Source of the DNA: a virus
Virus record (IMG/VR): IMGVR_UViG_3300042863_002274
DNA length: 64,000 bases
Reading direction: 5' to 3' (one strand)
The number at the start of each line of letters is the position of its first letter. Within the stretch, counting starts at the first letter, position 1. The position numbers were made by a program, and so were the translations under genes. The notes below the pieces were generated by a model. It had not been told where the DNA came from and ran no database searches. It saw nothing but the letters and a program-made list of their open reading frames with translations. This document shows, piece by piece, positions 1-64,000 of the stretch.

Positions 1-1
1 C

Positions 2-1240
2 TCCACCTTCTGCTACGGCAATAAACTTGTTTCCACCATATGTTATGTATTTCCACTGGTTGGCTGGAGCACTTGCGGTGTTGGTCCAGTTAACTCCGTT
101 AGTAGAGTAAGCACCATATCTATTTCCAGCATTTGTGCTGTATTCAAGCCACGAGAAACGTCCGTTGCCAAACGCAACTGTTCGGATGTCGACTATCGCA
201 CCAGGGTTTTGTGTTGACCAAAGAGTTGTTCCATTAGCGGAAGACCACCCTCTTCCGAACATTGAAACAGAAACAAACCGTGGAACTTCTGCGCTGCAAG
301 CAACCGCGTCATGTGACCATGCCGTAGAGGGTGTGCGAACGGTCCAATCAATTCCGTCGGGCGAGGACATAATATAGTTGCTTCCCCAAGTTGCAGTAGC
401 AACATAAAGGCCACCGCAGTTTGTGATTGCTTGCCACTCTCCGTTTGGTGCAGTTCGTGATGTCCATGTAATTCCGTCAGGCGATGTCATTACAGCATTC
501 GACCCAACCGCAACAAACTGGTTATCTGCATAAGTGATTCCCTGCCAGTTGCTATCGGAAGCAGAGGTCCGCGAGGTCCAATAATTACCGTTTGTTGAAG
601 TCATGACACGGTTACCGCTACCAGAGGAAGCAACAGCCACAAACTTTCCAGCGCCGTAAGTAACAGCTTCCCACTGCTGGTCTGCTGGGTATCCTGTAGC
701 AATAAAGGGGGCTGGCGTTATGTTGGCCGAAACGCTGTCGACTATTGGTCCGTAGACCCCTGACCAGAACCCATTATCCATTCCACTGAAGTTCAAGGTC
801 GCAGAAGAAACTCCGGTTGGGACACTTAGTGACAATGTGAAAGTTTCTTGGTTGTGGGCCGTCGACCTTCCCACGCTCACCACTGTTGCACCGGCAGTAA
901 GCGAGGCGTTCCATGTGTCGGCAATCGCTCCCTGACCAACACTATTAGTGGTTGAGTTGTCAACAGTAAACGAGATTTCTACAGTTTCGTTTGGTTCTAC
1001 TGCAAAAGATTGGCTAACTTCTCCAGTTGCATAAGAAAACTGAAGGGCGCTATTGAAAGCCATTCCGCTTCCACCGTTCTGGACTATGGTCCAGCCGTCA
1101 GAACCGTTGAATCCGCCATTCGTGATAACTGTTGACGCTTTAGAACTGAACGTCGGAGGAGCAAAAAACGAAAGAATAAGCACAGGTAAAATAACCCATG
1201 CGCCAGGACGCAGCCCTATTGTTCTTTTGCCAATCCTCAA
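2..1240 (-). CDS. Secreted beta-propeller/carbohydrate-binding-like protein, truncated at left edge (not in ORF track)
   Basis: Read manually: TTG start at 1240 after GGGAGAGGA; MRIGKRTIGLRPGAWVILPVLILSFFAPP signal-peptide-like N-terminus; repeats WEAVTYGAGKFVAV / WQGITYADNQFVAV / MTSPDGITWTSRT; frame open to window edge. Confidence 0.75.
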   Translation of the reverse strand, partial: MRIGKRTIGLRPGAWVILPVLILSFFAPPTFSSKASTVITNGGFNGSDGWTIVQNGGSGMAFNSALQFSYATGEVSQSFAVEPNETVEISFTVDNSTTNSVGQGAIADTWNASLTAGATVVSVGRSTAHNQETFTLSLSVPTGVSSATLNFSGMDNGFWSGVYGPIVDSVSANITPAPFIATGYPADQQWEAVTYGAGKFVAVASSGSGNRVMTSTNGNYWTSRTSASDSNWQGITYADNQFVAVGSNAVMTSPDGITWTSRTAPNGEWQAITNCGGLYVATATWGSNYIMSSPDGIDWTVRTPSTAWSHDAVACSAEVPRFVSVSMFGRGWSSANGTTLWSTQNPGAIVDIRTVAFGNGRFSWLEYSTNAGNRYGAYSTNGVNWTNTASAPANQWKYITYGGNKFIAVAEGG

Positions 1241-1297
1241 TCTCTGTCCTCTCCCGACAGAGACAATTTTACATCATGCTATTTATAATGTATGCAA

Positions 1298-2095
1298 TTA
1301 AATATCCCTCTTGGGAATGTTTCTTTCTTCAATAGGGCTTAGTCTGCCTTTATGTTGAACATCCAAGTCTTTTCTCACCCAAGTCATCCCGTATGGTGTG
1401 TCAAGATTCTCAACACCAACCCTCATCATCAGGCGTTCCGCCATTGATTGAAACGAAGGGTCGTCACTTAGGTTTAGATACGAGTTATGAAACCACGGGA
1501 GGTCGTAAAAAGCTGGCGAATTAACAAGAAGACAACCGGCTGTAGTCCAGTGTTCTTCAATTGGAGGGTTTTCACTTATTACTTTTCCAGACAAGCAGTA
1601 AGCCCCAACGTTTGCCCCAACCAGAGGTCTATCTACCTCAAGCATTTTTTCAATAATTTCTACTGTTAGCTGTATGTCTGAGTCGACATAAAGGATTGCT
1701 TGGTAATTCACTACCCCAATGTTCTCTTCAGTGCAGTCCTCTCCCCAGTGGTGTCCAGAGGTAACCCTGTGTCTTTGGGCAAATTCTCGAATTAAGTTGC
1801 GGCCAGTTTCTATACGAATCCATCTATTACTAGAAGTAACTTCTGCCTGCATGTCGTTTATTGAGTAGGTCCAATAATCACCATTGACTTCGCGAAGCGC
1901 GGTAACGACTTCGTGGAATGGTTCAACGCCGCGCGCATCTGTCTCAAGTGCGGCAAACCATTTAACGTTTGGAAACTTTTCGATGATTTGAGCCCTGTTT
2001 GAAATCCAATCCAGGTGCTCTCCGGCCTCACATTTCCATGGAACTAGAGGGGTTCCAATAACAAAATGTTTGCTGTAATCTATTTCTTTAATCAA
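1298..2095 (-). CDS. Glycosyltransferase, GT-A fold (GT2-like)
   Basis: ILYVDSD DxD motif; GCLLV and SDDPSF segments typical of phage GT-A proteins. Confidence 0.6.
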   Translation of the reverse strand: MIKEIDYSKHFVIGTPLVPWKCEAGEHLDWISNRAQIIEKFPNVKWFAALETDARGVEPFHEVVTALREVNGDYWTYSINDMQAEVTSSNRWIRIETGRNLIREFAQRHRVTSGHHWGEDCTEENIGVVNYQAILYVDSDIQLTVEIIEKMLEVDRPLVGANVGAYCLSGKVISENPPIEEHWTTAGCLLVNSPAFYDLPWFHNSYLNLSDDPSFQSMAERLMMRVGVENLDTPYGMTWVRKDLDVQHKGRLSPIEERNIPKRDI

Positions 2096-2705
2096 CGTAG
2101 CGCTCCTTGTTGTAAATGACTGCTGTCATTGAAGTTGGGTTTTCTCGGCTGCCTCGATAAAAAATTTCAGCAACTTTTGCGTTTTTCTTTATGTATTCAG
2201 ATTCTTCTGGAGAAGAATACTTTGACAACCACCCGGTTTTGTTTATGTTTTCTAGTAAATCGACAGTAGGTTTATCGTCTACATCCTTGTATCCAAGCCA
2301 CCATGCATGAAGGTCTTCTATTATATAAATCTTTGAATACTTAAATAAAAAAGAAAAAGACGTCTCCATTAATTTAGGGGTGTGTCCACCGTCATCAATT
2401 ATTACGTCATATATCTGGCCGTTTACAGCTGACTCAATCTGCTTTCTGTCGCTTTGGTCAACTTTTGATATTGAGCATCCTGCTATTTGCGGTATCTCGT
2501 CTATATCCCATCCGTGAACCAGGGATTCTTCGGGAAGCCATTCCCGCCAAGCCCTGAGGGAATAGCCGCCTTGTACCCCAATTTCAAGCAGGTTTTTAAC
2601 CAAATCTCTCTGTATATGACGCTCATAAACGTCCATATATAAGTGATACGTCGACTTGTCGGTTCCGTACTTTAGACCCAGGTTATGCAGAAGTCCGTCG
2701 CTCAT
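2088..2705 (-). CDS. Class I SAM-dependent methyltransferase (sugar O-methyltransferase-like)
   Basis: GTDKS..HLY..Y, LLEIGVQGG, IIDDGGH, YIIEDL motifs; start placed at the ATG overlapping the upstream stop (ATGA). Confidence 0.75.
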   Translation of the reverse strand: MSDGLLHNLGLKYGTDKSTYHLYMDVYERHIQRDLVKNLLEIGVQGGYSLRAWREWLPEESLVHGWDIDEIPQIAGCSISKVDQSDRKQIESAVNGQIYDVIIDDGGHTPKLMETSFSFLFKYSKIYIIEDLHAWWLGYKDVDDKPTVDLLENINKTGWLSKYSSPEESEYIKKNAKVAEIFYRGSRENPTSMTAVIYNKERYVD

Positions 2706-3160
2706 AAAACAGATGCACTTATATCTAGAAGGTAGTCCGAACAAACACCAAAGTATTTTGACAAATCGTATTCCATCACGTCAGATACGTATTCCGGCAT
2801 AACGGCTATGCATTTGTTCCCTGCTGCTGGCATCCCTGGATATGCCCAAACAAAGCCGTCAAGCGTCAGCGTGTACGCGTCTATGTCATGAAAGAAGCAG
2901 TTAAACCCTTTTTCCGTGAAATACCCCAAAGCTTCAGTGTTTTTGCAGTGGACCCAGAGTTTGTGTCTTCTCTCTTCTACCCATTCTGGGTCTATCTCAA
3001 AAGAAGGAGAATCATGCCCAAGAAAAATCTTTCCATGAAACATCCATACATCTATTTCTGAGTCAAAACCTTGAGATAGAGCTTCGTCAATTGCTGAGGT
3101 GGTGTTTTCTGTTTCCGGATTTGGGCCAGACGTGTTGCCTCGATGAGCAATCAATTTCAT
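2702..3160 (-). CDS. GDPD/PI-PLC-like phosphodiesterase (short form)
   Basis: MKLIAHRGN, EN, EIDV, LGHD, WVHCKN motifs. Confidence 0.75.
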   Translation of the reverse strand: MKLIAHRGNTSGPNPETENTTSAIDEALSQGFDSEIDVWMFHGKIFLGHDSPSFEIDPEWVEERRHKLWVHCKNTEALGYFTEKGFNCFFHDIDAYTLTLDGFVWAYPGMPAAGNKCIAVMPEYVSDVMEYDLSKYFGVCSDYLLDISASVL

Positions 3161-3864
3161 TTTTCAACCTGAATCCATATCCAGTTTCTGTGATTGTCTC
3201 CAGGGCCGGTATCTCTGATATCTGACCTGTAGTTGGTATACCCAATCTCGTCAACGAGGTCCTTTTGTATGTCTGCTTCTTCTGTAATGCTTACGTCCGC
3301 ATGCCCGTTAGTGCTTGCCGCATCAAATATGTCATCGAAATATCCAGCAGTAGGAATTCCGTCTTTGCCCCCGTGTCCCATTTGGAAGCAAAGCTTTCCT
3401 CCCGGTTTTAGGACTCGATAAATGTCTTTAAGAATATTAAATCTAATCTCGTGAGAACAAATATGCTGAAAGCAAATAACAGCAAAAACAACGTCATACG
3501 TATTTTCTTCTATCATTGACAAATTGTCACCACTTGTGACGTAAAGGTTTGAGTCAAAAATATTGTTATGTTCTAGATTTATCTTTGCTTTTTCAATATT
3601 GATATCAGAGATGTCTACTCCGTCGATTCTTGCAAAACGGTCAGAAAACTTCACAAGGTTTCGTCCTGGACCACATCCATATTCAAGAGCAACTAAACCG
3701 TTTGTGTCAAAGTCCTTAAACAAAACTGTGTCATAGTCTGACCAGTTATTGTGAGCATCGTACGAACCAACTACAGGGTCCCTGAAAGACAGCGACCACT
3801 GACTCGCATATTCGTCATAATATTGATTTTGCATGGACAAGTAGTCCGTTTTTGTTTTCTTCAC
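3157..3864 (-). CDS. Class I SAM-dependent methyltransferase
   Basis: LEYGCGPGRN, GVDIS, YRVLKPGG motifs. Confidence 0.85.
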   Translation of the reverse strand: MKKTKTDYLSMQNQYYDEYASQWSLSFRDPVVGSYDAHNNWSDYDTVLFKDFDTNGLVALEYGCGPGRNLVKFSDRFARIDGVDISDINIEKAKINLEHNNIFDSNLYVTSGDNLSMIEENTYDVVFAVICFQHICSHEIRFNILKDIYRVLKPGGKLCFQMGHGGKDGIPTAGYFDDIFDAASTNGHADVSITEEADIQKDLVDEIGYTNYRSDIRDTGPGDNHRNWIWIQVEK

Positions 3865-5234
3865 TTGTGGTTCTCCAGGTAGTAATTAAGGTCTTCCGGT
3901 GTTCCGATTCCCCACATCTCGGAAACTTCTTTGATTCGTATTTTCTTGCCGTCTTGAATTGCTTCATTAAAGACAGGACAAACATAGAACTCATTATTGG
4001 TTCTTATGTTTTTTTCAATCATTTGATTTGCGTATTTAACATAGTCAGAGCCATGCTTCCAGTAATAAACACCTACTGTGGCATTATCTGATATTGGATT
4101 TTTTTCAGCAACTTCATCAACAAACCCATCTTCTCCTATTTTTGCATAAGACCACTTTGGGTGAGTTGCTTTAAATGTAAGTATTCCGCCGTCAATTTCA
4201 TCTGCATCAAACGCGTATAGGCATTCGTTGCTGTTCCACTCGATTAACTGGTCAGAGTTTGCCATAAGGAGAGGTGCGTCATTATCTATAAGACCAGAAG
4301 CGAGAAGGGTCGTGCATGCTGCCCCTTCTGTCATGCCGTCAACAATTACTATTTCGCATCCAGGTTTAATAATACTCAATACTTGCTTGAGGTTATATTT
4401 TTCGTAATGCTCTTTCTGTACGAGAAAGATGAAATGGGCATCGATATTAAGGTTATCGACCACCATCTGAATCATTGGCTTGCCATGAACCTCGATGAGA
4501 GGCTTGGGAAACGTGTATCCAGCTTGGGAGAACCGTGAACCGGCTCCAGCCATAGGAATAAGAACGTTCATCTTTTCGTTCTTCCACGCAACATTTGTTC
4601 TTTGGCTTGCATTAATTTCTGATGCCATTCGTAATAATCTTTCTTTATCTAGGCTGTATGAGTCTTTTATTGCATAAAGGTGAGCCCCAGAAGCGGTTGC
4701 TCCCTCTCTGCCTATGTGTGAGTCTTCGACGATAATTGTTGAAGATGGAGTAGCGCTGCAGTTAATCATGCACTGCCAGTACATCTCTGGATGAGGCTTA
4801 TGATGTTTTACATCTTCGTTGCTCATGATGTGACTAACCATGTGCAGCACCCCAATTGCATTGAGGGCAGTAATCACTGTTTCACGAATTGCGTTGCTAG
4901 CAACCGCTATTTTCCACCCATCTGCTTTTAGGGTTTGCATAATGTCTATAGCGTTTGCGTTTCTAGGCAATAAGCTCAGTATCTCAATCGTTGACTTTTG
5001 TTTGTTTTCCCAGACTTCTGAATGGGAATCTTTTGGAAGCCCCTTCATAGAGGTGAGCATTTCTAGCTTCTTTGAGGTTCCGAGTCCATCAAAAGTAGAC
5101 AGATGTTCACTACGTGAAATAAGAAATTCTTCTCCAACTAGAGAGAGGGCTTGGTTTAATGATTCGTAATGAACATCACGGGAATCTATTAGAACTCCGT
5201 CAAGGTCAAATATAATCAGTTTCTGACTTTTCAT
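3861..5234 (-). CDS. HAD-family phosphatase fused to sugar nucleotidyltransferase
   Basis: N-terminal FDLDGVLID, KPHPE, VEDS; C-terminal LIPMAGAGSRF..GY..PKPLI, AEK.PIS, GIGTPEDL. Confidence 0.85.
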   Translation of the reverse strand: MKSQKLIIFDLDGVLIDSRDVHYESLNQALSLVGEEFLISRSEHLSTFDGLGTSKKLEMLTSMKGLPKDSHSEVWENKQKSTIEILSLLPRNANAIDIMQTLKADGWKIAVASNAIRETVITALNAIGVLHMVSHIMSNEDVKHHKPHPEMYWQCMINCSATPSSTIIVEDSHIGREGATASGAHLYAIKDSYSLDKERLLRMASEINASQRTNVAWKNEKMNVLIPMAGAGSRFSQAGYTFPKPLIEVHGKPMIQMVVDNLNIDAHFIFLVQKEHYEKYNLKQVLSIIKPGCEIVIVDGMTEGAACTTLLASGLIDNDAPLLMANSDQLIEWNSNECLYAFDADEIDGGILTFKATHPKWSYAKIGEDGFVDEVAEKNPISDNATVGVYYWKHGSDYVKYANQMIEKNIRTNNEFYVCPVFNEAIQDGKKIRIKEVSEMWGIGTPEDLNYYLENHK

Positions 5235-5884
5235 TGAGGCTCCGGACCGGCATGCCGATGCCATTTATTGTGTCTGACAACGCTTCCGCCATTACATTTC
5301 ATGACGTACTTGTTGCGTACCCTCATGGACCATTCAACATCTTCTTCTTCGTTCCAACCTCGAGATTCATCAAGAGGCTCTTGTTGCAGAACGTGTTTCT
5401 TAACTATAAAAAATCCGCCGGAGATATACATGTATTGAGTTTGAGACCAGTCGTCATAGTCAAGGGACCATGCCCTGCCATGGTCTGGCTTGTCCCAAAG
5501 TGACCAATCCATTGGGTTTCTGGCTCCAGTAATCAAATACTGAGGACATGAACATATTTCCCAATCCAAACCAAAAGATTTAAAATTTATATACCAGTCT
5601 TTATCAAAAACGTGATAGTCATGCATTAAAACAATATTGTCGTACTTTGCTTCGTTAGCAAGAATGTTCTTTTTTCTGGTTATCCATCTAGGTTTTTGTG
5701 ATTCGTCAAAATCAACAATCTTTACGTTTTCGTTAGAATTAATAAATTTGGTATCGGCTCCACCAATGAGTAGAATTTCATATTCGGGAATAGACAAATT
5801 TTTTATTGAATCAATTATCTCAGCAAGTCTTTGATGGTCTTCAAATCCTGTGACTATTCCGAAAGTCCACTGAATGTCACTCAT
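5231..5884 (-). CDS. Glycosyltransferase family 2-like
   Basis: ITRKKN, VLMHDY, ISGGFFIVKK, EEEDVEWS motifs. Confidence 0.7.
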   Translation of the reverse strand: MSDIQWTFGIVTGFEDHQRLAEIIDSIKNLSIPEYEILLIGGADTKFINSNENVKIVDFDESQKPRWITRKKNILANEAKYDNIVLMHDYHVFDKDWYINFKSFGLDWEICSCPQYLITGARNPMDWSLWDKPDHGRAWSLDYDDWSQTQYMYISGGFFIVKKHVLQQEPLDESRGWNEEEDVEWSMRVRNKYVMKCNGGSVVRHNKWHRHAGPEPQ

Positions 5885-5886
5885 GA

Positions 5887-6978
5887 CTAAAGGTTTTCCT
5901 TAATGAATTTCATCGTGGCATCCCAGTCGTCGCCGCGGGCATCCATTGAAAAAGGTTTTAGGTTGATGTAGTTCTCTTGTACTTCATCTCGCCATTTGTG
6001 AAAATCGAGCAACTCGTCAAGGTGATACGTCCACTCTTTTGCGTTTTTGGCAATTCTTCCAACCCCAGCATCAGCCAGATATTGATACTCCGGAGAGTAT
6101 GAAGAAACAAAAGGAATACCTGCAGCAGCATATTCCAATCCTTTTATAAAAGATTTAGCATGATTAAATTCAATATTATTTAGAGGTATTATGCCAACAT
6201 CAATAGGTTTAAGAATTTCTGGATATGACATGATTGATGCCATGTACGTTTTGCTTGCTCTTTTTTCATCTACCTTAAGCAACTCGTGAGCCAGCGGAGC
6301 CGTATCGCTGTGGCCCGAATGATGAAACAAAACATCCCTGGTTTCTAAATACTTTCCAAAAAAATTATTCAGTTGCTCTAGGTCGTTGGAACGCCAGTGG
6401 GTTGCCCCAACCCAACCAATTTTCGTTTTTCTTGTCGTATTGGGCTGTTTTCTCGTCCATCTGTCTATGTCTATACCATTACGAACCAAGAAAACGTTGT
6501 CTCTGATTTTTCCGTAATACTCAAACAAAAATGGAGTTGATGTAATTACAGCATCAGCAGCCAAGATAATTTGAGCATAAAGCTCTCTGTTTGAGTCAGG
6601 ATTTTCTTTTGGGTCAGTTGCTTTGAAGGCGCGGTTCGCTTCTGACAAGCCGTCAAACCAGTCATCCACGTCTACGATAATTTTCTGCCCTAAAGCCTGC
6701 GCTTTCGGAATCGACTCAAGAACTTCTTTTTGCATTAAAAGCTTAAGAACTATGATGTCCCAGCCATGGACAGCCCTGTCTCCTTCGACAAGCATTCCAA
6801 ACCCCTGAGTATTGTTAAATCCTGGAAAACCTACTGCCGAGAACCATCCACGCTTATTGAGCTCGTCTGAAGGGAGCTTGCATCTGTACCAAGCACATCC
6901 GTTCGGTTCCAGGGGGTCGGTCCCCCACGCCCAGTCGTGAGTCAGAAACGCAATTGTGGGCTTTTGTGGTTTTTTCAT
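5887..6978 (-). CDS. Glycosyltransferase, GT-B fold (GT4-like)
   Basis: YRC.LP, IIVDVDD, IGWVG, DVGIIPL...FN.AKS.IKGLEYAAAGIP motifs. Confidence 0.8.
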   Translation of the reverse strand: MKKPQKPTIAFLTHDWAWGTDPLEPNGCAWYRCKLPSDELNKRGWFSAVGFPGFNNTQGFGMLVEGDRAVHGWDIIVLKLLMQKEVLESIPKAQALGQKIIVDVDDWFDGLSEANRAFKATDPKENPDSNRELYAQIILAADAVITSTPFLFEYYGKIRDNVFLVRNGIDIDRWTRKQPNTTRKTKIGWVGATHWRSNDLEQLNNFFGKYLETRDVLFHHSGHSDTAPLAHELLKVDEKRASKTYMASIMSYPEILKPIDVGIIPLNNIEFNHAKSFIKGLEYAAAGIPFVSSYSPEYQYLADAGVGRIAKNAKEWTYHLDELLDFHKWRDEVQENYINLKPFSMDARGDDWDATMKFIKENL

Positions 6979-7128
6979 GACGAAAGAAACCTTATTACAA
7001 ACATTAAGCCTTTTTGGCAATTCTTTAAATAAAAATACCACCGAGGCGCGCAATACTTGGGGTCAAAATGAGGGATAATAACATACAATCAATTAGTAAG
7101 CGCGTTTATTTTTGGAGGACTGTTACAA

Positions 7129-7512
7129 ATGTTGGCTGGTAATTACAATATGACTTGTCAACAGGGCTCAACTTTTACGCGCCTTATCGAAATTGAACAG
7201 CCAGATATTGAGGCCGACCCTACTGGAAACACGTTTGAGCCCTTTTCGTTGACGGGGTATTCGGCAAGAATGCAAGTTAGAAGAACTATTGACTCCACGA
7301 CATTCCTGCTTAATCTCACAACCCAGAATGGTGCGCTAGTGATAAATCCGGTTCCCGGAGATATAAATAAAATTTCAATTAATGTTTCAGCCGCTACAAC
7401 GGCGTCTGTAACCACGAGCGGCGTTTATGACCTTGAAATAATATCAACAGACAATATTGTCTCCCGAGTCCTTCAGGGGACGTTCAACTTGAGCCCTGAG
7501 GTAACTAGGTGA
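7129..7512 (+). CDS. Virion structural beta-sandwich protein
   Basis: QQGSTF..LTGYSARMQVR..GVYDLEI..RVLQG.F pattern common in phage structural genes; GGAGG RBS. Confidence 0.55.
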   Translation: MLAGNYNMTCQQGSTFTRLIEIEQPDIEADPTGNTFEPFSLTGYSARMQVRRTIDSTTFLLNLTTQNGALVINPVPGDINKISINVSAATTASVTTSGVYDLEIISTDNIVSRVLQGTFNLSPEVTR

Positions 7513-7817
7513 GCAACGTCCCCAACAATGTCATAGTAAATGAGGACACGGCAAATAAGGTTGTTGTTAACCAGGACGCTCCAAATCAAGTCGTAGTCAG
7601 GCTCTCAGCAAGTGCCGGAAATACGAGAAGATACGAATTTGTTCAGCAAGTAGCATCGGCGACTTGGGTCATAACTCACACGCTTGGAGGCAAACCTTCG
7701 GTAACCATCGTGGACTCTGCAGATACGCATGTATTTGGTGAGGTACAATACAATAGTAATACTCAGGTTACGGTGACGTTCTCTGTGGCATTCTCTGGAA
7801 AAGCATATCTCACATAG
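7509..7817 (+). CDS. Small structural protein
   Basis: WVITHTLG..PSVTIVD..FSGKAYL pattern; coupled to flanking genes. Confidence 0.55.
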   Translation: MSNVPNNVIVNEDTANKVVVNQDAPNQVVVRLSASAGNTRRYEFVQQVASATWVITHTLGGKPSVTIVDSADTHVFGEVQYNSNTQVTVTFSVAFSGKAYLT

Positions 7818-7829
7818 GGTAGAGGAAAA

Positions 7830-9143
7830 ATGGCACAAAAATTTTTAACAAATATTGACCTTAATCGCAATCAGCTCGTTAATGCCAGTTTTGAGGTTCT
7901 CGGAACCGACCCATCAACCGACCTTTTTGATGGTCGAATGTACTTCAATAGCGCCGATGGCGTTATTAAAATCTACGATTCAACCGCTGCCGCGTGGCGA
8001 AAGGTTGTTGCCGGGATTGGCAATCAGGCTGGCGTAATCGCAGGAGGAGCGCAAGCTTACTCGCTGACCATCGTTGAATCCAATGGTCAAATCACCATTA
8101 CTCCAAACCTTGCAACTTCTGCAAGCGCTGGACTAATGACCGCAGCAGATTTCACAAAATTAGGTGATGCGACATCTGAATCAACTGCAGGTAAACTGGT
8201 AATTCGGGATGGAAGCGGCCAGGCAAAGTTTGGTACACCAACAGACGATAATCATGCTGCCACTAAAGCCTATGTAGATGCAGCCCGTTCGGGTCTTGAC
8301 GTTAAGCAGTCAGTCCGTGCTGCAACTATTGCGGCAGTGCTTCTTGCTTCCGGCTTAGAAAACGGCGATGCAATTGACGGGGTAACCCTTGCTACCGGCG
8401 ACCGTGTTCTTGTTAAGAATCAGGGTACGTCTTCTGAAAACGGAATCTACGTTGTTCAAGCATCTGGCGCTGCAGTTCGTGCAACAGACTTTGACGGAAC
8501 TGGTGAAGTGTCTGGTGGGGCCTTTACATTCGTTGAAGAAGGTACCGTAAACGCAGACTCTGGTTGGGTTGTTACAAGCAACGGAGCCATTACTGTAGGT
8601 ACTGACGCAATCGCTTGGGTTCAGTTCTCTGGCGCTGGTCAAATTACTGCCGGTAACGGTCTTACAAAGAGCGGAAATACAATTGATGCTGTTGGAACAG
8701 CAGGTCGTATCTCTGTTTCTTCAGACGCTATCGATATTGATTCTGGTTATATTGGTCAAAACACCATCACAACCCTTGGAACAATCGCGACAGGAACATG
8801 GGCAGCCACAGATGTTGCTATAGAACATGGTGGTACCAACGCCTCAACAGCCGCACAGGCTCGTGAAAACCTTGGTACTAGAACGTCTGGAGGAACTCCA
8901 AACACTTCCACTCCGACCCTTTCCCGCATTACGAGCAAAGGCTGCGATGCAAGCGCTGCAGGGACTTCTACAACTGCAGTTAACCACATGTTTAACTCGG
9001 CTGACGTTATTGTTCAGATTTATGAAGTATCAAGTGGTGCAACAGTGGTAGGCGACATTGTCCGCACAAATGCCGACACGGTAACAGTTACTCTTCTCGG
9101 AACAATCACGGCAGGCGACTACAAAATTGTAGTTACAGGATAG
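7830..9143 (+). CDS. Fibre/decoration structural protein
   Basis: AATKAYVD, GDRVLVKNQ..ENGIYVV..RATDFD module shared with 13012..14799. Confidence 0.65.
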   Translation: MAQKFLTNIDLNRNQLVNASFEVLGTDPSTDLFDGRMYFNSADGVIKIYDSTAAAWRKVVAGIGNQAGVIAGGAQAYSLTIVESNGQITITPNLATSASAGLMTAADFTKLGDATSESTAGKLVIRDGSGQAKFGTPTDDNHAATKAYVDAARSGLDVKQSVRAATIAAVLLASGLENGDAIDGVTLATGDRVLVKNQGTSSENGIYVVQASGAAVRATDFDGTGEVSGGAFTFVEEGTVNADSGWVVTSNGAITVGTDAIAWVQFSGAGQITAGNGLTKSGNTIDAVGTAGRISVSSDAIDIDSGYIGQNTITTLGTIATGTWAATDVAIEHGGTNASTAAQARENLGTRTSGGTPNTSTPTLSRITSKGCDASAAGTSTTAVNHMFNSADVIVQIYEVSSGATVVGDIVRTNADTVTVTLLGTITAGDYKIVVTG

Positions 9144-9149
9144 GCAAAC

Positions 9150-9338
9150 ATGAAAATTACAGCAGAACAAAAAGCAATGGCAGCATCATACGCAAGAAGC
9201 GTCCTTGGTGCAGCAGTAGCGGTTTACGCATCAACAGGAGACATCAAGATGGCAGCAAATGCTCTCTGGGCAGCCGGTCTCCCTGTTATCATGCGTTACC
9301 TGAATCCAAAAGATACAGCATTCGGCAAAAAAGCTTAA
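9150..9338 (+). CDS. Small membrane protein, holin-like
   Basis: 62 aa with two hydrophobic segments and basic C-terminus. Confidence 0.45.
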   Translation: MKITAEQKAMAASYARSVLGAAVAVYASTGDIKMAANALWAAGLPVIMRYLNPKDTAFGKKA

Positions 9339-9381
9339 TGCTTAGCCCTGAGGGGTATTAACAAGAGAAACGACTGAGGTC

Positions 9382-12300
9382 ATGGCTCAAAAATTTATAA
9401 CCCCTATTGCTATTAAGCAGCTGTCGTCTGCTGGCTCTGACGGGTTGACAATTTTTGTAGACCAAGAAACTTTTGCAAGACTCCAGATTCAAGGTGGCGG
9501 TCGTCTTGTATGGGGTGACGGAACTGGCGGTGGAGATGTAAACCTCTACCGTGACGAAGCAAACGTCCTAAAAACAGACGACACCTTCAAGGTTCCTACT
9601 CTCTTTATTGACGGGATTGAAGTAGACACAACTGGCGCAACTGGCGACCAAGTACTTAAATTCAACGGAACAAAGTTTGTTCCAGGGGTTGCATCAACTG
9701 TTGCTTCTATTGACGACCTAACAGACGTAACCATAACAAGCATTGCTACCAACCAAGTTCTGCAATACAACGGAACTGCGTGGGTTAACTCCAATGCTGC
9801 AGGTGGCGCAACGGTCTCTGATAGTGCCCCAGGCACCCCGTTTGCTGGCCAGATTTGGTTTGAGTCCGACTCTGGTAAAACTTTTGTTTATTACGATTCC
9901 CAGTGGATTGAAATTGGAGCACAGCCTCTAGGACAGATTGGACCCACTGGTCCGTCTGGTCCATCTGGACCTTCTGGTCCTATAGGCGCTTCTGGTTCCT
10001 ATATTGTTTCCGCAACTGCTCCAGTTTCACCGTCAGTAAACGATGTTTGGTTTAACTCTGACAACGGCAGAACCTATATTTACTATAATGATGGCAATAC
10101 TTCTCAATGGGTTGAGTTTGGTAACGCAAATATTGGACCAACTGGTGCTACCGGACCAAGCGGTCCAAGCGGACCTCAGGGAGTAAGCGGTGCAAGCGGT
10201 GTAAGCGGTGCCGACTCAACAGTTTCTGGTCCTACAGGACCTTCGGGGGTCTCTGGCGTAAGCGGAGTCAGCGGTGTTAGTGGTCCTTCTGGTCCGCAAG
10301 GTGCTAGTGGTGTATCTGGGGTAAGCGGAGTCTCGGGCGTATCTGGAGTAAGCGGAGTCTCGGGCGTCTCAGGAGTTTCTGGTGTAAGTGGCGTTGCTGG
10401 TGCAACTGGTCTTACTGGTTCATTTGGTGGAGCAACATTCTCTTATAACTATCTAACCAACACTGCCGACACCGACCCGGGTGCTGCAAACTTAAAGTTT
10501 GACTCGGCTTTAGCAACTGCAACATTTTTATATATAGACCCAGTTGACTTTACGTCTAACGATGTGTCCGCGTACCTTGAAACAATTGACGATTCAACAT
10601 CTGCAGTTAAAGGTCATTTTAGAGTTGAGGCAATTGGCGATTCTGCACAGTTTGTTTACTACGCAATTACAGGTTCTCACACATTTGCGTCTACTTACTA
10701 CAAAGTTCCTGTTTCTTACCTAACTGGCTCATCCCCTTCGTGGACATCTGGACAAGATGTAATCATCACTTTTGTTCGCACTGGCGACAAGGGAGATACT
10801 GGCGCAACCGGACCTTCGGGCGTCAGTGGTGTCTCTGGTGTTAGTGGGGTTTCAGGAGTAAGCGGAGTCTCTGGCGATACTGGTGCTACTGGACCAAGCG
10901 GAGTATCGGGTGTTTCTGGAGTCAGCGGTGTTGTTGGTCCTTCTGGTCCACAAGGTGCTAGTGGTGTTTCTGGGGTTAGCGGTGCCACAGGACCGTCTGG
11001 CGTCTCAGGGGTAAGCGGTGTTTCGGGTGTGAGTGGTGCAATTGGAGATACTGGCCCAACTGGCCCACAAGGCGTTTCTGGTGTTTCTGGCGTCTCTGGC
11101 GTCAGTGGAGTTTCTGGCGTTAGTGGCACAACTGGTGCTACTGGACCCAACGGTCCGATAGACGACCTTAGTGATGTATCTGCTGCTACTCCAGTGCAAA
11201 ATCAACCACTCATTTGGGATGGCACCAACTGGCAGTCTGGACCATTTAACCAGTACCTTCGCTTAGGTGAAGCAGGTGTTAGTGACTATGTGGACTTGAG
11301 TCCTAGTTCTCTGATTTTTCATCCAACGGATGGGCGCTTTGGTTCATTTGACACAAATGGTGTTGGGGTAAACAATGGGGCTGGTTCAAACGCGGAACTA
11401 ACCTATGGCTATGTCAACAGCCTAGATGCTGATAACTTTTTTGAATTAAACTACGATGGAGTAGAGTGGGCTAATTACGTTACCAATGAAAGCGTAAGTA
11501 TAAGACCATTTGGTGCAACCGCTGGTCAAGTTCTTGCCTACAACGATGCGACAGATACTTTTGAACCAACAAGTCAAGTGTCTGGTTTCCGCAACTTAAT
11601 CATTAACGGCGATATGCGCATTTCTCAACGAGGCACCACTGCCGTCAACAGTGGTTTTGCTAATAACGTGTTTGGATTGGACCGTTGGGCAACATACAGT
11701 TCACTTAATGCTAAATTAAGCATGATTCAATCAACAGTTGCACCAGGTGAATTTGCATATTCAACTTTACTAACATCTTTAGCAGCAACCACCCCTAGCA
11801 GTGATGCCTACTACGGTTTACGTCACTTTATGGAAGGTTTAAACACCGCTTATTTGGGATGGGGGACTGCTAGTGCAAAAACGGTAACTCTTTCTTTCTG
11901 GGTTCGCTCAAGTATTGCTGGGACATATACAGTATCCATCAAGAACCCTGCCTCTTCAAGAATGTATACCGCTACTTACACTATTACGACTGCCAACACT
12001 TGGGAAAAAGAAATTATAACAATCCCTGGAGAAACAAGTGGTTCATGGAGCACCAACAACACTGAAAGTTTAAGTCTTTGGTTTGATTTAGGCTCAGGGG
12101 CAGATGCTGTCGGTGCTGTTAATTCTTGGAAAACTTCTTTTACGCCTAAAACTTCTGGCGGTGTTAACTGGATTAGTACCAACGGTGCAACTTTTTATTT
12201 GACTGGTGTACAGCTAGAAGCAAACACACAGCCAACCCCATTTGAACAACGACCATACGGTGTAGAACTAGCCCTATGCCAACGGTATTTTCATGTAATC

Positions 12301-12633
12301 CCAGCAGGAAACATAAAAGCAGTTAATCAATATTGGAATGTCGGTTTAAGTGGTGGGAATCTTCTGATAAGTCATTCTTTTCCAGTAACAATGAGAGTAG
12401 ACCCAACTGCTTATACTTCAGCAGGAAGCGGTAGTCACTCGTTTGATTTCTATCAATACAGTGCAGGTTCTAATATTTCCAGAGTGCTGGTTTACCAATC
12501 AGGACAGTCAACTACCACTGTAGGTTTTAAAACATTGGCATACTCGTCTGATAACAATACTGGTAATCAGTTGCCAGTGGGTTACACAATGGGTATTTTG
12601 AATACAGCAGTATGGGTAAGTGCGGAGTTGTGA
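9382..12633 (+). CDS. Collagen-like fibre protein with C-terminal putative carbohydrate-binding domain
   Basis: Long Gly-X-Y runs (GVS, GPT, GPS); C-terminal [31 protein letters not shown] domain. Confidence 0.8.
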
Positions 12634-12785
12634 TGGAACTAAGTCATTATAATTTTCAGATAGATGACAACGGAGTTGTTTACTATGACTCAGGAATTGT
12701 TATCCCCGATGGAAACCCTCTACACGAGGCGTATCTTGCGTGGGTTGCTGAAGGTAACACCACTGAAGAATGGAACCCTGAATAA
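12633..12785 (+). CDS. Small fibre-associated chaperone-like protein (50 aa, not in ORF track)
   Basis: [50 protein letters not shown]; TGATG and TAATG overlaps with both neighbours; Y.AW..EGN motif. Confidence 0.7.
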   Translation: MELSHYNFQIDDNGVVYYDSGIVIPDGNPLHEAYLAWVAEGNTTEEWNPE

Positions 12786-13015
12786 TGCCTACAATAGACT
12801 TTCCTACATCCCCGACGAACGGGCAAGTATTCACCAATGGCGATAAAACATGGGTTTATTCAACAACGGTTGGTGCATGGAACCTGCAAGCCCAAACCGC
12901 GGTAGGTCCGTCTGGTCCTATAGGTCCAACAGGGGTTTCTATTGCTAATATTGATGGGGGCTTCCCGTCCACCAATTACGGTGGCATTACTTCGCTTGAT
13001 TCAGGAGGTGTTTGA
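12785..13015 (+). CDS. Short structural adaptor with IDFP..P N-terminal module
   Basis: MPTIDFPTSPTNG..NGDKTW.Y module shared with 14799, 23269 and 25482; short Gly-X-Y run. Confidence 0.6.
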   Translation: MPTIDFPTSPTNGQVFTNGDKTWVYSTTVGAWNLQAQTAVGPSGPIGPTGVSIANIDGGFPSTNYGGITSLDSGGV

Positions 13016-14799
13016 TGGCTATTCAGATTCAATTTAGACGTGGCACCGCCGCAGAGTGGACGGCTGCAAACCCAACGCTTGCTGTAGGTGAACTCGGCGC
13101 AGAAACCGATACAGGTAAATTCAAGGTAGGTACCGGTACAACTGCTTGGACTTCTCTTGCCTACAGTTCTGGACCTCAAGGTGTCAGTGGTGTTTCCGGA
13201 GTCAGTGGAGTTTCTGGAGTTTCTGGCGTCAGCGGTGTTATTGGTGCTACTGGTCCACAAGGTGTAAGCGGAGTCAGTGGTGTAAGTGGTGTCATAGGTG
13301 CAACGGGAGCGACTGGTCCTACGGGAATTCAAGGCGTTTCTGGAGTTTCCGGAGTATCTGGTGTTTCGGGCGTTTCTGGAGTATCGGGTGTCAGTGGAGT
13401 AATCGGAGCAACGGGCGTTTCTGGAGTTTCAGGGGTGTCGGGTGTTTCTGGTGTCTCTGGAGTTAGTGGCGTATCGGGCGTAAGCGGAGTTTCTGGTGTT
13501 CCTGGAGCACAAAACGCTCACGCATCTGTCGTAACAGTTCAAGACACGCAAGACGCAAGTACTTACTTTGCTGGAACTGCAGATGCAAGTGAAGGCTTTG
13601 GTATTGGTGCCTACATTGAAGCAAATGCTAATGGTGCTATTTCTACAGTCGGCGGAGCAACAATCATTGTTGGTGACCGTGTTCTTTTTTCGGGAAGAAC
13701 AAATAAAGTTGAAAACGGTATTTACACCGTAACCAGTCTCGGTTCGGCGGGTTCTAAATTTAAGTTCACTCGCGCAACTGACTTTGATAACAGTATTGCT
13801 GGCGAAGTTGAAAACGGAGACTTTACTCTTGTTGCTCAAGGTGACCATGCAGGTCAAACGTTCATTCAAACGAATTACGGAACTGCTGCTGGCGGTGCTA
13901 TTAAAATCGGCACAGACCTAATTGAGTTCGCAGAAACCGGCGGTATCGGACCAGTGGGTCCGACAGGTCCTCAAGGCGTATCGGGCGTAAGCGGTGTTAG
14001 CGGAATTTCAGGAGTCTCAGGAGTCTCTGGAGTATCTGGTGTTAGCGGTGTTTCGGGCGTGAGTGGCACGACAGGTGCGACTGGTCCAACAGGACCAACA
14101 GGACCAACGGGCGTAACAGGACCAACAGGACCTATAGGAATTACAAGTTCTGCAACTGCACCAGTATCACCAACTGCTGGTCAAGTTTGGTTTGACACAA
14201 CTACCGGTTCTTCGTACATCTACTACAACTCTGCTTGGGTTGAACTAGGTGGCGGTGCAATGTCGCCACTACCAGTTACTTCGTCTACTCGTCCATCTGC
14301 ACCGTGGGAAGGTCAGACGATTTATGAGACTGACACAGACCTTCTCTATTTATACAGTGGCTCAGCGTGGGTTGAGGTTGTTTCTGCGCTAACCAAGGCA
14401 CCACGAGGTGTTGTGGCTTTAGCCAACATTACAAGCAACATAACAAGTAATGGCAGTACTGAAGTAACACGGGCTAGCGTCACATGGACTGCGGTTGCAA
14501 ATCGTTACTACAAAATAACATGGGTAGAGGGAAAAGTAGATAACGGCGTAAATGCGTCAGTAAACAACCATTACCTAAGAACCGCTACTACTAGCGGAAC
14601 AATTATTGCAAATACATTAATTTATTACCCTTCCGCAAGCCTTCAACAGGGCAGCGTTTGTAGTTGTGTTACAACTTTTGCAGCAGGTACGCAAACTGTA
14701 TTTGCTCGTGTGGTGTCCAATGCAGCCACAAACACAACATGGAAAGCGTCAGCAACAGAACCTGCGTATTTACTGGTTGAAGATATTGGTGGTGTTTAA
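13012..14799 (+). CDS. Collagen-like fibre protein with Mtd_N/hyaluronidase-like N-terminal domain
   Basis: [36 protein letters not shown]-terminus; GVS repeats. Confidence 0.75.
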
Positions 14800-15563
14800 T
14801 GTCAGCGATTACTTTTCCTGCTTCTCCGTATCAATATCAGATTTTTACTATTGGCCCTAAGAGTTGGCAATGGGACGGTTATGTATGGAACGCTTACTTC
14901 AACGAAAGCGTTGACTCCATCTACGGAACAGGTGCTGACGGTGATGCCACCTTAGACGGAACAACAACAGTCTTAAGCATGGTTCCATCTGCGAGCGTTT
15001 ACTCCATGACGCGAGATATGTATTTTAACGATTTGACATTGGGCAACAGCGTTCGTCTGGCCCCTAACGGTTACAGAATCTTTGTTAAGGGAACCTTACG
15101 TTTTGGTACAAGTTCTATTGTTGGCTTTACGACTGGATACGCATCTTTGGGTTCAATCATGCAAGGTGGAGCAGCAACTACGTCAGTGACACACAGTCTT
15201 GGCGGTAACGCAACTGCAACCTATACAGCCACTGCGCCTCATGCAACAATGGGTGGACTTGGTTACTTCAAACAACCAATGCAGGCAATCACTGGATACA
15301 CCATAACGGCAACAGGAGGACCTATGTTCCTTCGTGGAGGCGCTGGTAGTACTGGACAGGCAGGTGGCGGAGTTGTCATCCTTGCTGCTCGTTACATCAG
15401 CGGTCCATCATCTGGAACTGGATATATTCAAGCACCAGCAACTGCACCCGCTGGTGGTGGCGTCATACTCATAGTCTCTTCCGCAAGCGCACTCCCTGGT
15501 ACTATCTCAACAGATGTAACCGGAGCAAACGCTGGAACTGTAAATTACATTCAGCAGGTCTAA
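14799..15563 (+). CDS. Gly-rich structural protein
   Basis: ITFPASP module; YGTG.DGD..RDMY.N.LT domain shared with next gene; GGGVILI motifs. Confidence 0.6.
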   Translation: MSAITFPASPYQYQIFTIGPKSWQWDGYVWNAYFNESVDSIYGTGADGDATLDGTTTVLSMVPSASVYSMTRDMYFNDLTLGNSVRLAPNGYRIFVKGTLRFGTSSIVGFTTGYASLGSIMQGGAATTSVTHSLGGNATATYTATAPHATMGGLGYFKQPMQAITGYTITATGGPMFLRGGAGSTGQAGGGVVILAARYISGPSSGTGYIQAPATAPAGGGVILIVSSASALPGTISTDVTGANAGTVNYIQQV

Positions 15564-15565
15564 CT

Positions 15566-17317
15566 ATGGCAATTTCAAGAATTGAGAACATTGTTGTTCG
15601 TTCAGGAAATGACGCTGTTTACGGAACAGGCACCGATGGCGATGTGACCATCAGCGGAACCGTAACCCTTACTAGGGACATGTACTACAACACACTGACC
15701 GTTCCTTTAGGAAACATTCTTCTTACTTCGGGTTTTAAAGTGTTCGTCAAAGGCGCTGCAATCATCAACGGTGTTGTCGGTATTGGTGACGTCACTGGCA
15801 ATACTGCTGGCTCCAGCAATGGAACAATCGCCAGTACTGCCTCTGCTGTTTTAACAGGAACGCTTTCTGGTCATACTTCTGGTGCTATTACCTACCGACT
15901 GGGTGGACAAGGCGGAGGAAACACCAACCCAAACGTCAGTGCTCTTCCTACGTACCTTCTTAAAAGCGTCACTTCAATGCTTGGTGGCGCAATTATTGAC
16001 GCTGTTTACGGCCCTACACCTATTGCGTTAGCAGGAGGTTCTAGTGGAACTACAGGTGCTTCGGGTGTTGCGGGTTCTTCAGGAGCAACCGGAGCAACAG
16101 GGGCAACAGGAATTGCTGGAGCCACAGGACTTACAGGAGCCACAGGAATCGCAGGAGCAGTAGGAGCAACAGGGGTTGCAGGAACCGCAGGCGGACATCC
16201 TAGTGACGGATTAACGGTAGGCGCGGCTGGTGGCAGAGGAGCATCTGGCGCAAGCGGCGCTTCTGGAGCACGGGGAGCATCTGGCGCAAGCGGCGCTTCT
16301 GGAGCACGAGGAGCAAGCGGAGCACAGGGAGCATCTGGCGTCCTTGGTGCAGGCGGTGTTGGTGGAGTTGGCGGAATGGGTGGACCGGTAGTCGCTATTA
16401 TTGCCAAGAATATTTCGGGAACCGGAACAGTTATGTCTCTTGCCATGATTGGTGCTGTTGGTGCTACTGGCGTTGCGGGCGCTTCGGGTGCTTCAGGCGC
16501 TTCTGGAACCACGGGCGCAACAGGAACCACGGGAGCCACGGGAACCACGGGTGCAACCGGAGTTACTGGTGCTGCCGGAACAAAAGCCCCCGACTACACG
16601 GTTACTCCCCATTCGGCTACTCCAACTCATATAAACAATGGCCACCATGGGACTCCGTATCATACGAACAATGGCCATGTTGCAAGTGGTCACCATGTTC
16701 CCAATGGTCACCATCACACCCCTGGTGGACACCATACGGTTCACCATACGACTCATCACCACGTAAACCATACGCATACAGTAAACCCACACCACCATTG
16801 CTGCGACTCGCACGACCCTAAGAATGGTTATTATGCAGGTCACACGGTTAATGGTGGACACCACCATGTGGGGCATCACCATACTGCCGGTGGTCATACG
16901 GGTCACCACGTACACCCACACCACACAACACATCCACATACAAATGTGCACACAAATCCTCATCACCAGCAGCACGTAAACCCTCATTCCCCTTCTCATG
17001 CAACCCATGTCGCCAATGCAACTGTTCATTATGTTGGAGGGGCTGGAGGGGCTGGAGGTGCTGGAGGTGCTGGGGGCGCAGGAGGGGCAGGGGGCGCAGG
17101 AGGCGCTGGAGGCGCTGGAGGCACAGGCGGTGCAGGAGGCGCTGGAACTACAGGCGCAAGCGGAGTAAGAGGCGGAGCAGGTGGTGGTGGTGCTATTCTT
17201 ATCTTGACAGAAACTACACCGTCTGGATTGTCCTACGATGTGCGCTCTGGCACCACAGCAGCATCCGACACTCATACGGCTTCTTCTGGAACCACTTATA
17301 TCCTTCTTAACGCTTAA
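15566..17317 (+). CDS. Gly-rich/collagen-like virion protein with ~140-aa His-rich insert
   Basis: GAT/GAS repeats, His-rich region 16610-17029 with central HHHCCDSH, followed by (GAG)n repeats. Confidence 0.7.
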   Translation: MAISRIENIVVRSGNDAVYGTGTDGDVTISGTVTLTRDMYYNTLTVPLGNILLTSGFKVFVKGAAIINGVVGIGDVTGNTAGSSNGTIASTASAVLTGTLSGHTSGAITYRLGGQGGGNTNPNVSALPTYLLKSVTSMLGGAIIDAVYGPTPIALAGGSSGTTGASGVAGSSGATGATGATGIAGATGLTGATGIAGAVGATGVAGTAGGHPSDGLTVGAAGGRGASGASGASGARGASGASGASGARGASGAQGASGVLGAGGVGGVGGMGGPVVAIIAKNISGTGTVMSLAMIGAVGATGVAGASGASGASGTTGATGTTGATGTTGATGVTGAAGTKAPDYTVTPHSATPTHINNGHHGTPYHTNNGHVASGHHVPNGHHHTPGGHHTVHHTTHHHVNHTHTVNPHHHCCDSHDPKNGYYAGHTVNGGHHHVGHHHTAGGHTGHHVHPHHTTHPHTNVHTNPHHQQHVNPHSPSHATHVANATVHYVGGAGGAGGAGGAGGAGGAGGAGGAGGAGGTGGAGGAGTTGASGVRGGAGGGGAILILTETTPSGLSYDVRSGTTAASDTHTASSGTTYILLNA

Positions 17318-17332
17318 CAAAACGGAGAAATC

Positions 17333-17560
17333 ATGGAATTCAACTTAACTACAGAGCAAAAAATCAAATCACTGGGCGACACCAAGAAGCATATGCTGAA
17401 CGAGGTGTATGGACTCCTTGTAGGACTAGGGATTGACCCTGACGAATTTGACGCAACGACATGGGTTCCCGCAGAACCACCAACAGGCAATGAAGCACGA
17501 GTAACGTCATTGTTGACAAACATCGCACGTGCAGATGCAAAAATTGCTGCACTGTCTTAA
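17333..17560 (+). CDS. Small hypothetical protein, possible partner of the His-rich protein
   Basis: GGAG RBS; 75 aa helical; directly downstream. Confidence 0.6.
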   Translation: MEFNLTTEQKIKSLGDTKKHMLNEVYGLLVGLGIDPDEFDATTWVPAEPPTGNEARVTSLLTNIARADAKIAALS

Positions 17561-17570
17561 AAGGTAAAAA

Positions 17571-18650
17571 ATGAGCGACATTTCGCTGATAGAAATAGCA
17601 AACTATAAGTGCTATTACGGCATTGACGGCACGGCTGATTTCAAGTTGTACACCCCAACGCCTAGTGGAAACATTGAATATACGGAATATGACACGTTTA
17701 CTTCGGATGGAAAGACGATTATTGCCTTTAAAGAACTAGACCCTTACTCTGGTGATTTTAACTATGTTCTTGTCCGTAATAACCAAGAGTCAATCATTGA
17801 CGCTATTTGCTATGACGACATCTTAGAGCACTTTGTTAAAGACTCCATCAAAGAAGAAGACATGTATTGCGTGATGTCTTCCAAGGTAATGACACCTGCT
17901 ACGGCCAGTAAAGACGCCGTAGATTTTATGGACCGTTGTGACGCAGGAAAATATGGACCCGTTCAGTTTCCCTTAGAAGATGGGGTGCGCCCTACAGTGA
18001 CAGACACTGTTTTGTTTCAACACATTAGTAAAGTAACAGTAATGCTTGGTGCTGCCGGTGTTGCTCATGTTGTATATGGTTTCATACCCGGTGTTAATGA
18101 TTCCTTTAGGGATTGGCCTGCTGTAACTGCTGTTACAAAAACCCCTATGGGTCTAATGAAACTCATTATTGAATGGGCATCCCTAACAGAGAGTCCATTT
18201 GATAGCGATAATGAAGTTTCTTTAGCATGTAAAAATTATATTGAAACTCTTCAGATACCAGAAAACGTGCTAAACGAGATATCTGAATATCAGGAAGATA
18301 TGCCTGTTTACAGATACTTTCAAAATCAAGAAAATACGCGACATGGTTTTACGGAGCAGGCCAGCGTCGGCCCCTTATTTTTGAACTGGGTAAAGAGTAC
18401 TCACCGATACAGAACACTAAATGCTTTGGTGCACAACCATCCTTCTCCGCCCGTTGTGCCAGAAGAAATACTTTCCTCGGAACGACAACACATTGAATCA
18501 AAAATATACGAAATATGCATTAAGTATGGTATAGAGTCGTCTTTGTCTCCACTAGAAATATTGGAGCAAATTCCGCCCTTCACTGACTTGACGCTAAGTC
18601 AGTGGATTCTTGAAGTTAACTACATCAAGTCTTACATAGCATATTCTTAG
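17571..18650 (+). CDS. Hypothetical protein (359 aa)
   Basis: Long ORF with AAGGT RBS inside the operon; no family recognised. Confidence 0.6.
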   Translation: MSDISLIEIANYKCYYGIDGTADFKLYTPTPSGNIEYTEYDTFTSDGKTIIAFKELDPYSGDFNYVLVRNNQESIIDAICYDDILEHFVKDSIKEEDMYCVMSSKVMTPATASKDAVDFMDRCDAGKYGPVQFPLEDGVRPTVTDTVLFQHISKVTVMLGAAGVAHVVYGFIPGVNDSFRDWPAVTAVTKTPMGLMKLIIEWASLTESPFDSDNEVSLACKNYIETLQIPENVLNEISEYQEDMPVYRYFQNQENTRHGFTEQASVGPLFLNWVKSTHRYRTLNALVHNHPSPPVVPEEILSSERQHIESKIYEICIKYGIESSLSPLEILEQIPPFTDLTLSQWILEVNYIKSYIAYS

Positions 18651-18656
18651 GTAAAA

Positions 18657-20153
18657 ATGAATAACAATTTATCATTCTGCATTGTCGGTTCAGGAACTGC
18701 CGGATTGGTTTCTGCCTTATTGCTTCGGAGAGCATTTGTTAATTCTGAAATTACAATAATCTCTTCTTCCAAAATAGGAATTATTGGCGTTGGTGAAGGC
18801 TCTACAGAACACTGGCGTGAGTTCATGAACGACTGCGACATTCCAACTGGTGAACTTATTGAGAACACGAGCGCAACCCATAAGTATGGTCTCCGTTTTG
18901 AAAACTGGACAACTCATACCCCTGACTATTTTCACAGCATTGGTGGAGTGGACGAAATATTTGCGCATGGTTTGTTTGCTACCTATGCTGGGTTTGTTGA
19001 CTCCAATAAACTAATTACTTCTCAGACGGGGAGTGCGGGTCTTGTGCAGAACAAAATTGGTAGACGAAACATCCACAAGACAACAAATCAGTTTCATTTT
19101 GATACAAATAAACTAAACGACTATTTAACAGGACTATGTTTTGCGAGAATGATTAAATTCATTGATGCAGAAGTTAACTCAATAGAACTTGATTCAGAAA
19201 CTGGAGAAATATCTTCAGTAACAACAGAACAGCAAGCAGTTGTTTCTGCTGATTTTTGGATTGATGCCAGTGGTTTTTCCAGAGTTCTTATGACAAAACT
19301 AGGAAACACTGAATGGGAGTCTTTTTCCCCGTATCTTCTTTGTGATTCAGCAATTGCTTTCCCAACAGAGTCTGACCCTAATGGACAGATTCGCCCATAC
19401 ACCCGAGCCAGGGCAGCATCTTCTGGGTGGATGTTTGAAATACCAACGCAAGAACGTCGTGGTAACGGTTACATCTTCTCTTCTTCTCACATATCTGTAG
19501 ATAAGGCTATTGAAGAAGCGCAAGCGATGACTGGATATAAGGTCCCAGAAAATCCTAAAACTTTTAAATACGATGCAGGTTTCTTAAAAAACCAGTGGGT
19601 GAAAAACTGTGTCTCTGTAGGCCTTGCTTCCTCGTTTGTTGAACCCCTGGAAGCCACCAGTATCGGCAGTACTTTAATTCAATTAAAAATGCTTATTCAG
19701 AACGTCGCTTCATATACTAAAAAATCATCAAAAATGCAGATTGCGTACAATAAAACGATTACTGAAACAATGCGTAATATACTGACAATGATTAGGTTGC
19801 ATTACGTTTCCGATAGGCGAGACTCACAATTTTGGATTGACCAATCTGAGATGCCTCTTAATGATGAACTTCAAGAACTAATTGATTTATGGTCTGAAAA
19901 AGTTCCATCCAGGTATGACCATTACCAAGAGATAAACCTAATGTTTCATGTACCTCATTTAGTTCACGTTATGCAAGGCCAAGGGCTTTTACCAAAAGAA
20001 CCATCTTCGCTTGCCCTTGATAGACTAAACCTGCGACAAAAAGTCAATTTGGAAATGGACAACTTTAGGAACTCCAGGCACAATCACGAGTTGGTTGACC
20101 ATAAAGATGGATTGTTAGAAATTCAAAACTTAGACGAGGAATACGAGCAGTGA
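18657..20153 (+). CDS. Flavin-dependent halogenase family protein (tryptophan halogenase-like)
   Basis: GSGTAG, IGVGEG, ATHKYGLRFENW (catalytic Lys position), IDASGF, WMFEIP, FVEPLEATSI motifs. Confidence 0.85.
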   Translation: MNNNLSFCIVGSGTAGLVSALLLRRAFVNSEITIISSSKIGIIGVGEGSTEHWREFMNDCDIPTGELIENTSATHKYGLRFENWTTHTPDYFHSIGGVDEIFAHGLFATYAGFVDSNKLITSQTGSAGLVQNKIGRRNIHKTTNQFHFDTNKLNDYLTGLCFARMIKFIDAEVNSIELDSETGEISSVTTEQQAVVSADFWIDASGFSRVLMTKLGNTEWESFSPYLLCDSAIAFPTESDPNGQIRPYTRARAASSGWMFEIPTQERRGNGYIFSSSHISVDKAIEEAQAMTGYKVPENPKTFKYDAGFLKNQWVKNCVSVGLASSFVEPLEATSIGSTLIQLKMLIQNVASYTKKSSKMQIAYNKTITETMRNILTMIRLHYVSDRRDSQFWIDQSEMPLNDELQELIDLWSEKVPSRYDHYQEINLMFHVPHLVHVMQGQGLLPKEPSSLALDRLNLRQKVNLEMDNFRNSRHNHELVDHKDGLLEIQNLDEEYEQ

Positions 20154-20893
20154 AAAAGAAAAAGTCGGTCAAACCAGGACATATCAGAGTAACGCCAGAA
20201 GATAACCGCTTAATGGAGATGCCTCCATATTTAAACTCGCAATTATCAATGCCTAAATGGTACAAGACAATGCCTAGTGGTGCTGGTTTGAAAAAGTGTG
20301 CAGGCGTTAATGACTACCTAGCAGCGGGAATGACTGTTCCTCTTTGGAGCAATCTGTATTTCAGGCCAAACCCAGAAAATGGATTCTGGGAATCACGCAT
20401 TGAAAATATGAGCCCACCACTTGAAAATATTGGGGTACAGGGTTTCTCTGTTCAAGACACGCCTGGATGCCCTGTTGTCGGAGTTCGCAAACTTGAAAAT
20501 ATGCAATATCCAAAAATTGTAACTCCGTGGCGTTTTGAGACTGCACCTGGGTGGTCTTCTTTGATACTTCCCATTTCGTGGGAGCCAAGTCAGAACTATG
20601 ATGTTTTGCCGGCAATTGTTCATACTGATTTTTATCATGTAACCAATATTGTTTTAAACATAAAAGCCAACACGGACTTTATGATTCCATACGGAACACC
20701 AATGATGCAGGTAGTTCCGTTTAAACGAAGCACTAATCTTTCATCCATTGAGTTTGAAGACGAATCTTATTTTAAGTATGTTGCGAGTAGTGGCTTTGGT
20801 TCCGGATACATCATGCCGTCACTAGGCACCGCAGGACCGTATAGACGCCACAAGCATAAAGTTGATATTGAACTAGCCAAAAAAGAAAAATAA
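20150..20893 (+). CDS. Conserved phage protein, DUF6065-like
   Basis: KKCAGVNDY..G..VPLW, PW.FET.PGWS.L, LPAIVHTD, GTPMMQVVPFKR pattern. Confidence 0.5.
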   Translation: MKKKKSVKPGHIRVTPEDNRLMEMPPYLNSQLSMPKWYKTMPSGAGLKKCAGVNDYLAAGMTVPLWSNLYFRPNPENGFWESRIENMSPPLENIGVQGFSVQDTPGCPVVGVRKLENMQYPKIVTPWRFETAPGWSSLILPISWEPSQNYDVLPAIVHTDFYHVTNIVLNIKANTDFMIPYGTPMMQVVPFKRSTNLSSIEFEDESYFKYVASSGFGSGYIMPSLGTAGPYRRHKHKVDIELAKKEK

Positions 20894-21474
20894 TGCAAGT
20901 ACTCCACCCTTCATTATGGGTTTATGACAAATTGTTGAAAGAACCTCAAATCATTATTGACTCTATAGAAAAAGCAATAGACGATGACGTTTCTTTAAAT
21001 TGGGAATATGCCAGTACGTATGAAGACAGAAACGAACCGAGCATTCAAAACCTTTACCGAAGCAACAAGAGCCTGCCATTGGCAAGCACTATTATGGTCC
21101 GTGACGACATACAAAAACTTGATGAATATATTTTTAACGCAGTAACTGGGGCTACTTCAGAATATGCCGACCATCATAATTTAGGCGGTTTGTTTGATGA
21201 AGGGTATTTTGTTTTAAAATACGAAAAGGGAACAGAATATAAGCAGCACTTTGATTGCGGTGGTGCTCATAAAAACAGAGTGCTATCTATGATTGCTTTT
21301 TTAAATGACGATTTTGAAGGAGGAAAACTAGAGTTCCCAACTTTGGGAATAACATACGAGCCATCTGCTGGCGATGTTGTTTTTTTCCCTTCTTGTTATT
21401 CATTCCCGCATATCGTCCACCCCGTAAGTGAAGGTGTTAGGTACTCTCTTGTGACATGGCTCTCTTATGAGTAA
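20893..21474 (+). CDS. 2OG-Fe(II) oxygenase, prolyl-4-hydroxylase-like
   Basis: HFD..FLNDDFEGGKLEF..FFPS..H.V.PV..GVRYSLVTW. Confidence 0.85.
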   Translation: MQVLHPSLWVYDKLLKEPQIIIDSIEKAIDDDVSLNWEYASTYEDRNEPSIQNLYRSNKSLPLASTIMVRDDIQKLDEYIFNAVTGATSEYADHHNLGGLFDEGYFVLKYEKGTEYKQHFDCGGAHKNRVLSMIAFLNDDFEGGKLEFPTLGITYEPSAGDVVFFPSCYSFPHIVHPVSEGVRYSLVTWLSYE

Positions 21475-22045
21475 GACAAGAGATTTTCTTTTAGACAACT
21501 ATGTTCACGTACCTGATTTTGTAGACGCCTCGGTTGTCTCTCTTGTGTCAAAATATGCACTCTTAAAAGAAGCGTATTCTTTTAGCCCGGACACAGCACA
21601 GGTAATTAACGCCCATGCCGTTTATGCGGACTTCCTAATGGAGTCTCTGCTTCTTGATTACAAAGAAAAAGTGGAAGAAGTCACGGGGTTGTCACTAATC
21701 CCTACATACTCTTTTTACAGGGTCTACAGGCGTGGTCAGGAACTGGCCCCACATATAGACAGACCTGCTTGCGAAATCTCTGTAAGTGTCTGCTACGAAT
21801 ACAACTATCGCCGCAAGGATTATGAATGGCCTCTCGTCATGGGAGATACTCCAGTCGTAATGAAACCGGGTGACGGCGCTATCTACAGGGGGATGGACGT
21901 CAACCACTTCCGACCCGTATTCAACGTCCCCCAAGATTCCTACCATATTCAAGGTTTCTATCATTACGTAGACGCCAATGGTCCCTGGACTAGCCATGCG
22001 TACGACAAAAAGGAAAACTCTCATTTAAATCTTTTAGGGTATTAA
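21467..22045 (+). CDS. 2OG-Fe(II) oxygenase family protein
   Basis: PTYSF.RVY..G..L..HIDRPACEIS..GDGAIYRG...HFR HxD...H facial triad. Confidence 0.75.
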   Translation: MSKTRDFLLDNYVHVPDFVDASVVSLVSKYALLKEAYSFSPDTAQVINAHAVYADFLMESLLLDYKEKVEEVTGLSLIPTYSFYRVYRRGQELAPHIDRPACEISVSVCYEYNYRRKDYEWPLVMGDTPVVMKPGDGAIYRGMDVNHFRPVFNVPQDSYHIQGFYHYVDANGPWTSHAYDKKENSHLNLLGY

Positions 22046-22198
22046 AGATGAGTCACAGCAGGCGAGTAGATAACCACTACCTTCCAAACACTAAAGAAGG
22101 AAACGACAAGTTCTGTTGGTGGTTGCATTGGTTTGGCGGTCACGACCAATTTATAATTTTAATACATTTAATTAATTTAGAGAAACAATACAAAAAAA

Positions 22199-22483
22199 AT
22201 GCTAAACAAAGTAATACAAGCAACGAAGACGATGTCTCACAAGGGGTATTGGACTAAACCAAACATCGTAGAGGCTTGGGGGTTTTCTACCAAAATTGCC
22301 ATCATCTTCCCTGGCCTGCTTCTTGGCTACCAGTGGTGGTGGGTTTACATCTTCGCCATCGCTTCAAGCATCGCCCTCATTTGGTCATCTACCGAAAAGA
22401 CGCTTCCAACAATTATTCTCTTCAATGTGGCTTGGGTTATCCTGGCGAGTCTTTCAATCATTAAGCACTTCTGGTGGGTTTAG
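22199..22483 (+). CDS. Small membrane protein
   Basis: Three hydrophobic segments, Trp-rich. Confidence 0.6.
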   Translation: MLNKVIQATKTMSHKGYWTKPNIVEAWGFSTKIAIIFPGLLLGYQWWWVYIFAIASSIALIWSSTEKTLPTIILFNVAWVILASLSIIKHFWWV

Positions 22484-22494
22484 AATAAATTTTT

Positions 22495-23244
22495 ATGCTG
22501 CCTAATATGCTCGTAGTTCAATGCAGGGGAAATCAGTTTCTTATCTTTGATAAGCCCGACGTAATCAGTGACGGACTTCGGTCAGGTGCTGGTCATGACG
22601 CATGGCTGGAATATTATTCAACAATCCTGGTTGGAGACAACAAGGACGGAGTAATCCTAGATATCGGCAGCAATGTCGGAACTTATGTTGTTCCTTTGGC
22701 TAAACAATTCCCCGGTATTGAGTTCTACGGTTTTGAACCACAGAGGATAGTTTTCTATCAGTTGTGCGCCAACCTTGTCCTGAATGGATTAGAGAACGTT
22801 TACCCCATCAATAAAGGACTCGGAGATGCCGCGTTCGAAATAGAGATGTCAACTCCTGATTATTCCGTTGAAGTAAATATTGGCGCTTTCAGTCTGGATG
22901 CTGGCGTTCACGAGAACAACAATCAGTGCGCCAGTCAGGGCAAGATGGAAAAGATACAGATTGACCGACTGGATAATTACGAATTTCAGAACATCAGACT
23001 CATCAAGATAGACGTTGAGGGTCTTGAGTTTGCAGTCATCAAGGGCGGCCTAGAAACCCTCAAGGCAAACAACTACCCACCTATCATCTTTGAGACGTGG
23101 AGCATTATGGACTGGTATCAAGAACGACGCAAGGAGATTATTTCCTATGTTGAGTCTCTTGGCTACGACATCACCTCAATTGGGGACAACTGCATCGCAC
23201 AGCACACAAGCCGAAAAGTCATTCAGTGGGCCAGAACCCAATAG
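22495..23244 (+). CDS. FkbM-family methyltransferase
   Basis: LDIGSNVG, FEPQ, LIKIDVEGLEFAVIKG, IIFE motifs. Confidence 0.85.
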   Translation: MLPNMLVVQCRGNQFLIFDKPDVISDGLRSGAGHDAWLEYYSTILVGDNKDGVILDIGSNVGTYVVPLAKQFPGIEFYGFEPQRIVFYQLCANLVLNGLENVYPINKGLGDAAFEIEMSTPDYSVEVNIGAFSLDAGVHENNNQCASQGKMEKIQIDRLDNYEFQNIRLIKIDVEGLEFAVIKGGLETLKANNYPPIIFETWSIMDWYQERRKEIISYVESLGYDITSIGDNCIAQHTSRKVIQWARTQ

Positions 23245-23268
23245 AAACGTAGTGTAAAATAGGGGCAT

Positions 23269-24639
23269 ATGGCTATTGATTTTCCAAACTCCCCCTCACC
23301 AGGAGCATTGTTTACGGCCAACTCCAAGACGTGGACATTCACTGGAGGCAAATGGGTTCTTAACGTCAGCACGGTCGGCGTGGTTGGTCCAACTGGGCCA
23401 ACCGGATTAACTGGGGCAACCGGACCTGCGGGCGGTCCAACCGGAGCAACCGGGCCAACTGGACCAACCGGTATTGGCGCAAGCGGTCCAAGCGGGCCAA
23501 GCGGAGTTTCGGGGGTAAGTGGGGTTTCGGGGGTTAGTGGTGTTTCTGGTGTTTCTGGTGTAATTGGTGCGACTGGTCCAAGCGGCGCAACTGGACTAAC
23601 GGGCGCTACGGGCCCAGCTGGTGGGCCGACTGGCCCGTCTGGCCCGACTGGAGCAACAGGGGTTGCGGGTGTTGTCATTCAGGGAACAGCTCCTACGGTT
23701 TTCGACGTTCTTTGGGCGGATACTTCAGTTGCTGGAGTGGCTGTAGTTCCTGCCGGTGGAACAACGGGTCAAATGCTGGCGAAGTCTTCGTCTGTTAGTT
23801 ACGACACGGCATGGGCTACGCCGGTCACTTCTTCTGATTTAGCACTAAAAGCCAACCTTGCAGGTCCCACTACTTTTACAGGAACCGTAACTCTTCCAAC
23901 TGGAACCGTTGCCACAACTCAGAGCGCCGGGAACAACACAACTGCCGTTGCAACCACAGCGTTTGTAACTCAAGCGATACCTACGGGAGTAATAAATCCA
24001 TACGCAGGTTCTACGGCACCAACAGGTTGGTTGCTTTGCTACGGACAAGCGGTATCTAGAACAACTTATGCTGCATTGTTCGCTGTTCTTTCAACTACCT
24101 ACAATACTGGTGTCGTAGCAGGAACGGATTTCTGTCTCCCTGACCTTCGTGGTCGTACGGTTGCTGGTATTGACAACATGGGCGGCGTGGATGCCAACCT
24201 TTTGAGTATTGCAAATACACCAGGAACAACGACTGGTGCTGAAACAGTTACTTTGACTTCTGCACAATCAGGAGTTCCTACTCACTCTCATGCCAACACA
24301 TTGACGGGTACGACAACTTTTGCTTCTAGCGGACACGCTCACGGTGCGGGTAGTCTGACCGCTGCTATTGGTGCTACTAATAACAACCCAAACAGAATCG
24401 GCTATATTGCAGGAACAGTAACTGGTCCAGGGACAGCAACATACTCAATTGAGGCCGGTGGTCTATTGACCGGTACGGGAAACTTTAACCACTACACGCC
24501 TGTGTACGGCGATACGGGTGGCCCCAACGCGACAGGGACTGTTGGTATCACAAATGTTGATAATACCGCCGCAAATGCTTCATCGGCTCATAACAACATG
24601 CAGCCTACAATGGTTCTTAACTACATTATAAAGTCTTAG
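23269..24639 (+). CDS. Collagen-like tail fibre with tail-collar domain
   Basis: IDFPNSP module, Gly-X-Y runs, [38 protein letters not shown] collar, HSH/HAH motifs, [15 protein letters not shown] end. Confidence 0.85.
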
Positions 24640-24651
24640 AAAGAATTGTAA

Positions 24652-25242
24652 ATGACAGTTTTAAAACAATACGATAGCGGTAGTTCACAGTGGGTTCCGA
24701 TTGTAACTGGTGTCTCTGGCGTCTCGGGTGTTTCGGGCGTTTCTGGAGTCTCCGGTGTTAGTGGTGTAAGTGGAGTATCTGGGGTTAGTGGAGTTTCTGG
24801 AGTTAGTGGCGTAAGTGGAGTTAGTGGTGTTAGTGGTACAACTGGACCAACCGGAGCAACTGGACCAACTGGCACTGTAAACATGAATAACCCAACTTTT
24901 ACCGGAACCGTAGTCGCTCCGACTCTTTCCTCTACTTCTATTTCTTCTACCAATTATTCGCAAGGAGGAAACGCGGGAAACATTGTTCGTTCTGCTGCTG
25001 TTACTGTTCCCTTTAACACCTCAAACCAATTACATCTAGTAAACATGCCTTCAGGGTGCAGTGTCTACAACCTCATAAATGTTCACCCCACTACTGGCGT
25101 TAATAACACCGTAACAATTACAGAAGTGCGTTATGGAGACTGGAGTGGAGTCCAGACCCCTTATCAAATAGGACTCACAGGGTATCTCGGCAACGGCGTC
25201 CACACCGAAGTAACCTATGTAACTTTCTACTGGTTGGCATAA
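24652..25242 (+). CDS. Short collagen-like fibre protein
   Basis: Continuous (GVS)14 run then C-terminal beta-rich domain. Confidence 0.7.
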   Translation: MTVLKQYDSGSSQWVPIVTGVSGVSGVSGVSGVSGVSGVSGVSGVSGVSGVSGVSGVSGVSGTTGPTGATGPTGTVNMNNPTFTGTVVAPTLSSTSISSTNYSQGGNAGNIVRSAAVTVPFNTSNQLHLVNMPSGCSVYNLINVHPTTGVNNTVTITEVRYGDWSGVQTPYQIGLTGYLGNGVHTEVTYVTFYWLA

Positions 25243-25397
25243 TGAGTTTGTTTAAAATAATAACTAGTGGTGGAATTCAAAAGGTAACAAAAGAAGGTGG
25301 TTCAGAGGTGGGTTGGCTTGATGCGGAATATAGAGAATGGCTGGACCAGGGTAATATGCCAGATATTGTTAACGAAGAAAAACCATCAGAGGAATAA
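25242..25397 (+). CDS. Small fibre-associated chaperone-like protein (51 aa, not in ORF track)
   Basis: MSLFKIITSGG..DAEYREWLDQGNMPDIVNEEKPSEE; TAATG overlap; Y..W...GN motif as in 12633..12785. Confidence 0.65.
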   Translation: MSLFKIITSGGIQKVTKEGGSEVGWLDAEYREWLDQGNMPDIVNEEKPSEE

Positions 25398-25481
25398 TCC
25401 TAAACAAGAACGGCAATTCCGGCGTTTTCTCATTGTATTTCATGTGATTCCCCTTAACTGGTTCAGGGTATAATTGCAAGC

Positions 25482-26243
25482 ATGGCTATTGATTTTCCCA
25501 ACTCACCCTCGCCCGGTGCTAACCACACCGTAAACGGAAAAACGTGGACATACACGGACGGTAAATGGGCGCTCAATGTCGACTCTTTGGGTGTCGTTGG
25601 ACCAACGGGACCGACAGGACCTCAAGGTGTTTCGGGCGTAAGTGGTATCGCCTCCACAGTTTCTGGCCCACAAGGCGCTTCTGGCGTATCGGGAGTTAGT
25701 GGCGTAAGTGGACCTTCTGGGGTCAGTGGCGTAAGCGGCGTGTCGGGGGTTTCGGGCGTAAGTGGAGTATCGGGCGTTTCGGGAGTGAGCGGTGTTTCGG
25801 GCGTAAGCGGTGTTTCGGGCGTAAGCGGACCTGCAACCACTACAAATATTGTTTTAACTTCCCCTCTTGAAGTGATAACCAACACGGCTACGGCAGCAAC
25901 AGGGACGGTTCATTTTGATGTCAAGACACAGGCGTTGTTGTACTACTCGGATGCCGCTACGGCGAACTGGACTTTAAACATCAGGGGCGACAACTCAACT
26001 TCCTTGAATACCGTCATGAGTACGGGTCAATCAATGACCATCGTGTTCATGGCCACGACAGGAGTGACGCCGTATCGTCAAACTGGTTTTACGATTGACG
26101 GCAATGCGGTAACGCCAAAATGGCAATTCGGCATAGTTCCTTCAGCAGGAAACGCCTCAAGTATTGATTTATATACGGTCACTTTAATCAAAACCGGCTC
26201 AGCAGCATTTACGGTTATAGAGTCGTTGACGCAGTTTAAATAA
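25482..26243 (+). CDS. Collagen-like fibre protein
   Basis: [10 protein letters not shown] module, GVS run, C-terminal domain ending SIDLYTVTLIKTGSAAFTVIESLTQFK. Confidence 0.75.
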   Translation: MAIDFPNSPSPGANHTVNGKTWTYTDGKWALNVDSLGVVGPTGPTGPQGVSGVSGIASTVSGPQGASGVSGVSGVSGPSGVSGVSGVSGVSGVSGVSGVSGVSGVSGVSGVSGVSGPATTTNIVLTSPLEVITNTATAATGTVHFDVKTQALLYYSDAATANWTLNIRGDNSTSLNTVMSTGQSMTIVFMATTGVTPYRQTGFTIDGNAVTPKWQFGIVPSAGNASSIDLYTVTLIKTGSAAFTVIESLTQFK

Positions 26244-26265
26244 CACTACTGCTAGTATTTTCGGC

Positions 26266-26439
26266 ATGACAAAAACTGCTGATAGATTTTGGGACAAAGT
26301 AGATATCGGCTCTCGTGAGGAGTGCTGGGTTTGGAAAGCATCTGTCGGTTGGGGCGTGAGCGTTATGCAAGAAATAAAGTATGATGACAATGCCAAAACA
26401 AAAACAAGAGAATGGGGAAAAACTTGCGCTTCCACGTAG
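26266..26439 (+). pseudogene. Remnant of HNH homing endonuclease (N-terminal fragment)
   Basis: MTKTADRFWDKVDIGSREECWVW resembles the N-terminus of phage HNH endonucleases; no HNH core follows; stops after 57 aa. Confidence 0.5.
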
Positions 26440-27482
26440 TTGGTTTACCACACGCTAATACGACCTTAGATTTCACGGCTTGCGCTTTTACTGAGAATGT
26501 TCGTAAATTTGCAATAATGATGAAATCCCTCAACCATGAGGTTTACCTCTATGGCGGGGAATTTACTGACGCACCCTGTGATGAGAACATCATGTGCATT
26601 TCCGAGCAGGAGCGCCTTGACTCCCTAGAGGGCAAGCATTATTCCCTTGCGTCTTTTGACTACGCCCTGCCTCACTGGGTGAAGTTCAACAACACGGCTA
26701 TCGAGGAGATGGCTAAGCGAATCCAGCCCAAAGACTTCATTTGTGTAATCGGTGGACGGGCGCACAAAGTGATTGCTGATGCTTTCCCTCAAAACATGAC
26801 CGTGGAGTTTGAAGTTGGGTACGGAGGAACTTTCGCGAAGTACAAGGTATTTGAGTCCTATGCCTGGATGCATGTTTGCTACGGAGCTGCGGCCGGCAAC
26901 CCCAATGACGTAGACGGTCAGTTTTATGACGATGTAATCCCTGGCCATGTTGACATAAGGGACTTCCCATTCAGGGAGACGCCTGATGACTATTACCTCT
27001 TCATAGGACGCCTTATTGACCGAAAGGGCTATCAGGTGGCCGTAGACGTCTGTAGACACCTAGGAAAGCGTCTGGTGGTCGCTGGACAGGGAACTGTGCC
27101 CGATTACGGCGAGTACGTAGGGGTTGTTGGCACAGAGGAACGAGCCAAGCTAATGGGGGGCGCAATTGCATCATTTGTCCCAACTATTTACACCGAGCCA
27201 TTTGGATTAGTCGTAGCTGAAGCCATGGCATGTGGGACGCCGGTAATCACTACAGATTGGGGCGCTTTCCCTGAAAATGTGATTCAGGGGGTTAACGGTT
27301 TTAGATGTCGTACCTTGCAGCAGTTTATTGACGCCGCGCAAGAAGCCCCAAAACTTGACCGTAAAGCCATCAGGGAATACGCAGTTAACCGTTTTGGTCT
27401 AGATACCAACGCTCTTCTGTATGAAAAATACTTCAACCGTTTGCTGACGCTTTGGGGTAAAGGCTTCTACGAACTTTCGTAG
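26412..27482 (+). CDS. Glycosyltransferase family 4
   Basis: LFIGRL..RKG, EPFGLVVAEAMACGTPVIT..GA..E motifs. Confidence 0.9.
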   Translation: MGKNLRFHVVGLPHANTTLDFTACAFTENVRKFAIMMKSLNHEVYLYGGEFTDAPCDENIMCISEQERLDSLEGKHYSLASFDYALPHWVKFNNTAIEEMAKRIQPKDFICVIGGRAHKVIADAFPQNMTVEFEVGYGGTFAKYKVFESYAWMHVCYGAAAGNPNDVDGQFYDDVIPGHVDIRDFPFRETPDDYYLFIGRLIDRKGYQVAVDVCRHLGKRLVVAGQGTVPDYGEYVGVVGTEERAKLMGGAIASFVPTIYTEPFGLVVAEAMACGTPVITTDWGAFPENVIQGVNGFRCRTLQQFIDAAQEAPKLDRKAIREYAVNRFGLDTNALLYEKYFNRLLTLWGKGFYELS

Positions 27483-27490
27483 TCTTTAAA

Positions 27491-27739
27491 TTACCACTTA
27501 TTTACAGGGCACTCAGCGTGAGCCAGTTTTGTCTTTAAGTGCATGAAGCATCCACACTTAACACACTGTTTTGTTATTGCTAAAAAATGAGGGCATTCTT
27601 TGCATATCTCATAGCGCGCATCCGCTACGTCTTCTGCTGCGTATTCCGTATTGGGGTTAGCAAAGTCCAAAGGGGATACTTTGCCAGATTGTTGTCTTTC
27701 AGCGTTTTCGCGCTTCCATTTTTGCCAAGGTGTTTCCAT
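27491..27739 (-). CDS. Small Cys-rich metal-binding protein
   Basis: R..ICKECP...CVKCGCFM..K......CP..KW. Confidence 0.65.
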   Translation of the reverse strand: METPWQKWKRENAERQQSGKVSPLDFANPNTEYAAEDVADARYEICKECPHFLAITKQCVKCGCFMHLKTKLAHAECPVNKW

Positions 27740-27743
27740 GTGG

Positions 27744-27947
27744 TTACTCTACAGGAGATATGAAGTTCTGCCCATCCCAAGTATCCCCAATTTCAACAGA
27801 TTCAACAATATGGAGAACTGGGTTAGATGAAAGAATTGCTTCCATCATTTCAAGATTTTCGCCATCTGCAAAAATGGGAAATGGGTATTTAAGCACGGCT
27901 TCACCGTCCACTTCAACAACTAAAAATTTTAGTATTACATTATCCAT
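27744..27947 (-). CDS. Small adhesin-associated protein (copy 1)
   Basis: AAGGAG RBS; close paralog of 29568..29771. Confidence 0.75.
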   Translation of the reverse strand: MDNVILKFLVVEVDGEAVLKYPFPIFADGENLEMMEAILSSNPVLHIVESVEIGDTWDGQNFISPVE

Positions 27948-27965
27948 AAATTCTCCTTAAAGAAA

Positions 27966-29519
27966 TTAACAAGGGTTTCCAAATACATCAGCACAAGGCT
28001 CACTGGAAGTAAGTGCGATTGAGTTTGTTCCAAGACACACCGTAACAGAGTAGAAAGCATTGCTGAAACCGCAAGCGCCACAGGTTGGGTTAGGGAACGC
28101 ATAGTACGAACCAGGGGTGCCAGTGTAGGTGTAATCTATTCCGCCTTCGCTGAAGTCGCCGGTCTTGTTTGTTCTTGTGCCGCTGCAAGTCGAGCAAGCC
28201 GAGCAAGACCCAGCCGAACAGTCACCACATGTTCCAGCCGAACAATTGCCACAGGTTGAAGCGGTACATACGGAGTAGTCACCACAAGCAGAAGTGCTGT
28301 TTTCAGCATAGACATAACCAGATGCAGTGCTTCCGGCTGCAGGTCTTTCCCACCTGTAGCAAGTTCTAGTACTTGTTCCAAGAGTTGGTGCTCCTCTTGT
28401 TCCAATAGTGGATGCTCCTCTTGTTCCCGACGAGGCTGTTCTTGAAGCGGTGCCGCAGTCACAAGAGCACGCCTCGCAAGAGGCTGGAGCATTATTACAA
28501 GCCGCACAGGTTGGAGCAGGACAAGCCGCACAGGTTGGAGCAGGACACGCGGTAGGGTTCTGCTGAACCTGGCTAGTTTGAGCCCACGCCACCGTGTTGG
28601 CTGAAACGGTACTGAAACCGCTGGTTCCGTTTGCGTTCTCTGCTCGTACTTGAATTTTTTTAGTACCTGCACTGTATTGGTTTGATGTAGCGTAAGAAAG
28701 CGTTGAGCCGGCAGCAACAAACGTTTCACCACTGTATGCTCCGTTGTTGGTGCTTACCTTGTAGTAATACCCCGTAATCGCACGACCACCGGTAGCAGCA
28801 CCGGTTAAAGCGCTCCACGTAATAGTGTCTCCGGCGTCTAGTGCATTGACGGTTGGGGTCGCAGGCGCACTAGGAACAGTGGAAGGTGTAGCATTAGCGG
28901 TTGCTGAGTATGCACCATCCCCGTTTGAGTTTACTCCCAGTACTTTAAAGTAACGAATATCACCGTTTGTTAGACCACTCACAGTATGGCTATTTGATGC
29001 TATGCCAGTTACTGTCACAACATTGTTTGCAAACGTTGAAGAAGACGAATGCTGGAGCGTGTAACTAAGTATTGCTGCGCCTCCGGTATCAGTACCTGTT
29101 AGAGCATTCCACGTAACAGTTACTTGTCCATTAACATGCGATGGAGAACTTGTAATAGTCGGCGCATTTGGAACAGTGGAAGGGATTACTGCCGTTGCAG
29201 CGTCTGATGCAGCTCCACCACCCAATGAGTTGACTGCTCTTATTTTTATTCCGTAAGAAGTTCCATTTGTCAAACCTGTTATGACTAGGGGTGAAGCAGT
29301 TGTTCCAGCTGAACGAGTTGTAAACGTGGCGTACGAGTCTGTGGAAAGAGCGTACTGATAAGTAGTGATTGGAAGTCCACCATCAAAACTGGGAGCAGTA
29401 AACGCTACAGATATCTCTCCGTTACCTTTTGTGGAGACAACAGAAGTTGGTGCGCCAGGTGTTGTTGCTGCACCAAAATAGCCCCTAGAAGCCTGACCTC
29501 TTCCACCAAGAAATGGCAT
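27966..29519 (-). CDS. Fibronectin type III repeat protein with Cys-rich C-terminus (putative adhesin)
   Basis: Three FN3-like repeats (P.AP..W..P..GG..IT.Y..TGLTNG..Y..RAVN); many CxxC motifs in C-terminal ~200 aa. Confidence 0.8.
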   Translation of the reverse strand: MPFLGGRGQASRGYFGAATTPGAPTSVVSTKGNGEISVAFTAPSFDGGLPITTYQYALSTDSYATFTTRSAGTTASPLVITGLTNGTSYGIKIRAVNSLGGGAASDAATAVIPSTVPNAPTITSSPSHVNGQVTVTWNALTGTDTGGAAILSYTLQHSSSSTFANNVVTVTGIASNSHTVSGLTNGDIRYFKVLGVNSNGDGAYSATANATPSTVPSAPATPTVNALDAGDTITWSALTGAATGGRAITGYYYKVSTNNGAYSGETFVAAGSTLSYATSNQYSAGTKKIQVRAENANGTSGFSTVSANTVAWAQTSQVQQNPTACPAPTCAACPAPTCAACNNAPASCEACSCDCGTASRTASSGTRGASTIGTRGAPTLGTSTRTCYRWERPAAGSTASGYVYAENSTSACGDYSVCTASTCGNCSAGTCGDCSAGSCSACSTCSGTRTNKTGDFSEGGIDYTYTGTPGSYYAFPNPTCGACGFSNAFYSVTVCLGTNSIALTSSEPCADVFGNPC

Positions 29520-29563
29520 TATGCAAACTTCGACTGACTAGCGAATACGGTAGGAGTTTCCAT
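29519..29563 (-). pseudogene. Chimeric 14-codon mini-ORF (METPTVFASQSKFA), recombination scar
   Basis: First four residues equal the start of 27491..27739 (METP); remainder resembles a fibre C-terminus; TAATG-coupled to 27966..29519. Confidence 0.55.
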
Positions 29564-29567
29564 GTGA

Positions 29568-29771
29568 TTACTCTACAGGAGGTACGAAGTTCTGTCCATC
29601 CCAGATATCCCCAATTTCAACAGAGTCAACAAGACGAAGAACTGGATTGGATGCAAGAACTGCTTCCATCATCTGAAGATTGTCGCCACCCTGAAAAACA
29701 GGGAATGGGTATTTAAGCACGGCTTCACCGTCAACTTCAACAACTAAAAATTTTATTGCTACATCAGACAT
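29568..29771 (-). CDS. Small adhesin-associated protein (copy 2)
   Basis: KFLVVEVDGEAVLKYPFP identical to copy 1. Confidence 0.75.
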   Translation of the reverse strand: MSDVAIKFLVVEVDGEAVLKYPFPVFQGGDNLQMMEAVLASNPVLRLVDSVEIGDIWDGQNFVPPVE

Positions 29772-29789
29772 AAATTCTCCTTACAGAAA

Positions 29790-31211
29790 TTAACACGGGT
29801 CGCCCCATGCATTGTAACAAAGACCAGCATCGGTAAGCGTAATGGTATTTGTACCGTTGCAGACCGTAACAGAATAGTAGGCAGTGCCGAAGTCGCAACC
29901 ACTTGAACAGTTCGGGTTAGGGAACGCATAGTAGGTACCGGGAGGACCTACATAGGTGTAGTCAATTCCGCCCTGACTGAAGTCGCCGGTCTTGGCTGCG
30001 CTTGTGTAAGACGCACAACTGGAGCAACTTACGCAACTTCCGCCAGAACATGCAGAATAAGCAGAGGTGCAGGCGGTTGTTCCATTTGAGTCGTAAATAG
30101 TTGACGCATCATTACCACTTCTTGTCCAGGTATAGCAGTCTCTGGTTTTTGTTTGAGTGCTATTTGTACCAGTACTTGAGCCGCAATCACATGCCGCACA
30201 AGAACATGAAACCGAAGGACACGAGGCAGTGTTGTCGGATGCTGCACCCAACGCCCAACCACCATACCCAACCGCGGAGATTTCGCTGTATGGACCAGGA
30301 ATGTTAAGACTGTTAACTGCTGCTACTCTTACTTTTGTTACGGTTGTCGTGTAGCCGGGGTTGAAAGGTTGAGAAGTAGTAAGGCCGTTGGTTGTTGCTA
30401 CTGCAGTTGCAAAAGTGGAACCATCGTTAGTTGTTGTCTGATAGACGTACCCAGTAATCGCACTTCCACCATTTGCGGTGGGCGCGGTCCAAGCCAACGT
30501 ATCCGTAGTGCTAGCAGCCGTACCACGGGTCATGGTTCCTATCGTTGGTGCGGCAGGAACGATGTTCGTAACTACAACTGCAGATGGTGCTGATGTAGTG
30601 CCTAAACCATTTGGTATGTTCCTTGCCGTAACTTTAAACCTATAAGACTCTCCGTTAGTTAATCCAGTTACAGATATTGAGGTATTGGCATTTCCTGTGT
30701 CCGCAGTGAACTCTGTATAACTTGAATAAGGCGATAGAGCGTACTCAACCTTATAACCAGTTATGTCAGTAAAGTTTGGTCCAGTGTTTGCAGCGGCCGG
30801 AGCAGTCCATGTAACAGTTGATGATGTAACTCCATTTGGTGTTCCTTGAACATTGGTCGGCGTACCTGGAACAGTGGAAGGTGTGGCATTAGCAGTTCCC
30901 GAGTATAAACCAGTTCCAACACTATTGACTGCCGCCACTCGGAAGTAATAAGTGGTTCCGTTAGTTAAACCAGTTACGGTTGCCCCTGTTGAGGCATTAA
31001 CACCGTCAGTAAATGTAGTAACGGCAGAAGCGAATGTTGCCGAAGTTGAATACTGAACAACATAATCTTTAATTGGGGAACCACCATTTCTGGCTGGAAC
31101 AGTCCATGTAAGAACAGATTGTGTGCTTACATTTGAAGTTGCACTAAGACCAGTCGGTTCACTTGGGACAGTAACCATGCCCCCAATCATTCCTCCAATT
31201 ACACCAGTCAT
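29790..31211 (-). CDS. Fibronectin type III repeat protein with Cys-rich C-terminus (putative adhesin)
   Basis: Three FN3-like repeats; C-terminus KTGDFS.GGIDYTY..YYAFPNP.C homologous to 27966..29519. Confidence 0.8.
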   Translation of the reverse strand: MTGVIGGMIGGMVTVPSEPTGLSATSNVSTQSVLTWTVPARNGGSPIKDYVVQYSTSATFASAVTTFTDGVNASTGATVTGLTNGTTYYFRVAAVNSVGTGLYSGTANATPSTVPGTPTNVQGTPNGVTSSTVTWTAPAAANTGPNFTDITGYKVEYALSPYSSYTEFTADTGNANTSISVTGLTNGESYRFKVTARNIPNGLGTTSAPSAVVVTNIVPAAPTIGTMTRGTAASTTDTLAWTAPTANGGSAITGYVYQTTTNDGSTFATAVATTNGLTTSQPFNPGYTTTVTKVRVAAVNSLNIPGPYSEISAVGYGGWALGAASDNTASCPSVSCSCAACDCGSSTGTNSTQTKTRDCYTWTRSGNDASTIYDSNGTTACTSAYSACSGGSCVSCSSCASYTSAAKTGDFSQGGIDYTYVGPPGTYYAFPNPNCSSGCDFGTAYYSVTVCNGTNTITLTDAGLCYNAWGDPC

Positions 31212-32242
31212 TATGTAAGTCCGTTACCGCTGATTATCCACGATGTTGCGGTTATCTTTAATAGAGTTGCCATGCCAAATGCCGCAAGAGTTCTTGAGCC
31301 TGTACCACCAGTCATGCTTGTTCCAGGACCTGCAAGTAAACATGTGTCTGTTGTTGTTCCATCCATTGATAAAGTTAATGTTGCGCCAGAACCAGCAACA
31401 AAAACGATTGTTGTCCCAACTGGAAAAGCAACTTGAGGTGTATTACCAGTAGCATTTCCAGGAATGGTTATTGTGCGAGTTGCTGTTGAGTAGATGTGTT
31501 TTCCAGCATCGGCCGCAACTAGACGATAAGCACCTGTCGTGGTGGCGTTTTGTGGTAGCCCCATATAGCCAAAACCGCTAGTGCCAGTTGAGACTGTTCC
31601 AGCGGCAGGGTTTCCAGTAACATTTCCTGCAAGAGTAAGATTGTTATCAAGTTTTCCTGACGTAATTCCTAAGTCTTTAACTCTCAGTGTGTCTGAGTTG
31701 ATTTCAATAGTTGAGCCATCAACGTTGACCGCAAGCGCAGTTCCAGCACCACCAGACAAGCCGCTTCCGGCTACTGCCGAAGCAAGTTTTGCTGATGTTA
31801 TTCCTGCATCTTTAAGTCTCAGTGTGTCTGAGTTGATTTCAATCGTTGAATCATCAACATTGACTGCAAGTGCAGTTCCGGCACCACCTGACAGGCCGCT
31901 TCCGGCTACTCCAGCGTTTAGTTTGGCCGACGTTACTGCACCATCAGGGACAGTGAACTGTCCCGAGTCGACCCACGTTGAACCGTCGTAATATTGAATA
32001 GTTCGAATAGGGTTTCCGACCGTGCTACCTGCAGCTTCCAGTAGGAAGCAAATTCTTCCAGCAGTCAGCAGGGGCTTTCCATCACCGCCCGCCTGGGTTA
32101 TCGGTATTCCGTTTCCGAATGCACTATTTCGTGCTGCTTCGTTGAGAAAAAGAGAAACGGACTGGTCCATTAAATATTGATTTATATCTGCCGCATAAGC
32201 TATTTCGCCAGATAAAAAAAGTTTTACTCCTGCGCCAGCCAT
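31211..32242 (-). CDS. Baseplate-proximal fibre protein
   Basis: Two ~44-aa repeats AGSGLSGGAGTALAVNVD.STIEINSDTLR.KD.GITS.KL; C-terminal AFPVGTTI..MATLLKI..WIISG domain. Confidence 0.7.
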   Translation of the reverse strand: MAGAGVKLFLSGEIAYAADINQYLMDQSVSLFLNEAARNSAFGNGIPITQAGGDGKPLLTAGRICFLLEAAGSTVGNPIRTIQYYDGSTWVDSGQFTVPDGAVTSAKLNAGVAGSGLSGGAGTALAVNVDDSTIEINSDTLRLKDAGITSAKLASAVAGSGLSGGAGTALAVNVDGSTIEINSDTLRVKDLGITSGKLDNNLTLAGNVTGNPAAGTVSTGTSGFGYMGLPQNATTTGAYRLVAADAGKHIYSTATRTITIPGNATGNTPQVAFPVGTTIVFVAGSGATLTLSMDGTTTDTCLLAGPGTSMTGGTGSRTLAAFGMATLLKITATSWIISGNGLT

Positions 32243-32281
32243 TATTTTTCTCCTAAATTGCTCATAGATGAGTGTATCATT

Positions 32282-33493
32282 TTAACCAAACCTGAAATTG
32301 TCTAGTGCACCCAACGTTGGGTCGTCAAACGAAAAGAAAAATTCGTCAAACGTTTGCACAGTTATTGAATAGCCCATTGGTTTTGCCCAGTTAACCGATT
32401 GGGTCACCAGCGAGCTGACTTCTCCTTCTTCGGCGTCCGGCGTCTCGTTGGCAAGGGTTGCAACTCGGATTGCAAAGGGGTCGCCTAGATATCTCGGCAA
32501 TACTGCTACCGACAAAGTGCTAGGGTTTCCGTCTTTTGTCTTTATCAGAACCTGTCGCGCTGCTTCTAGAATGGCATTCCTGCTTCCTGCAGCCGCTCCG
32601 TAATGCGAAGTACTTAATTGCCATTCAAGAAAATCTCTTTTGATTCTGGGATTGTCAAAAAACAGTGTTCCGTCAGTTTTTGAAATATTTTGTTTTATTA
32701 ACGAACCATTAAACTGAGACAGCCACGGTATGTAGTCGGTGCGCACAGAGCGAGTCGAGACAAGCGAACTAGACGCCCAATATTCAGCTACCTGTGAAGG
32801 AGATTGAAGTTGTTGTTGTTCAACCCCGTACATCCTGTCGTGCTCATCTAACGTTTCCCCAGCTGCCGAGGTAAGGATGTCTAAAAGTCTGAAAAAAGGA
32901 AAAGATGGATATAACTGAGAAGAGTCAACTTCAAAGTAAAAATCCGGCAAGAACGTTCTTGCTCGGCCAACAAAACGATTTTTATAAAAACCTAACTCAT
33001 GTATGAGGTGAGGAAGTGTTGCATAAATGTTTGCGCTACCCTGGCCTGAAATCGTAAACTTCATTGTTGCAGTGTGCGCATTTCCGTCGTCAGGAACAGA
33101 AGCCTGATTTGTATGAATTGCTGAATATTTACCACTATTTATGGACTGAACGTTAGGGTCGTATGAAGCAGAAGCAGAATCTATATAAAGAAGAGAAGAG
33201 ATACTAATCGGGGAGTTGGCCTTCATTTTTATATTTGCCGAGATGGCTCGTCCATTGTCTGAAAGAGTAAGAGGAATGTTATTTAAAGTTAAAACAACGT
33301 CGTTCGAAGTACTCGGTGCCAACTGCATAACGTATCTAGTATTGACAACCGCTTCTGAGCTTGTTATAAAAAGAGTTGCGTTTGACGCGGTCCAGTCGTA
33401 AGAAAGAGAAGATATACCTACGTACTCACCCTGCTGTGAGGAGAATACCAATAGTGCGTTGTTGTCTGGTAAAAGATTAAAAGTGCTGGCCAT
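32282..33493 (-). CDS. Baseplate wedge protein (P2 gpI-like position)
   Basis: Follows baseplate J; LPDFY, IPWLSQF.G, KPMG motifs. Confidence 0.6.
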   Translation of the reverse strand: MASTFNLLPDNNALLVFSSQQGEYVGISSLSYDWTASNATLFITSSEAVVNTRYVMQLAPSTSNDVVLTLNNIPLTLSDNGRAISANIKMKANSPISISSLLYIDSASASYDPNVQSINSGKYSAIHTNQASVPDDGNAHTATMKFTISGQGSANIYATLPHLIHELGFYKNRFVGRARTFLPDFYFEVDSSQLYPSFPFFRLLDILTSAAGETLDEHDRMYGVEQQQLQSPSQVAEYWASSSLVSTRSVRTDYIPWLSQFNGSLIKQNISKTDGTLFFDNPRIKRDFLEWQLSTSHYGAAAGSRNAILEAARQVLIKTKDGNPSTLSVAVLPRYLGDPFAIRVATLANETPDAEEGEVSSLVTQSVNWAKPMGYSITVQTFDEFFFSFDDPTLGALDNFRFG

Positions 33494-33495
33494 TG

Positions 33496-34971
33496 CTACG
33501 TTCCAACGTTGATTGACGCATATGTAATATCAATATCATCAAGAGACAAAAGAGGAAGAGCGTTTTTGTATCTAAACAAAAGGTCCGTTCCATACTTTGG
33601 AAGCCACTGAGTGCCAGTCGGGGTCAGGGTTAAGGACTCAACGTAAACAACGCCAGGAATATTGCTAATCAAGGCAATTACTTGAGTTTGTCTTATTCTA
33701 TCTGAACTTAAAGAAAAAGACTGTGGACTTAAATAGTCTACAATAATGTCCTCTATCGTTTCTATGAGGGCTGCTTGCTCGTATTCTTCGTTAAGTTTTA
33801 TCGAGCCAGTAATTTCTAGTGTTGCGAATGCTGGGTCAATAACGTCTAAAACCAATCCACCTATAGACCTTTCCCTTAGAGCGGTAGCTAAGTTTCCTTT
33901 TTCAATATCGCTTAGTTCACTACCGTTTCCGTATGCAACAACGGCTACGTAACCAGTCACATCTTGACCAGCATATGCTGAACCTGTAACTACAGTGCTT
34001 GCCGAGTTTGCTATTTTTGCAAAACTAAAAGTCGTGTCGCTTCTACCAGTAATTGTGTATTCGCCATTAAAAGTTGCACTTACTGATGAGTTAAACACAT
34101 CTAAGTCGACAACATCGCCAACTACGTAAAGATGAGGTGCTTCTGTTTCTATCGTTGCAAGAGTTCCATCTGCAAAAGTTTTAATTACTCCAGCCGGACG
34201 ATATACCGTCAGGTTTTGATTTTTGTCTGCATCGGTGCTGTCATCCCCGTAGGTTAAGTCCAGTGTTTTTGCCCTAGATACAATAGCTGGGTAGTTTGTT
34301 AGTAGGTAGGCGTCAACTTGAGAAGGGGTTACCAGGACTGAACTGAGTGAACGAAGATACGTAGAAGCTTTTGATAGATAGTCTGCATCGGTGTCGTCAT
34401 TTAAACCATTTGCAAAGTTTGCTGTAGTTGCAATCTCGGCTGCAATAATGTTTGTTCCAGAAGATATTATGCTTAATTCTATTCCTGCCACTAATGGAGG
34501 AATAATTCCGGGTTCTAGTGAACGGACCGTTACTACTGCCGACGGATAGGTGGTTACGCCCTCTGCAACTGCAGGAACCGTTGTGGCAGATATTGTCTGA
34601 AATGCGTACTGTTCAGATTCGTCTTCAAACGTAGAATCGTAAACAAATACGGTTCCAGCAGGAATGTTTCCACCTTCGTAAGAACCTATGGTTACCTCAA
34701 CGTCTACTTCTGCGGGAATGGCTTCTTGACGCTGGTAGCCGAGAATTTGAACAATGCCCGCCATGAGCCTGTCTGGTAGTCTGTTGATTGCGTTTATGTT
34801 TAGCGCACTGACGTATGCAGCAGCCTGAAACATCGCGTCTTCAGGAGTTCCCGGACGTAGATTGAAGTCAGGCAAGGAAAGACGAGCAAGCTCTATGGAG
34901 TCTCTATAGATATCTCCAGGTTCCTTGTCAAATATTGATAGGTCTACGTATTCACTAAAATCTGCTGGCAT
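33496..34971 (-). CDS. Baseplate J-like wedge protein
   Basis: IPAGTVF, NGLNDDTDADY, VT..VDAY, ISNIPGVVYVE motifs; synteny. Confidence 0.85.
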   Translation of the reverse strand: MPADFSEYVDLSIFDKEPGDIYRDSIELARLSLPDFNLRPGTPEDAMFQAAAYVSALNINAINRLPDRLMAGIVQILGYQRQEAIPAEVDVEVTIGSYEGGNIPAGTVFVYDSTFEDESEQYAFQTISATTVPAVAEGVTTYPSAVVTVRSLEPGIIPPLVAGIELSIISSGTNIIAAEIATTANFANGLNDDTDADYLSKASTYLRSLSSVLVTPSQVDAYLLTNYPAIVSRAKTLDLTYGDDSTDADKNQNLTVYRPAGVIKTFADGTLATIETEAPHLYVVGDVVDLDVFNSSVSATFNGEYTITGRSDTTFSFAKIANSASTVVTGSAYAGQDVTGYVAVVAYGNGSELSDIEKGNLATALRERSIGGLVLDVIDPAFATLEITGSIKLNEEYEQAALIETIEDIIVDYLSPQSFSLSSDRIRQTQVIALISNIPGVVYVESLTLTPTGTQWLPKYGTDLLFRYKNALPLLSLDDIDITYASINVGT

Positions 34972-34981
34972 GTTCTGTCCT

Positions 34982-35284
34982 TTAATCCGCTATTTCAAAA
35001 GCTACTGAAATTTTGGCCAACCCAGAGGACTGTTCGACGCCTGTTGTATCCATAGCTGTAATCGTAATTTCTGGGACGAACTGAGCAGCGTTAAGAATAA
35101 ACACGTTTTTGTCTATCTCTTGAAAAACAGGGTCAAAAGCTCCGAACCCAGGGGTCATCGGGTGGGTTCCTGGCTCTGTGAGCATGCAAATAGACAGCAA
35201 CTGAGAGTAGTAGTCAGTTGTTCCGTCCTGGTGTTTTTTGATACCAGTACTGTCAAATTTTATTGGAAAAGCGAGAGAATCCAT
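34982..35284 (-). CDS. Baseplate gp25/W-like protein
   Basis: LAFP..F, LTEPGTHPMTPGFG, PEITI motifs; directly upstream of baseplate J. Confidence 0.75.
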   Translation of the reverse strand: MDSLAFPIKFDSTGIKKHQDGTTDYYSQLLSICMLTEPGTHPMTPGFGAFDPVFQEIDKNVFILNAAQFVPEITITAMDTTGVEQSSGLAKISVAFEIAD

Positions 35285-35291
35285 TTTTCAA

Positions 35292-35651
35292 TTATCCCAT
35301 ACCATCATGGCTTTGTTGCGCTTCTACAGGATTAACCCAAGACAATGTTTCTTCATCCCACAAATAGAAATTGTCGTCATCTGGTCTGGGAAATGGTGGC
35401 TCCCAGTCAAATGATTCACTTAGTAACCATGAAGGGAACGGAGAAGGGGATATGAAAACATCACTCACTTCGTCATACGTAAATCCGATGCCCGCAAACT
35501 GTTTACGGAAGTTGTTGTTGTACGAAGTTTGCACCCATGTTCCCCCAAGGTTGTCCATCAACCACTGGTAACCTTCGTCGGGGTCATTGTTGTCACCTAC
35601 GGTTACGCGTAGAACTATATTGTTTTCATCTATTTCTGCCCAGTGTGCCAT
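35292..35651 (-). CDS. Adhesin-associated small protein
   Basis: True start MAHWAEIDENNIVLRV (TAATG overlap); WVQTSYN..FRKQFAGIG.TYD..D.FI.P.PFPSW pattern. Confidence 0.75.
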   Translation of the reverse strand: MAHWAEIDENNIVLRVTVGDNNDPDEGYQWLMDNLGGTWVQTSYNNNFRKQFAGIGFTYDEVSDVFISPSPFPSWLLSESFDWEPPFPRPDDDNFYLWDEETLSWVNPVEAQQSHDGMG

Positions 35652-36760
35652 TATATTGCGTAACTCACAATCACTATTCCGCTTCCTCCAGCGCCGGAAG
35701 CAACTCCGCCTGACGCATTCCTGCATCCACCACCACCACTTGCTGTGTTCGCAGCAGCACTTACCCCGGTTGTATTCCCGGTAGTTCCGTTTCCGCCAAC
35801 GCCACTTCCCCCGGTTCCAGCAATGTTGTCGCCACCGCCTCCTCCTCCACCGCAATAAAAGGTACTCAAAAAAGAAACTCCTGCGCCACCGTTTCCACTA
35901 TTCACGCCAGAAACCGCGTTTCCTCCTGCTCCAATAAACCCACCGCCACCACCAGCAAGATAATAGCCGTTTGTTTGATTTGCACCACTGCCGCCAGCGT
36001 TGCCTTGCGTTGCCGAGCCTCCCGCCGAAAAGTTATTCAAGTTAACACCACTAGACCCACCGCCACCTGAACCACCAGAAGAGCCAGTGGTAGGAGCATT
36101 GGCATTATAATAGCCCCCGCCTCCGCCTCCTGTTGCCGTGTAGGTGCCACCATTTACGGTTGCAACAGTATTTACTCCGTTTGCTCCTTGACCGCCAAAG
36201 TAAGAAGTCTGACGCGCTCCGCCTCCCCCTATTGTCGCAACAAGAGAACCACTAGCGGGAAGGGTTTGGTCAACGGCTGTCAATCCACCGGCACCACCCC
36301 CGCCACCAACGGAGGAGCCCCCAGCCCCTCCCCCTGCATGTACGCGCACATTGACCGAAGTGGCTGAACTACGAACACTCGTTAAGTTCCCGTTTGCTGT
36401 CATGAAATGGTAGCGCCTACCGCCGCTGTCAATAAATGAACTTCCTCCAGTTATGCCAGTGCCGACTGTTATTGAGAAGGCTTGACTTACTGAACCACCA
36501 GCATTCGTTGCAGTTATTGTAAAAGAATAAGAAGAAGGAGAGGTTGGTGTGCCTGTTAACGCACCCGTAGATGAGTTAAGAGAAATGCCTGCCGGCAAAG
36601 ACCCAGACGTTACCGAGTATGTTGGTGGAGGGGTGCCAGACGCAGTTACTGCATCAGAATAAGCAATTGTTAAATTCATTGTTGAACTGATGGTATTGTC
36701 AGTCCAAGCAGGGGCAATTATTACTGCGCCAGAAGAAACAATGCCAATAGTTGACGGCAT
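35651..36760 (-). CDS. Ig-like plus glycine-rich adhesin-like protein
   Basis: SGSLPAGISLN.STG.L.GTPT Ig-like motif; GGGGAGG polyglycine motifs ending GGSGIVIVSY. Confidence 0.75.
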   Translation of the reverse strand: MPSTIGIVSSGAVIIAPAWTDNTISSTMNLTIAYSDAVTASGTPPPTYSVTSGSLPAGISLNSSTGALTGTPTSPSSYSFTITATNAGGSVSQAFSITVGTGITGGSSFIDSGGRRYHFMTANGNLTSVRSSATSVNVRVHAGGGAGGSSVGGGGGAGGLTAVDQTLPASGSLVATIGGGGARQTSYFGGQGANGVNTVATVNGGTYTATGGGGGGYYNANAPTTGSSGGSGGGGSSGVNLNNFSAGGSATQGNAGGSGANQTNGYYLAGGGGGFIGAGGNAVSGVNSGNGGAGVSFLSTFYCGGGGGGGDNIAGTGGSGVGGNGTTGNTTGVSAAANTASGGGGCRNASGGVASGAGGSGIVIVSYAI

Positions 36761-37659
36761 TAACCAAGGTCCCCTACAACGAGATAAACGTTGCTGGCTG
36801 TGCAAATAATAGAAGCGGCTGAGTACTGCGCCCGAAGAGTAAGGGCAGGCGTTCCGTTAACCGTCGCTCCAGAACCTTGAGCAACAGTGAAGGTGGCGCT
36901 ACTTAAACGGGCAAGGTCTACTCGTTGACCGACTGAGAATCCAGTAGAACTGTTTACAGTAAGGGTGCATGCGGCTGTATTGTAAAGTAATTTACCTACG
37001 CTGGATGAAGTTAGGTTTCCAGTCGTAAATAAAACAACTTCTTGTGCCGTTGACCAGTCTCCAGTTGCACCAGTTGCACCAGTTGCACCAGTTGCGCCGA
37101 CGCCAGTGGGTCCAGTAGGTCCTGTTGAACCGGTAGGTCCAGTAGGTCCAGTAGCGCCTATAACGCCACTGACTCCAGAGACACCACTAACACCAGAGAC
37201 GCCCGTAGGTCCAGTTGGTCCACCGGCAGGACCGGATGGCCCACTCGGTCCAACAATACTTAGTGGTTGTGGTCCAATTTCAATCCATGACGAGTCGTAG
37301 TAAATAAAAGTCGTACTCGTACTTGAGTCGAACCATAAATCTCCTGAGGATGGAGTTGAAGGAGCAGTATCGGATATGGCCACCCCTGCTTGCGCCGCTT
37401 CTTTAATGTTTGCCAAGCCTAAAACGATAAGTTCGGTGAAGAACTCGTTAGAAAACGTGCATTTAACCACGTCTCCAACAGCCAGAATCGAGTTACTGTT
37501 TGTGTTAAGAGGGACGACTTTTTCGTAAGAAGACGCCAGTTCTTGGATATATACAGTTACGGCACCGCGCGAATCAACCATTTTTATCAAGCCTGAATAG
37601 ATTCGACCTGGGGCAAGCGGATGGGATGACGATTTTACTCTGTCAATAATTTCTGCCAT
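36760..37659 (-). CDS. Baseplate spike-like N-terminal domain fused to collagen fibre
   Basis: Position between hub and gp25; N-terminal G.I..V..V..VGDVVKC.F..LIVLG OB-fold-like pattern; Gly-X-Y run. Confidence 0.55.
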
Positions 37660-37701
37660 GGCCGTTACCTTACTATGCCAAGTTTAATTAAAAATCGTGT
37701 A

Positions 37702-39426
37702 TTACCATTCACTATCTACACCCCCTGGAGTATTGACAAAGTTCTTAAAACTAATGCCAGGGAAACGTTCTTCAATCACGCCAGACTGCTGTATAGATAG
37801 AAGCAGGCCATAATCTCGCCCATTAAGTACTGCGTCTTGTCGAGACCCGCCTTCAATGATGGCTAAATATTTAGCTGACCCAGAGTATCCGCCATCGGCT
37901 AAATATTTTGCTACAACTTCGTCATATGTCTTTATTACAGCTACGCCGTCTTCTGTGAATACGGTTGGTAGAACTGCTGCCTTAAAGGAAGAACCCTCTG
38001 CATAAACGTATTCAACGCTAAAAAGAGTGTGATATCCGACCGTTTTTCCGTTGCTTACGGAAAGAACAATAGGCCTATTCCATAGGTCTATGTTCCCGGT
38101 TAGTATTACTGAGTTTCTGTTGTTCGTGCTCTTAGGTATTTTTCCATAAGTAGATGCATACGTGCGGGAAATGTTTGCGTACTCCATGTCTGGATAACGA
38201 AGTGGGTCCTCTTGTGTCGGAAAATTGTTCCCAGTAATTCTTTTATCCTTGGAGGGGTTTACTATTGGCTTTCCTAGCTCGTTACGAGCTGCTTCTTTTG
38301 TTGTTCGTAAAGGAGCATTCCTCGTAAATGTTTGTTGATACGTCTGACCTAAAGGCAAGAGCCTTATTGCTTCTTTTTCTTCGTCACGAGTCAGTGTTCT
38401 GAAACCAACAGCAACAGGGTCTGGCGTCATTTCTTTGAATGATACGGATTCCACCAAGTAGTAACCGGATGAATTGGGAACATAACCAACATAGGCAGTC
38501 ATTCCTGGCCGAATCTGTACGCCGTTAAACCTTTCAACCAAACAGCTTCCATTTCCGGCGTAAGGGTCGTTTGCGGACTTTGTAATCGTAGGTCTTTCGA
38601 TAAGACGAAAGAAACCAGAAGTTCCGTTGTACTGGGGACCACTGTTTGGCCACTGCAGGGGGATGAATCTTCTGGCCAGTTTTTTTATAGACTTTTTCTT
38701 GGTTTTCTTGTCGATTACTTTTCTGTCTATGTATCTTATATTTGTTCCCCATTTGTGAAGCAAAAACGTTTCCGAAGCAAATACTAAAACCCCATCTACT
38801 TCGAATAAAACAAATTTTGCATCTTTTGCCAACCTGTCCAAAACGTCCCAAACGGATTCCGACTGTTTTGACCCTTTTGCTTTAGTAATATTTTTTGCTT
38901 TAGATGATTCTTCGCAGTAGAAATCAAGGCCATATTTTTTTGCAGCATTTTTAACATATTGACTGCCATTGCCTTTGATTGTTGCTGGAGTCTTGTCTCT
39001 TTTCATTTGCTGAACAGCTTTTGAATAGCACTGAACACTATATATGGCACTTCCGCCCGGCCCTTGTGCTGAGGTGACCTGAGCTATCTCGAAGAGCTGT
39101 CTAACTTGTCTTACTTCACCAGTAAACGAGTTGACTCTTCCCAGAGTTTGTGTTTCGTAGATTATATCTCTTCCAAGTATGAAATAGTTATTTCTTGCCA
39201 TCTCTAAATCAACATCTACAACATCAAACGATATTTCAGAAGCTTGACTTATTGAGTAACTAACCGAGAACGCGGTTACTTTGTCAGAAATGTCTGACAC
39301 CAAATTGTCAGGCAGGGAAGATATGAGTAACTTTCTTTCAAAAGGTCCTCGAAAGTTAGACCTGACAGAACTGCCTACAGGTCTTCCGAAACTATCTACG
39401 CTGGATGGTAAAAATAATTTAGCCAT
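37702..39426 (-). CDS. Baseplate hub / tail-associated protein
   Basis: ESVWDVLDRLA..FVLFEVDGVLVF, IRPGMT, G.YLVESVSF typical of hub proteins. Confidence 0.7.
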   Translation of the reverse strand: MAKLFLPSSVDSFGRPVGSSVRSNFRGPFERKLLISSLPDNLVSDISDKVTAFSVSYSISQASEISFDVVDVDLEMARNNYFILGRDIIYETQTLGRVNSFTGEVRQVRQLFEIAQVTSAQGPGGSAIYSVQCYSKAVQQMKRDKTPATIKGNGSQYVKNAAKKYGLDFYCEESSKAKNITKAKGSKQSESVWDVLDRLAKDAKFVLFEVDGVLVFASETFLLHKWGTNIRYIDRKVIDKKTKKKSIKKLARRFIPLQWPNSGPQYNGTSGFFRLIERPTITKSANDPYAGNGSCLVERFNGVQIRPGMTAYVGYVPNSSGYYLVESVSFKEMTPDPVAVGFRTLTRDEEKEAIRLLPLGQTYQQTFTRNAPLRTTKEAARNELGKPIVNPSKDKRITGNNFPTQEDPLRYPDMEYANISRTYASTYGKIPKSTNNRNSVILTGNIDLWNRPIVLSVSNGKTVGYHTLFSVEYVYAEGSSFKAAVLPTVFTEDGVAVIKTYDEVVAKYLADGGYSGSAKYLAIIEGGSRQDAVLNGRDYGLLLSIQQSGVIEERFPGISFKNFVNTPGGVDSEW

Positions 39427-39433
39427 AATCTAA

Positions 39434-40918
39434 TTACTCCGCAGGAACGGCCATTCCTCGGTTCTTGTACCAACATGGACTGAGTTTAATTCCGCCCGAG
39501 CGAGCTGTCTCTGAAGAGTCTGTTGCTAGTTCGGTACACAGTTCTGGGTCGGGAGTTCCTCCTGGGGCGTTCGGTACGTTCGGAACCTTACGAAGTTTTG
39601 GCATAAAAATGACATTGTCAGGGCTGAGACGCACTTCTTGAATTGTCATATTTACGGTAGCGCGACTTATGCTCCCCCCATCCGATACGGAGGTAAGGGG
39701 AGTTCTTTGAATAGAAGAGATTGACATATCAAAAATCGCCCATTCCCTATAGCTTTTATCTTCTATGACTGCAGTGCTGCCGCTAAACAGGGAGTCAAAA
39801 TTTCTAAATATTACAAGTTCTGGAGTGTTTGCCATTCTCTGAAGTTTTGCGAGTTTGTCTTCGCATGATTCGTAAATGCTTGATTTATCTCCTGAATGAG
39901 CTTCAACAACAAATTCAAATGAAATTTTCATAAGCTTATTGTTTTTATAGTCAACCAATCCATAATTATTTAAACGTTCAATTTCCGTCCATGTAATTCC
40001 AATATTGCTGTATGAGATATTGTTGGGACGTAAGTTGAACTCGTACTCATCTAGGACCGTTTTTTCAGTAGAATTAGATATTGCTCTGCGTTGAATCATT
40101 TTTGGCGATTCAGGTTTTGATGATGCTTTTACAGTTTGTGTAGGTGACAAAACAGAAATTGTTGCGCTTTTTGCTTTTACTGCAGTATTGACAATATAAG
40201 TAGATGCAAAATTGTTATTTCTTGTAGACAGCGAAGCAACCAGGCTCGTTGCAGCCGCATTGGAAGTTCCGCCAGATGTCAATTCTCTAATTTGAGCTAA
40301 GTCGAAGTTTTCGAGATTCATATCAGTTGAATCACCAACAAAATTATCCCATTTTGACTGTGAGGCTTCGTCAAAATTAGGAAGTTCCGCTATTGCATCT
40401 GTGGAGTCTAAGAGAAAAAACAATTTAAGGAGAGGATGATACCAGTATTGAGACCAGTCATCATCGGTGTCATTAAATTTACGCCATTTTTTAATTCGTG
40501 ATTGCTTGTAAGGATTCGTGTTGCTTTTAAACTTGGTAAGACCCCACTCAAACGTGTATTGCGTTGCTACGTATATATTGTTAGCAAAAACAATCTTATG
40601 ACCAGTTACGAAGTCGTCGTATTTTGTTGTTTTTGGGTTTGAGTACGGTATCTGTGGTGCTCGGAGGTTGTCGGCATCGTTCCACCCGTACTCATCACCC
40701 ACCGTGTACTCAATAAAGTTAAAGTCTTGCTGGGCACCACTTAGAAAGGGAAGCCAATATTTTTGAGTAGAAACAGGAGTATAGGAAGCAGGGAAAACTG
40801 GAGTGTTTGTGTTTACTGTTTGCTTAAACAGCTGCTTTATTGGATAGCCTTTTCTAACGCTTGCGTTGTCTGTTTCGGTATAGCCGACAGTTATGTATGA
40901 AATGCTATTTAGTGCCAT
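39434..40918 (-). CDS. Tail tube initiator-like protein
   Basis: Immediately after tape measure; C-terminal YEFNLRPNNISYS..W.EIER..RATVNMTIQE tube-fold pattern. Confidence 0.55.
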   Translation of the reverse strand: MALNSISYITVGYTETDNASVRKGYPIKQLFKQTVNTNTPVFPASYTPVSTQKYWLPFLSGAQQDFNFIEYTVGDEYGWNDADNLRAPQIPYSNPKTTKYDDFVTGHKIVFANNIYVATQYTFEWGLTKFKSNTNPYKQSRIKKWRKFNDTDDDWSQYWYHPLLKLFFLLDSTDAIAELPNFDEASQSKWDNFVGDSTDMNLENFDLAQIRELTSGGTSNAAATSLVASLSTRNNNFASTYIVNTAVKAKSATISVLSPTQTVKASSKPESPKMIQRRAISNSTEKTVLDEYEFNLRPNNISYSNIGITWTEIERLNNYGLVDYKNNKLMKISFEFVVEAHSGDKSSIYESCEDKLAKLQRMANTPELVIFRNFDSLFSGSTAVIEDKSYREWAIFDMSISSIQRTPLTSVSDGGSISRATVNMTIQEVRLSPDNVIFMPKLRKVPNVPNAPGGTPDPELCTELATDSSETARSGGIKLSPCWYKNRGMAVPAE

Positions 40919-43900
40919 TATCTTCTCTGCCTGTCAGAACGTTCTTTTTCTTGAATCTTGGCCATGACCATATTGGCAATTACTTCAGGAGCAGCGTTGT
41001 TGCCATTTATTTCAAATGTATAGTAATTATTGGTTCCACCACCGGAACTAGATGATGTAGAAACTGGTGAAGGTGTTGATGTGTCACCCATGCCGGAACC
41101 AGGAACAACGTGGAGATGACGATTAGCCATGGAACCGTGGAACTCAGCAAAGCCTCCATTCGCGTGAACAAGCTTTGCGTACTGACCTAGGTTCTGTCCT
41201 GTGAGGTCATAAGCAGAACCAGTTGCGTGGTCTGAGTTTATTGAACCAAGTGCGTAATCTCTGAGAGAAGAAGTGACTGTTCTCTTTCCTGTTAGTTGAC
41301 CGTTCATAGCAGCGTGACGGCCCATTGTTTGAGAAAGTTTGCTTGTTGCAGTGTCTCCTACGCCACCCGCGCGAGGGGTAGATGTATCGTTGGCCGGCTT
41401 AAGAGTCTTGCCATCAAATACCAGACCCTTTTCCCACCATCCCGGCATTTCGCCGAGAGGGGCCTTGAAGAAGCCTTCCATATTGGTGTTAAATGTATTA
41501 ATAGCAGTTTCTAGACCTGTCGCAGAAGTAGAAAAATCAGTAGCCGCAGTAGCTATTGCGTCAAGCTTCTTTGGGTCTTCAGCAGTAATCGCTACACCGG
41601 GCCCGATGATGCTCTCAAGACCTGATGTTAAATCTGCTGCAGTTTCGCCTTTTAAGCCTTTTCTTAGTCTGTTAGTGTCTACGCCGCGCTTTGCAAGCTC
41701 TGGGTCCATTGCCTCGTCAAACGTCGAAACATCGCCCAGTATCGCTGCCAATTCTTTTGGACTCTTACTAGCGAGAGCTGCTTTCAGGGCTCCCTGGTCG
41801 ACCGTCATGTTCTTCTTGGATAGTCTTGCGCTTATTTGAGTAGCAGCTTCGCCAACCATTCCCTCTTTTAGCAAACCTTGAGATTTTATAACATCTTTAT
41901 CCCCCAAGACGGTCTTTCCCTGTCCTGCCAGGGCTCCGCCTTTTGCAAAAACCCCCCCCTCTTCTCCTTGACCAAACATTTCGTTATAGGCAAGATAGGC
42001 TTTTGTCGCATCCCCACCATTTACTGCCAGTAGTTGCGGCATCATTTGCTCAAAGGAAGCGCCAATGGCTTTTGATTTATCCGCCTTGCTTGTTCCCTTC
42101 TTACGAAGGACATCACCTAAACCGGCTACGTTCTGGTTGAGAGCGGCGCTTTTTTCTCCTGCTTCTCTGGTTTCCTTGAAGGGATTTGCTCCAGTAAGAA
42201 AAGTATCTACTAACGCATCATTCAGGGCTGCTCCGGTTTTTATGATGCCTTCAGTAAATTTTGTTAGAAGTTCGTTGTACTTTACGGTTGGGTTATAGAG
42301 GTCTATACCCAACTTTTTAGCCATTTGTTCTAGTTCTGCACCACTTTTACCAGTAGCTCTAGATAACGCATCTATTCTGGCGGTGTTTTGTTTGTCTATT
42401 TCCCCAAGTTGTTTCTGAACAGCCGGGTCAGTTTCTTTTAGCATTGTGCGCAGCGTGCCAGTCGCCTTTTTTTTCTGTGTCTTTTGGTCTTCTGCGCTTA
42501 CCTTTTTTCCTTCTGCAGTCTTGTAGTACGCCTCAAGAGCGGCTACGGGGTCTTCGAATTCCTGTCTCCCACCCGACATGTAGCTTCCGCCGGTACCTGC
42601 TATTGCGCCACTTATAGAGCTGCGAATACCGGCTTGGGTTTTTGCATAACCTGCTCCAACTCCAAGCATGGTTGCACCTTTTCCAGCCAGGCTTTGACCT
42701 TTCTGGGAAGCTTCGTAGTTTTTCTGAAATGCTGCTCCTGCGCTTTTCGTGGTCTCCATATAAAGACGCCCGAAGCTTTCCATGACTGTCGCTTTAGCTG
42801 CAGCAAGTTGAGCCTTTCCTTTATTTACGGCTCCCATTATTCCGCCGACAAGTAGACCTATTCCAGCACCAATAGCCGCGCCTTGTGGCCCAAGCATTCC
42901 GCCTAGAGCGGCTCCACCAGCAGCACCAGATATCGCACCCTTCATTGTGCCCTGAGCCTTCATGGCTCCACCTATTCCAGCAACACCAAGTCCAAGCATT
43001 GGGTTAATGGTGGCAACGGTTGCTCCAAGAGCCATGGCTCCACGCATTTCTTCTGGGGCATACTGACTTGCCATTCCAAGTCCTATTCCTACACCGGCGC
43101 GACCACCCATACTGTTGTTGAACTTCTTTGTGCCTGCTCCGAATTTACTGTCGTTACGCGTAATTCTGTTCATATCGCGGGCGTAATTTAATCTTCCCGA
43201 AAGTTTTCTCAGGCCCCCTTGCGAGTCAGTTCCTCCTTTTCTTATTCCGTCGTCGCCTTTCACGCCAAATCTTCTGTTCTTTAGTGCGTCGCGCTGTGCT
43301 TTTACATCTCTGAACTCACCTTTTTCGCTGTCGTACGCACCAGAGTTGAGGTAAGCCATTCCGCCTCTAGCGACACCAACTCCCCTATCTATGCCTGACC
43401 TGGTTTTGTTTGCTGCACGTCTAAGGTCGTTTGAAACGCCTGTTCCGATTCCGACAGGGCGAGGGTCGTTTTTGAATTCTGCAACTGAGCCCTTTTTTGC
43501 AAGTATTTGGCGATTTATTTCTTCTCTTGTAGATTCTTTAGTTATGCCAGTAATGCCTTTGCCTGTCGCAATTTGATGCAACTCGTCTCTAGAGCGACCA
43601 TTTAGTGACTGTTCGGCTCGAAAACGAGCAGACTGTGCAAGATTGTACTGAGGGTTTGGTTGAGGTTTTCCATCACGACCCATAATGGTCGGGGATGCAT
43701 ACGGGTCTTTGGGTTGCCCAAATGCCGCATATCCAGCTCCTCGTCCTATTTGCTGCCTCTTGGTAAATCTTTCTGTGTGTCTTTGGGTTGAACCACTTGA
43801 GCGAAACCCCATGCGATATCCGTCTTTAATATTTTGGGAAAATCTACGAGATGGGTCATCTCTCATTTCGCGATACGCTCCGCCTCCTATTCTTGACGAC

Positions 43901-45651
43901 GGATAAACGGACGTACCAGAACTACCAGGAGCACCACTACCTCCTGCTGACGTTGCGCCAGAAGAAAGGCGACCGGAACCGACTGGACCAGCATTGCCGA
44001 TATTTACACTGTTGGCCGTTACGTTCATGGTTTGTGTATGGGTTCCGGACTTGGGCATTAAGCGCCCCTTGACTCCGGCCAATCCTCGTCCCAAAACAGC
44101 AGCACCCATTAGTGGGGCAAGCGCTGCCCCAAGACCGCTTCCGGCTCCAACGGTCATTACTTTCGTAAGCACTTTTAATACCTGATTAAGGCCTGCTAAA
44201 AGGTCATTTATAAATGGAGCCATTTGGGCAAAGTTTTTCTTTAGGCCCATAAAGTATTCAGAAAGGGTGTCGATGATGTCGGCTATGCGTTGACCGAACT
44301 CTTCAACAAAAAAACTATTTTCTTCCAGGAGGTCCTTGAAAAGCGTAAGGTTTTGAGCGCCTCCCTTGATGGAATCCCATATCGGGTCCATGGCCTTATA
44401 TAGAACCTTTGCTCCGTCGATAAGTGGACGTGTCGCATCTAGAACAAGATTCCAACCACGCTTGAATTTTGTATACCAGTCACCGATTCTGTCGAACATG
44501 CCAACAGCAGTAGGAAGGTATTCGCGAATCATTTTCACTAGCCAGCCAGATGCTTTTTCTATAGCGCTTGCAAAGTTATTTATTCCTTCCTCTGCTCCAA
44601 AGCTGTACTGGATTGCAGCAAATACGCGCGCTAAGTCGGTTCTGACTTTGTCAAACACGCGAGCAAATGCAGTTTTTAGCGGCTCAAGAAACATGTCGCC
44701 AAAGTCCGCGAATTCGCCACGTAAACGGGTAAAGTAGCCTTTCATTTGACTAATCAAAGTATTGTTCACTGCGTCAAACTGACCGGAGACGCCACCCTTT
44801 TTAGCAAGGTCTCCAGACATCAGGAGTTCTTGAAATTGTTTCTTTGTCTTAACGTTCGCCTTTTTTAAAGCCGATTCCATCTCTGGACCTAGTTTTTTTG
44901 CCTCAGTTATGACGTCACTGATGTTTTTCTTTTTATCAGAAAGTGCGGCTATAACTACAGATACTTGCTCAAGCCCCTTGGCTGGGTCTTGACCTGCTGA
45001 ACCAAAGTCCATCAAAGCCTTGATTGCACCACCACTTTGATTAATTTGGCTGGTATTCATTGATTTTGACATATTTCCATATGCCTTATTGAGTGCTTCT
45101 ACGCCAAGGCTCGACAGAGCGGCATCGGATTGCAGGTTTCTCATCGCCATGCGGGTCTGATTCATCGCTGACCCAAAAGCTGGAGCACCCTTGCCCCTGT
45201 AGGCATATATTGCTGCTTGTTGTTCTCGTATGGCTGCCGAGGCTGCAGATATTGCAACAACCACCCCCGCCGCACCTGACGCAAGCATCTGCATGGCTCC
45301 CCTATAGGCTTTGACCAGAAATTGTCCTGCAGCAAATAATGCATGGATGCCAATCATTGTTGCGCCAAGTATTGCCATTTCGACAACAACACCCTTAACT
45401 GACATTCCCAAGAACTTGGTCAGGCCTTTGCCTGCCATCTTTGCGCCTTTGTCTATGGCGTCAAAACTTCTCTTCCAGCCACTGGTCATGCTGTTTAGGC
45501 TTTTGTTTGTGCTGTTGGCAAACTTGTCTGTTCTACCGCTAGAAAGCTTGTCTAGTCTTTTGTGTAAAACTGCAATTTCTGCAATCGCACGGCGAATTTC
45601 ACCAGTTTGGGCATCAAATTTAATTTTTACATTAATATTTTCGTCTGCCAT
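40918..45651 (-). CDS. Tape measure protein with C-terminal peptidase M15-like motif
   Basis: 1577 aa, Ala/Gly-rich helical, after tail chaperone; SDHATGSAYD..RHLHV near C-terminus. Confidence 0.9.
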   Translation of the reverse strand: MADENINVKIKFDAQTGEIRRAIAEIAVLHKRLDKLSSGRTDKFANSTNKSLNSMTSGWKRSFDAIDKGAKMAGKGLTKFLGMSVKGVVVEMAILGATMIGIHALFAAGQFLVKAYRGAMQMLASGAAGVVVAISAASAAIREQQAAIYAYRGKGAPAFGSAMNQTRMAMRNLQSDAALSSLGVEALNKAYGNMSKSMNTSQINQSGGAIKALMDFGSAGQDPAKGLEQVSVVIAALSDKKKNISDVITEAKKLGPEMESALKKANVKTKKQFQELLMSGDLAKKGGVSGQFDAVNNTLISQMKGYFTRLRGEFADFGDMFLEPLKTAFARVFDKVRTDLARVFAAIQYSFGAEEGINNFASAIEKASGWLVKMIREYLPTAVGMFDRIGDWYTKFKRGWNLVLDATRPLIDGAKVLYKAMDPIWDSIKGGAQNLTLFKDLLEENSFFVEEFGQRIADIIDTLSEYFMGLKKNFAQMAPFINDLLAGLNQVLKVLTKVMTVGAGSGLGAALAPLMGAAVLGRGLAGVKGRLMPKSGTHTQTMNVTANSVNIGNAGPVGSGRLSSGATSAGGSGAPGSSGTSVYPSSRIGGGAYREMRDDPSRRFSQNIKDGYRMGFRSSGSTQRHTERFTKRQQIGRGAGYAAFGQPKDPYASPTIMGRDGKPQPNPQYNLAQSARFRAEQSLNGRSRDELHQIATGKGITGITKESTREEINRQILAKKGSVAEFKNDPRPVGIGTGVSNDLRRAANKTRSGIDRGVGVARGGMAYLNSGAYDSEKGEFRDVKAQRDALKNRRFGVKGDDGIRKGGTDSQGGLRKLSGRLNYARDMNRITRNDSKFGAGTKKFNNSMGGRAGVGIGLGMASQYAPEEMRGAMALGATVATINPMLGLGVAGIGGAMKAQGTMKGAISGAAGGAALGGMLGPQGAAIGAGIGLLVGGIMGAVNKGKAQLAAAKATVMESFGRLYMETTKSAGAAFQKNYEASQKGQSLAGKGATMLGVGAGYAKTQAGIRSSISGAIAGTGGSYMSGGRQEFEDPVAALEAYYKTAEGKKVSAEDQKTQKKKATGTLRTMLKETDPAVQKQLGEIDKQNTARIDALSRATGKSGAELEQMAKKLGIDLYNPTVKYNELLTKFTEGIIKTGAALNDALVDTFLTGANPFKETREAGEKSAALNQNVAGLGDVLRKKGTSKADKSKAIGASFEQMMPQLLAVNGGDATKAYLAYNEMFGQGEEGGVFAKGGALAGQGKTVLGDKDVIKSQGLLKEGMVGEAATQISARLSKKNMTVDQGALKAALASKSPKELAAILGDVSTFDEAMDPELAKRGVDTNRLRKGLKGETAADLTSGLESIIGPGVAITAEDPKKLDAIATAATDFSTSATGLETAINTFNTNMEGFFKAPLGEMPGWWEKGLVFDGKTLKPANDTSTPRAGGVGDTATSKLSQTMGRHAAMNGQLTGKRTVTSSLRDYALGSINSDHATGSAYDLTGQNLGQYAKLVHANGGFAEFHGSMANRHLHVVPGSGMGDTSTPSPVSTSSSSGGGTNNYYTFEINGNNAAPEVIANMVMAKIQEKERSDRQRR

Positions 45652-45718
45652 ATAGCCTGCCCAGAGTGATTTTTACATCACGTGAGTCTAAGGCGGTCAA
45701 GCTATGGGAGCAGTATCC

Positions 45719-45910
45719 CTAAGTCTTCGACTTGCGCTCTTGCTCTTCGCGGTCGTTACTTATTACTTTAGCACAGGCGAGAAGGACCAACCAGTCATTA
45801 TCGTCAAAGTTCATGAGTTCCAACGGATTAACGTGGAAAAGTTCTCCAAGTCTTGCTGCGGAGATGACTATGGAATCTTCAACTAGTTCGTCGAAGATTC
45901 CTTCGTAGGG
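45719..45910 (-). CDS. Tail assembly chaperone -1 frameshift extension (G-T type)
   Basis: Open -1 frame PYEGIFDELVEDSIVISAARLGELFHVNPLELMNFDDNDWLVLLACAKVISNDREEQERKSKT overlapping the chaperone end. Confidence 0.65.
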   Translation of the reverse strand, partial: PYEGIFDELVEDSIVISAARLGELFHVNPLELMNFDDNDWLVLLACAKVISNDREEQERKSKT

Positions 45911-46434
45911 TCCACCGCGGCAACAGTATCTGAATATCCAGCGGCGTCCAAGATTGCCAAAGCGGCTGATTCGATGTGAGGGTCAACACCAAACATGGCA
46001 CGAACGGCATCTGGAACCGGACGAGTAGTATCGGTCATTTCCAAAACTAATGGGTGAGCAAAGTTAAGATTATTGCCACTCTCGTCATAGATTTCCTCAT
46101 CATCCATACAGATGCCGATGGTTGTATTACCAATAACTAGGCAGGCAAATTTAGTGGCATCAAGACCGTTTCGTGAGTCTTCGCCAGCAGATTTTCTCCA
46201 GTTTTTCATCTGTGACTGGGTAATGTTTGGGCTGACCTTAATGCTCACACCATCACGTTCCGTGACAGGAATATGAACAACAGGGCGTTCAACTTTCTTT
46301 TTGACAACAGAACGCAAGCGGTCAAGTTGTGTCTCTTCTTTTATAGAAGAAGTAAGTCCATCACGCTGACCAGCCTTTTTGCTGCTCTTAACGTCGTCGG
46401 AGTCTTCGGTTGTGTACAGTGGATTATCGCTCAT
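45883..46434 (-). CDS. Tail assembly chaperone
   Basis: Between tube and tape measure; overlapping -1 ORF. Confidence 0.75.
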   Translation of the reverse strand: MSDNPLYTTEDSDDVKSSKKAGQRDGLTSSIKEETQLDRLRSVVKKKVERPVVHIPVTERDGVSIKVSPNITQSQMKNWRKSAGEDSRNGLDATKFACLVIGNTTIGICMDDEEIYDESGNNLNFAHPLVLEMTDTTRPVPDAVRAMFGVDPHIESAALAILDAAGYSDTVAAVDPTKESSTN

Positions 46435-46440
46435 GCTGAG

Positions 46441-46476
46441 AAGCTAGCACAGACATATTGCCTGGCGTTGCAACTA
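46441..46476 (-). promoter_or_regulatory. Candidate late promoter TAGTTGCA-N22-TAGCTT (leaderless start 6 nt downstream)
   Basis: Same motif and spacing as at 48501-48536 and 62487-62522. Confidence 0.55.
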
Positions 46477-46482
46477 GCGTAT

Positions 46483-46980
46483 TTAGGCGGCGTCTACGTC
46501 TGAGATTGCGAAGGTCAATGCGAAGGTGGCTGGAGCTCCAGATGACGAGTCACCTTCTGGCTCAGTCATTCCAACAAGAAGCGCATTTGTGTAAATACGG
46601 TCATTGGTTGGGTCCTTGATGTCGCAGTCGTAAACAGATACTGTAAGGTTAAAGTAAGCTGTTCCGACGTATCGACGCAAGTCCTTGAGTTTACGGCCGA
46701 TACCAGCTTCAGTGAGTGAGGTATTCATATCATCGTCATAGTGAGCAGTCAGCGTGATGTCACCTATCTCCGAAGGGGCACATAGGACTGTTGGTCTAGA
46801 CTTTCCGCCTTCGTAGATTTTCTCTACAGATGCTGTTATCTCGCCACCTGAAACCTGAGCAAAGCGGAATCCGTTCCACTTAGGCAGGTTGGCCTGCACG
46901 TTGGTTTGCTGTTTGGCGTTGTCGCTGAAAGTGCTTGGAACTATTGTTGCTAGTACTTGTCTTTGAGCTACTTTTGACAT
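46483..46980 (-). CDS. Tail tube protein (gp19-like)
   Basis: Directly after sheath; F.QVSGGE..YEGG..GDITLT pattern. Confidence 0.8.
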   Translation of the reverse strand: MSKVAQRQVLATIVPSTFSDNAKQQTNVQANLPKWNGFRFAQVSGGEITASVEKIYEGGKSRPTVLCAPSEIGDITLTAHYDDDMNTSLTEAGIGRKLKDLRRYVGTAYFNLTVSVYDCDIKDPTNDRIYTNALLVGMTEPEGDSSSGAPATFALTFAISDVDAA

Positions 46981-46996
46981 GAGGAATTTCCTTTGT

Positions 46997-48451
46997 TTAA
47001 ACTACTGTTGAGGTTAGGTTTGACTTGACAATATCGATTTCGATTCTGTCACCGACGCTGCTGACACGAACGCCAACTTTTGCTTTGACCAAGCCTTCAG
47101 ACAACTGCAATGTTGAGTTGAGCGAAGTATCGCACTTCACAACATAACCGTCATCAAGCTGACGACCGTTTGCGTCAAAAGCTGGGTAAAGAGCTCCGAG
47201 ATTACGCATGACCGACAAAATCGATATCAATCGTGACTCAATGTTGGCGAAAATAGTGTTTCTGCCGTCGATGGAGCTAAACACAACATCTTCGATAGAG
47301 CGGTAGCACTCTGTAACAATTGTATTTACAACGTCTTGCTGAGTAATATAGCGGAAGTTATCAACGTCAGATGACAGTGAACGTGCACCGTAGATTCTAA
47401 TTGTGTTTTGAATGATTCTGATTGGGTTGACGTAGTTGGCATCAAGGTCATCACCAATTGTTTTGTTTATGTCAGCCTTCAGGCCGACTACAAATGATGC
47501 TGCCGAGATAAGACCTGCTGCAGGAAGATGTGGCCCTGTTTGGTTGTGAGCAACCGCACGCTTGCCAGCGACATATCCTACTGGCGGAACAAATCTGGTA
47601 ACTCCTGGTACTCCAGTTGGAACCTCTACCCATGGGTAGTATAAGGCTGCGTGTTCTGCACCGTCTTCGGCTTGAAGCGTAAGTGCTGTTGACTTGACTG
47701 CAGATACAGCCGCATTCTCGCCTGTGAACAAGAGAGCAATTCTACTGTTTGCATTTGCATGTTCAATCAGAGCAGTTGACATTGCATCAGAAAAGTCTTC
47801 TGGGCAAACTACTGCACCAGAACCAAGGGCGTCATTGAAGAGTGCCAATTGTGTTTCATAAGTAGCTTGGACAACTTGGTTATGATAAGAGTCGCCTGCA
47901 CTAAGAGAAGTCAAAGCGAGAGCGTCTGGGACGAGGCTGGTGCTGTTAACTGTTGCGTTTACGTATCTTTGGGCGATTGCGCTCAGATTTATTCTGCCCG
48001 CTGCCTGAGATGTTGTAGACACTGTTCCTGTTGAGTACTTCTGTACTCCAGAGTAATAGATGTCAATTTTAAACGTGCTTGCCGTAGGGGCCGTGACTAC
48101 GACACCAACATTCGCGCTCCATGCGCCCGCTCCGTTTGCGGTAAGTGTAAGAGCAGCGGTTCCTCCGTCGTTAAGCACAAGGCTTCCTACGGTTGCAGAT
48201 GCTCCAACGGCTCTGGCTACGTAAGCCCGTGTGCCGCCTTCTTCGAAAAATGTTTCCAGGGTTGAGTGAGTGTAGGTACCGGTTAGGTAATCTCCAAACG
48301 TATCCTCGAACTCTCCCAGGTTTTGGATGAGTACAGGCTCGTCTGAAGGGCCTCTCTCTGTCAGGCCTACGACAAACAACTGTGACGACTCGCGTACTGT
48401 TGTGGTCGAAGGACCGGTTCTTACTGAAGTTGATATAACTACGCCAGGCAT
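46997..48451 (-). CDS. Contractile tail sheath protein
   Basis: MPGVVIS, VGLTERGP, FFEEGG.RAYV.R, ALYYPWV, PP.G.VAG, VNPIR..IYGARSL motifs. Confidence 0.95.
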   Translation of the reverse strand: MPGVVISTSVRTGPSTTTVRESSQLFVVGLTERGPSDEPVLIQNLGEFEDTFGDYLTGTYTHSTLETFFEEGGTRAYVARAVGASATVGSLVLNDGGTAALTLTANGAGAWSANVGVVVTAPTASTFKIDIYYSGVQKYSTGTVSTTSQAAGRINLSAIAQRYVNATVNSTSLVPDALALTSLSAGDSYHNQVVQATYETQLALFNDALGSGAVVCPEDFSDAMSTALIEHANANSRIALLFTGENAAVSAVKSTALTLQAEDGAEHAALYYPWVEVPTGVPGVTRFVPPVGYVAGKRAVAHNQTGPHLPAAGLISAASFVVGLKADINKTIGDDLDANYVNPIRIIQNTIRIYGARSLSSDVDNFRYITQQDVVNTIVTECYRSIEDVVFSSIDGRNTIFANIESRLISILSVMRNLGALYPAFDANGRQLDDGYVVKCDTSLNSTLQLSEGLVKAKVGVRVSSVGDRIEIDIVKSNLTSTVV

Positions 48452-48500
48452 AGGACCTCACTGTTTCGCATTGGGAATCCCGTTTGTGATTGTGATTTCA

Positions 48501-48536
48501 ATTGTACAGAGGGGTATGTATTATTCTGTGCAACTA
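48501..48536 (-). promoter_or_regulatory. Candidate late promoter TAGTTGCA-N22-TACAAT
   Basis: Intergenic, upstream of sheath; AT-rich upstream tract. Confidence 0.6.
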
Positions 48537-48562
48537 TGAATTGAACTTTAAAAATATAAAAA

Positions 48563-49171
48563 CTAATTATCAAGTGACGGCATTTCTTCTGCAGTTCCTG
48601 CGGTAACTGTTTCTATTTCTATTGAATCCACAACTCCGAGAGGCTCTCTTGTGACAACTTCGTCTATTTCGAGGATGTAGGAGATGTATGCACCAGCCAT
48701 CATTCTCTCGCCTTTTAGTAGAGAGATATCTGAATATTCTTCACGAATGCTGTTTTCGCCTATTATCGCCCTAAATGAGGTTCTAGAGTCGTAGGCCTTT
48801 AGGCAGGGGTAGTCAAGAAGCGCGCTTCTAACGACAGTGGTTAGTCTGTCTCTCATTACCGTCGTTGGCTCATTGCCTTCGTCGCGGACCCAAATGTACG
48901 TTCTCATGCTGTAGGAGACCCTGTAAAGAGGGTCTGCACCATCGAAGCCTATTCGCTCTAATCCATTCATGGCAGTCGTTACGGTGATGATTGAGGGCCA
49001 TTCATCTATGGCTAGTGGTTCGTAAGCTATGTACTGACCAGGGTCTGGCAGCAAAGTGCTGTCCAGGTTCCAGCCATTTCTGTAGCGGATTAATCTTATT
49101 GGTAGGTCCTGTGTCAAGTAATCATTGACATATTTCTTTGCAAAATGAGAACCATTCATTAAAGCCGTCAT
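48563..49171 (-). CDS. Tail terminator/completion protein
   Basis: Synteny between neck gene and sheath; WPSI, alpha/beta pattern. Confidence 0.55.
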   Translation of the reverse strand: MTALMNGSHFAKKYVNDYLTQDLPIRLIRYRNGWNLDSTLLPDPGQYIAYEPLAIDEWPSIITVTTAMNGLERIGFDGADPLYRVSYSMRTYIWVRDEGNEPTTVMRDRLTTVVRSALLDYPCLKAYDSRTSFRAIIGENSIREEYSDISLLKGERMMAGAYISYILEIDEVVTREPLGVVDSIEIETVTAGTAEEMPSLDN

Positions 49172-49668
49172 ATTAATTTACTTCCCTGAACAACGTATTG
49201 GAGTGTTTTTTTATTTATGTCTCTGTCAAAATCTCGAGGAATAAAAAGTATTTTTCTTGCTGGCATGTCTCGGGTTCCGTATTGATGAAACCTGGCTATG
49301 GGACTGTCGATAACAAAAGTCCCCTCCATCTCGGTTATTACATTTTTTGAACTAGACGCCATATTGGCAACGCTTCTAAAAAGTTCTCCAGTTATCATCA
49401 TCATCGGAGCGCCAGGATAACGTTCGGCTTTTTGAAACGCATAGTCATCATCAAGAGGAGGCCATGCCCCCTTTAACATCGCCTTTGCAGACATCGCACC
49501 CATCGTTGTAAAGTTTTTTGAATAAGCTCTTTGTAAGTAGTCTTTTCCCCATTGCAAAACCGGCCTCATGTCATTGGCTCTGTCTCGCATGTTTTGCAGT
49601 CTGTCTACAGTATCTTTGCCCTGCCAGTCAACGTCCGTGACTGTTACTAAAACGTTTCTTGAGGCCAC
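49168..49668 (-). CDS. Virion morphogenesis / neck protein (Mu gpG / P2 gpS-like)
   Basis: WPPL..Y, TGELFRS, ARFHQYGT.DMPARK motifs. Confidence 0.75.
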   Translation of the reverse strand: MASRNVLVTVTDVDWQGKDTVDRLQNMRDRANDMRPVLQWGKDYLQRAYSKNFTTMGAMSAKAMLKGAWPPLDDDYAFQKAERYPGAPMMMITGELFRSVANMASSSKNVITEMEGTFVIDSPIARFHQYGTRDMPARKILFIPRDFDRDINKKTLQYVVQGSKLI

Positions 49669-49672
49669 GTCG

Positions 49673-50317
49673 TTATACCCGAACTCGTCTATATTTCCTA
49701 ATCGAACCAAGCTCGCTATCAAGGAATCCAGTCACAAGAGGGCCAGTACCACGCGTATTTAAGTCTTTTACGCCAACAACGTCGTCGTACATATTCTGCA
49801 TTTCACGTGAAGCCGCTCTGATGATTAAGAGCCTAAAGATAGGTATTGATGTTCCGTCTAGGCCGGCGGTATAAGTTATTGTCACTAAATCGTCGGACCA
49901 TCCGTAGTAGTAATCAATTCCATATTTTCTAGTGATGTAATCGACCTCTTCTTGGAGAACTTTTTCTGCTCCAAAAAGCGGTTTTACTTTTACTTCGTCA
50001 ACCGAAACTATAGGAGTATTTTTTAGATAGACGGTTGGTGGAGGAGTGGCCCAAGTCGTTGTGTCGTTGCTTGGGCTTGACGTATATGAAGAGTTGTACG
50101 TGTTGTCGTTTGATGTCAAAAACGAACCCATTGGCACTCCTGTGTGATTGGAGTCAAGACGTATTTCTTCGGTAAATTCTTGGACTTCTATTGGTCGCTT
50201 AAGGAAAGCTTCCATTTCACTTTGAAGGCCAGCCAGAATTATTTCTGCAGCGTCTTCTTGGCGAGCGGACAATTTGATGTCCATATATGTCTTAATGTCG
50301 TTGACTGAGACAATCAT
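49673..50317 (-). CDS. Head-tail adaptor protein
   Basis: DIKTYM, PIVSV..V, VTITYTAG, L..YRRV pattern. Confidence 0.7.
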   Translation of the reverse strand: MIVSVNDIKTYMDIKLSARQEDAAEIILAGLQSEMEAFLKRPIEVQEFTEEIRLDSNHTGVPMGSFLTSNDNTYNSSYTSSPSNDTTTWATPPPTVYLKNTPIVSVDEVKVKPLFGAEKVLQEEVDYITRKYGIDYYYGWSDDLVTITYTAGLDGTSIPIFRLLIIRAASREMQNMYDDVVGVKDLNTRGTGPLVTGFLDSELGSIRKYRRVRV

Positions 50318-50400
50318 GGCGGCTCCCGGTTAAAGCGATGTTGCAAATAAATGTTGTATCAAATTCTAACACCTAGTAATGACCTGGCCGAACACTGGGG

Positions 50401-50429
50401 TTGCTCGCAAGGTGATTCCGGTGTAGATT
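50401..50429 (+). promoter_or_regulatory. Sigma70-type promoter TTGCTC-N17-TAGATT, leaderless
   Basis: 17-nt spacer; ATG 6 nt after the -10 box. Confidence 0.5.
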
Positions 50430-50435
50430 ACGGAG

Positions 50436-50738
50436 ATGAGCGATTCATCAAAATTTAATCCAACTGTTGAATTCGACAACAAAGAGATATCTGAAGCCAA
50501 TATGAGCGTTTTAGATAGGGTCACTCAAGCGTTATTTGCATTATTTATGCCGGAGGGCGGAATTGAGTCTCCTGACGAAATTGACGATTTAGCAAATCAG
50601 TCTTTTGAAATGGCCACTGTAGTCATGGCAGTTGCGGGAATGAGCATTGTTGGGGAAAACATCGACGGCGATTATGTTGCACGGTTCAAGCCCTATAAGT
50701 CCTTTAGTGACTTTGCTATTAAAAACAATATTCAATAA
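50436..50738 (+). CDS. Acidic hypothetical protein, paralog of next gene
   Basis: VLDRVTQALF..MATVVMAVAGM.IVG..YVARF.P aligns with 50751..51188. Confidence 0.65.
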   Translation: MSDSSKFNPTVEFDNKEISEANMSVLDRVTQALFALFMPEGGIESPDEIDDLANQSFEMATVVMAVAGMSIVGENIDGDYVARFKPYKSFSDFAIKNNIQ

Positions 50739-50750
50739 AGAAGGATAAAT

Positions 50751-51188
50751 ATGTCAGAACAAGAAATTAAGGGCACTTTGTTTGCGGACCAAAACGCAAG
50801 AAGAGCCGCGACTGTAAACATTGTGGACAGGCTTCATCAGGGATTATTTTACTACTACACCGAGCATGAGCCTGAAATAGAAGATGACGACATAAAAGTA
50901 GAGTTGGGCGATTACATGTGGCAGGTTGCAACTACCCTTATGGCCATGTGCGGATTAAGAATTATTGGAACAGAAAGCTCAACTGGAAGATATTTAGCCA
51001 CTTTTGAACCAGTAGAGTCTGTAAAGCAATTTTTACTGGAAAAAGACTTCGGACAGGAAAATGATTATTACTATGAAGATTTTCTAGAGGATGCTGAACC
51101 GGATGCCGGACTAGGACTGCATAGTTGGAGGCTGATGGATGAGAAAGAAGTTCTAGGGGACGAAGAGGACGAGATTACAACCCTTTAG
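50751..51188 (+). CDS. Acidic hypothetical protein, paralog of previous gene
   Basis: IVDRLHQGLF..VATTLMAMCGL.IIG..YLATF.P; AAGGA RBS. Confidence 0.65.
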   Translation: MSEQEIKGTLFADQNARRAATVNIVDRLHQGLFYYYTEHEPEIEDDDIKVELGDYMWQVATTLMAMCGLRIIGTESSTGRYLATFEPVESVKQFLLEKDFGQENDYYYEDFLEDAEPDAGLGLHSWRLMDEKEVLGDEEDEITTL

Positions 51189-51200
51189 AAATTTATCTTT

Positions 51201-51977
51201 TTACTTATTTTTTCCGGCTCTTTGGACTGTTGTTTTTGTTTTCGCCTGACCACTTTTGGCTCTTGTTGCGCTCGCAGGTGTTTTGGGTCCTGAAACTTTT
51301 TTCTTACGTTGCTCTGCTCTTTGCTGAGACCTCGCCAATCGAGGACGGATACCTATTCCTGGCTTCGTGACGGCAGAGTCTCCTCTTACTCGGTTCATCA
51401 AGTCGGAACTAGCCGCTCCCCGTGCCGTGTCTTTCTTGCCGCCTCTTGCTTTAGTAATTTGCAGCCCGTCGACTCTATCTTTAAAGTTTGACGAATTGAT
51501 TCCGCCTTTCTTTATCGACCTTTTGCCTATCTCCACTCCGTTCCTGTTCAAACGCTTGGTTGCTTTTGCTTCAAGCTCACGGAATCTCTTCGAGCGAGTA
51601 CGTCCTTCGTAGTAAGTTCCTTCTGCAGGCTTCGTTCTACTGCCACGACTGTTTCTGCCAGTAGACCTGTCCAGCAACTCTTCTGCTACAGACTTCGTCA
51701 TCGACGAACCGTCTCGAGAGTCTTTTGCTCGTCGACTTAATGCCTTGGAGCCACCGTATCGTGCCATCTCAGCCATTTCGCCAAGTTTACCTTTATCGAA
51801 ATTTGCTTTACTGACACCAAAAACTTTATTAGCCAATTCTGCAGCATTTGCCAGGGTTGTTCGTTCTCCAGCGTTCGGTTTTTTCCCTAAACGAATGTTG
51901 GCTTGAATTTCCTTAACCTTGTCAACAAAGTAGGCCGCATCGTCGGATATGTCTGGGCCGTAACGTACTCCTGGCAT
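51201..51977 (-). CDS. Highly basic Lys/Arg-rich protein
   Basis: K/R-rich low-complexity sequence; AAGGAA RBS. Confidence 0.65.
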   Translation of the reverse strand: MPGVRYGPDISDDAAYFVDKVKEIQANIRLGKKPNAGERTTLANAAELANKVFGVSKANFDKGKLGEMAEMARYGGSKALSRRAKDSRDGSSMTKSVAEELLDRSTGRNSRGSRTKPAEGTYYEGRTRSKRFRELEAKATKRLNRNGVEIGKRSIKKGGINSSNFKDRVDGLQITKARGGKKDTARGAASSDLMNRVRGDSAVTKPGIGIRPRLARSQQRAEQRKKKVSGPKTPASATRAKSGQAKTKTTVQRAGKNK

Positions 51978-52021
51978 AATGTTCCTTACTTAAAGTCTTT
52001 TTACAAATATACCAGAAATAT

Positions 52022-52579
52022 TTATCTGTCAGGATTGGGGGGTCTTTCGATAGAGACCGTAGATGACTCTAGTGAGCCAGGCGGAGCCTCAATAGGAATC
52101 CATGCTCTGGCGTAATTGTGCTCTTTAATTTTTCTCACTTTATAGAGACTTCCGTCAAGCATTAGAGAGAGTTCTTCCGAACGCATGCAAAGCATGTCTT
52201 CAAAATCTGAAATACCGTATTTACCAGAACGTCTAAGTGTTCGGATTATGTCTGATGTTTTAGGAGCCAACACATGGGAGTGTCCCCTATTGAGCCGAAG
52301 GTGCATCATCATGGCGTCCATTTTGTCAACGTCGTGGTACACGACCGGTATTTTTCCATCGCTCATAGCAAGAATTTGCGGAATATTTGTTGCCAGCAAG
52401 TATCTTTCCGAGCCGTCGATTATTTCCCCAGTGGCAAGCCTGACGTGTATCGGCTGAATGAAGCCAAACTGAGACAAGGAGGCAGAGATAACAAGCATCT
52501 CTGGACGCAGGGTGTAGGTAGCTTTCCATTCAGGAACAGAAAGCAGGGACGGTTCAACGTATTCGATTTTAATATTCAT
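52022..52579 (-). CDS. ParB/Srx-like domain protein (IbrB-like)
   Basis: SL.QFGFIQPI.V..IIDG.ER..HLRLNRG. Confidence 0.75.
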   Translation of the reverse strand: MNIKIEYVEPSLLSVPEWKATYTLRPEMLVISASLSQFGFIQPIHVRLATGEIIDGSERYLLATNIPQILAMSDGKIPVVYHDVDKMDAMMMHLRLNRGHSHVLAPKTSDIIRTLRRSGKYGISDFEDMLCMRSEELSLMLDGSLYKVRKIKEHNYARAWIPIEAPPGSLESSTVSIERPPNPDR

Positions 52580-53708
52580 AGATATCTGCTCTTTCTAGTT
52601 CTAGCGCTCGCACAGCATGAGCGCGAGTTTTGGGACCCACAGGGGTCGGTGAATTAACGTCAATATCATTAAGCATTAAGTTTCTTATCAACCAGCTGAC
52701 TGGATATCCATGAGGGTCACCAAGATGTTTTTTTCTAAATTTTGAAACATAAACACGAGCCTCCGTCTTTCGCCTATCACCTATCAGGTACTTGTCGATA
52801 AACGCAGACGCCCCATCAAATCCTCTTCGCGCATAACTTTCTATGAGTTTTTCTGAATCGAAATCAGCCCATAAGCGTCTTTGAGCGTCTATGTAAGGAA
52901 AGCAATCAAACAGTCTGTCATAAAATTCCGGTTCAGTAGCAACCACATCACCTATTCTGCGAATTGCCGTAGCATGAAGTGGAATACCGACCCTCGTATT
53001 GCTCCCTGTGGTTACGGCCAGGTCGTAGTACTCGCAATACTCAGCGTCATGCTCTTCAATAATGAACTTAAATACATCATTTGTATTCCAGTCATATATT
53101 ATTTTTGCAAACTTTAACGGGATTCCCTTTTTCAACTTATATGGGATATTGATGTAGTTCTCATGAAGCTTTTGAACCACGGAGCGATAACGAACCATTG
53201 ATTCACTGGCTCTAACACCAGTCAGGAAAGCTACGTTCCCCCTTTTTCCCTGCATTGTGTAATAGTCCGTCTGTTCAGGAAGAGAAACTTCATGAGTTAA
53301 ACCAAAATGCTTACCACTAATAGCCCATGGAGGCATCGGCCTAACCCATCTATCTTGTTCGAATCTTTGCTGGCTCCACAAAATAGTAGTAAGCCTATGA
53401 CCCAAAAACCATATCTCTGCAGGATAAGGAAGGCAGTACCACTCCATATCCACCCAGTCGTAGTTGCGAACCTTTTCCACGTACTTTACGACAGTGGGAC
53501 TGACCATCTCTTCGTCTCGAAAGATTACCTTTACCGGACCAAGGCCTCGCTCTTCATGTATTTCTTTTGCTAGATACAGAATCGCAGTGGAGTCTTTCCC
53601 TCCAGAGAACTGTACGCAGACAGTGTCGAAAGTGTCGTAGACGTGCCGTATTCTCTGTCTTGCAGCGTCAACGCAGGACATATCAAGAAATAGGCGCTGA
53701 CGAGTCAT
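52569..53708 (-). CDS. PAPS reductase/PP-loop family protein (IbrA/DndC-like)
   Basis: AARQRI..VQFSGGKDS PP-loop, F.DEE, GVRASES..R, IYDW motifs. Confidence 0.85.
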   Translation of the reverse strand: MTRQRLFLDMSCVDAARQRIRHVYDTFDTVCVQFSGGKDSTAILYLAKEIHEERGLGPVKVIFRDEEMVSPTVVKYVEKVRNYDWVDMEWYCLPYPAEIWFLGHRLTTILWSQQRFEQDRWVRPMPPWAISGKHFGLTHEVSLPEQTDYYTMQGKRGNVAFLTGVRASESMVRYRSVVQKLHENYINIPYKLKKGIPLKFAKIIYDWNTNDVFKFIIEEHDAEYCEYYDLAVTTGSNTRVGIPLHATAIRRIGDVVATEPEFYDRLFDCFPYIDAQRRLWADFDSEKLIESYARRGFDGASAFIDKYLIGDRRKTEARVYVSKFRKKHLGDPHGYPVSWLIRNLMLNDIDVNSPTPVGPKTRAHAVRALELERADIYEY

Positions 53709-53912
53709 TTAGTATCTTGCGATTTGAGTGAGGCGTGATACCTCGGCACGAAGCTCGTTGTTCTCGCGCATCATGTTTTCGGCTACGCCTTTCCAGTACG
53801 TGGCCTCAGAGATGCGAGTATCGAGCGCCTCCAAAACTTCAGCGCACTCAGCCGGCGATACTTTTCCTTTGCCGAGAAGGTATCTGCATTTTTGTTCTAT
53901 GGTCTGTTCCAT
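53709..53912 (-). CDS. Small coiled-coil hypothetical protein
   Basis: In operon with AGGA RBS. Confidence 0.55.
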   Translation of the reverse strand: MEQTIEQKCRYLLGKGKVSPAECAEVLEALDTRISEATYWKGVAENMMRENNELRAEVSRLTQIARY

Positions 53913-53920
53913 TGGTAATC

Positions 53921-54784
53921 CTATATTTCTATGTGTTGGTCTATGAAGTCGATTAGTTTTTCAGCCATTGTTACGCCAGCAATAGCTGGGTCAGCCTTGA
54001 GCCATTTCATGAATTCATACCATCGTGCTTGTTGGTCTGTATTGTCAAACACGATTGTGTACTGAACAACAGCTCTTGGTGCGGACCCAGGGGCTATTGT
54101 TGTTGAGCCCCTAATGACAGCATCGTTTTGATTCATGCCTGGCATTATGTCGATTCTTTGTTTCCCGTCTCCTGTTTGGGTTACCGAAACAACATTTCTG
54201 TCCATTTCTGGTGCGTCCTTAACTGGAACATCTTCATCAGAATCTTCATAGTCGGAAAACTTGTCAAGTCGAGAACTGAATCCGTTCCCGTAGTCGGAAT
54301 TAATTACAGGGGCCATAAATCCTGCTCCGGGCTCAATAACCCGATTGTCTTCTCTGATAAAGCGTTGTTCGATTTCGGCTGTTGAGAATTCATCCCAACC
54401 CAGTCCGGTTAAAAGTTCTGGATAGAAGTCGACCATTTCTAAAACAAACTCTTCAAGAAGTTCTGGCTCGGTGTATCCGAGTTCCATTGTTCGGTTGTCA
54501 GCGATAGCAAAAGCCATAGCCCTAGTGTCATCAACGTCATACTGGACAGCGGCTATTTTGTCCCACCCAAGCAGTTTTGCTGCTTCTAGCTGATGGTTAC
54601 CAGCTATTACGGTTGCTGTACCGTCCTTGTTGGGTCTTATCACTATTGGCTTAATTTGACCGAACTCGGCGTACGAAGCCATAATCGCATTAACGTCTCC
54701 TCTGCGTGGATTGTTATGAAGGGACTCTAGAAGATTTATATCAAAAGCTAGAGAAGTTAAGGATTCGTGTATTCCATTAGCCAT
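53921..54784 (-). CDS. ParB N-terminal domain protein
   Basis: NPRRGDV.AI..S..EFGQ.KPIV..IAGNH.LEAAK.LGW..IADNRT. Confidence 0.85.
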   Translation of the reverse strand: MANGIHESLTSLAFDINLLESLHNNPRRGDVNAIMASYAEFGQIKPIVIRPNKDGTATVIAGNHQLEAAKLLGWDKIAAVQYDVDDTRAMAFAIADNRTMELGYTEPELLEEFVLEMVDFYPELLTGLGWDEFSTAEIEQRFIREDNRVIEPGAGFMAPVINSDYGNGFSSRLDKFSDYEDSDEDVPVKDAPEMDRNVVSVTQTGDGKQRIDIMPGMNQNDAVIRGSTTIAPGSAPRAVVQYTIVFDNTDQQARWYEFMKWLKADPAIAGVTMAEKLIDFIDQHIEI

Positions 54785-54786
54785 GC

Positions 54787-55134
54787 TTATACCTGAGACC
54801 TTACGTTAGCGTTAAGCGTTCTTATTGCATCCATTGATGCACGAACGGAGAACAGTTTTTCTCTTTTAGATTTAACCAGAGCCTCGGCACACTTGTATTC
54901 AAAATGCTCTTGGTCTAATTTGTAATCAGCCCATGCTTCGCGCTCTTTGATTGAACCCTTAGCTGACAGGTATTCTCGTGCCCAGTTAGCTTTGTAAAAA
55001 GCTTCCTTTTTGGCCATGTCCATGGACAGAGATTCAAACTGTTCTGTTTCCTCTTCCAAAGAGTCCATTAAACGAATCAATTCTTGTTCAATGTCAACTT
55101 GGCTTATTGGGGAATTTCTCATATTTTTATTCAC
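54787..55134 (-). CDS. Helical coiled-coil protein (possibly UvsY-like recombination mediator)
   Basis: All-helical 115 aa in recombination operon; family uncertain. Confidence 0.4.
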   Translation of the reverse strand: MNKNMRNSPISQVDIEQELIRLMDSLEEETEQFESLSMDMAKKEAFYKANWAREYLSAKGSIKEREAWADYKLDQEHFEYKCAEALVKSKREKLFSVRASMDAIRTLNANVRSQV

Positions 55135-55136
55135 AC

Positions 55137-55652
55137 CTATTCTTCTAGTGGAGACCAGTCTACTTTGTCAAGTGCAGAAAGTTGCTCTTTTGTCCAGTCC
55201 CATTGTGAATCTATTCCTAGGCGAACCATACCCATTCGTTCAAGAACCCACGCATCACATTCGTCATTGCCGGAGGCTCCACTGAAGATGATTCCAGTCT
55301 TTGCTGAGATGGCAGAAATGACTTCTCCCTTTGATGCATTTCCTCTTCCAGTTGCAAACTTTGCACGACAGGTGGGCGGGATTTCAACAATAGGAATATT
55401 GCATTCAAACAGCGTCATCCGGATGCAACCACCGAGTTCGCCAATACTGAATGCTTGTCCACTTCGGGAAGCAAACGAGTAACCCTCAATCAGAACGCAA
55501 GCAATTTCGTTTTCCAAGCACTGATGCAATACTTCCTTCGTAACATCAGACAAACGCTCCGCACCTCGTGTCTTGGGACGGATAACACTAGTCGTTCCGT
55601 TCATAGATATGCCCGTGGATGTCAGGGAGAGGTCGAGACCCATGAGGCGCAT
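55137..55652 (-). CDS. ruvC: RuvC-like Holliday junction resolvase
   Basis: MGLDLSLTSTG, IEGYSF, GELGG, K.ATG.GNASK, DECDA motifs. Confidence 0.85.
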   Translation of the reverse strand: MRLMGLDLSLTSTGISMNGTTSVIRPKTRGAERLSDVTKEVLHQCLENEIACVLIEGYSFASRSGQAFSIGELGGCIRMTLFECNIPIVEIPPTCRAKFATGRGNASKGEVISAISAKTGIIFSGASGNDECDAWVLERMGMVRLGIDSQWDWTKEQLSALDKVDWSPLEE

Positions 55653-55671
55653 AATAAATCTGACTATAGCA

Positions 55672-55718
55672 AAGAAATACAAAGGCAGGCAGTCGCGTTA
55701 TTGCCGCGCCAGCCTGCC
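55672..55718 (-). terminator. Intrinsic terminator-like hairpin
   Basis: GGCAGGC..GCCTGCC stem followed by TTTGTATTTCTTT on the minus strand. Confidence 0.55.
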
Positions 55719-55773
55719 CATGTACCTATAATGTCCCCAGGTAGCGATTCTAAGGAGTGATTAAATAATACAT

Positions 55774-56142
55774 TCATTCCCATGAATGTTTTGCTAGTCC
55801 TAAGGAAAAAGCTAAAGAAGGCTCTTCACCAATCCTGGTATGACACGCTCTGCAGACTGTTACCAAGTTTTCTTCGTCAAGTATTGACCCGCCTTGAGAC
55901 CTTCTTATTAGCTCATGCACATCAACGCTGTTTTTGTGAATAAATGTTGTCAAGCCGTCATGTTTGGCAAAAACTGGACACGCAAAGCAAAGAGGAAACT
56001 CGGCAAGCATAGAAGAAACTATTTTGCGTCTCTCAACATAAACCTGTTCCGTTTTTTTGCTTCTTTTTGGGATTGGTTTAGTCCCTCGGTTTAGTGAGGT
56101 TCGTTTTAACGGTGTTCGCTTTAGTGGTTTCCTTGGCTTCAT
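55774..56142 (-). CDS. HNH endonuclease
   Basis: CFAC..VHELIRRSQGG..ENLVTVCRACH. Confidence 0.8.
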   Translation of the reverse strand: MKPRKPLKRTPLKRTSLNRGTKPIPKRSKKTEQVYVERRKIVSSMLAEFPLCFACPVFAKHDGLTTFIHKNSVDVHELIRRSQGGSILDEENLVTVCRACHTRIGEEPSLAFSLGLAKHSWE

Positions 56143-56162
56143 CTAAGCTAAAGAATACAGCA

Positions 56163-56678
56163 CTAGAGGTTGTCGTTGTTTATAGAATCAAAAGTCCACT
56201 TACTGTCAAGGCATTCCCACAAAGAACGGTCAATTGCCGTATCTTCCAGGTCAAAGTCTCTCATTAGTGTTCTGTGAGCAATGATTGCTCTTCTATAGAA
56301 ATCGACTTCCTTCCACCCGTCTTCTAGGGTGGATTCGCCAGTCTCAATCATTACGCAGACTTCGTCAAGCCGACGGTCAACGTGGTACTTAAACCTGTTT
56401 ATTCGTGTTGCTTTTTCATTGTAATAGCGCTGTGTTTCGTCGTTAAGTTTTTTAAACTTGAAGTCCAGCGACGAGTATCGTTTCTGGTCAGATTCACTAT
56501 CTGCCTCAATACTCTCTATTTGTCTTTGAAGGTTTTCGGATAGGGCGAGCAAGGCTCTTTTCCATCTATCCCAGTTTTCGACCAGCCTGAGCTCCGCGCG
56601 CTCCAAAGGGTTAACTTTGTTTTTTACCTCTTCGGCGACCATGCGAGCAAAAGTGTCATCATTCCATCTTGAGTTCAT
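56163..56678 (-). CDS. Hypothetical protein
   Basis: Helical, in operon. Confidence 0.6.
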   Translation of the reverse strand: MNSRWNDDTFARMVAEEVKNKVNPLERAELRLVENWDRWKRALLALSENLQRQIESIEADSESDQKRYSSLDFKFKKLNDETQRYYNEKATRINRFKYHVDRRLDEVCVMIETGESTLEDGWKEVDFYRRAIIAHRTLMRDFDLEDTAIDRSLWECLDSKWTFDSINNDNL

Positions 56679-56690
56679 ATATTTTTTGGG

Positions 56691-57470
56691 TCACTGCCAC
56701 GCAGGGCATATTTTCTTAAATCCACACCAGTTACATAGAATGGTTTTGTTGGGTTCAAAATATCCATTCTTGCAGCGCTCTTCTATGCCTGCTCTTACTT
56801 CTGCAATCACTGAAGCAACTTTCTGCACATCTTCTGCGGTTACTTCTTTTGCGAACCTAACCCCATCTTTTAGGTATAGAAGCTCTATCTCAAACTTCTT
56901 GGCCTCTATGCCGAGGCTTTTGAGGAGCTGAGTATAGATAATTAGCTGAAAATACTTATCTTCAATGTAATTCTTTTTTGGTGTTTTGCCTGTTTTGTAA
57001 TCAGAAACTTTTGCGGTATCACCATCTAGATGTAGACGGTCTATGAATCCATGAAGTTTGATTCCGGATATCTCGCCTTCCACATGCTCTTCAATACCCC
57101 ATGGCTCAACCTCTTGCGGCTGCTCCAGCATCCAGAGGTTTTCAACACACCACCAAGCAGACCACCTAAAGAGACGCAGTTCTTTTTCCCCACGGATTAA
57201 CGTGGTAACTTCTGCTTCCCATTTTGCAGCCCATAAATCTCGCGCCAGTTGGCGAGCGGTTTCTTGGGTTCTTTGTTCGGAAGGAAGAGCGTACATTGTT
57301 TCTAGGATTTCATGAACAAAGTTGCCAAGCATTGTTGCTTCTGTCGGAGAATCCCTAAGTCCATCAATCTTGCTGTACTTAAACTTCATAGGACATTGCT
57401 GGAATGTAGATATTGAAGAAGGGGAAAGCAGTTCTGGGGCCTGCATGAGCCCGTCTTGGTCAGTTGTCAT
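56691..57470 (-). CDS. RecB/Cas4-like PD-(D/E)XK exonuclease
   Basis: LSPSSI..CP, G..VHEILE, GFIDRL, DYKTG, QL.IY, C-terminal CNWC..C Fe-S staple. Confidence 0.9.
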   Translation of the reverse strand: MTTDQDGLMQAPELLSPSSISTFQQCPMKFKYSKIDGLRDSPTEATMLGNFVHEILETMYALPSEQRTQETARQLARDLWAAKWEAEVTTLIRGEKELRLFRWSAWWCVENLWMLEQPQEVEPWGIEEHVEGEISGIKLHGFIDRLHLDGDTAKVSDYKTGKTPKKNYIEDKYFQLIIYTQLLKSLGIEAKKFEIELLYLKDGVRFAKEVTAEDVQKVASVIAEVRAGIEERCKNGYFEPNKTILCNWCGFKKICPAWQ

Positions 57471-58152
57471 CTGTTTTTGCAACAAGAGTTGCACCAAACG
57501 ATAAACGCATTGCCTCAACAACGAGGGTGTCAATGTCTTCTTCAGTTACGGTTGCGCGAGTTGGCTTTGCTTTTCCATTTGAATGACTGGTCCAAAAAGC
57601 GTTCAATGAGTCTTTTTGCTCTTGCGTCAGTGTTTTTGCAACTGAAACAAAGTTGGTCCATTTTTCATCAATCTCTGATGGTGCTTCTGCCTGTGGCGCT
57701 GGCATAGACGATGCGTATTCGGCGTCTAAGGCGTCTGCAGAGCGTGCGAGGTATAGGCCGACACCCAATAGCTGAGCAGCCTTTTTAAGAGCATCAGAGA
57801 CAGCACCTTTAAAGTCGTTTCCGAGGTCAAGTGGCTTATTGTCTTTCTTCTGACGCTTCACTGAGGAACCACCGAAACCGTGCTTAATGACGGTTAAATC
57901 ACCTATGGTGGCAGTTAACGATACGTGAGCAACAATCTCATCCGTATCTACATCGTCACGGCGAACGGAAACGATTTCAAACGACCAGTTGTCAACGCCC
58001 AAAACTTTGTTAAGACGATTAATGACTTCACTTATCGGAAGATAGATGAGCGAAATTCCACCCTTGATTCTTGTGCGTTCCATTTCTTCCGAGAAAGGCT
58101 CTGCTAAAAGACGCGAAATGTTTTCAGAGTTATTGATATTGATAGACGACAC
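57460..58152 (-). CDS. Rad52/Rad22-like single-strand annealing protein
   Basis: L.Y..VINRLN.VLG..NWSF, KGAVSDALKKAA..LGVGLYL. Confidence 0.85.
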   Translation of the reverse strand: MSSININNSENISRLLAEPFSEEMERTRIKGGISLIYLPISEVINRLNKVLGVDNWSFEIVSVRRDDVDTDEIVAHVSLTATIGDLTVIKHGFGGSSVKRQKKDNKPLDLGNDFKGAVSDALKKAAQLLGVGLYLARSADALDAEYASSMPAPQAEAPSEIDEKWTNFVSVAKTLTQEQKDSLNAFWTSHSNGKAKPTRATVTEEDIDTLVVEAMRLSFGATLVAKTDDN

Positions 58153-58180
58153 GTAGGTCTCCTTGTTTAGTTAATTATGT

Positions 58181-58678
58181 TTATGTATTTTTAGGTTTGC
58201 GAACGATAATGCTTGTTTTAAGTTCGCCAGTCTCACTGAAGTTATCAGCATTTAGACCAATTTTGTTTAGCTCTTTAATTCTCCAGTACGAAGGAGCACA
58301 GTAGGAAAGCATTTCCTCTGCTATTTCTTTTGGAGACTTTGTTACTTCTCCGGTATCCATGTCGATAGACATTTTTACAAGACGTTCTGCGACGGCCGAG
58401 CCAAGCTCCAAGTGCTTCCAGCCTTTTCTGTCGTAGGCTGATTTTTTCTCAATAGTAGTACCGTCAGAGAGGGACAAGATTTCTACTGAACCCATGATTT
58501 CAGACAGAGCGTGTGCAAAGGAATCATAGACGAGCGCCACGTCTTTTTTTAAAAGATTCAACTCTGCGAGTCCTTGGCCGGCATCTTCAGGTGAAGGCTC
58601 CCCCGATATAAATAAAGATAATTCTTTGTCAAGGTTGACCAAAGAAGAGCGGAGCTCTTGGATTTTTTCCAAGCTCAT
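58181..58678 (-). CDS. Hypothetical protein (first gene of recombination operon)
   Basis: GAGG RBS, downstream of promoter. Confidence 0.6.
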   Translation of the reverse strand: MSLEKIQELRSSLVNLDKELSLFISGEPSPEDAGQGLAELNLLKKDVALVYDSFAHALSEIMGSVEILSLSDGTTIEKKSAYDRKGWKHLELGSAVAERLVKMSIDMDTGEVTKSPKEIAEEMLSYCAPSYWRIKELNKIGLNADNFSETGELKTSIIVRKPKNT

Positions 58679-58714
58679 TACTAGTACCTCATTTAAGTTT
58701 AGATAGGTGATTTA

Positions 58715-60028
58715 CTAGATGAGTATAGAAGCTCGTTTGCGTTGTGGCAACCCCAGGCCGGTTAGATACGTAAATGCTCCAACTGCAGAGTCTATTTGGT
58801 CGTCATGGTTTGAGGCTTCCGGGAATGAAGAAAATTCATCCAACCAATCTGTCAACCACGAAGCACGAACTAGTCTCACGTTCCCGTTTGAAGCGGCAGC
58901 AGCAAAAGGTCTAGCTCTCGTGACTTTGTCCCCTGTTGGACGCATTGCCCCGAAGTCGTACCCAGGAATCACGTATCTGGCGTACTGGTCAACCAAGGCC
59001 TTGCCTGAAGAACCGGGCTCCTGCTCCATTCTGATGGCAACACCAAAACCGTCTTCTTCTGCCGTCTTGGCGATGAGTTGCTCCACCTTTTCACCCCTGA
59101 CTCTGGCCTTTTTTACGTCAAGAACATAGGCCACGCCGCCGTCAAACATCATGAGAGTTCCTACGGTCCAGTCAGGGTCCGGATATCCAGCATGTGGCTC
59201 CGTTGCGGCAAGGTCCCAGAACCGAACCACCCTGGCCGAGTTGGTTATGACGGGTATCTCTTCTGGGTCAATAACAAGAAAGGCCTCGCGCTGAAAGAGG
59301 CTACCAAGGGTCGTTGACCACCAGTCTCCTTCTTCTAGGCGTCGTCTTTCAACAGGGTCCAGCTCTGAAAGGGCCTGACGGTACGAAACGGCGTCAATTC
59401 CAGGGTTATCCTTAAGCGTAGATGGCACGAATACGCGCCCGGTCTCTTTGCCTTCCACGATAAACCTCTGTCGCACCCAGTTGGGGGCTGGGTTGGATGC
59501 AGCCCTCATTCTTAGTGGAACCTGAGATATTGGACCGCTGGCAGGTCGACGAAGACGGGAGAAGAGGTATCTATAGTCAGATTCTCTAATTTCGGTAACT
59601 TCGTCCATTCCTATGAACTGGAATTCCGAACCCTTGTATCGCAGGTAGTCGTTTACGTTGTTTAGGTAACCGAAGGAGATACGAGCCCCAGATGGGAAGG
59701 TGGCAACGAAAGTATTGTTGTTCCAGTGAACGTCATCATAGTTGCTCATCCACGCCCTGAATCGGTCCATCAAGGCTCCAGGCAAGGAAAGGTCAGCAAA
59801 CGTTCTACGACAGAGAAGGGCTGAATAGCCAGGAACGTCTACATACTGCAGTGCCGCCATCAGAAGGGCTGAGGACTTTCCTCCTCCGGCCGCACCTCCA
59901 AATAATGCCTCTATAGAATTGGTTCTTAAAAATACTTTTTGGTTAATAGAGGGTTCTTCTGGACAGAATGGTGGCAGCTTTGGGCTCAGGTACTCAAGTA
60001 CTTCATCCCAGTTAGATTTTGTAGCCAT
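58715..60028 (-). CDS. terL: Terminase large subunit
   Basis: GGAAGGGKS Walker A, IGMDE Walker B, ASNP, nuclease FWDLA..D..E..HDDQIDS. Confidence 0.95.
   Translation of the reverse strand: MATKSNWDEVLEYLSPKLPPFCPEEPSINQKVFLRTNSIEALFGGAAGGGKSSALLMAALQYVDVPGYSALLCRRTFADLSLPGALMDRFRAWMSNYDDVHWNNNTFVATFPSGARISFGYLNNVNDYLRYKGSEFQFIGMDEVTEIRESDYRYLFSRLRRPASGPISQVPLRMRAASNPAPNWVRQRFIVEGKETGRVFVPSTLKDNPGIDAVSYRQALSELDPVERRRLEEGDWWSTTLGSLFQREAFLVIDPEEIPVITNSARVVRFWDLAATEPHAGYPDPDWTVGTLMMFDGGVAYVLDVKKARVRGEKVEQLIAKTAEEDGFGVAIRMEQEPGSSGKALVDQYARYVIPGYDFGAMRPTGDKVTRARPFAAAASNGNVRLVRASWLTDWLDEFSSFPEASNHDDQIDSAVGAFTYLTGLGLPQRKRASILI
58722..58750 (-). promoter_or_regulatory. Sigma70-type promoter TTGCCA-N17-TATACT inside terminase 3' end
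   Basis: Near-consensus -35/-10 with 17-nt spacer, pointing into the recombination operon. Confidence 0.55.
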
Positions 60029-60099
60029 GAGATATATATTGACCAATCAATTAAAGCCCTTAGTGCATTTGGGGCAATTTGTGCGCTACTGTATGTTAC

Positions 60100-60366
60100 A
60101 TGCCCCCAGCGTCATCGAACACAAAGACCAGAAGAGCCAAGCTAATAAAAAGAGTAAAAACAAAAGGCTCTAGCTTTGTAAGAATTATTAAAGCGCCATT
60201 TGTATTCGCCGCTAGACAAGTCAATAGACCAAGGTCCGCAAATGTACTGATGTTTTGCTTTATACTGTTTACTAGTATTGGAGCAGGAATGATATTCATG
60301 CCTGCCGGTTGGGTGGTTGCCGGTGTCGGCTGTGGAATTTTTGGCTTTCTTTTGGGACTTGAGTAG
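60100..60366 (+). CDS. Small membrane protein preceding portal
   Basis: Basic N-terminus and two C-terminal hydrophobic helices. Confidence 0.6.
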   Translation: MPPASSNTKTRRAKLIKRVKTKGSSFVRIIKAPFVFAARQVNRPRSANVLMFCFILFTSIGAGMIFMPAGWVVAGVGCGIFGFLLGLE

Positions 60367-60373
60367 GTAATAG

Positions 60374-62428
60374 ATGGGCTGGAATGCGCCTCAAAACAAA
60401 GGCTTGGGCTCACAATCAAGCAAAAATCTAGGATACGGAGCCCCCATATCCATGAACCCGTCCCTCGCTGGGAAGGCGTATCGTGACTCTTGGGACATAG
60501 AGCGCGCTTACCGCGAAGGCATGTCTAAAATCACTTGGGTCAATAGGTGTATTGACGCAATCTCGGGAAACCAAGCGCGCTTGCCGATGATTTTAAGAAA
60601 AGACAATTCAAAACATGGCGAAATTATCAAGGGGCGCGAAGCAAATCGTAATCCCCTGCTGGAGATTTTAAATAATAAAGCCAATGTCGGAGAAAACTCT
60701 TTTATTTTTAGATACAGGCTTTCTGCTCAGCTCATGCTGGGTACTCGTGGAGCTTTTATAGAAAAGATACGTGGACGTGATGGTGGAATCATTGGGCTCA
60801 ACCTTCTTCCACCTCAGTCAACAGCACCAATACCAGACCCTAAAACGTTTGTTTCCGGCTACGAAGTGCAAATGCCTTATGGTGAGAAAATAATACTCAA
60901 GCCAGAAGATGTTTGCTGGGTTAGACGCCCTCACCCTATCGACCCTTACCTATCGCTTACGCCTCTTGAGGCAGCAGGTGTGGCCATAGAAATCGAAAAC
61001 CTCGCCAAGATTTACAACAGAAACTACCTTCTTAACGACGGACGTCCGGGTGGACTTTTAGTTGTTAGGGGTGAAATTGATGAAGACGATAAAGAAGAAC
61101 TGCGTAACAGATTCAGAGGAAACCTAGCAAGGGCTGGACACACTACGGTCATTGCGGCAGACGACGGAGTTGACTTTGTTGACACTTCTGCAAACCCACG
61201 TGATGCTGCCTACGTCCAGATGCGACAGATAACTAAAGAAGAAATACTTTCTGCATTTGGTGTTCCTGAGTCTGTTATTGGTAATGCCTCTGGCAGAACC
61301 TTCAGTAACGCTTCAGAAGAGATTCGTGTTTTCTGGATGGAGACAATGCTTCCCCATCTGGAGCCAATATCTAGAGCGTTAGACGAACTTGATGAAAAGT
61401 ACTATCTAGATTTTGACACGACCGAAGTTCCAATCCTCATGCTTTATAAGCAAGAGCGAGACAAGTATTTACTACAGGAATTCCAGTCTGGATTGATTAG
61501 CGCGAACGAGTACAGAACTGGCTCGTCACGCAAGGAAGTAGATGCCGACTTGGCTGACTCGCTTCTTCAGAATCCAAACCTTATTCCTATTGCGAACACG
61601 AAAAAGAAGATGGAAGAAGGCCAGGCTCAGATTCCTGGGGCTCCTGGGGCTCCTCCGGGAATGCCGGGAATGCCAGAAATGCCAGGGGTACCACCTGGAA
61701 TGCCTACTCCTGTTCCTCCAATGGCAGAAACCATTCCTTTGGACACAAATACTATGCAAGGTGCAATGGCCGAAGCAGGTATGGCGGGAGGAGAATTGGC
61801 TCAAACCACCATTCCTACCGAGGCACTTGGTGGACTTCCACAGCCAATGACTGTTGCGTCTTCTCCTAGCAATCAAATTCAAGTAAAAGAACTGATTGAC
61901 AAGAGCGAACAGTCAATCGAAAGATGGACCGAAATTCTTGCAAGAAGCGTTGAGCGCGTAGCGGAAAGACAGCAAAGAGTAGTGCTTGAAAAAGCTAGCG
62001 GCTTAAAGTCTAAAAAAGCCTTGATGCACGGAACCCTTGATGTTGACTCGGTTTTGTCAATTGAGACATGGAATAAGCAGATAGAGGAAGACATCCGTCC
62101 GGTCGTTTCTTCTATTATTAGCGATTCTTTTGAGTCGCGAGTAAATGAAGCATCTGAAAAGGGAGTAAAAGTAAAAGCTCTCCCAGTTAAGGACCTTCGC
62201 GCGATGGTTGATGCTCACGTTTCAAGAATTAAAAGAATAAATGAAGCGAATTTTTCAGAAATTAATTCACTTATGATTAAATCTTTTGAATACGCAGACG
62301 AAGAAAGACGATATTCGTTCTTTAGAGATGGGTTGGTGGAAATGTACACCGACTTCTTCGCTTATGGTCAATATCAGCTGGCCGAAAACGAGGCTCGTTC
62401 CGCTTGGAACTTTGGTCAAACTGTTTAG
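60374..62428 (+). CDS. Portal protein (HK97 family) with C-terminal extension
   Basis: WV.RCID.I..ARLP, L.G.AF, LTPLEAA, N.GRPGGLL, EI..AFGVP..IG, ISANEYR; Pro/Gly/Met linker and extra helical domain. Confidence 0.9.
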   Translation: MGWNAPQNKGLGSQSSKNLGYGAPISMNPSLAGKAYRDSWDIERAYREGMSKITWVNRCIDAISGNQARLPMILRKDNSKHGEIIKGREANRNPLLEILNNKANVGENSFIFRYRLSAQLMLGTRGAFIEKIRGRDGGIIGLNLLPPQSTAPIPDPKTFVSGYEVQMPYGEKIILKPEDVCWVRRPHPIDPYLSLTPLEAAGVAIEIENLAKIYNRNYLLNDGRPGGLLVVRGEIDEDDKEELRNRFRGNLARAGHTTVIAADDGVDFVDTSANPRDAAYVQMRQITKEEILSAFGVPESVIGNASGRTFSNASEEIRVFWMETMLPHLEPISRALDELDEKYYLDFDTTEVPILMLYKQERDKYLLQEFQSGLISANEYRTGSSRKEVDADLADSLLQNPNLIPIANTKKKMEEGQAQIPGAPGAPPGMPGMPEMPGVPPGMPTPVPPMAETIPLDTNTMQGAMAEAGMAGGELAQTTIPTEALGGLPQPMTVASSPSNQIQVKELIDKSEQSIERWTEILARSVERVAERQQRVVLEKASGLKSKKALMHGTLDVDSVLSIETWNKQIEEDIRPVVSSIISDSFESRVNEASEKGVKVKALPVKDLRAMVDAHVSRIKRINEANFSEINSLMIKSFEYADEERRYSFFRDGLVEMYTDFFAYGQYQLAENEARSAWNFGQTV

Positions 62429-62486
62429 TTTCACTAAACGATTGTTTGATTTTTATATAATTTCACTAAAAGTGGATATATAAGCA

Positions 62487-62522
62487 TAGTTGCACCGAAC
62501 AGACTTCCTAATGTCTTATTAT
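62487..62522 (+). promoter_or_regulatory. Candidate late promoter TAGTTGCA-N22-TATTAT
   Basis: Intergenic, upstream of protease; same spacing as the sheath and chaperone motifs. Confidence 0.6.
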
Positions 62523-62554
62523 TTTCAGTAGACACAAGACGAAGGGTCTCCTGA

Positions 62555-64000
62555 ATGTTGCCTGAACTGTACGAATATAAGTCAACCACGCTCGGAACTT
62601 CCTTTGCGACCAAGGGTGGCTCCATCAACCTAGATGAAGCTCAGGGAATGGTTGAGTGCTTCGTAGCCGGAATAGGCAACAAAGACTCAGTAGGAGACAT
62701 TGTCACTACTGGTGCGTTCACAAAAAGCCTTCAGCGCCGCAAGCCTCGTGTTGTTTGGGGCCACAACTGGAATGACCCAATCGGTAAAGTTTTAGAGATT
62801 TACGAAGTACCAAATACGGACCCAAGATTGCCTTTGAAGATGAAGATGGCAGGAATCGGTGGACTTTTTGCTCGCGTTCAGTTCAACCTTAATTCCGAAA
62901 AAGGTAAAGAAGCATTCGCTATGGTTGCCTTCTTTGGTGAAGAACAAGAATGGTCAATCGGCTATAAGACGCTTCGTGCCCAGTTCGACCAGAAGTCGCA
63001 AGCAAACGTTATTTACGAACTTGAACTGTACGAAGTATCTCCTGTTCTTCACGGAGCAAACCAGCTCACTGGCACTATTTCCGTAAAGTCAGAAGAAGGT
63101 GGATATTCCGGTCCAGTTTCCTATATGGAAGAAGACGAAGAAGAAACCATAAACCGCGCAGAAATTGAAAAGCAATTGGGCTTAATGCTCGGCGCAAAAG
63201 TTTCCTTAATGGACGTAAACGGAGAAGAGCTAACCTTTGCTCGTCGTGCAGATAACGGTGAAGTTGGCCGATACAAGTGCCATTTCAGCGGAGGTCGCGG
63301 ACGATACATGTTTGGAGCACCTGAGCCAATTACGGTTGTTGCACCACGCAGACCATCAGTGCCTATGCCCGGAATGCCAATGATGCCAATTGGGTCTCCA
63401 GGAATGGTGATGAATCAGCCTCAACGCCCCACGCGTCCGCCAGCAATGTCTATGCCTGTTGCGATAAGACCAGGACAAAATGGTCCTCAGATTATCGCGC
63501 TTCCAGCAGTTGAGTACGAAGATGATGATACTCAAGAATTTGACCCAACAAACTTGGACAAAGAAGAAGCAGACCTAAGAGACGCACTTCTCAAGATAAC
63601 AAAACGTCACGGCAAGTTTAATCAAGACTCAGAAGGTGTTTGGGCCGGATACACGCCAGCTGCCGAAAACTCAATTGCTGGCATAGGCGTAAAATGTGCT
63701 AACTGCGTTTTTTATCAAGGTGGCGATAGCTGCAAGATAATTGACATGGAAGTTGAATCAGAAGGAAAGTGCCGTTTTGCCGTCATTCCTAATGGAGTTG
63801 TCAAAGGTGATTCAACAGTCAAAAAGACATACGAAATCGAAGAAGAGTTCACTCAAGAAGACTACGTTTCCGACCTTGAAGTAAAATACCCTGGAGAGTT
63901 AGCAATAGCAGCCCTGCGTGGAGCTATCGGAAGACGTAGAAAAAAGCGTCGTAAGTTCAAGTTGCTAAGCGAGTTTGGTTCGCAAAGTGATTGGCCCGAA
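62555..64000 (+). CDS. HK97-family prohead protease with long C-terminal extension incl. HiPIP-like Cys motif, truncated at right edge (not in ORF track)
   Basis: Manual translation: GNKDSVGDIV..GAF, VVWGHNWNDPIG, EWSIGY, LYEVSPVLHGAN; later CANCVFYQGGDSCKII..EGKCRF in the same frame. Confidence 0.85.
   Translation, partial: MLPELYEYKSTTLGTSFATKGGSINLDEAQGMVECFVAGIGNKDSVGDIVTTGAFTKSLQRRKPRVVWGHNWNDPIGKVLEIYEVPNTDPRLPLKMKMAGIGGLFARVQFNLNSEKGKEAFAMVAFFGEEQEWSIGYKTLRAQFDQKSQANVIYELELYEVSPVLHGANQLTGTISVKSEEGGYSGPVSYMEEDEEETINRAEIEKQLGLMLGAKVSLMDVNGEELTFARRADNGEVGRYKCHFSGGRGRYMFGAPEPITVVAPRRPSVPMPGMPMMPIGSPGMVMNQPQRPTRPPAMSMPVAIRPGQNGPQIIALPAVEYEDDDTQEFDPTNLDKEEADLRDALLKITKRHGKFNQDSEGVWAGYTPAAENSIAGIGVKCANCVFYQGGDSCKIIDMEVESEGKCRFAVIPNGVVKGDSTVKKTYEIEEEFTQEDYVSDLEVKYPGELAIAALRGAIGRRRKKRRKFKLLSEFGSQSDWPE

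Follow-up and report, generated by a model that had tools for sequence, protein, structure and literature searches.

The window analyzed here, a 64,000-nucleotide stretch of DNA from an uncultured phage (IMG/VR record IMGVR_UViG_3300042863_002274), encodes a glycine-rich fibre and a set of enzymes, and comparison with related viruses supports that the fibre is kept together with part of this enzyme set as one unit. What characterizes the locus is its gene content, the intact catalytic motifs and an invariant linkage that has been repeatedly re-created. We see an even chance that the window holds a conserved fibre-maturation module, which comprises the fibre, its upstream paralogue, a small partner, an oxygenase, a halogenase and a DUF6065-like protein. 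The gene context suggests that the halogenase, the P4H-like oxygenase and the DUF6065-like protein may chemically modify the fibre; as to whether the target of the module is a virion protein, our judgement is about evenly balanced.

Organization of the locus

Every open reading frame of the originally predicted layout is present on the plus strand (Table 1). The gene junctions are tight, ranging from an 8-bp overlap up to a 24-bp gap, and the halogenase and DUF6065-like genes share 4 bp at the halogenase stop codon. A promoter and terminator scan of the block gave no signal above the shuffled expectation. These tight or overlapping junctions, together with the lack of internal promoter or terminator signals above chance, were counted in favor of fibre tailoring. 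Collagen/collar fibres begin again at 23269, which places the module within a series of fibre genes.

Table 1. Genes of the fibre-enzyme locus, with window coordinates
Feature	Coordinates	Strand	Evidence
Structural protein, 254 aa; fibre N-terminal-domain paralogue	14799..15563	+	BLASTP, alignment
Gly-rich collagen-like fibre, 583 aa, His-rich insert	15566..17317	+	Collagen PF01391 E 8e-12; tail-fibre PHROGs
75-aa protein, G[IL]DPDxFD motif	17333..17560	+	alignment; BLAST
359-aa protein, accessory	17571..18650	+	no family match
Flavin-dependent halogenase, core	18657..20153	+	Trp_halogenase PF04820 E 8.5e-102
DUF6065-like protein, dUTPase-type β-barrel, core	20150..20893	+	phrog_7084; fold
P4H-like 2OG-Fe(II) oxygenase, core	20893..21474	+	2OG-FeII_Oxy_3 PF13640 E 1e-15
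Second 2OG-oxygenase-like protein, accessory	21467..22045	+	phrog_2954 E 4e-42; HxD...H...R motif intact
Hydrophobic protein, 94 aa, downstream flank	22199..22483	+	sequence, synteny
FkbM-family methyltransferase, accessory	22495..23244	+	PF05050 E 7e-11
Next fibre, collagen repeats + tail-collar domain	23269..24639	+	PF07484, PF01391

The 254-aa protein shares 42% identity with the fibre N-terminus (BLASTP E 6e-12) and lies directly upstream of the fibre in 47 of 48 related loci, which here and below are distinct related viral contigs with enough upstream sequence. The fibre, proposed as the candidate substrate or client of the module, has collagen repeats of the G-A-T/G-A-S type, and X-Pro-Gly sites are almost absent; its Pro residues are located in the His-rich insert (approximately residues 342-496). 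This insert contains 47 His in 155 residues with nine HxH motifs, in addition to 13 Pro, five Tyr, one CC pair and no Trp. Its composition is kept across 56 related fibres (H 26%, G 14%, P 8%, Y 4%), some of which have up to 22 HxH motifs. The absence of Trp, the small number of Tyr and the scarcity of X-Pro-Gly sites were counted against fibre tailoring. The insert may also bind metal through its HxH motifs without depending on any enzyme. The 75-aa protein, usually encoded directly after the fibre and detectable by BLAST in 37 of the 48 loci, diverges in step with the fibre C-terminus (rho 0.64), and we infer that it is a fibre chaperone or assembly factor.

The nearest solved structure to the halogenase is 6frl (E 5e-57), and the viral halogenase VirX1 also matches. 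The protein contains the motifs GSGTAG, THKYG, GWMFEIP and FVEPLEAT, and its gene lies directly 5' of the DUF6065-like gene in 47 of 48 loci, with a gap of 0-66 bp. Its nearest solved relatives are enzymes of the free indole or tryptophan type, and we know of no flavin-dependent halogenase that acts on His. Among solved structures, the first oxygenase best matches the Bacillus anthracis prolyl 4-hydroxylases 3itq and 5hv0 (E 1e-8), with the HxD...H triad and a basic residue conserved; a homologue is found within 4.5 kb in 43 of 48 loci, either before or after the halogenase. The presence of protein-modifying families, the closeness of this oxygenase to protein prolyl 4-hydroxylases and the JmjC_2 genes of cyanophages were counted for fibre tailoring.

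The DUF6065-like protein has no Pfam match even at E<=10, so that its label is a matter of fold alone, and no sequence-level match to a dUTPase family. Its structure model (pLDDT 75) has a dUTPase-type β-barrel plus a C-terminal helix, and the best 22 VIA-align matches are all dUTPase/dCTP-deaminase-superfamily folds (best Z 9.0), namely dUTPases, dCTP deaminases and viral dUTPase-related proteins, herpesvirus tegument proteins among them. The model also matches a viral ESM-Atlas cluster with a TM of 0.82, in which 11% of the members carry PF19541. HF2-type haloviruses and Sf-CH8 possess homologues without a halogenase; in HF2 the neighbors are RNR (ribonucleotide reductase) and a DNA methylase. 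The fold shared with nucleotide-binding dUTPases and the homologues lacking a halogenase were counted against fibre tailoring.

The remaining genes are not part of the core. The 359-aa protein has no Pfam, PHROG or NCBIfam match, its structure model is poor (pLDDT 49) and an ESM-Atlas search gave no lead; it occurs in 14 of 48 loci, before or after the halogenase. In the second oxygenase, whose family is misnamed “ferrochelatase” in PHROGs and in HTVC008M, H96-x-D98, H147 and R149 are invariant; neither a Pfam nor a PDB sequence match was found, and the gene is present in four of 48 loci. FkbM appears in a single locus of the 48. In the relatives L056 and L024, FkbM adjoins a GT4 glycosyltransferase and is 90% and 95% identical, whereas the halogenase there is just 60% identical. 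The 94-aa hydrophobic protein is strongly conserved (70-98% identity), as part of a conserved downstream flank, and usually adjoins GT4 as well. We regard FkbM, together with the membrane protein and the flanking glycosyltransferase, as a glycan-decoration block of its own, and the nine genes do not make up the single system that had been envisaged.

Conservation and recurrence of the module

In the relatives, the core follows the order of 254-aa paralogue, Gly/His-rich fibre, usually the 75-aa protein, P4H-like oxygenase, halogenase and DUF6065-like protein, with the fibre present in all 48 loci. The module order extends to distant relatives binned in MAGs, whose halogenases share 43-47% identity. 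The recurrence in 48/48 distinct contigs indicates that the arrangement is not due to chance; since all loci are relatives, their synteny represents one inherited arrangement rather than 48 independent events. Such clade-wide universality looks like that of a core phage function, not of a sporadic metabolic gene.

Moreover, one relative (L066/L067) carries two complete tandem modules, each consisting of paralogue, fibre, small protein, oxygenase, halogenase and DUF6065-like protein. The two copies are deeply diverged, with halogenases 47% and DUF6065-like proteins 34% identical, and all open reading frames are intact. In L034, a second DUF6065-like copy lies immediately behind the gene for a protein that terminates in (PHFP)n repeats. 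The duplicated module and the L034 copy were counted for fibre tailoring. Identities to the window covary weakly between the fibre ends and the enzymes (rho 0.2-0.4), compared to rho 0.6-0.8 inside the sub-blocks of fibre plus 75-aa protein and of oxygenase, halogenase and DUF6065-like protein, which indicates that the fibre block and the enzyme block recombine as separate pieces.

A comparable arrangement was found in four T4-like cyanophage genera of the Kyanoviridae (P-TIM40, S-RIM44, Sf-CH3 and S-SZBM1), which encode tandem Gly_rich_2 (PF21722) fibre-like proteins of ~250 aa with conserved His and Tyr, then a small protein and then one or more halogenases. A DUF6065-like protein comes after the halogenase in P-TIM40, S-RIM44 and Sf-CH3, and the run continues with 2OG or JmjC_2/cupin genes in P-TIM40, Sf-CH3 and S-SZBM1. 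The halogenase tree has two deep clades, and these fibre-linked cyanophage enzymes belong to the other clade from that of the window; this recurring placement behind fibre-like genes was counted for fibre tailoring. The halogenases of P-SSM2 and S-H38, the sister clade of the window halogenase, and that of S-MbCM6 are not part of such fibre modules; their neighbors are nrd, denV, psbA and hli genes. Their metabolic setting was counted against fibre tailoring, as was the weak fibre-enzyme covariation. Enzymes occurring independently of such fibres had been named as evidence contrary to the original prediction, and the P-SSM2 and S-MbCM6 halogenases, which have no such fibre nearby, provide it in part.

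Candidate targets of the enzymes

The claim that the enzymes tailor the neighboring fibre is partly supported, through the clade-wide linkage, the duplicated module, the recurrence in cyanophages and the P4H similarity; it does not extend to FkbM, the 359-aa protein and the second oxygenase, which are sporadic. In the proposed fibre-maturation module, co-transcription of the genes with those for the fibres is probable. During infection, the oxygenase would hydroxylate the His/Pro/Asn/Tyr-rich insert of the fibre, most plausibly at Pro, and the halogenase, using reduced flavin from the host, might halogenate electron-rich side chains, such as Tyr, Trp in relatives, and possibly His. The DUF6065-like protein would work with the halogenase as an accessory, and the dense HxH-type histidines would probably coordinate metal ions, like those of T4 gp37.

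A possibility of low though appreciable probability is that the enzymes are a small-molecule or surface-glycan tailoring island of the Syn9 type, inherited at a permissive site behind the fibre gene, whose role during infection would be the synthesis or decoration of a metabolite or polysaccharide that becomes halogenated and hydroxylated. It is consistent with the weak fibre-enzyme covariation, the nearby glycosyltransferases and FkbM, the related P-SSM2 and S-MbCM6 halogenases among metabolic genes, and the free indole/tryptophan type of the nearest solved halogenases, alongside the VirX1 match. Published interpretations of cyanophage halogenase/dioxygenase arrays invoke secondary metabolism or the decoration of capsules (Iyer et al. 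2010, PMC2938197; Iyer et al. 2021, PMC7824862), and this was counted against fibre tailoring. However, the enzymes are clade-wide (48/48), unlike sporadic metabolic genes, and the duplicated module retains one enzyme set per fibre. In addition, Pfam/PHROG searches found no NRPS, PKS, carbamoyltransferase or amino-acid-activating scaffold genes in the block, and a second phage family likewise has halogenases, of the other clade, located behind glycine-rich fibre genes.

Elsewhere, P4H and JmjC enzymes modify translation factors or ribosomal proteins. One of the solved structures related to the first oxygenase is 4iw3, a bacterial prolyl hydroxylase acting on EF-Tu, and the cyanophage clusters include PF08007 JmjC_2, a ribosomal-oxygenase family; both would fit a role of the oxygenases and halogenase in modifying host proteins of these kinds for takeover, the fibre adjacency being incidental. 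Iyer et al. (2010, PMC2938197) assign Syn9 gp49 to the MINA/No66 clade of JmjC enzymes. We nevertheless consider a host target unlikely: the co-directional fibre-gene run without an internal promoter signal is more in keeping with expression late in infection than with takeover, each fibre of the duplicated module has its own enzyme set, and nothing in the analysis indicates a specific host target. Very improbable is an action of the halogenase, dUTPase-fold protein and oxygenases on nucleotides or DNA to yield a new base modification, for which the fold match and the HF2 gene neighbors speak, but against which stand the missing sequence-level dUTPase match at E<=10, the P4H type of the first oxygenase (Tet_JBP 17.3 bits, far below the cut-off of 34.9), the location among fibre rather than replication genes, and the fact that some dUTPase-fold proteins, among them the herpesvirus tegument proteins, have no nucleotide activity.

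Comparison with known systems

RiPP clusters with peptide-acting flavin halogenases share with the window a ribosomal-substrate gene followed by tailoring enzymes, a resemblance raised in the original prediction. It fails on the defining features: the candidate substrate is a 583-aa structural protein rather than a short precursor, and Pfam/PHROG searches of the block revealed neither a leader/core precursor nor a recognition element or a protease. Collagen prolyl 4-hydroxylases (3itq, 5hv0) are the best-matching family of the first oxygenase, which keeps their iron triad; by contrast, the window fibre is nearly devoid of X-Pro-Gly, and the oxygenase activity is predicted. In bacterial β-hydroxylase/PhyH operons, collagen-like and tail-collar proteins have likewise been proposed as substrates of the 2OG dioxygenases encoded beside them (Iyer et al. 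2010, PMC2938197). These operons, also predictions, differ in having sulfotransferases and PAPS synthetases but no halogenase, and are not viral.

HxH motifs in fibres bind iron (PMC11705849); this, like the bacterial substrate proposal, was counted as a precedent for fibre tailoring. Repeated HxH motifs in a trimeric fibre are shared with the metal-binding needle of T4 gp37 (Bartual et al. 2010, as cited in PMC11705849). The likeness is by motif, metal binding by the window fibre being predicted. Compared to T4 gp37, the His density is far higher (about 30% over 155 aa), and the His segment is flanked by collagen-like and Gly-rich runs.

As an enzyme set, this is the known cluster of the Syn9 type, and the window carries a minimal version of it in a non-T4 phage. 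The window and the Syn9/Syn10 type both have a series of phage genes for tryptophan-halogenase-type enzymes and 2OG-Fe(II) dioxygenases; the DUF6065-like gene and the “ferrochelatase”-named oxygenase family are also shared with marine T4-like phages. Compared to the Syn9/Syn10 type, the window has just one halogenase and two oxygenases, and no JmjC member was found in its cluster. Moreover, the window phage is not T4-like, with a portal closest to those of actinophages, and its cluster is firmly tied to a collagen-like fibre that is extremely rich in His.

Gene organization of the fibre block

The original prediction placed a His-rich fibre at the head of a co-directional series of putative tailoring enzymes. 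All of its ORFs are present, neighbours overlapping by up to 8 bp or standing up to 24 bp apart, and the layout is as described: the plus strand of the window carries a single run of co-directional genes from 7.1 to 27.5 kb. A promoter/terminator scan inside the block gave no signal exceeding the shuffled expectation. The G+C content across the enzyme genes (18001-22000) is 0.395-0.42, and that of the flanking fibre genes is 0.46-0.52. Elsewhere in the window lies a PAPS-reductase-like gene; for bacteria, Iyer et al. (2010, PMC2938197) connected PAPS metabolism with hydroxylated collagen-like proteins and their sulfation.

Features of the window and of selected other viral sequences
Feature	Sequence	Position	Strand	Match or remark
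Collagen-like fibres, 5' flank	Window	9382, 13012	+	
254-aa paralogue of the fibre	Window	14799-15563	+	
Fibre, 583 aa	Window	15566-17317	+	Collagen PF01391, several tail-fibre PHROGs
75-aa protein	Window	17333-17560	+	
359-aa protein	Window	17571-18650	+	No family match
Halogenase	Window	18657-20153	+	PF04820 (E 8.5e-102)
DUF6065-like protein	Window	20150-20893	+	phrog_7084
First oxygenase (P4H-like)	Window	20893-21474	+	PF13640
Second oxygenase	Window	21467-22045	+	phrog_2954
Two small overlapping ORFs	Window		+	One is the hydrophobic protein of the next row
94-aa hydrophobic protein	Window	22199-22483	+	
FkbM methyltransferase	Window	22495-23244	+	PF05050
Collagen-like fibres, 3' flank	Window	23269, 24652, 25482	+	
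GT4 glycosyltransferase	Window	26412	+	
PAPS-reductase-like gene	Window	52569-53708	-	phrog_2302 (E 6e-77)
Tandem modules	L066	4929-10780, 14344-20742		Two complete modules
PHFP-repeat protein (129 aa) and second DUF6065-like gene	L034	19019-20172		
Tail-collar fibre	L057	11128-12147		
JmjC_2 protein	L120 (Synechococcus phage Sf-CH3)	24782-25477		PF08007 (E 1e-19)
His-rich ORF	L001 (Synechococcus phage S-H38)	14811-15098		Unannotated

The fibre is a Gly/His-rich collagen-like protein, the insert of which (about aa 342-496) contains 47 His in 155 aa, nine HxH motifs, 13 Pro and five Tyr, together with one Cys-Cys pair and no Trp. Repeated HxH motifs also occur in the related fibres (n=56), at 3-22 motifs each. 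In the window's insert, residues of the kinds classically targeted by halogenases or collagen P4H are few, which counts as evidence against its modification. The 254-aa upstream protein and the fibre have an N-terminal domain in common (42% identity, E 6e-12); the former has no tblastn match among 50,697 phage records. The 75-aa protein shows no similarity to either of two candidate relatives, the 76-aa ORF after the upstream 1083-aa fibre and the small protein in the second L066 module. Likewise, tblastn of the 359-aa protein against the 50,697 phage records found no match; its predicted model (pLDDT 49) is too poor for use, and all of its ESM Atlas leads are sub-threshold.

Two further His-rich ORFs were seen in other phages. 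In some relatives, a tail-collar fibre lies directly 3' of the module (as in L057), with a C-terminal region dense in HxH motifs (AHTHG, SHTHG, NHNHS, SHTHT and AHTHT), as in metal-binding T4-type fibres. In S-H38, an ORF that falls where the deposited record leaves an annotation gap, 5 kb 3' of the halogenase, has a signal-peptide-like N-terminus and a tail with ~28 His per 100 aa.

The resemblance to RiPP clusters, also put forward in the original prediction, did not hold: in place of a short leader/core precursor, the block offers as candidate substrate a structural protein of 583 aa with collagen-like sequence, and no protease or RRE-type family was found among the ten ORFs of the block (Pfam, PHROG).

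Conservation of the neighbourhood among relatives

IMG/VR searches, for which the queries were the 359-aa protein, the halogenase and a profile of the DUF6065-like family, yielded >100 loci, and counts were made on 48 distinct loci, each with at least 6.5 kb of sequence 5' of the DUF6065-like gene. All 48 have a Gly-rich fibre upstream, with 17-43 His per 100 aa. The halogenase lies 0-66 bp 5' of the DUF6065-like gene in 47 loci, the 254-aa paralogue is likewise present in 47, and a P4H-like oxygenase is found within 4.5 kb in 43, whereas the 75-aa protein is detectable in 37/48. The idea that the whole enzyme series travels with the fibre thus stood in part: the set of fibre, halogenase, DUF6065-like protein and P4H-like oxygenase stays together, whereas the 359-aa protein (14/48), the second oxygenase (4/48) and FkbM (1/48) are sporadic. 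The gene order varies; most loci have the oxygenase 5' of the halogenase, and the 359-aa gene lies either before or after. Distant relatives, with halogenases of 43-47% identity, keep the order of paralogue, Gly-rich fibre, oxygenase, halogenase and DUF6065-like protein, with the His density down to 7-12 per 100.

As evidence that goes further than inherited synteny, contig L066 carries two complete seven-gene modules in tandem and in the same order, and so does L067. The two copies are deeply diverged (halogenases 47% and DUF6065-like proteins 34% identical), and the fibre of the second copy, a variant rich in Gly, Asn, His and aromatic residues, has many G-N-P-G sites. Identity to the window covaries within fibre and 75-aa protein, and within oxygenase, halogenase and DUF6065-like protein (rho 0.6-0.8); between fibre and enzymes the covariation is weak (rho 0.2-0.4). 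Since these correlations are weak, the expected co-divergence of fibre and enzymes was dropped as an argument for a link.

The most likely explanation, in which we place moderate confidence, is a fibre-maturation module of four core genes that acts on or with the Gly/His-rich fibre. The best-surviving alternative, tailoring of a small molecule or glycan, seems rather doubtful. FkbM matches PF05050 with 42.9 bits (cut-off 22.7). In two related loci (L056 and L024), FkbM adjoins GT4, and FkbM, the membrane protein and GT4 are 90%, 97% and 95% identical to those of the window, compared to only 60% for the halogenase. Both the identities and the adjacency place FkbM and the membrane protein in a flank of their own, related to glycans. 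Across the clade, the 94-aa hydrophobic protein keeps 70-98% identity and is more conserved than the halogenase (55-94%); it usually abuts GT4.

The window has no close relative among isolated phages: megablast of the block against the 50,697 phage records found no match. The closest counterparts of the window's portal come from phages of Gordonia and Brevibacterium (~43% identity). The PHROGs that its portal and sheath match are non-T4 ones, the sheath being of another type than that of T4. The module also occurs on a small contig of an Actinomycetota MAG (L124, RHAS01000028.1) and on two contigs of a Gammaproteobacteria MAG (L125 and L126, PBNR01000003.1 and PBNR01000075.1), all of which are probably phage contigs and give at best a weak hint of the host. 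The actinophage-like portal agrees in direction with the Actinomycetota contig.

Predicted functions of the core enzymes

Judged from its sequence, the halogenase is a member of the flavin-dependent (Trp-type) halogenase family. It matches PF04820 over profile positions 3-452 of 458, scoring 341.8 bits where the cut-off is 21; among solved structures 6frl comes closest (E 5e-57), and VirX1 (6qgm) matches too. The FAD-binding GSGTAG (aa 11-16; GxGxxG), the predicted catalytic Lys K76 in ATHKYG, and FVEPLEAT with its Glu (FxEPLE) are invariant across the halogenase alignment; we take K76 and this Glu to be the equivalents of PrnA K79 and E346. At the WxWxIP site, the window's enzyme reads GWMFEIP, the second Trp being replaced by Phe, compared to GWxWEIP in most relatives, and only G257, W258, I262 and P263 are invariant. 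The halogenase tree has two deep clades, with the window lineage in one and the fibre-linked enzymes of Kyanoviridae in the other; since they fall in opposite clades, fibre-linked halogenases occur in both. In the sister clade of the window's enzyme (P-SSM2, S-H38 and the L035 locus), the halogenase genes lie amid nrd, denV, psbA and hli, and no fibre of this kind adjoins them; the S-MbCM6 halogenase is similarly placed, and both placements count against the fibre link.

The first oxygenase is a putative 2OG-Fe(II) oxygenase of P4H-like type: it matches PF13640 (58.9 bits, cut-off 27), carries a nearly invariant H119-x-D121 and an invariant H173, and has the basic residue in '[KR]YSLVTW'. Its best solved matches are the prolyl 4-hydroxylases of Bacillus anthracis, with P3H1, PiuC and further prolyl hydroxylases ranking next. 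The second, putative oxygenase has no sequence match in Pfam or PDB, yet it matches phrog_2954 (E 4e-42) with an invariant HxD...H...R pattern, and a gene of phage HTVC008M annotated as 'ferrochelatase' is its homologue. Compared to action on the fibre, the modification of host proteins by the oxygenases and the halogenase is improbable.

The phrog_7084 protein matches no Pfam family even at E<=10, including PF19541 and the dUTPase families, and no dUTPase in NCBIfam at E<=0.01. Its predicted model (pLDDT 75) was compared with the PDB using VIA-align, in which the top 22 rows (Z 6.0-9.0) are all dUTPases, dCTP deaminases or viral dUTPase-related proteins; Foldseek also assigned it to this superfamily (E about 3e-4). 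In addition, the model resembles a viral ESM-Atlas cluster (TM 0.82), 11% of whose members carry PF19541 (DUF6065). The model thus points to a dUTPase/dCTP deaminase superfamily fold outside the sequence families, and the label 'DUF6065-like' is acceptable at the fold level only. A near-length search retrieved 160 metagenomic clusters without Pfam domains, on contigs up to about 200 kb, and a search for longer, fused forms found none, which is weak evidence. Sf-CH8 and HF2-type haloviruses have DUF6065-like homologues without a halogenase, and in HF2 the neighbours are RNR and DNA methylase, which counts against the fibre link. Nucleotide modification by the block is very improbable.

In one relative (L034), a second DUF6065-like copy lies far from the halogenase and 20 bp 3' of a 129-aa protein with some twelve PHFP/PFFP repeats at its C-terminus ((PHFP)n), which may be a second His/Pro-rich client of the family.

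Implications and comparison with known systems

A more specific form of the fibre-maturation reading, which we put forward tentatively, is that enzymes halogenate and hydroxylate a structural protein of the phage: a dedicated flavin halogenase, the P4H-like oxygenase and the partner with the dUTPase-type fold would act on the fibre's His/Pro/Tyr-rich insert, and the tip would become metal-loaded, chemically hardened or tuned to its receptor. If so, a natural substrate class would be found for the abundant viral halogenases of VirX1 type and the 2OG oxygenase arrays of cyanophages. The tip would also be a viral counterpart to the halogenated tyrosines and histidines of marine sponge skeletons (PMC8659048) and to Nvjp-1, a zinc-binding jaw protein of worms that is rich in His (PMC9465683).

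Genes for halogenases and 2OG oxygenases rank with the most frequent 'auxiliary' genes that aquatic phages carry; in the literature searched, they are treated as metabolic or DNA-repair genes (PMC2938197, PMC7824862, PMC9146016). These searches returned no direct prior report on His-rich fibres with halogenases, on virion hydroxylation or on DUF6065, nor any of phage fibre hydroxylation or halogenation. As the module is never parted from one unusual fibre, it offers a compact test system of fibre, halogenase, one or two oxygenases and partner protein. Should the fibre be the substrate, hydroxylation and halogenation would join the known virion chemistry, with a bearing on host recognition, particle stability and the metal bound by phage particles in water; should it not be, the universal presence of the enzymes in the clade still wants explaining.

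Similar arrangements occur in the Kyanoviridae P-TIM40, S-RIM44, Sf-CH3 and S-SZBM1, in which one to three tandem Gly_rich_2 (PF21722) proteins of ~250 aa, with conserved His and Tyr, are followed by a 135-180-aa protein and one or two halogenases. A DUF6065-like gene follows the halogenase in P-TIM40, S-RIM44 and Sf-CH3, and 2OG, JmjC_2 or cupin genes come next in P-TIM40, Sf-CH3 and S-SZBM1. The block ends just 5' of the neck genes in S-RIM44 and Sf-CH3, and HTVC008M has a cluster of four oxygenases directly beside a Gly-rich protein. A 'hypothetical protein' of Sf-CH3 is a JmjC_2 protein of the ribosomal-oxygenase type of protein hydroxylase. The main text of the S-SZBM1 virion proteome paper does not name the glycine-rich proteins and enzymes among virion proteins. 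Profile comparison of the 254-aa paralogue family with the cyanophage Gly_rich_2 family detected no relationship (probability 0.2%, E 0.27), which suggests that the two kinds of glycine-rich fibre are analogous, homology being unsupported.

Iron is bound by the HxH motifs of T4 gp37 and marine phage fibres (PMC11705849), and at the sequence level the window's fibre shares the repeated HxH motifs. For the enzymes, the closest parallel is found in Syn9, where ten dioxygenases form an array with halogenases associated and organohalogen secondary metabolism was proposed; in the same study (Iyer et al. 2010, PMC2938197), dioxygenases of bacteria were proposed to have as substrates the collagen-like and tail-collar proteins encoded with them. 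For a ten-gene cyanophage cluster, Iyer et al. (2021, PMC7824862) later suggested capsule decoration or the making of secondary metabolites. Similar to the Syn9-type cluster, the window combines one halogenase with two oxygenase-like genes, within 3.4 kb, and has homologues in Kyanoviridae; however, it lacks the MINA/No66-type JmjC, no JmjC match being found in the block, and the T4-like cyanophage backbone. Altogether, the window's cluster is a minimal form, carried by a non-T4 phage, of a cluster type already known.
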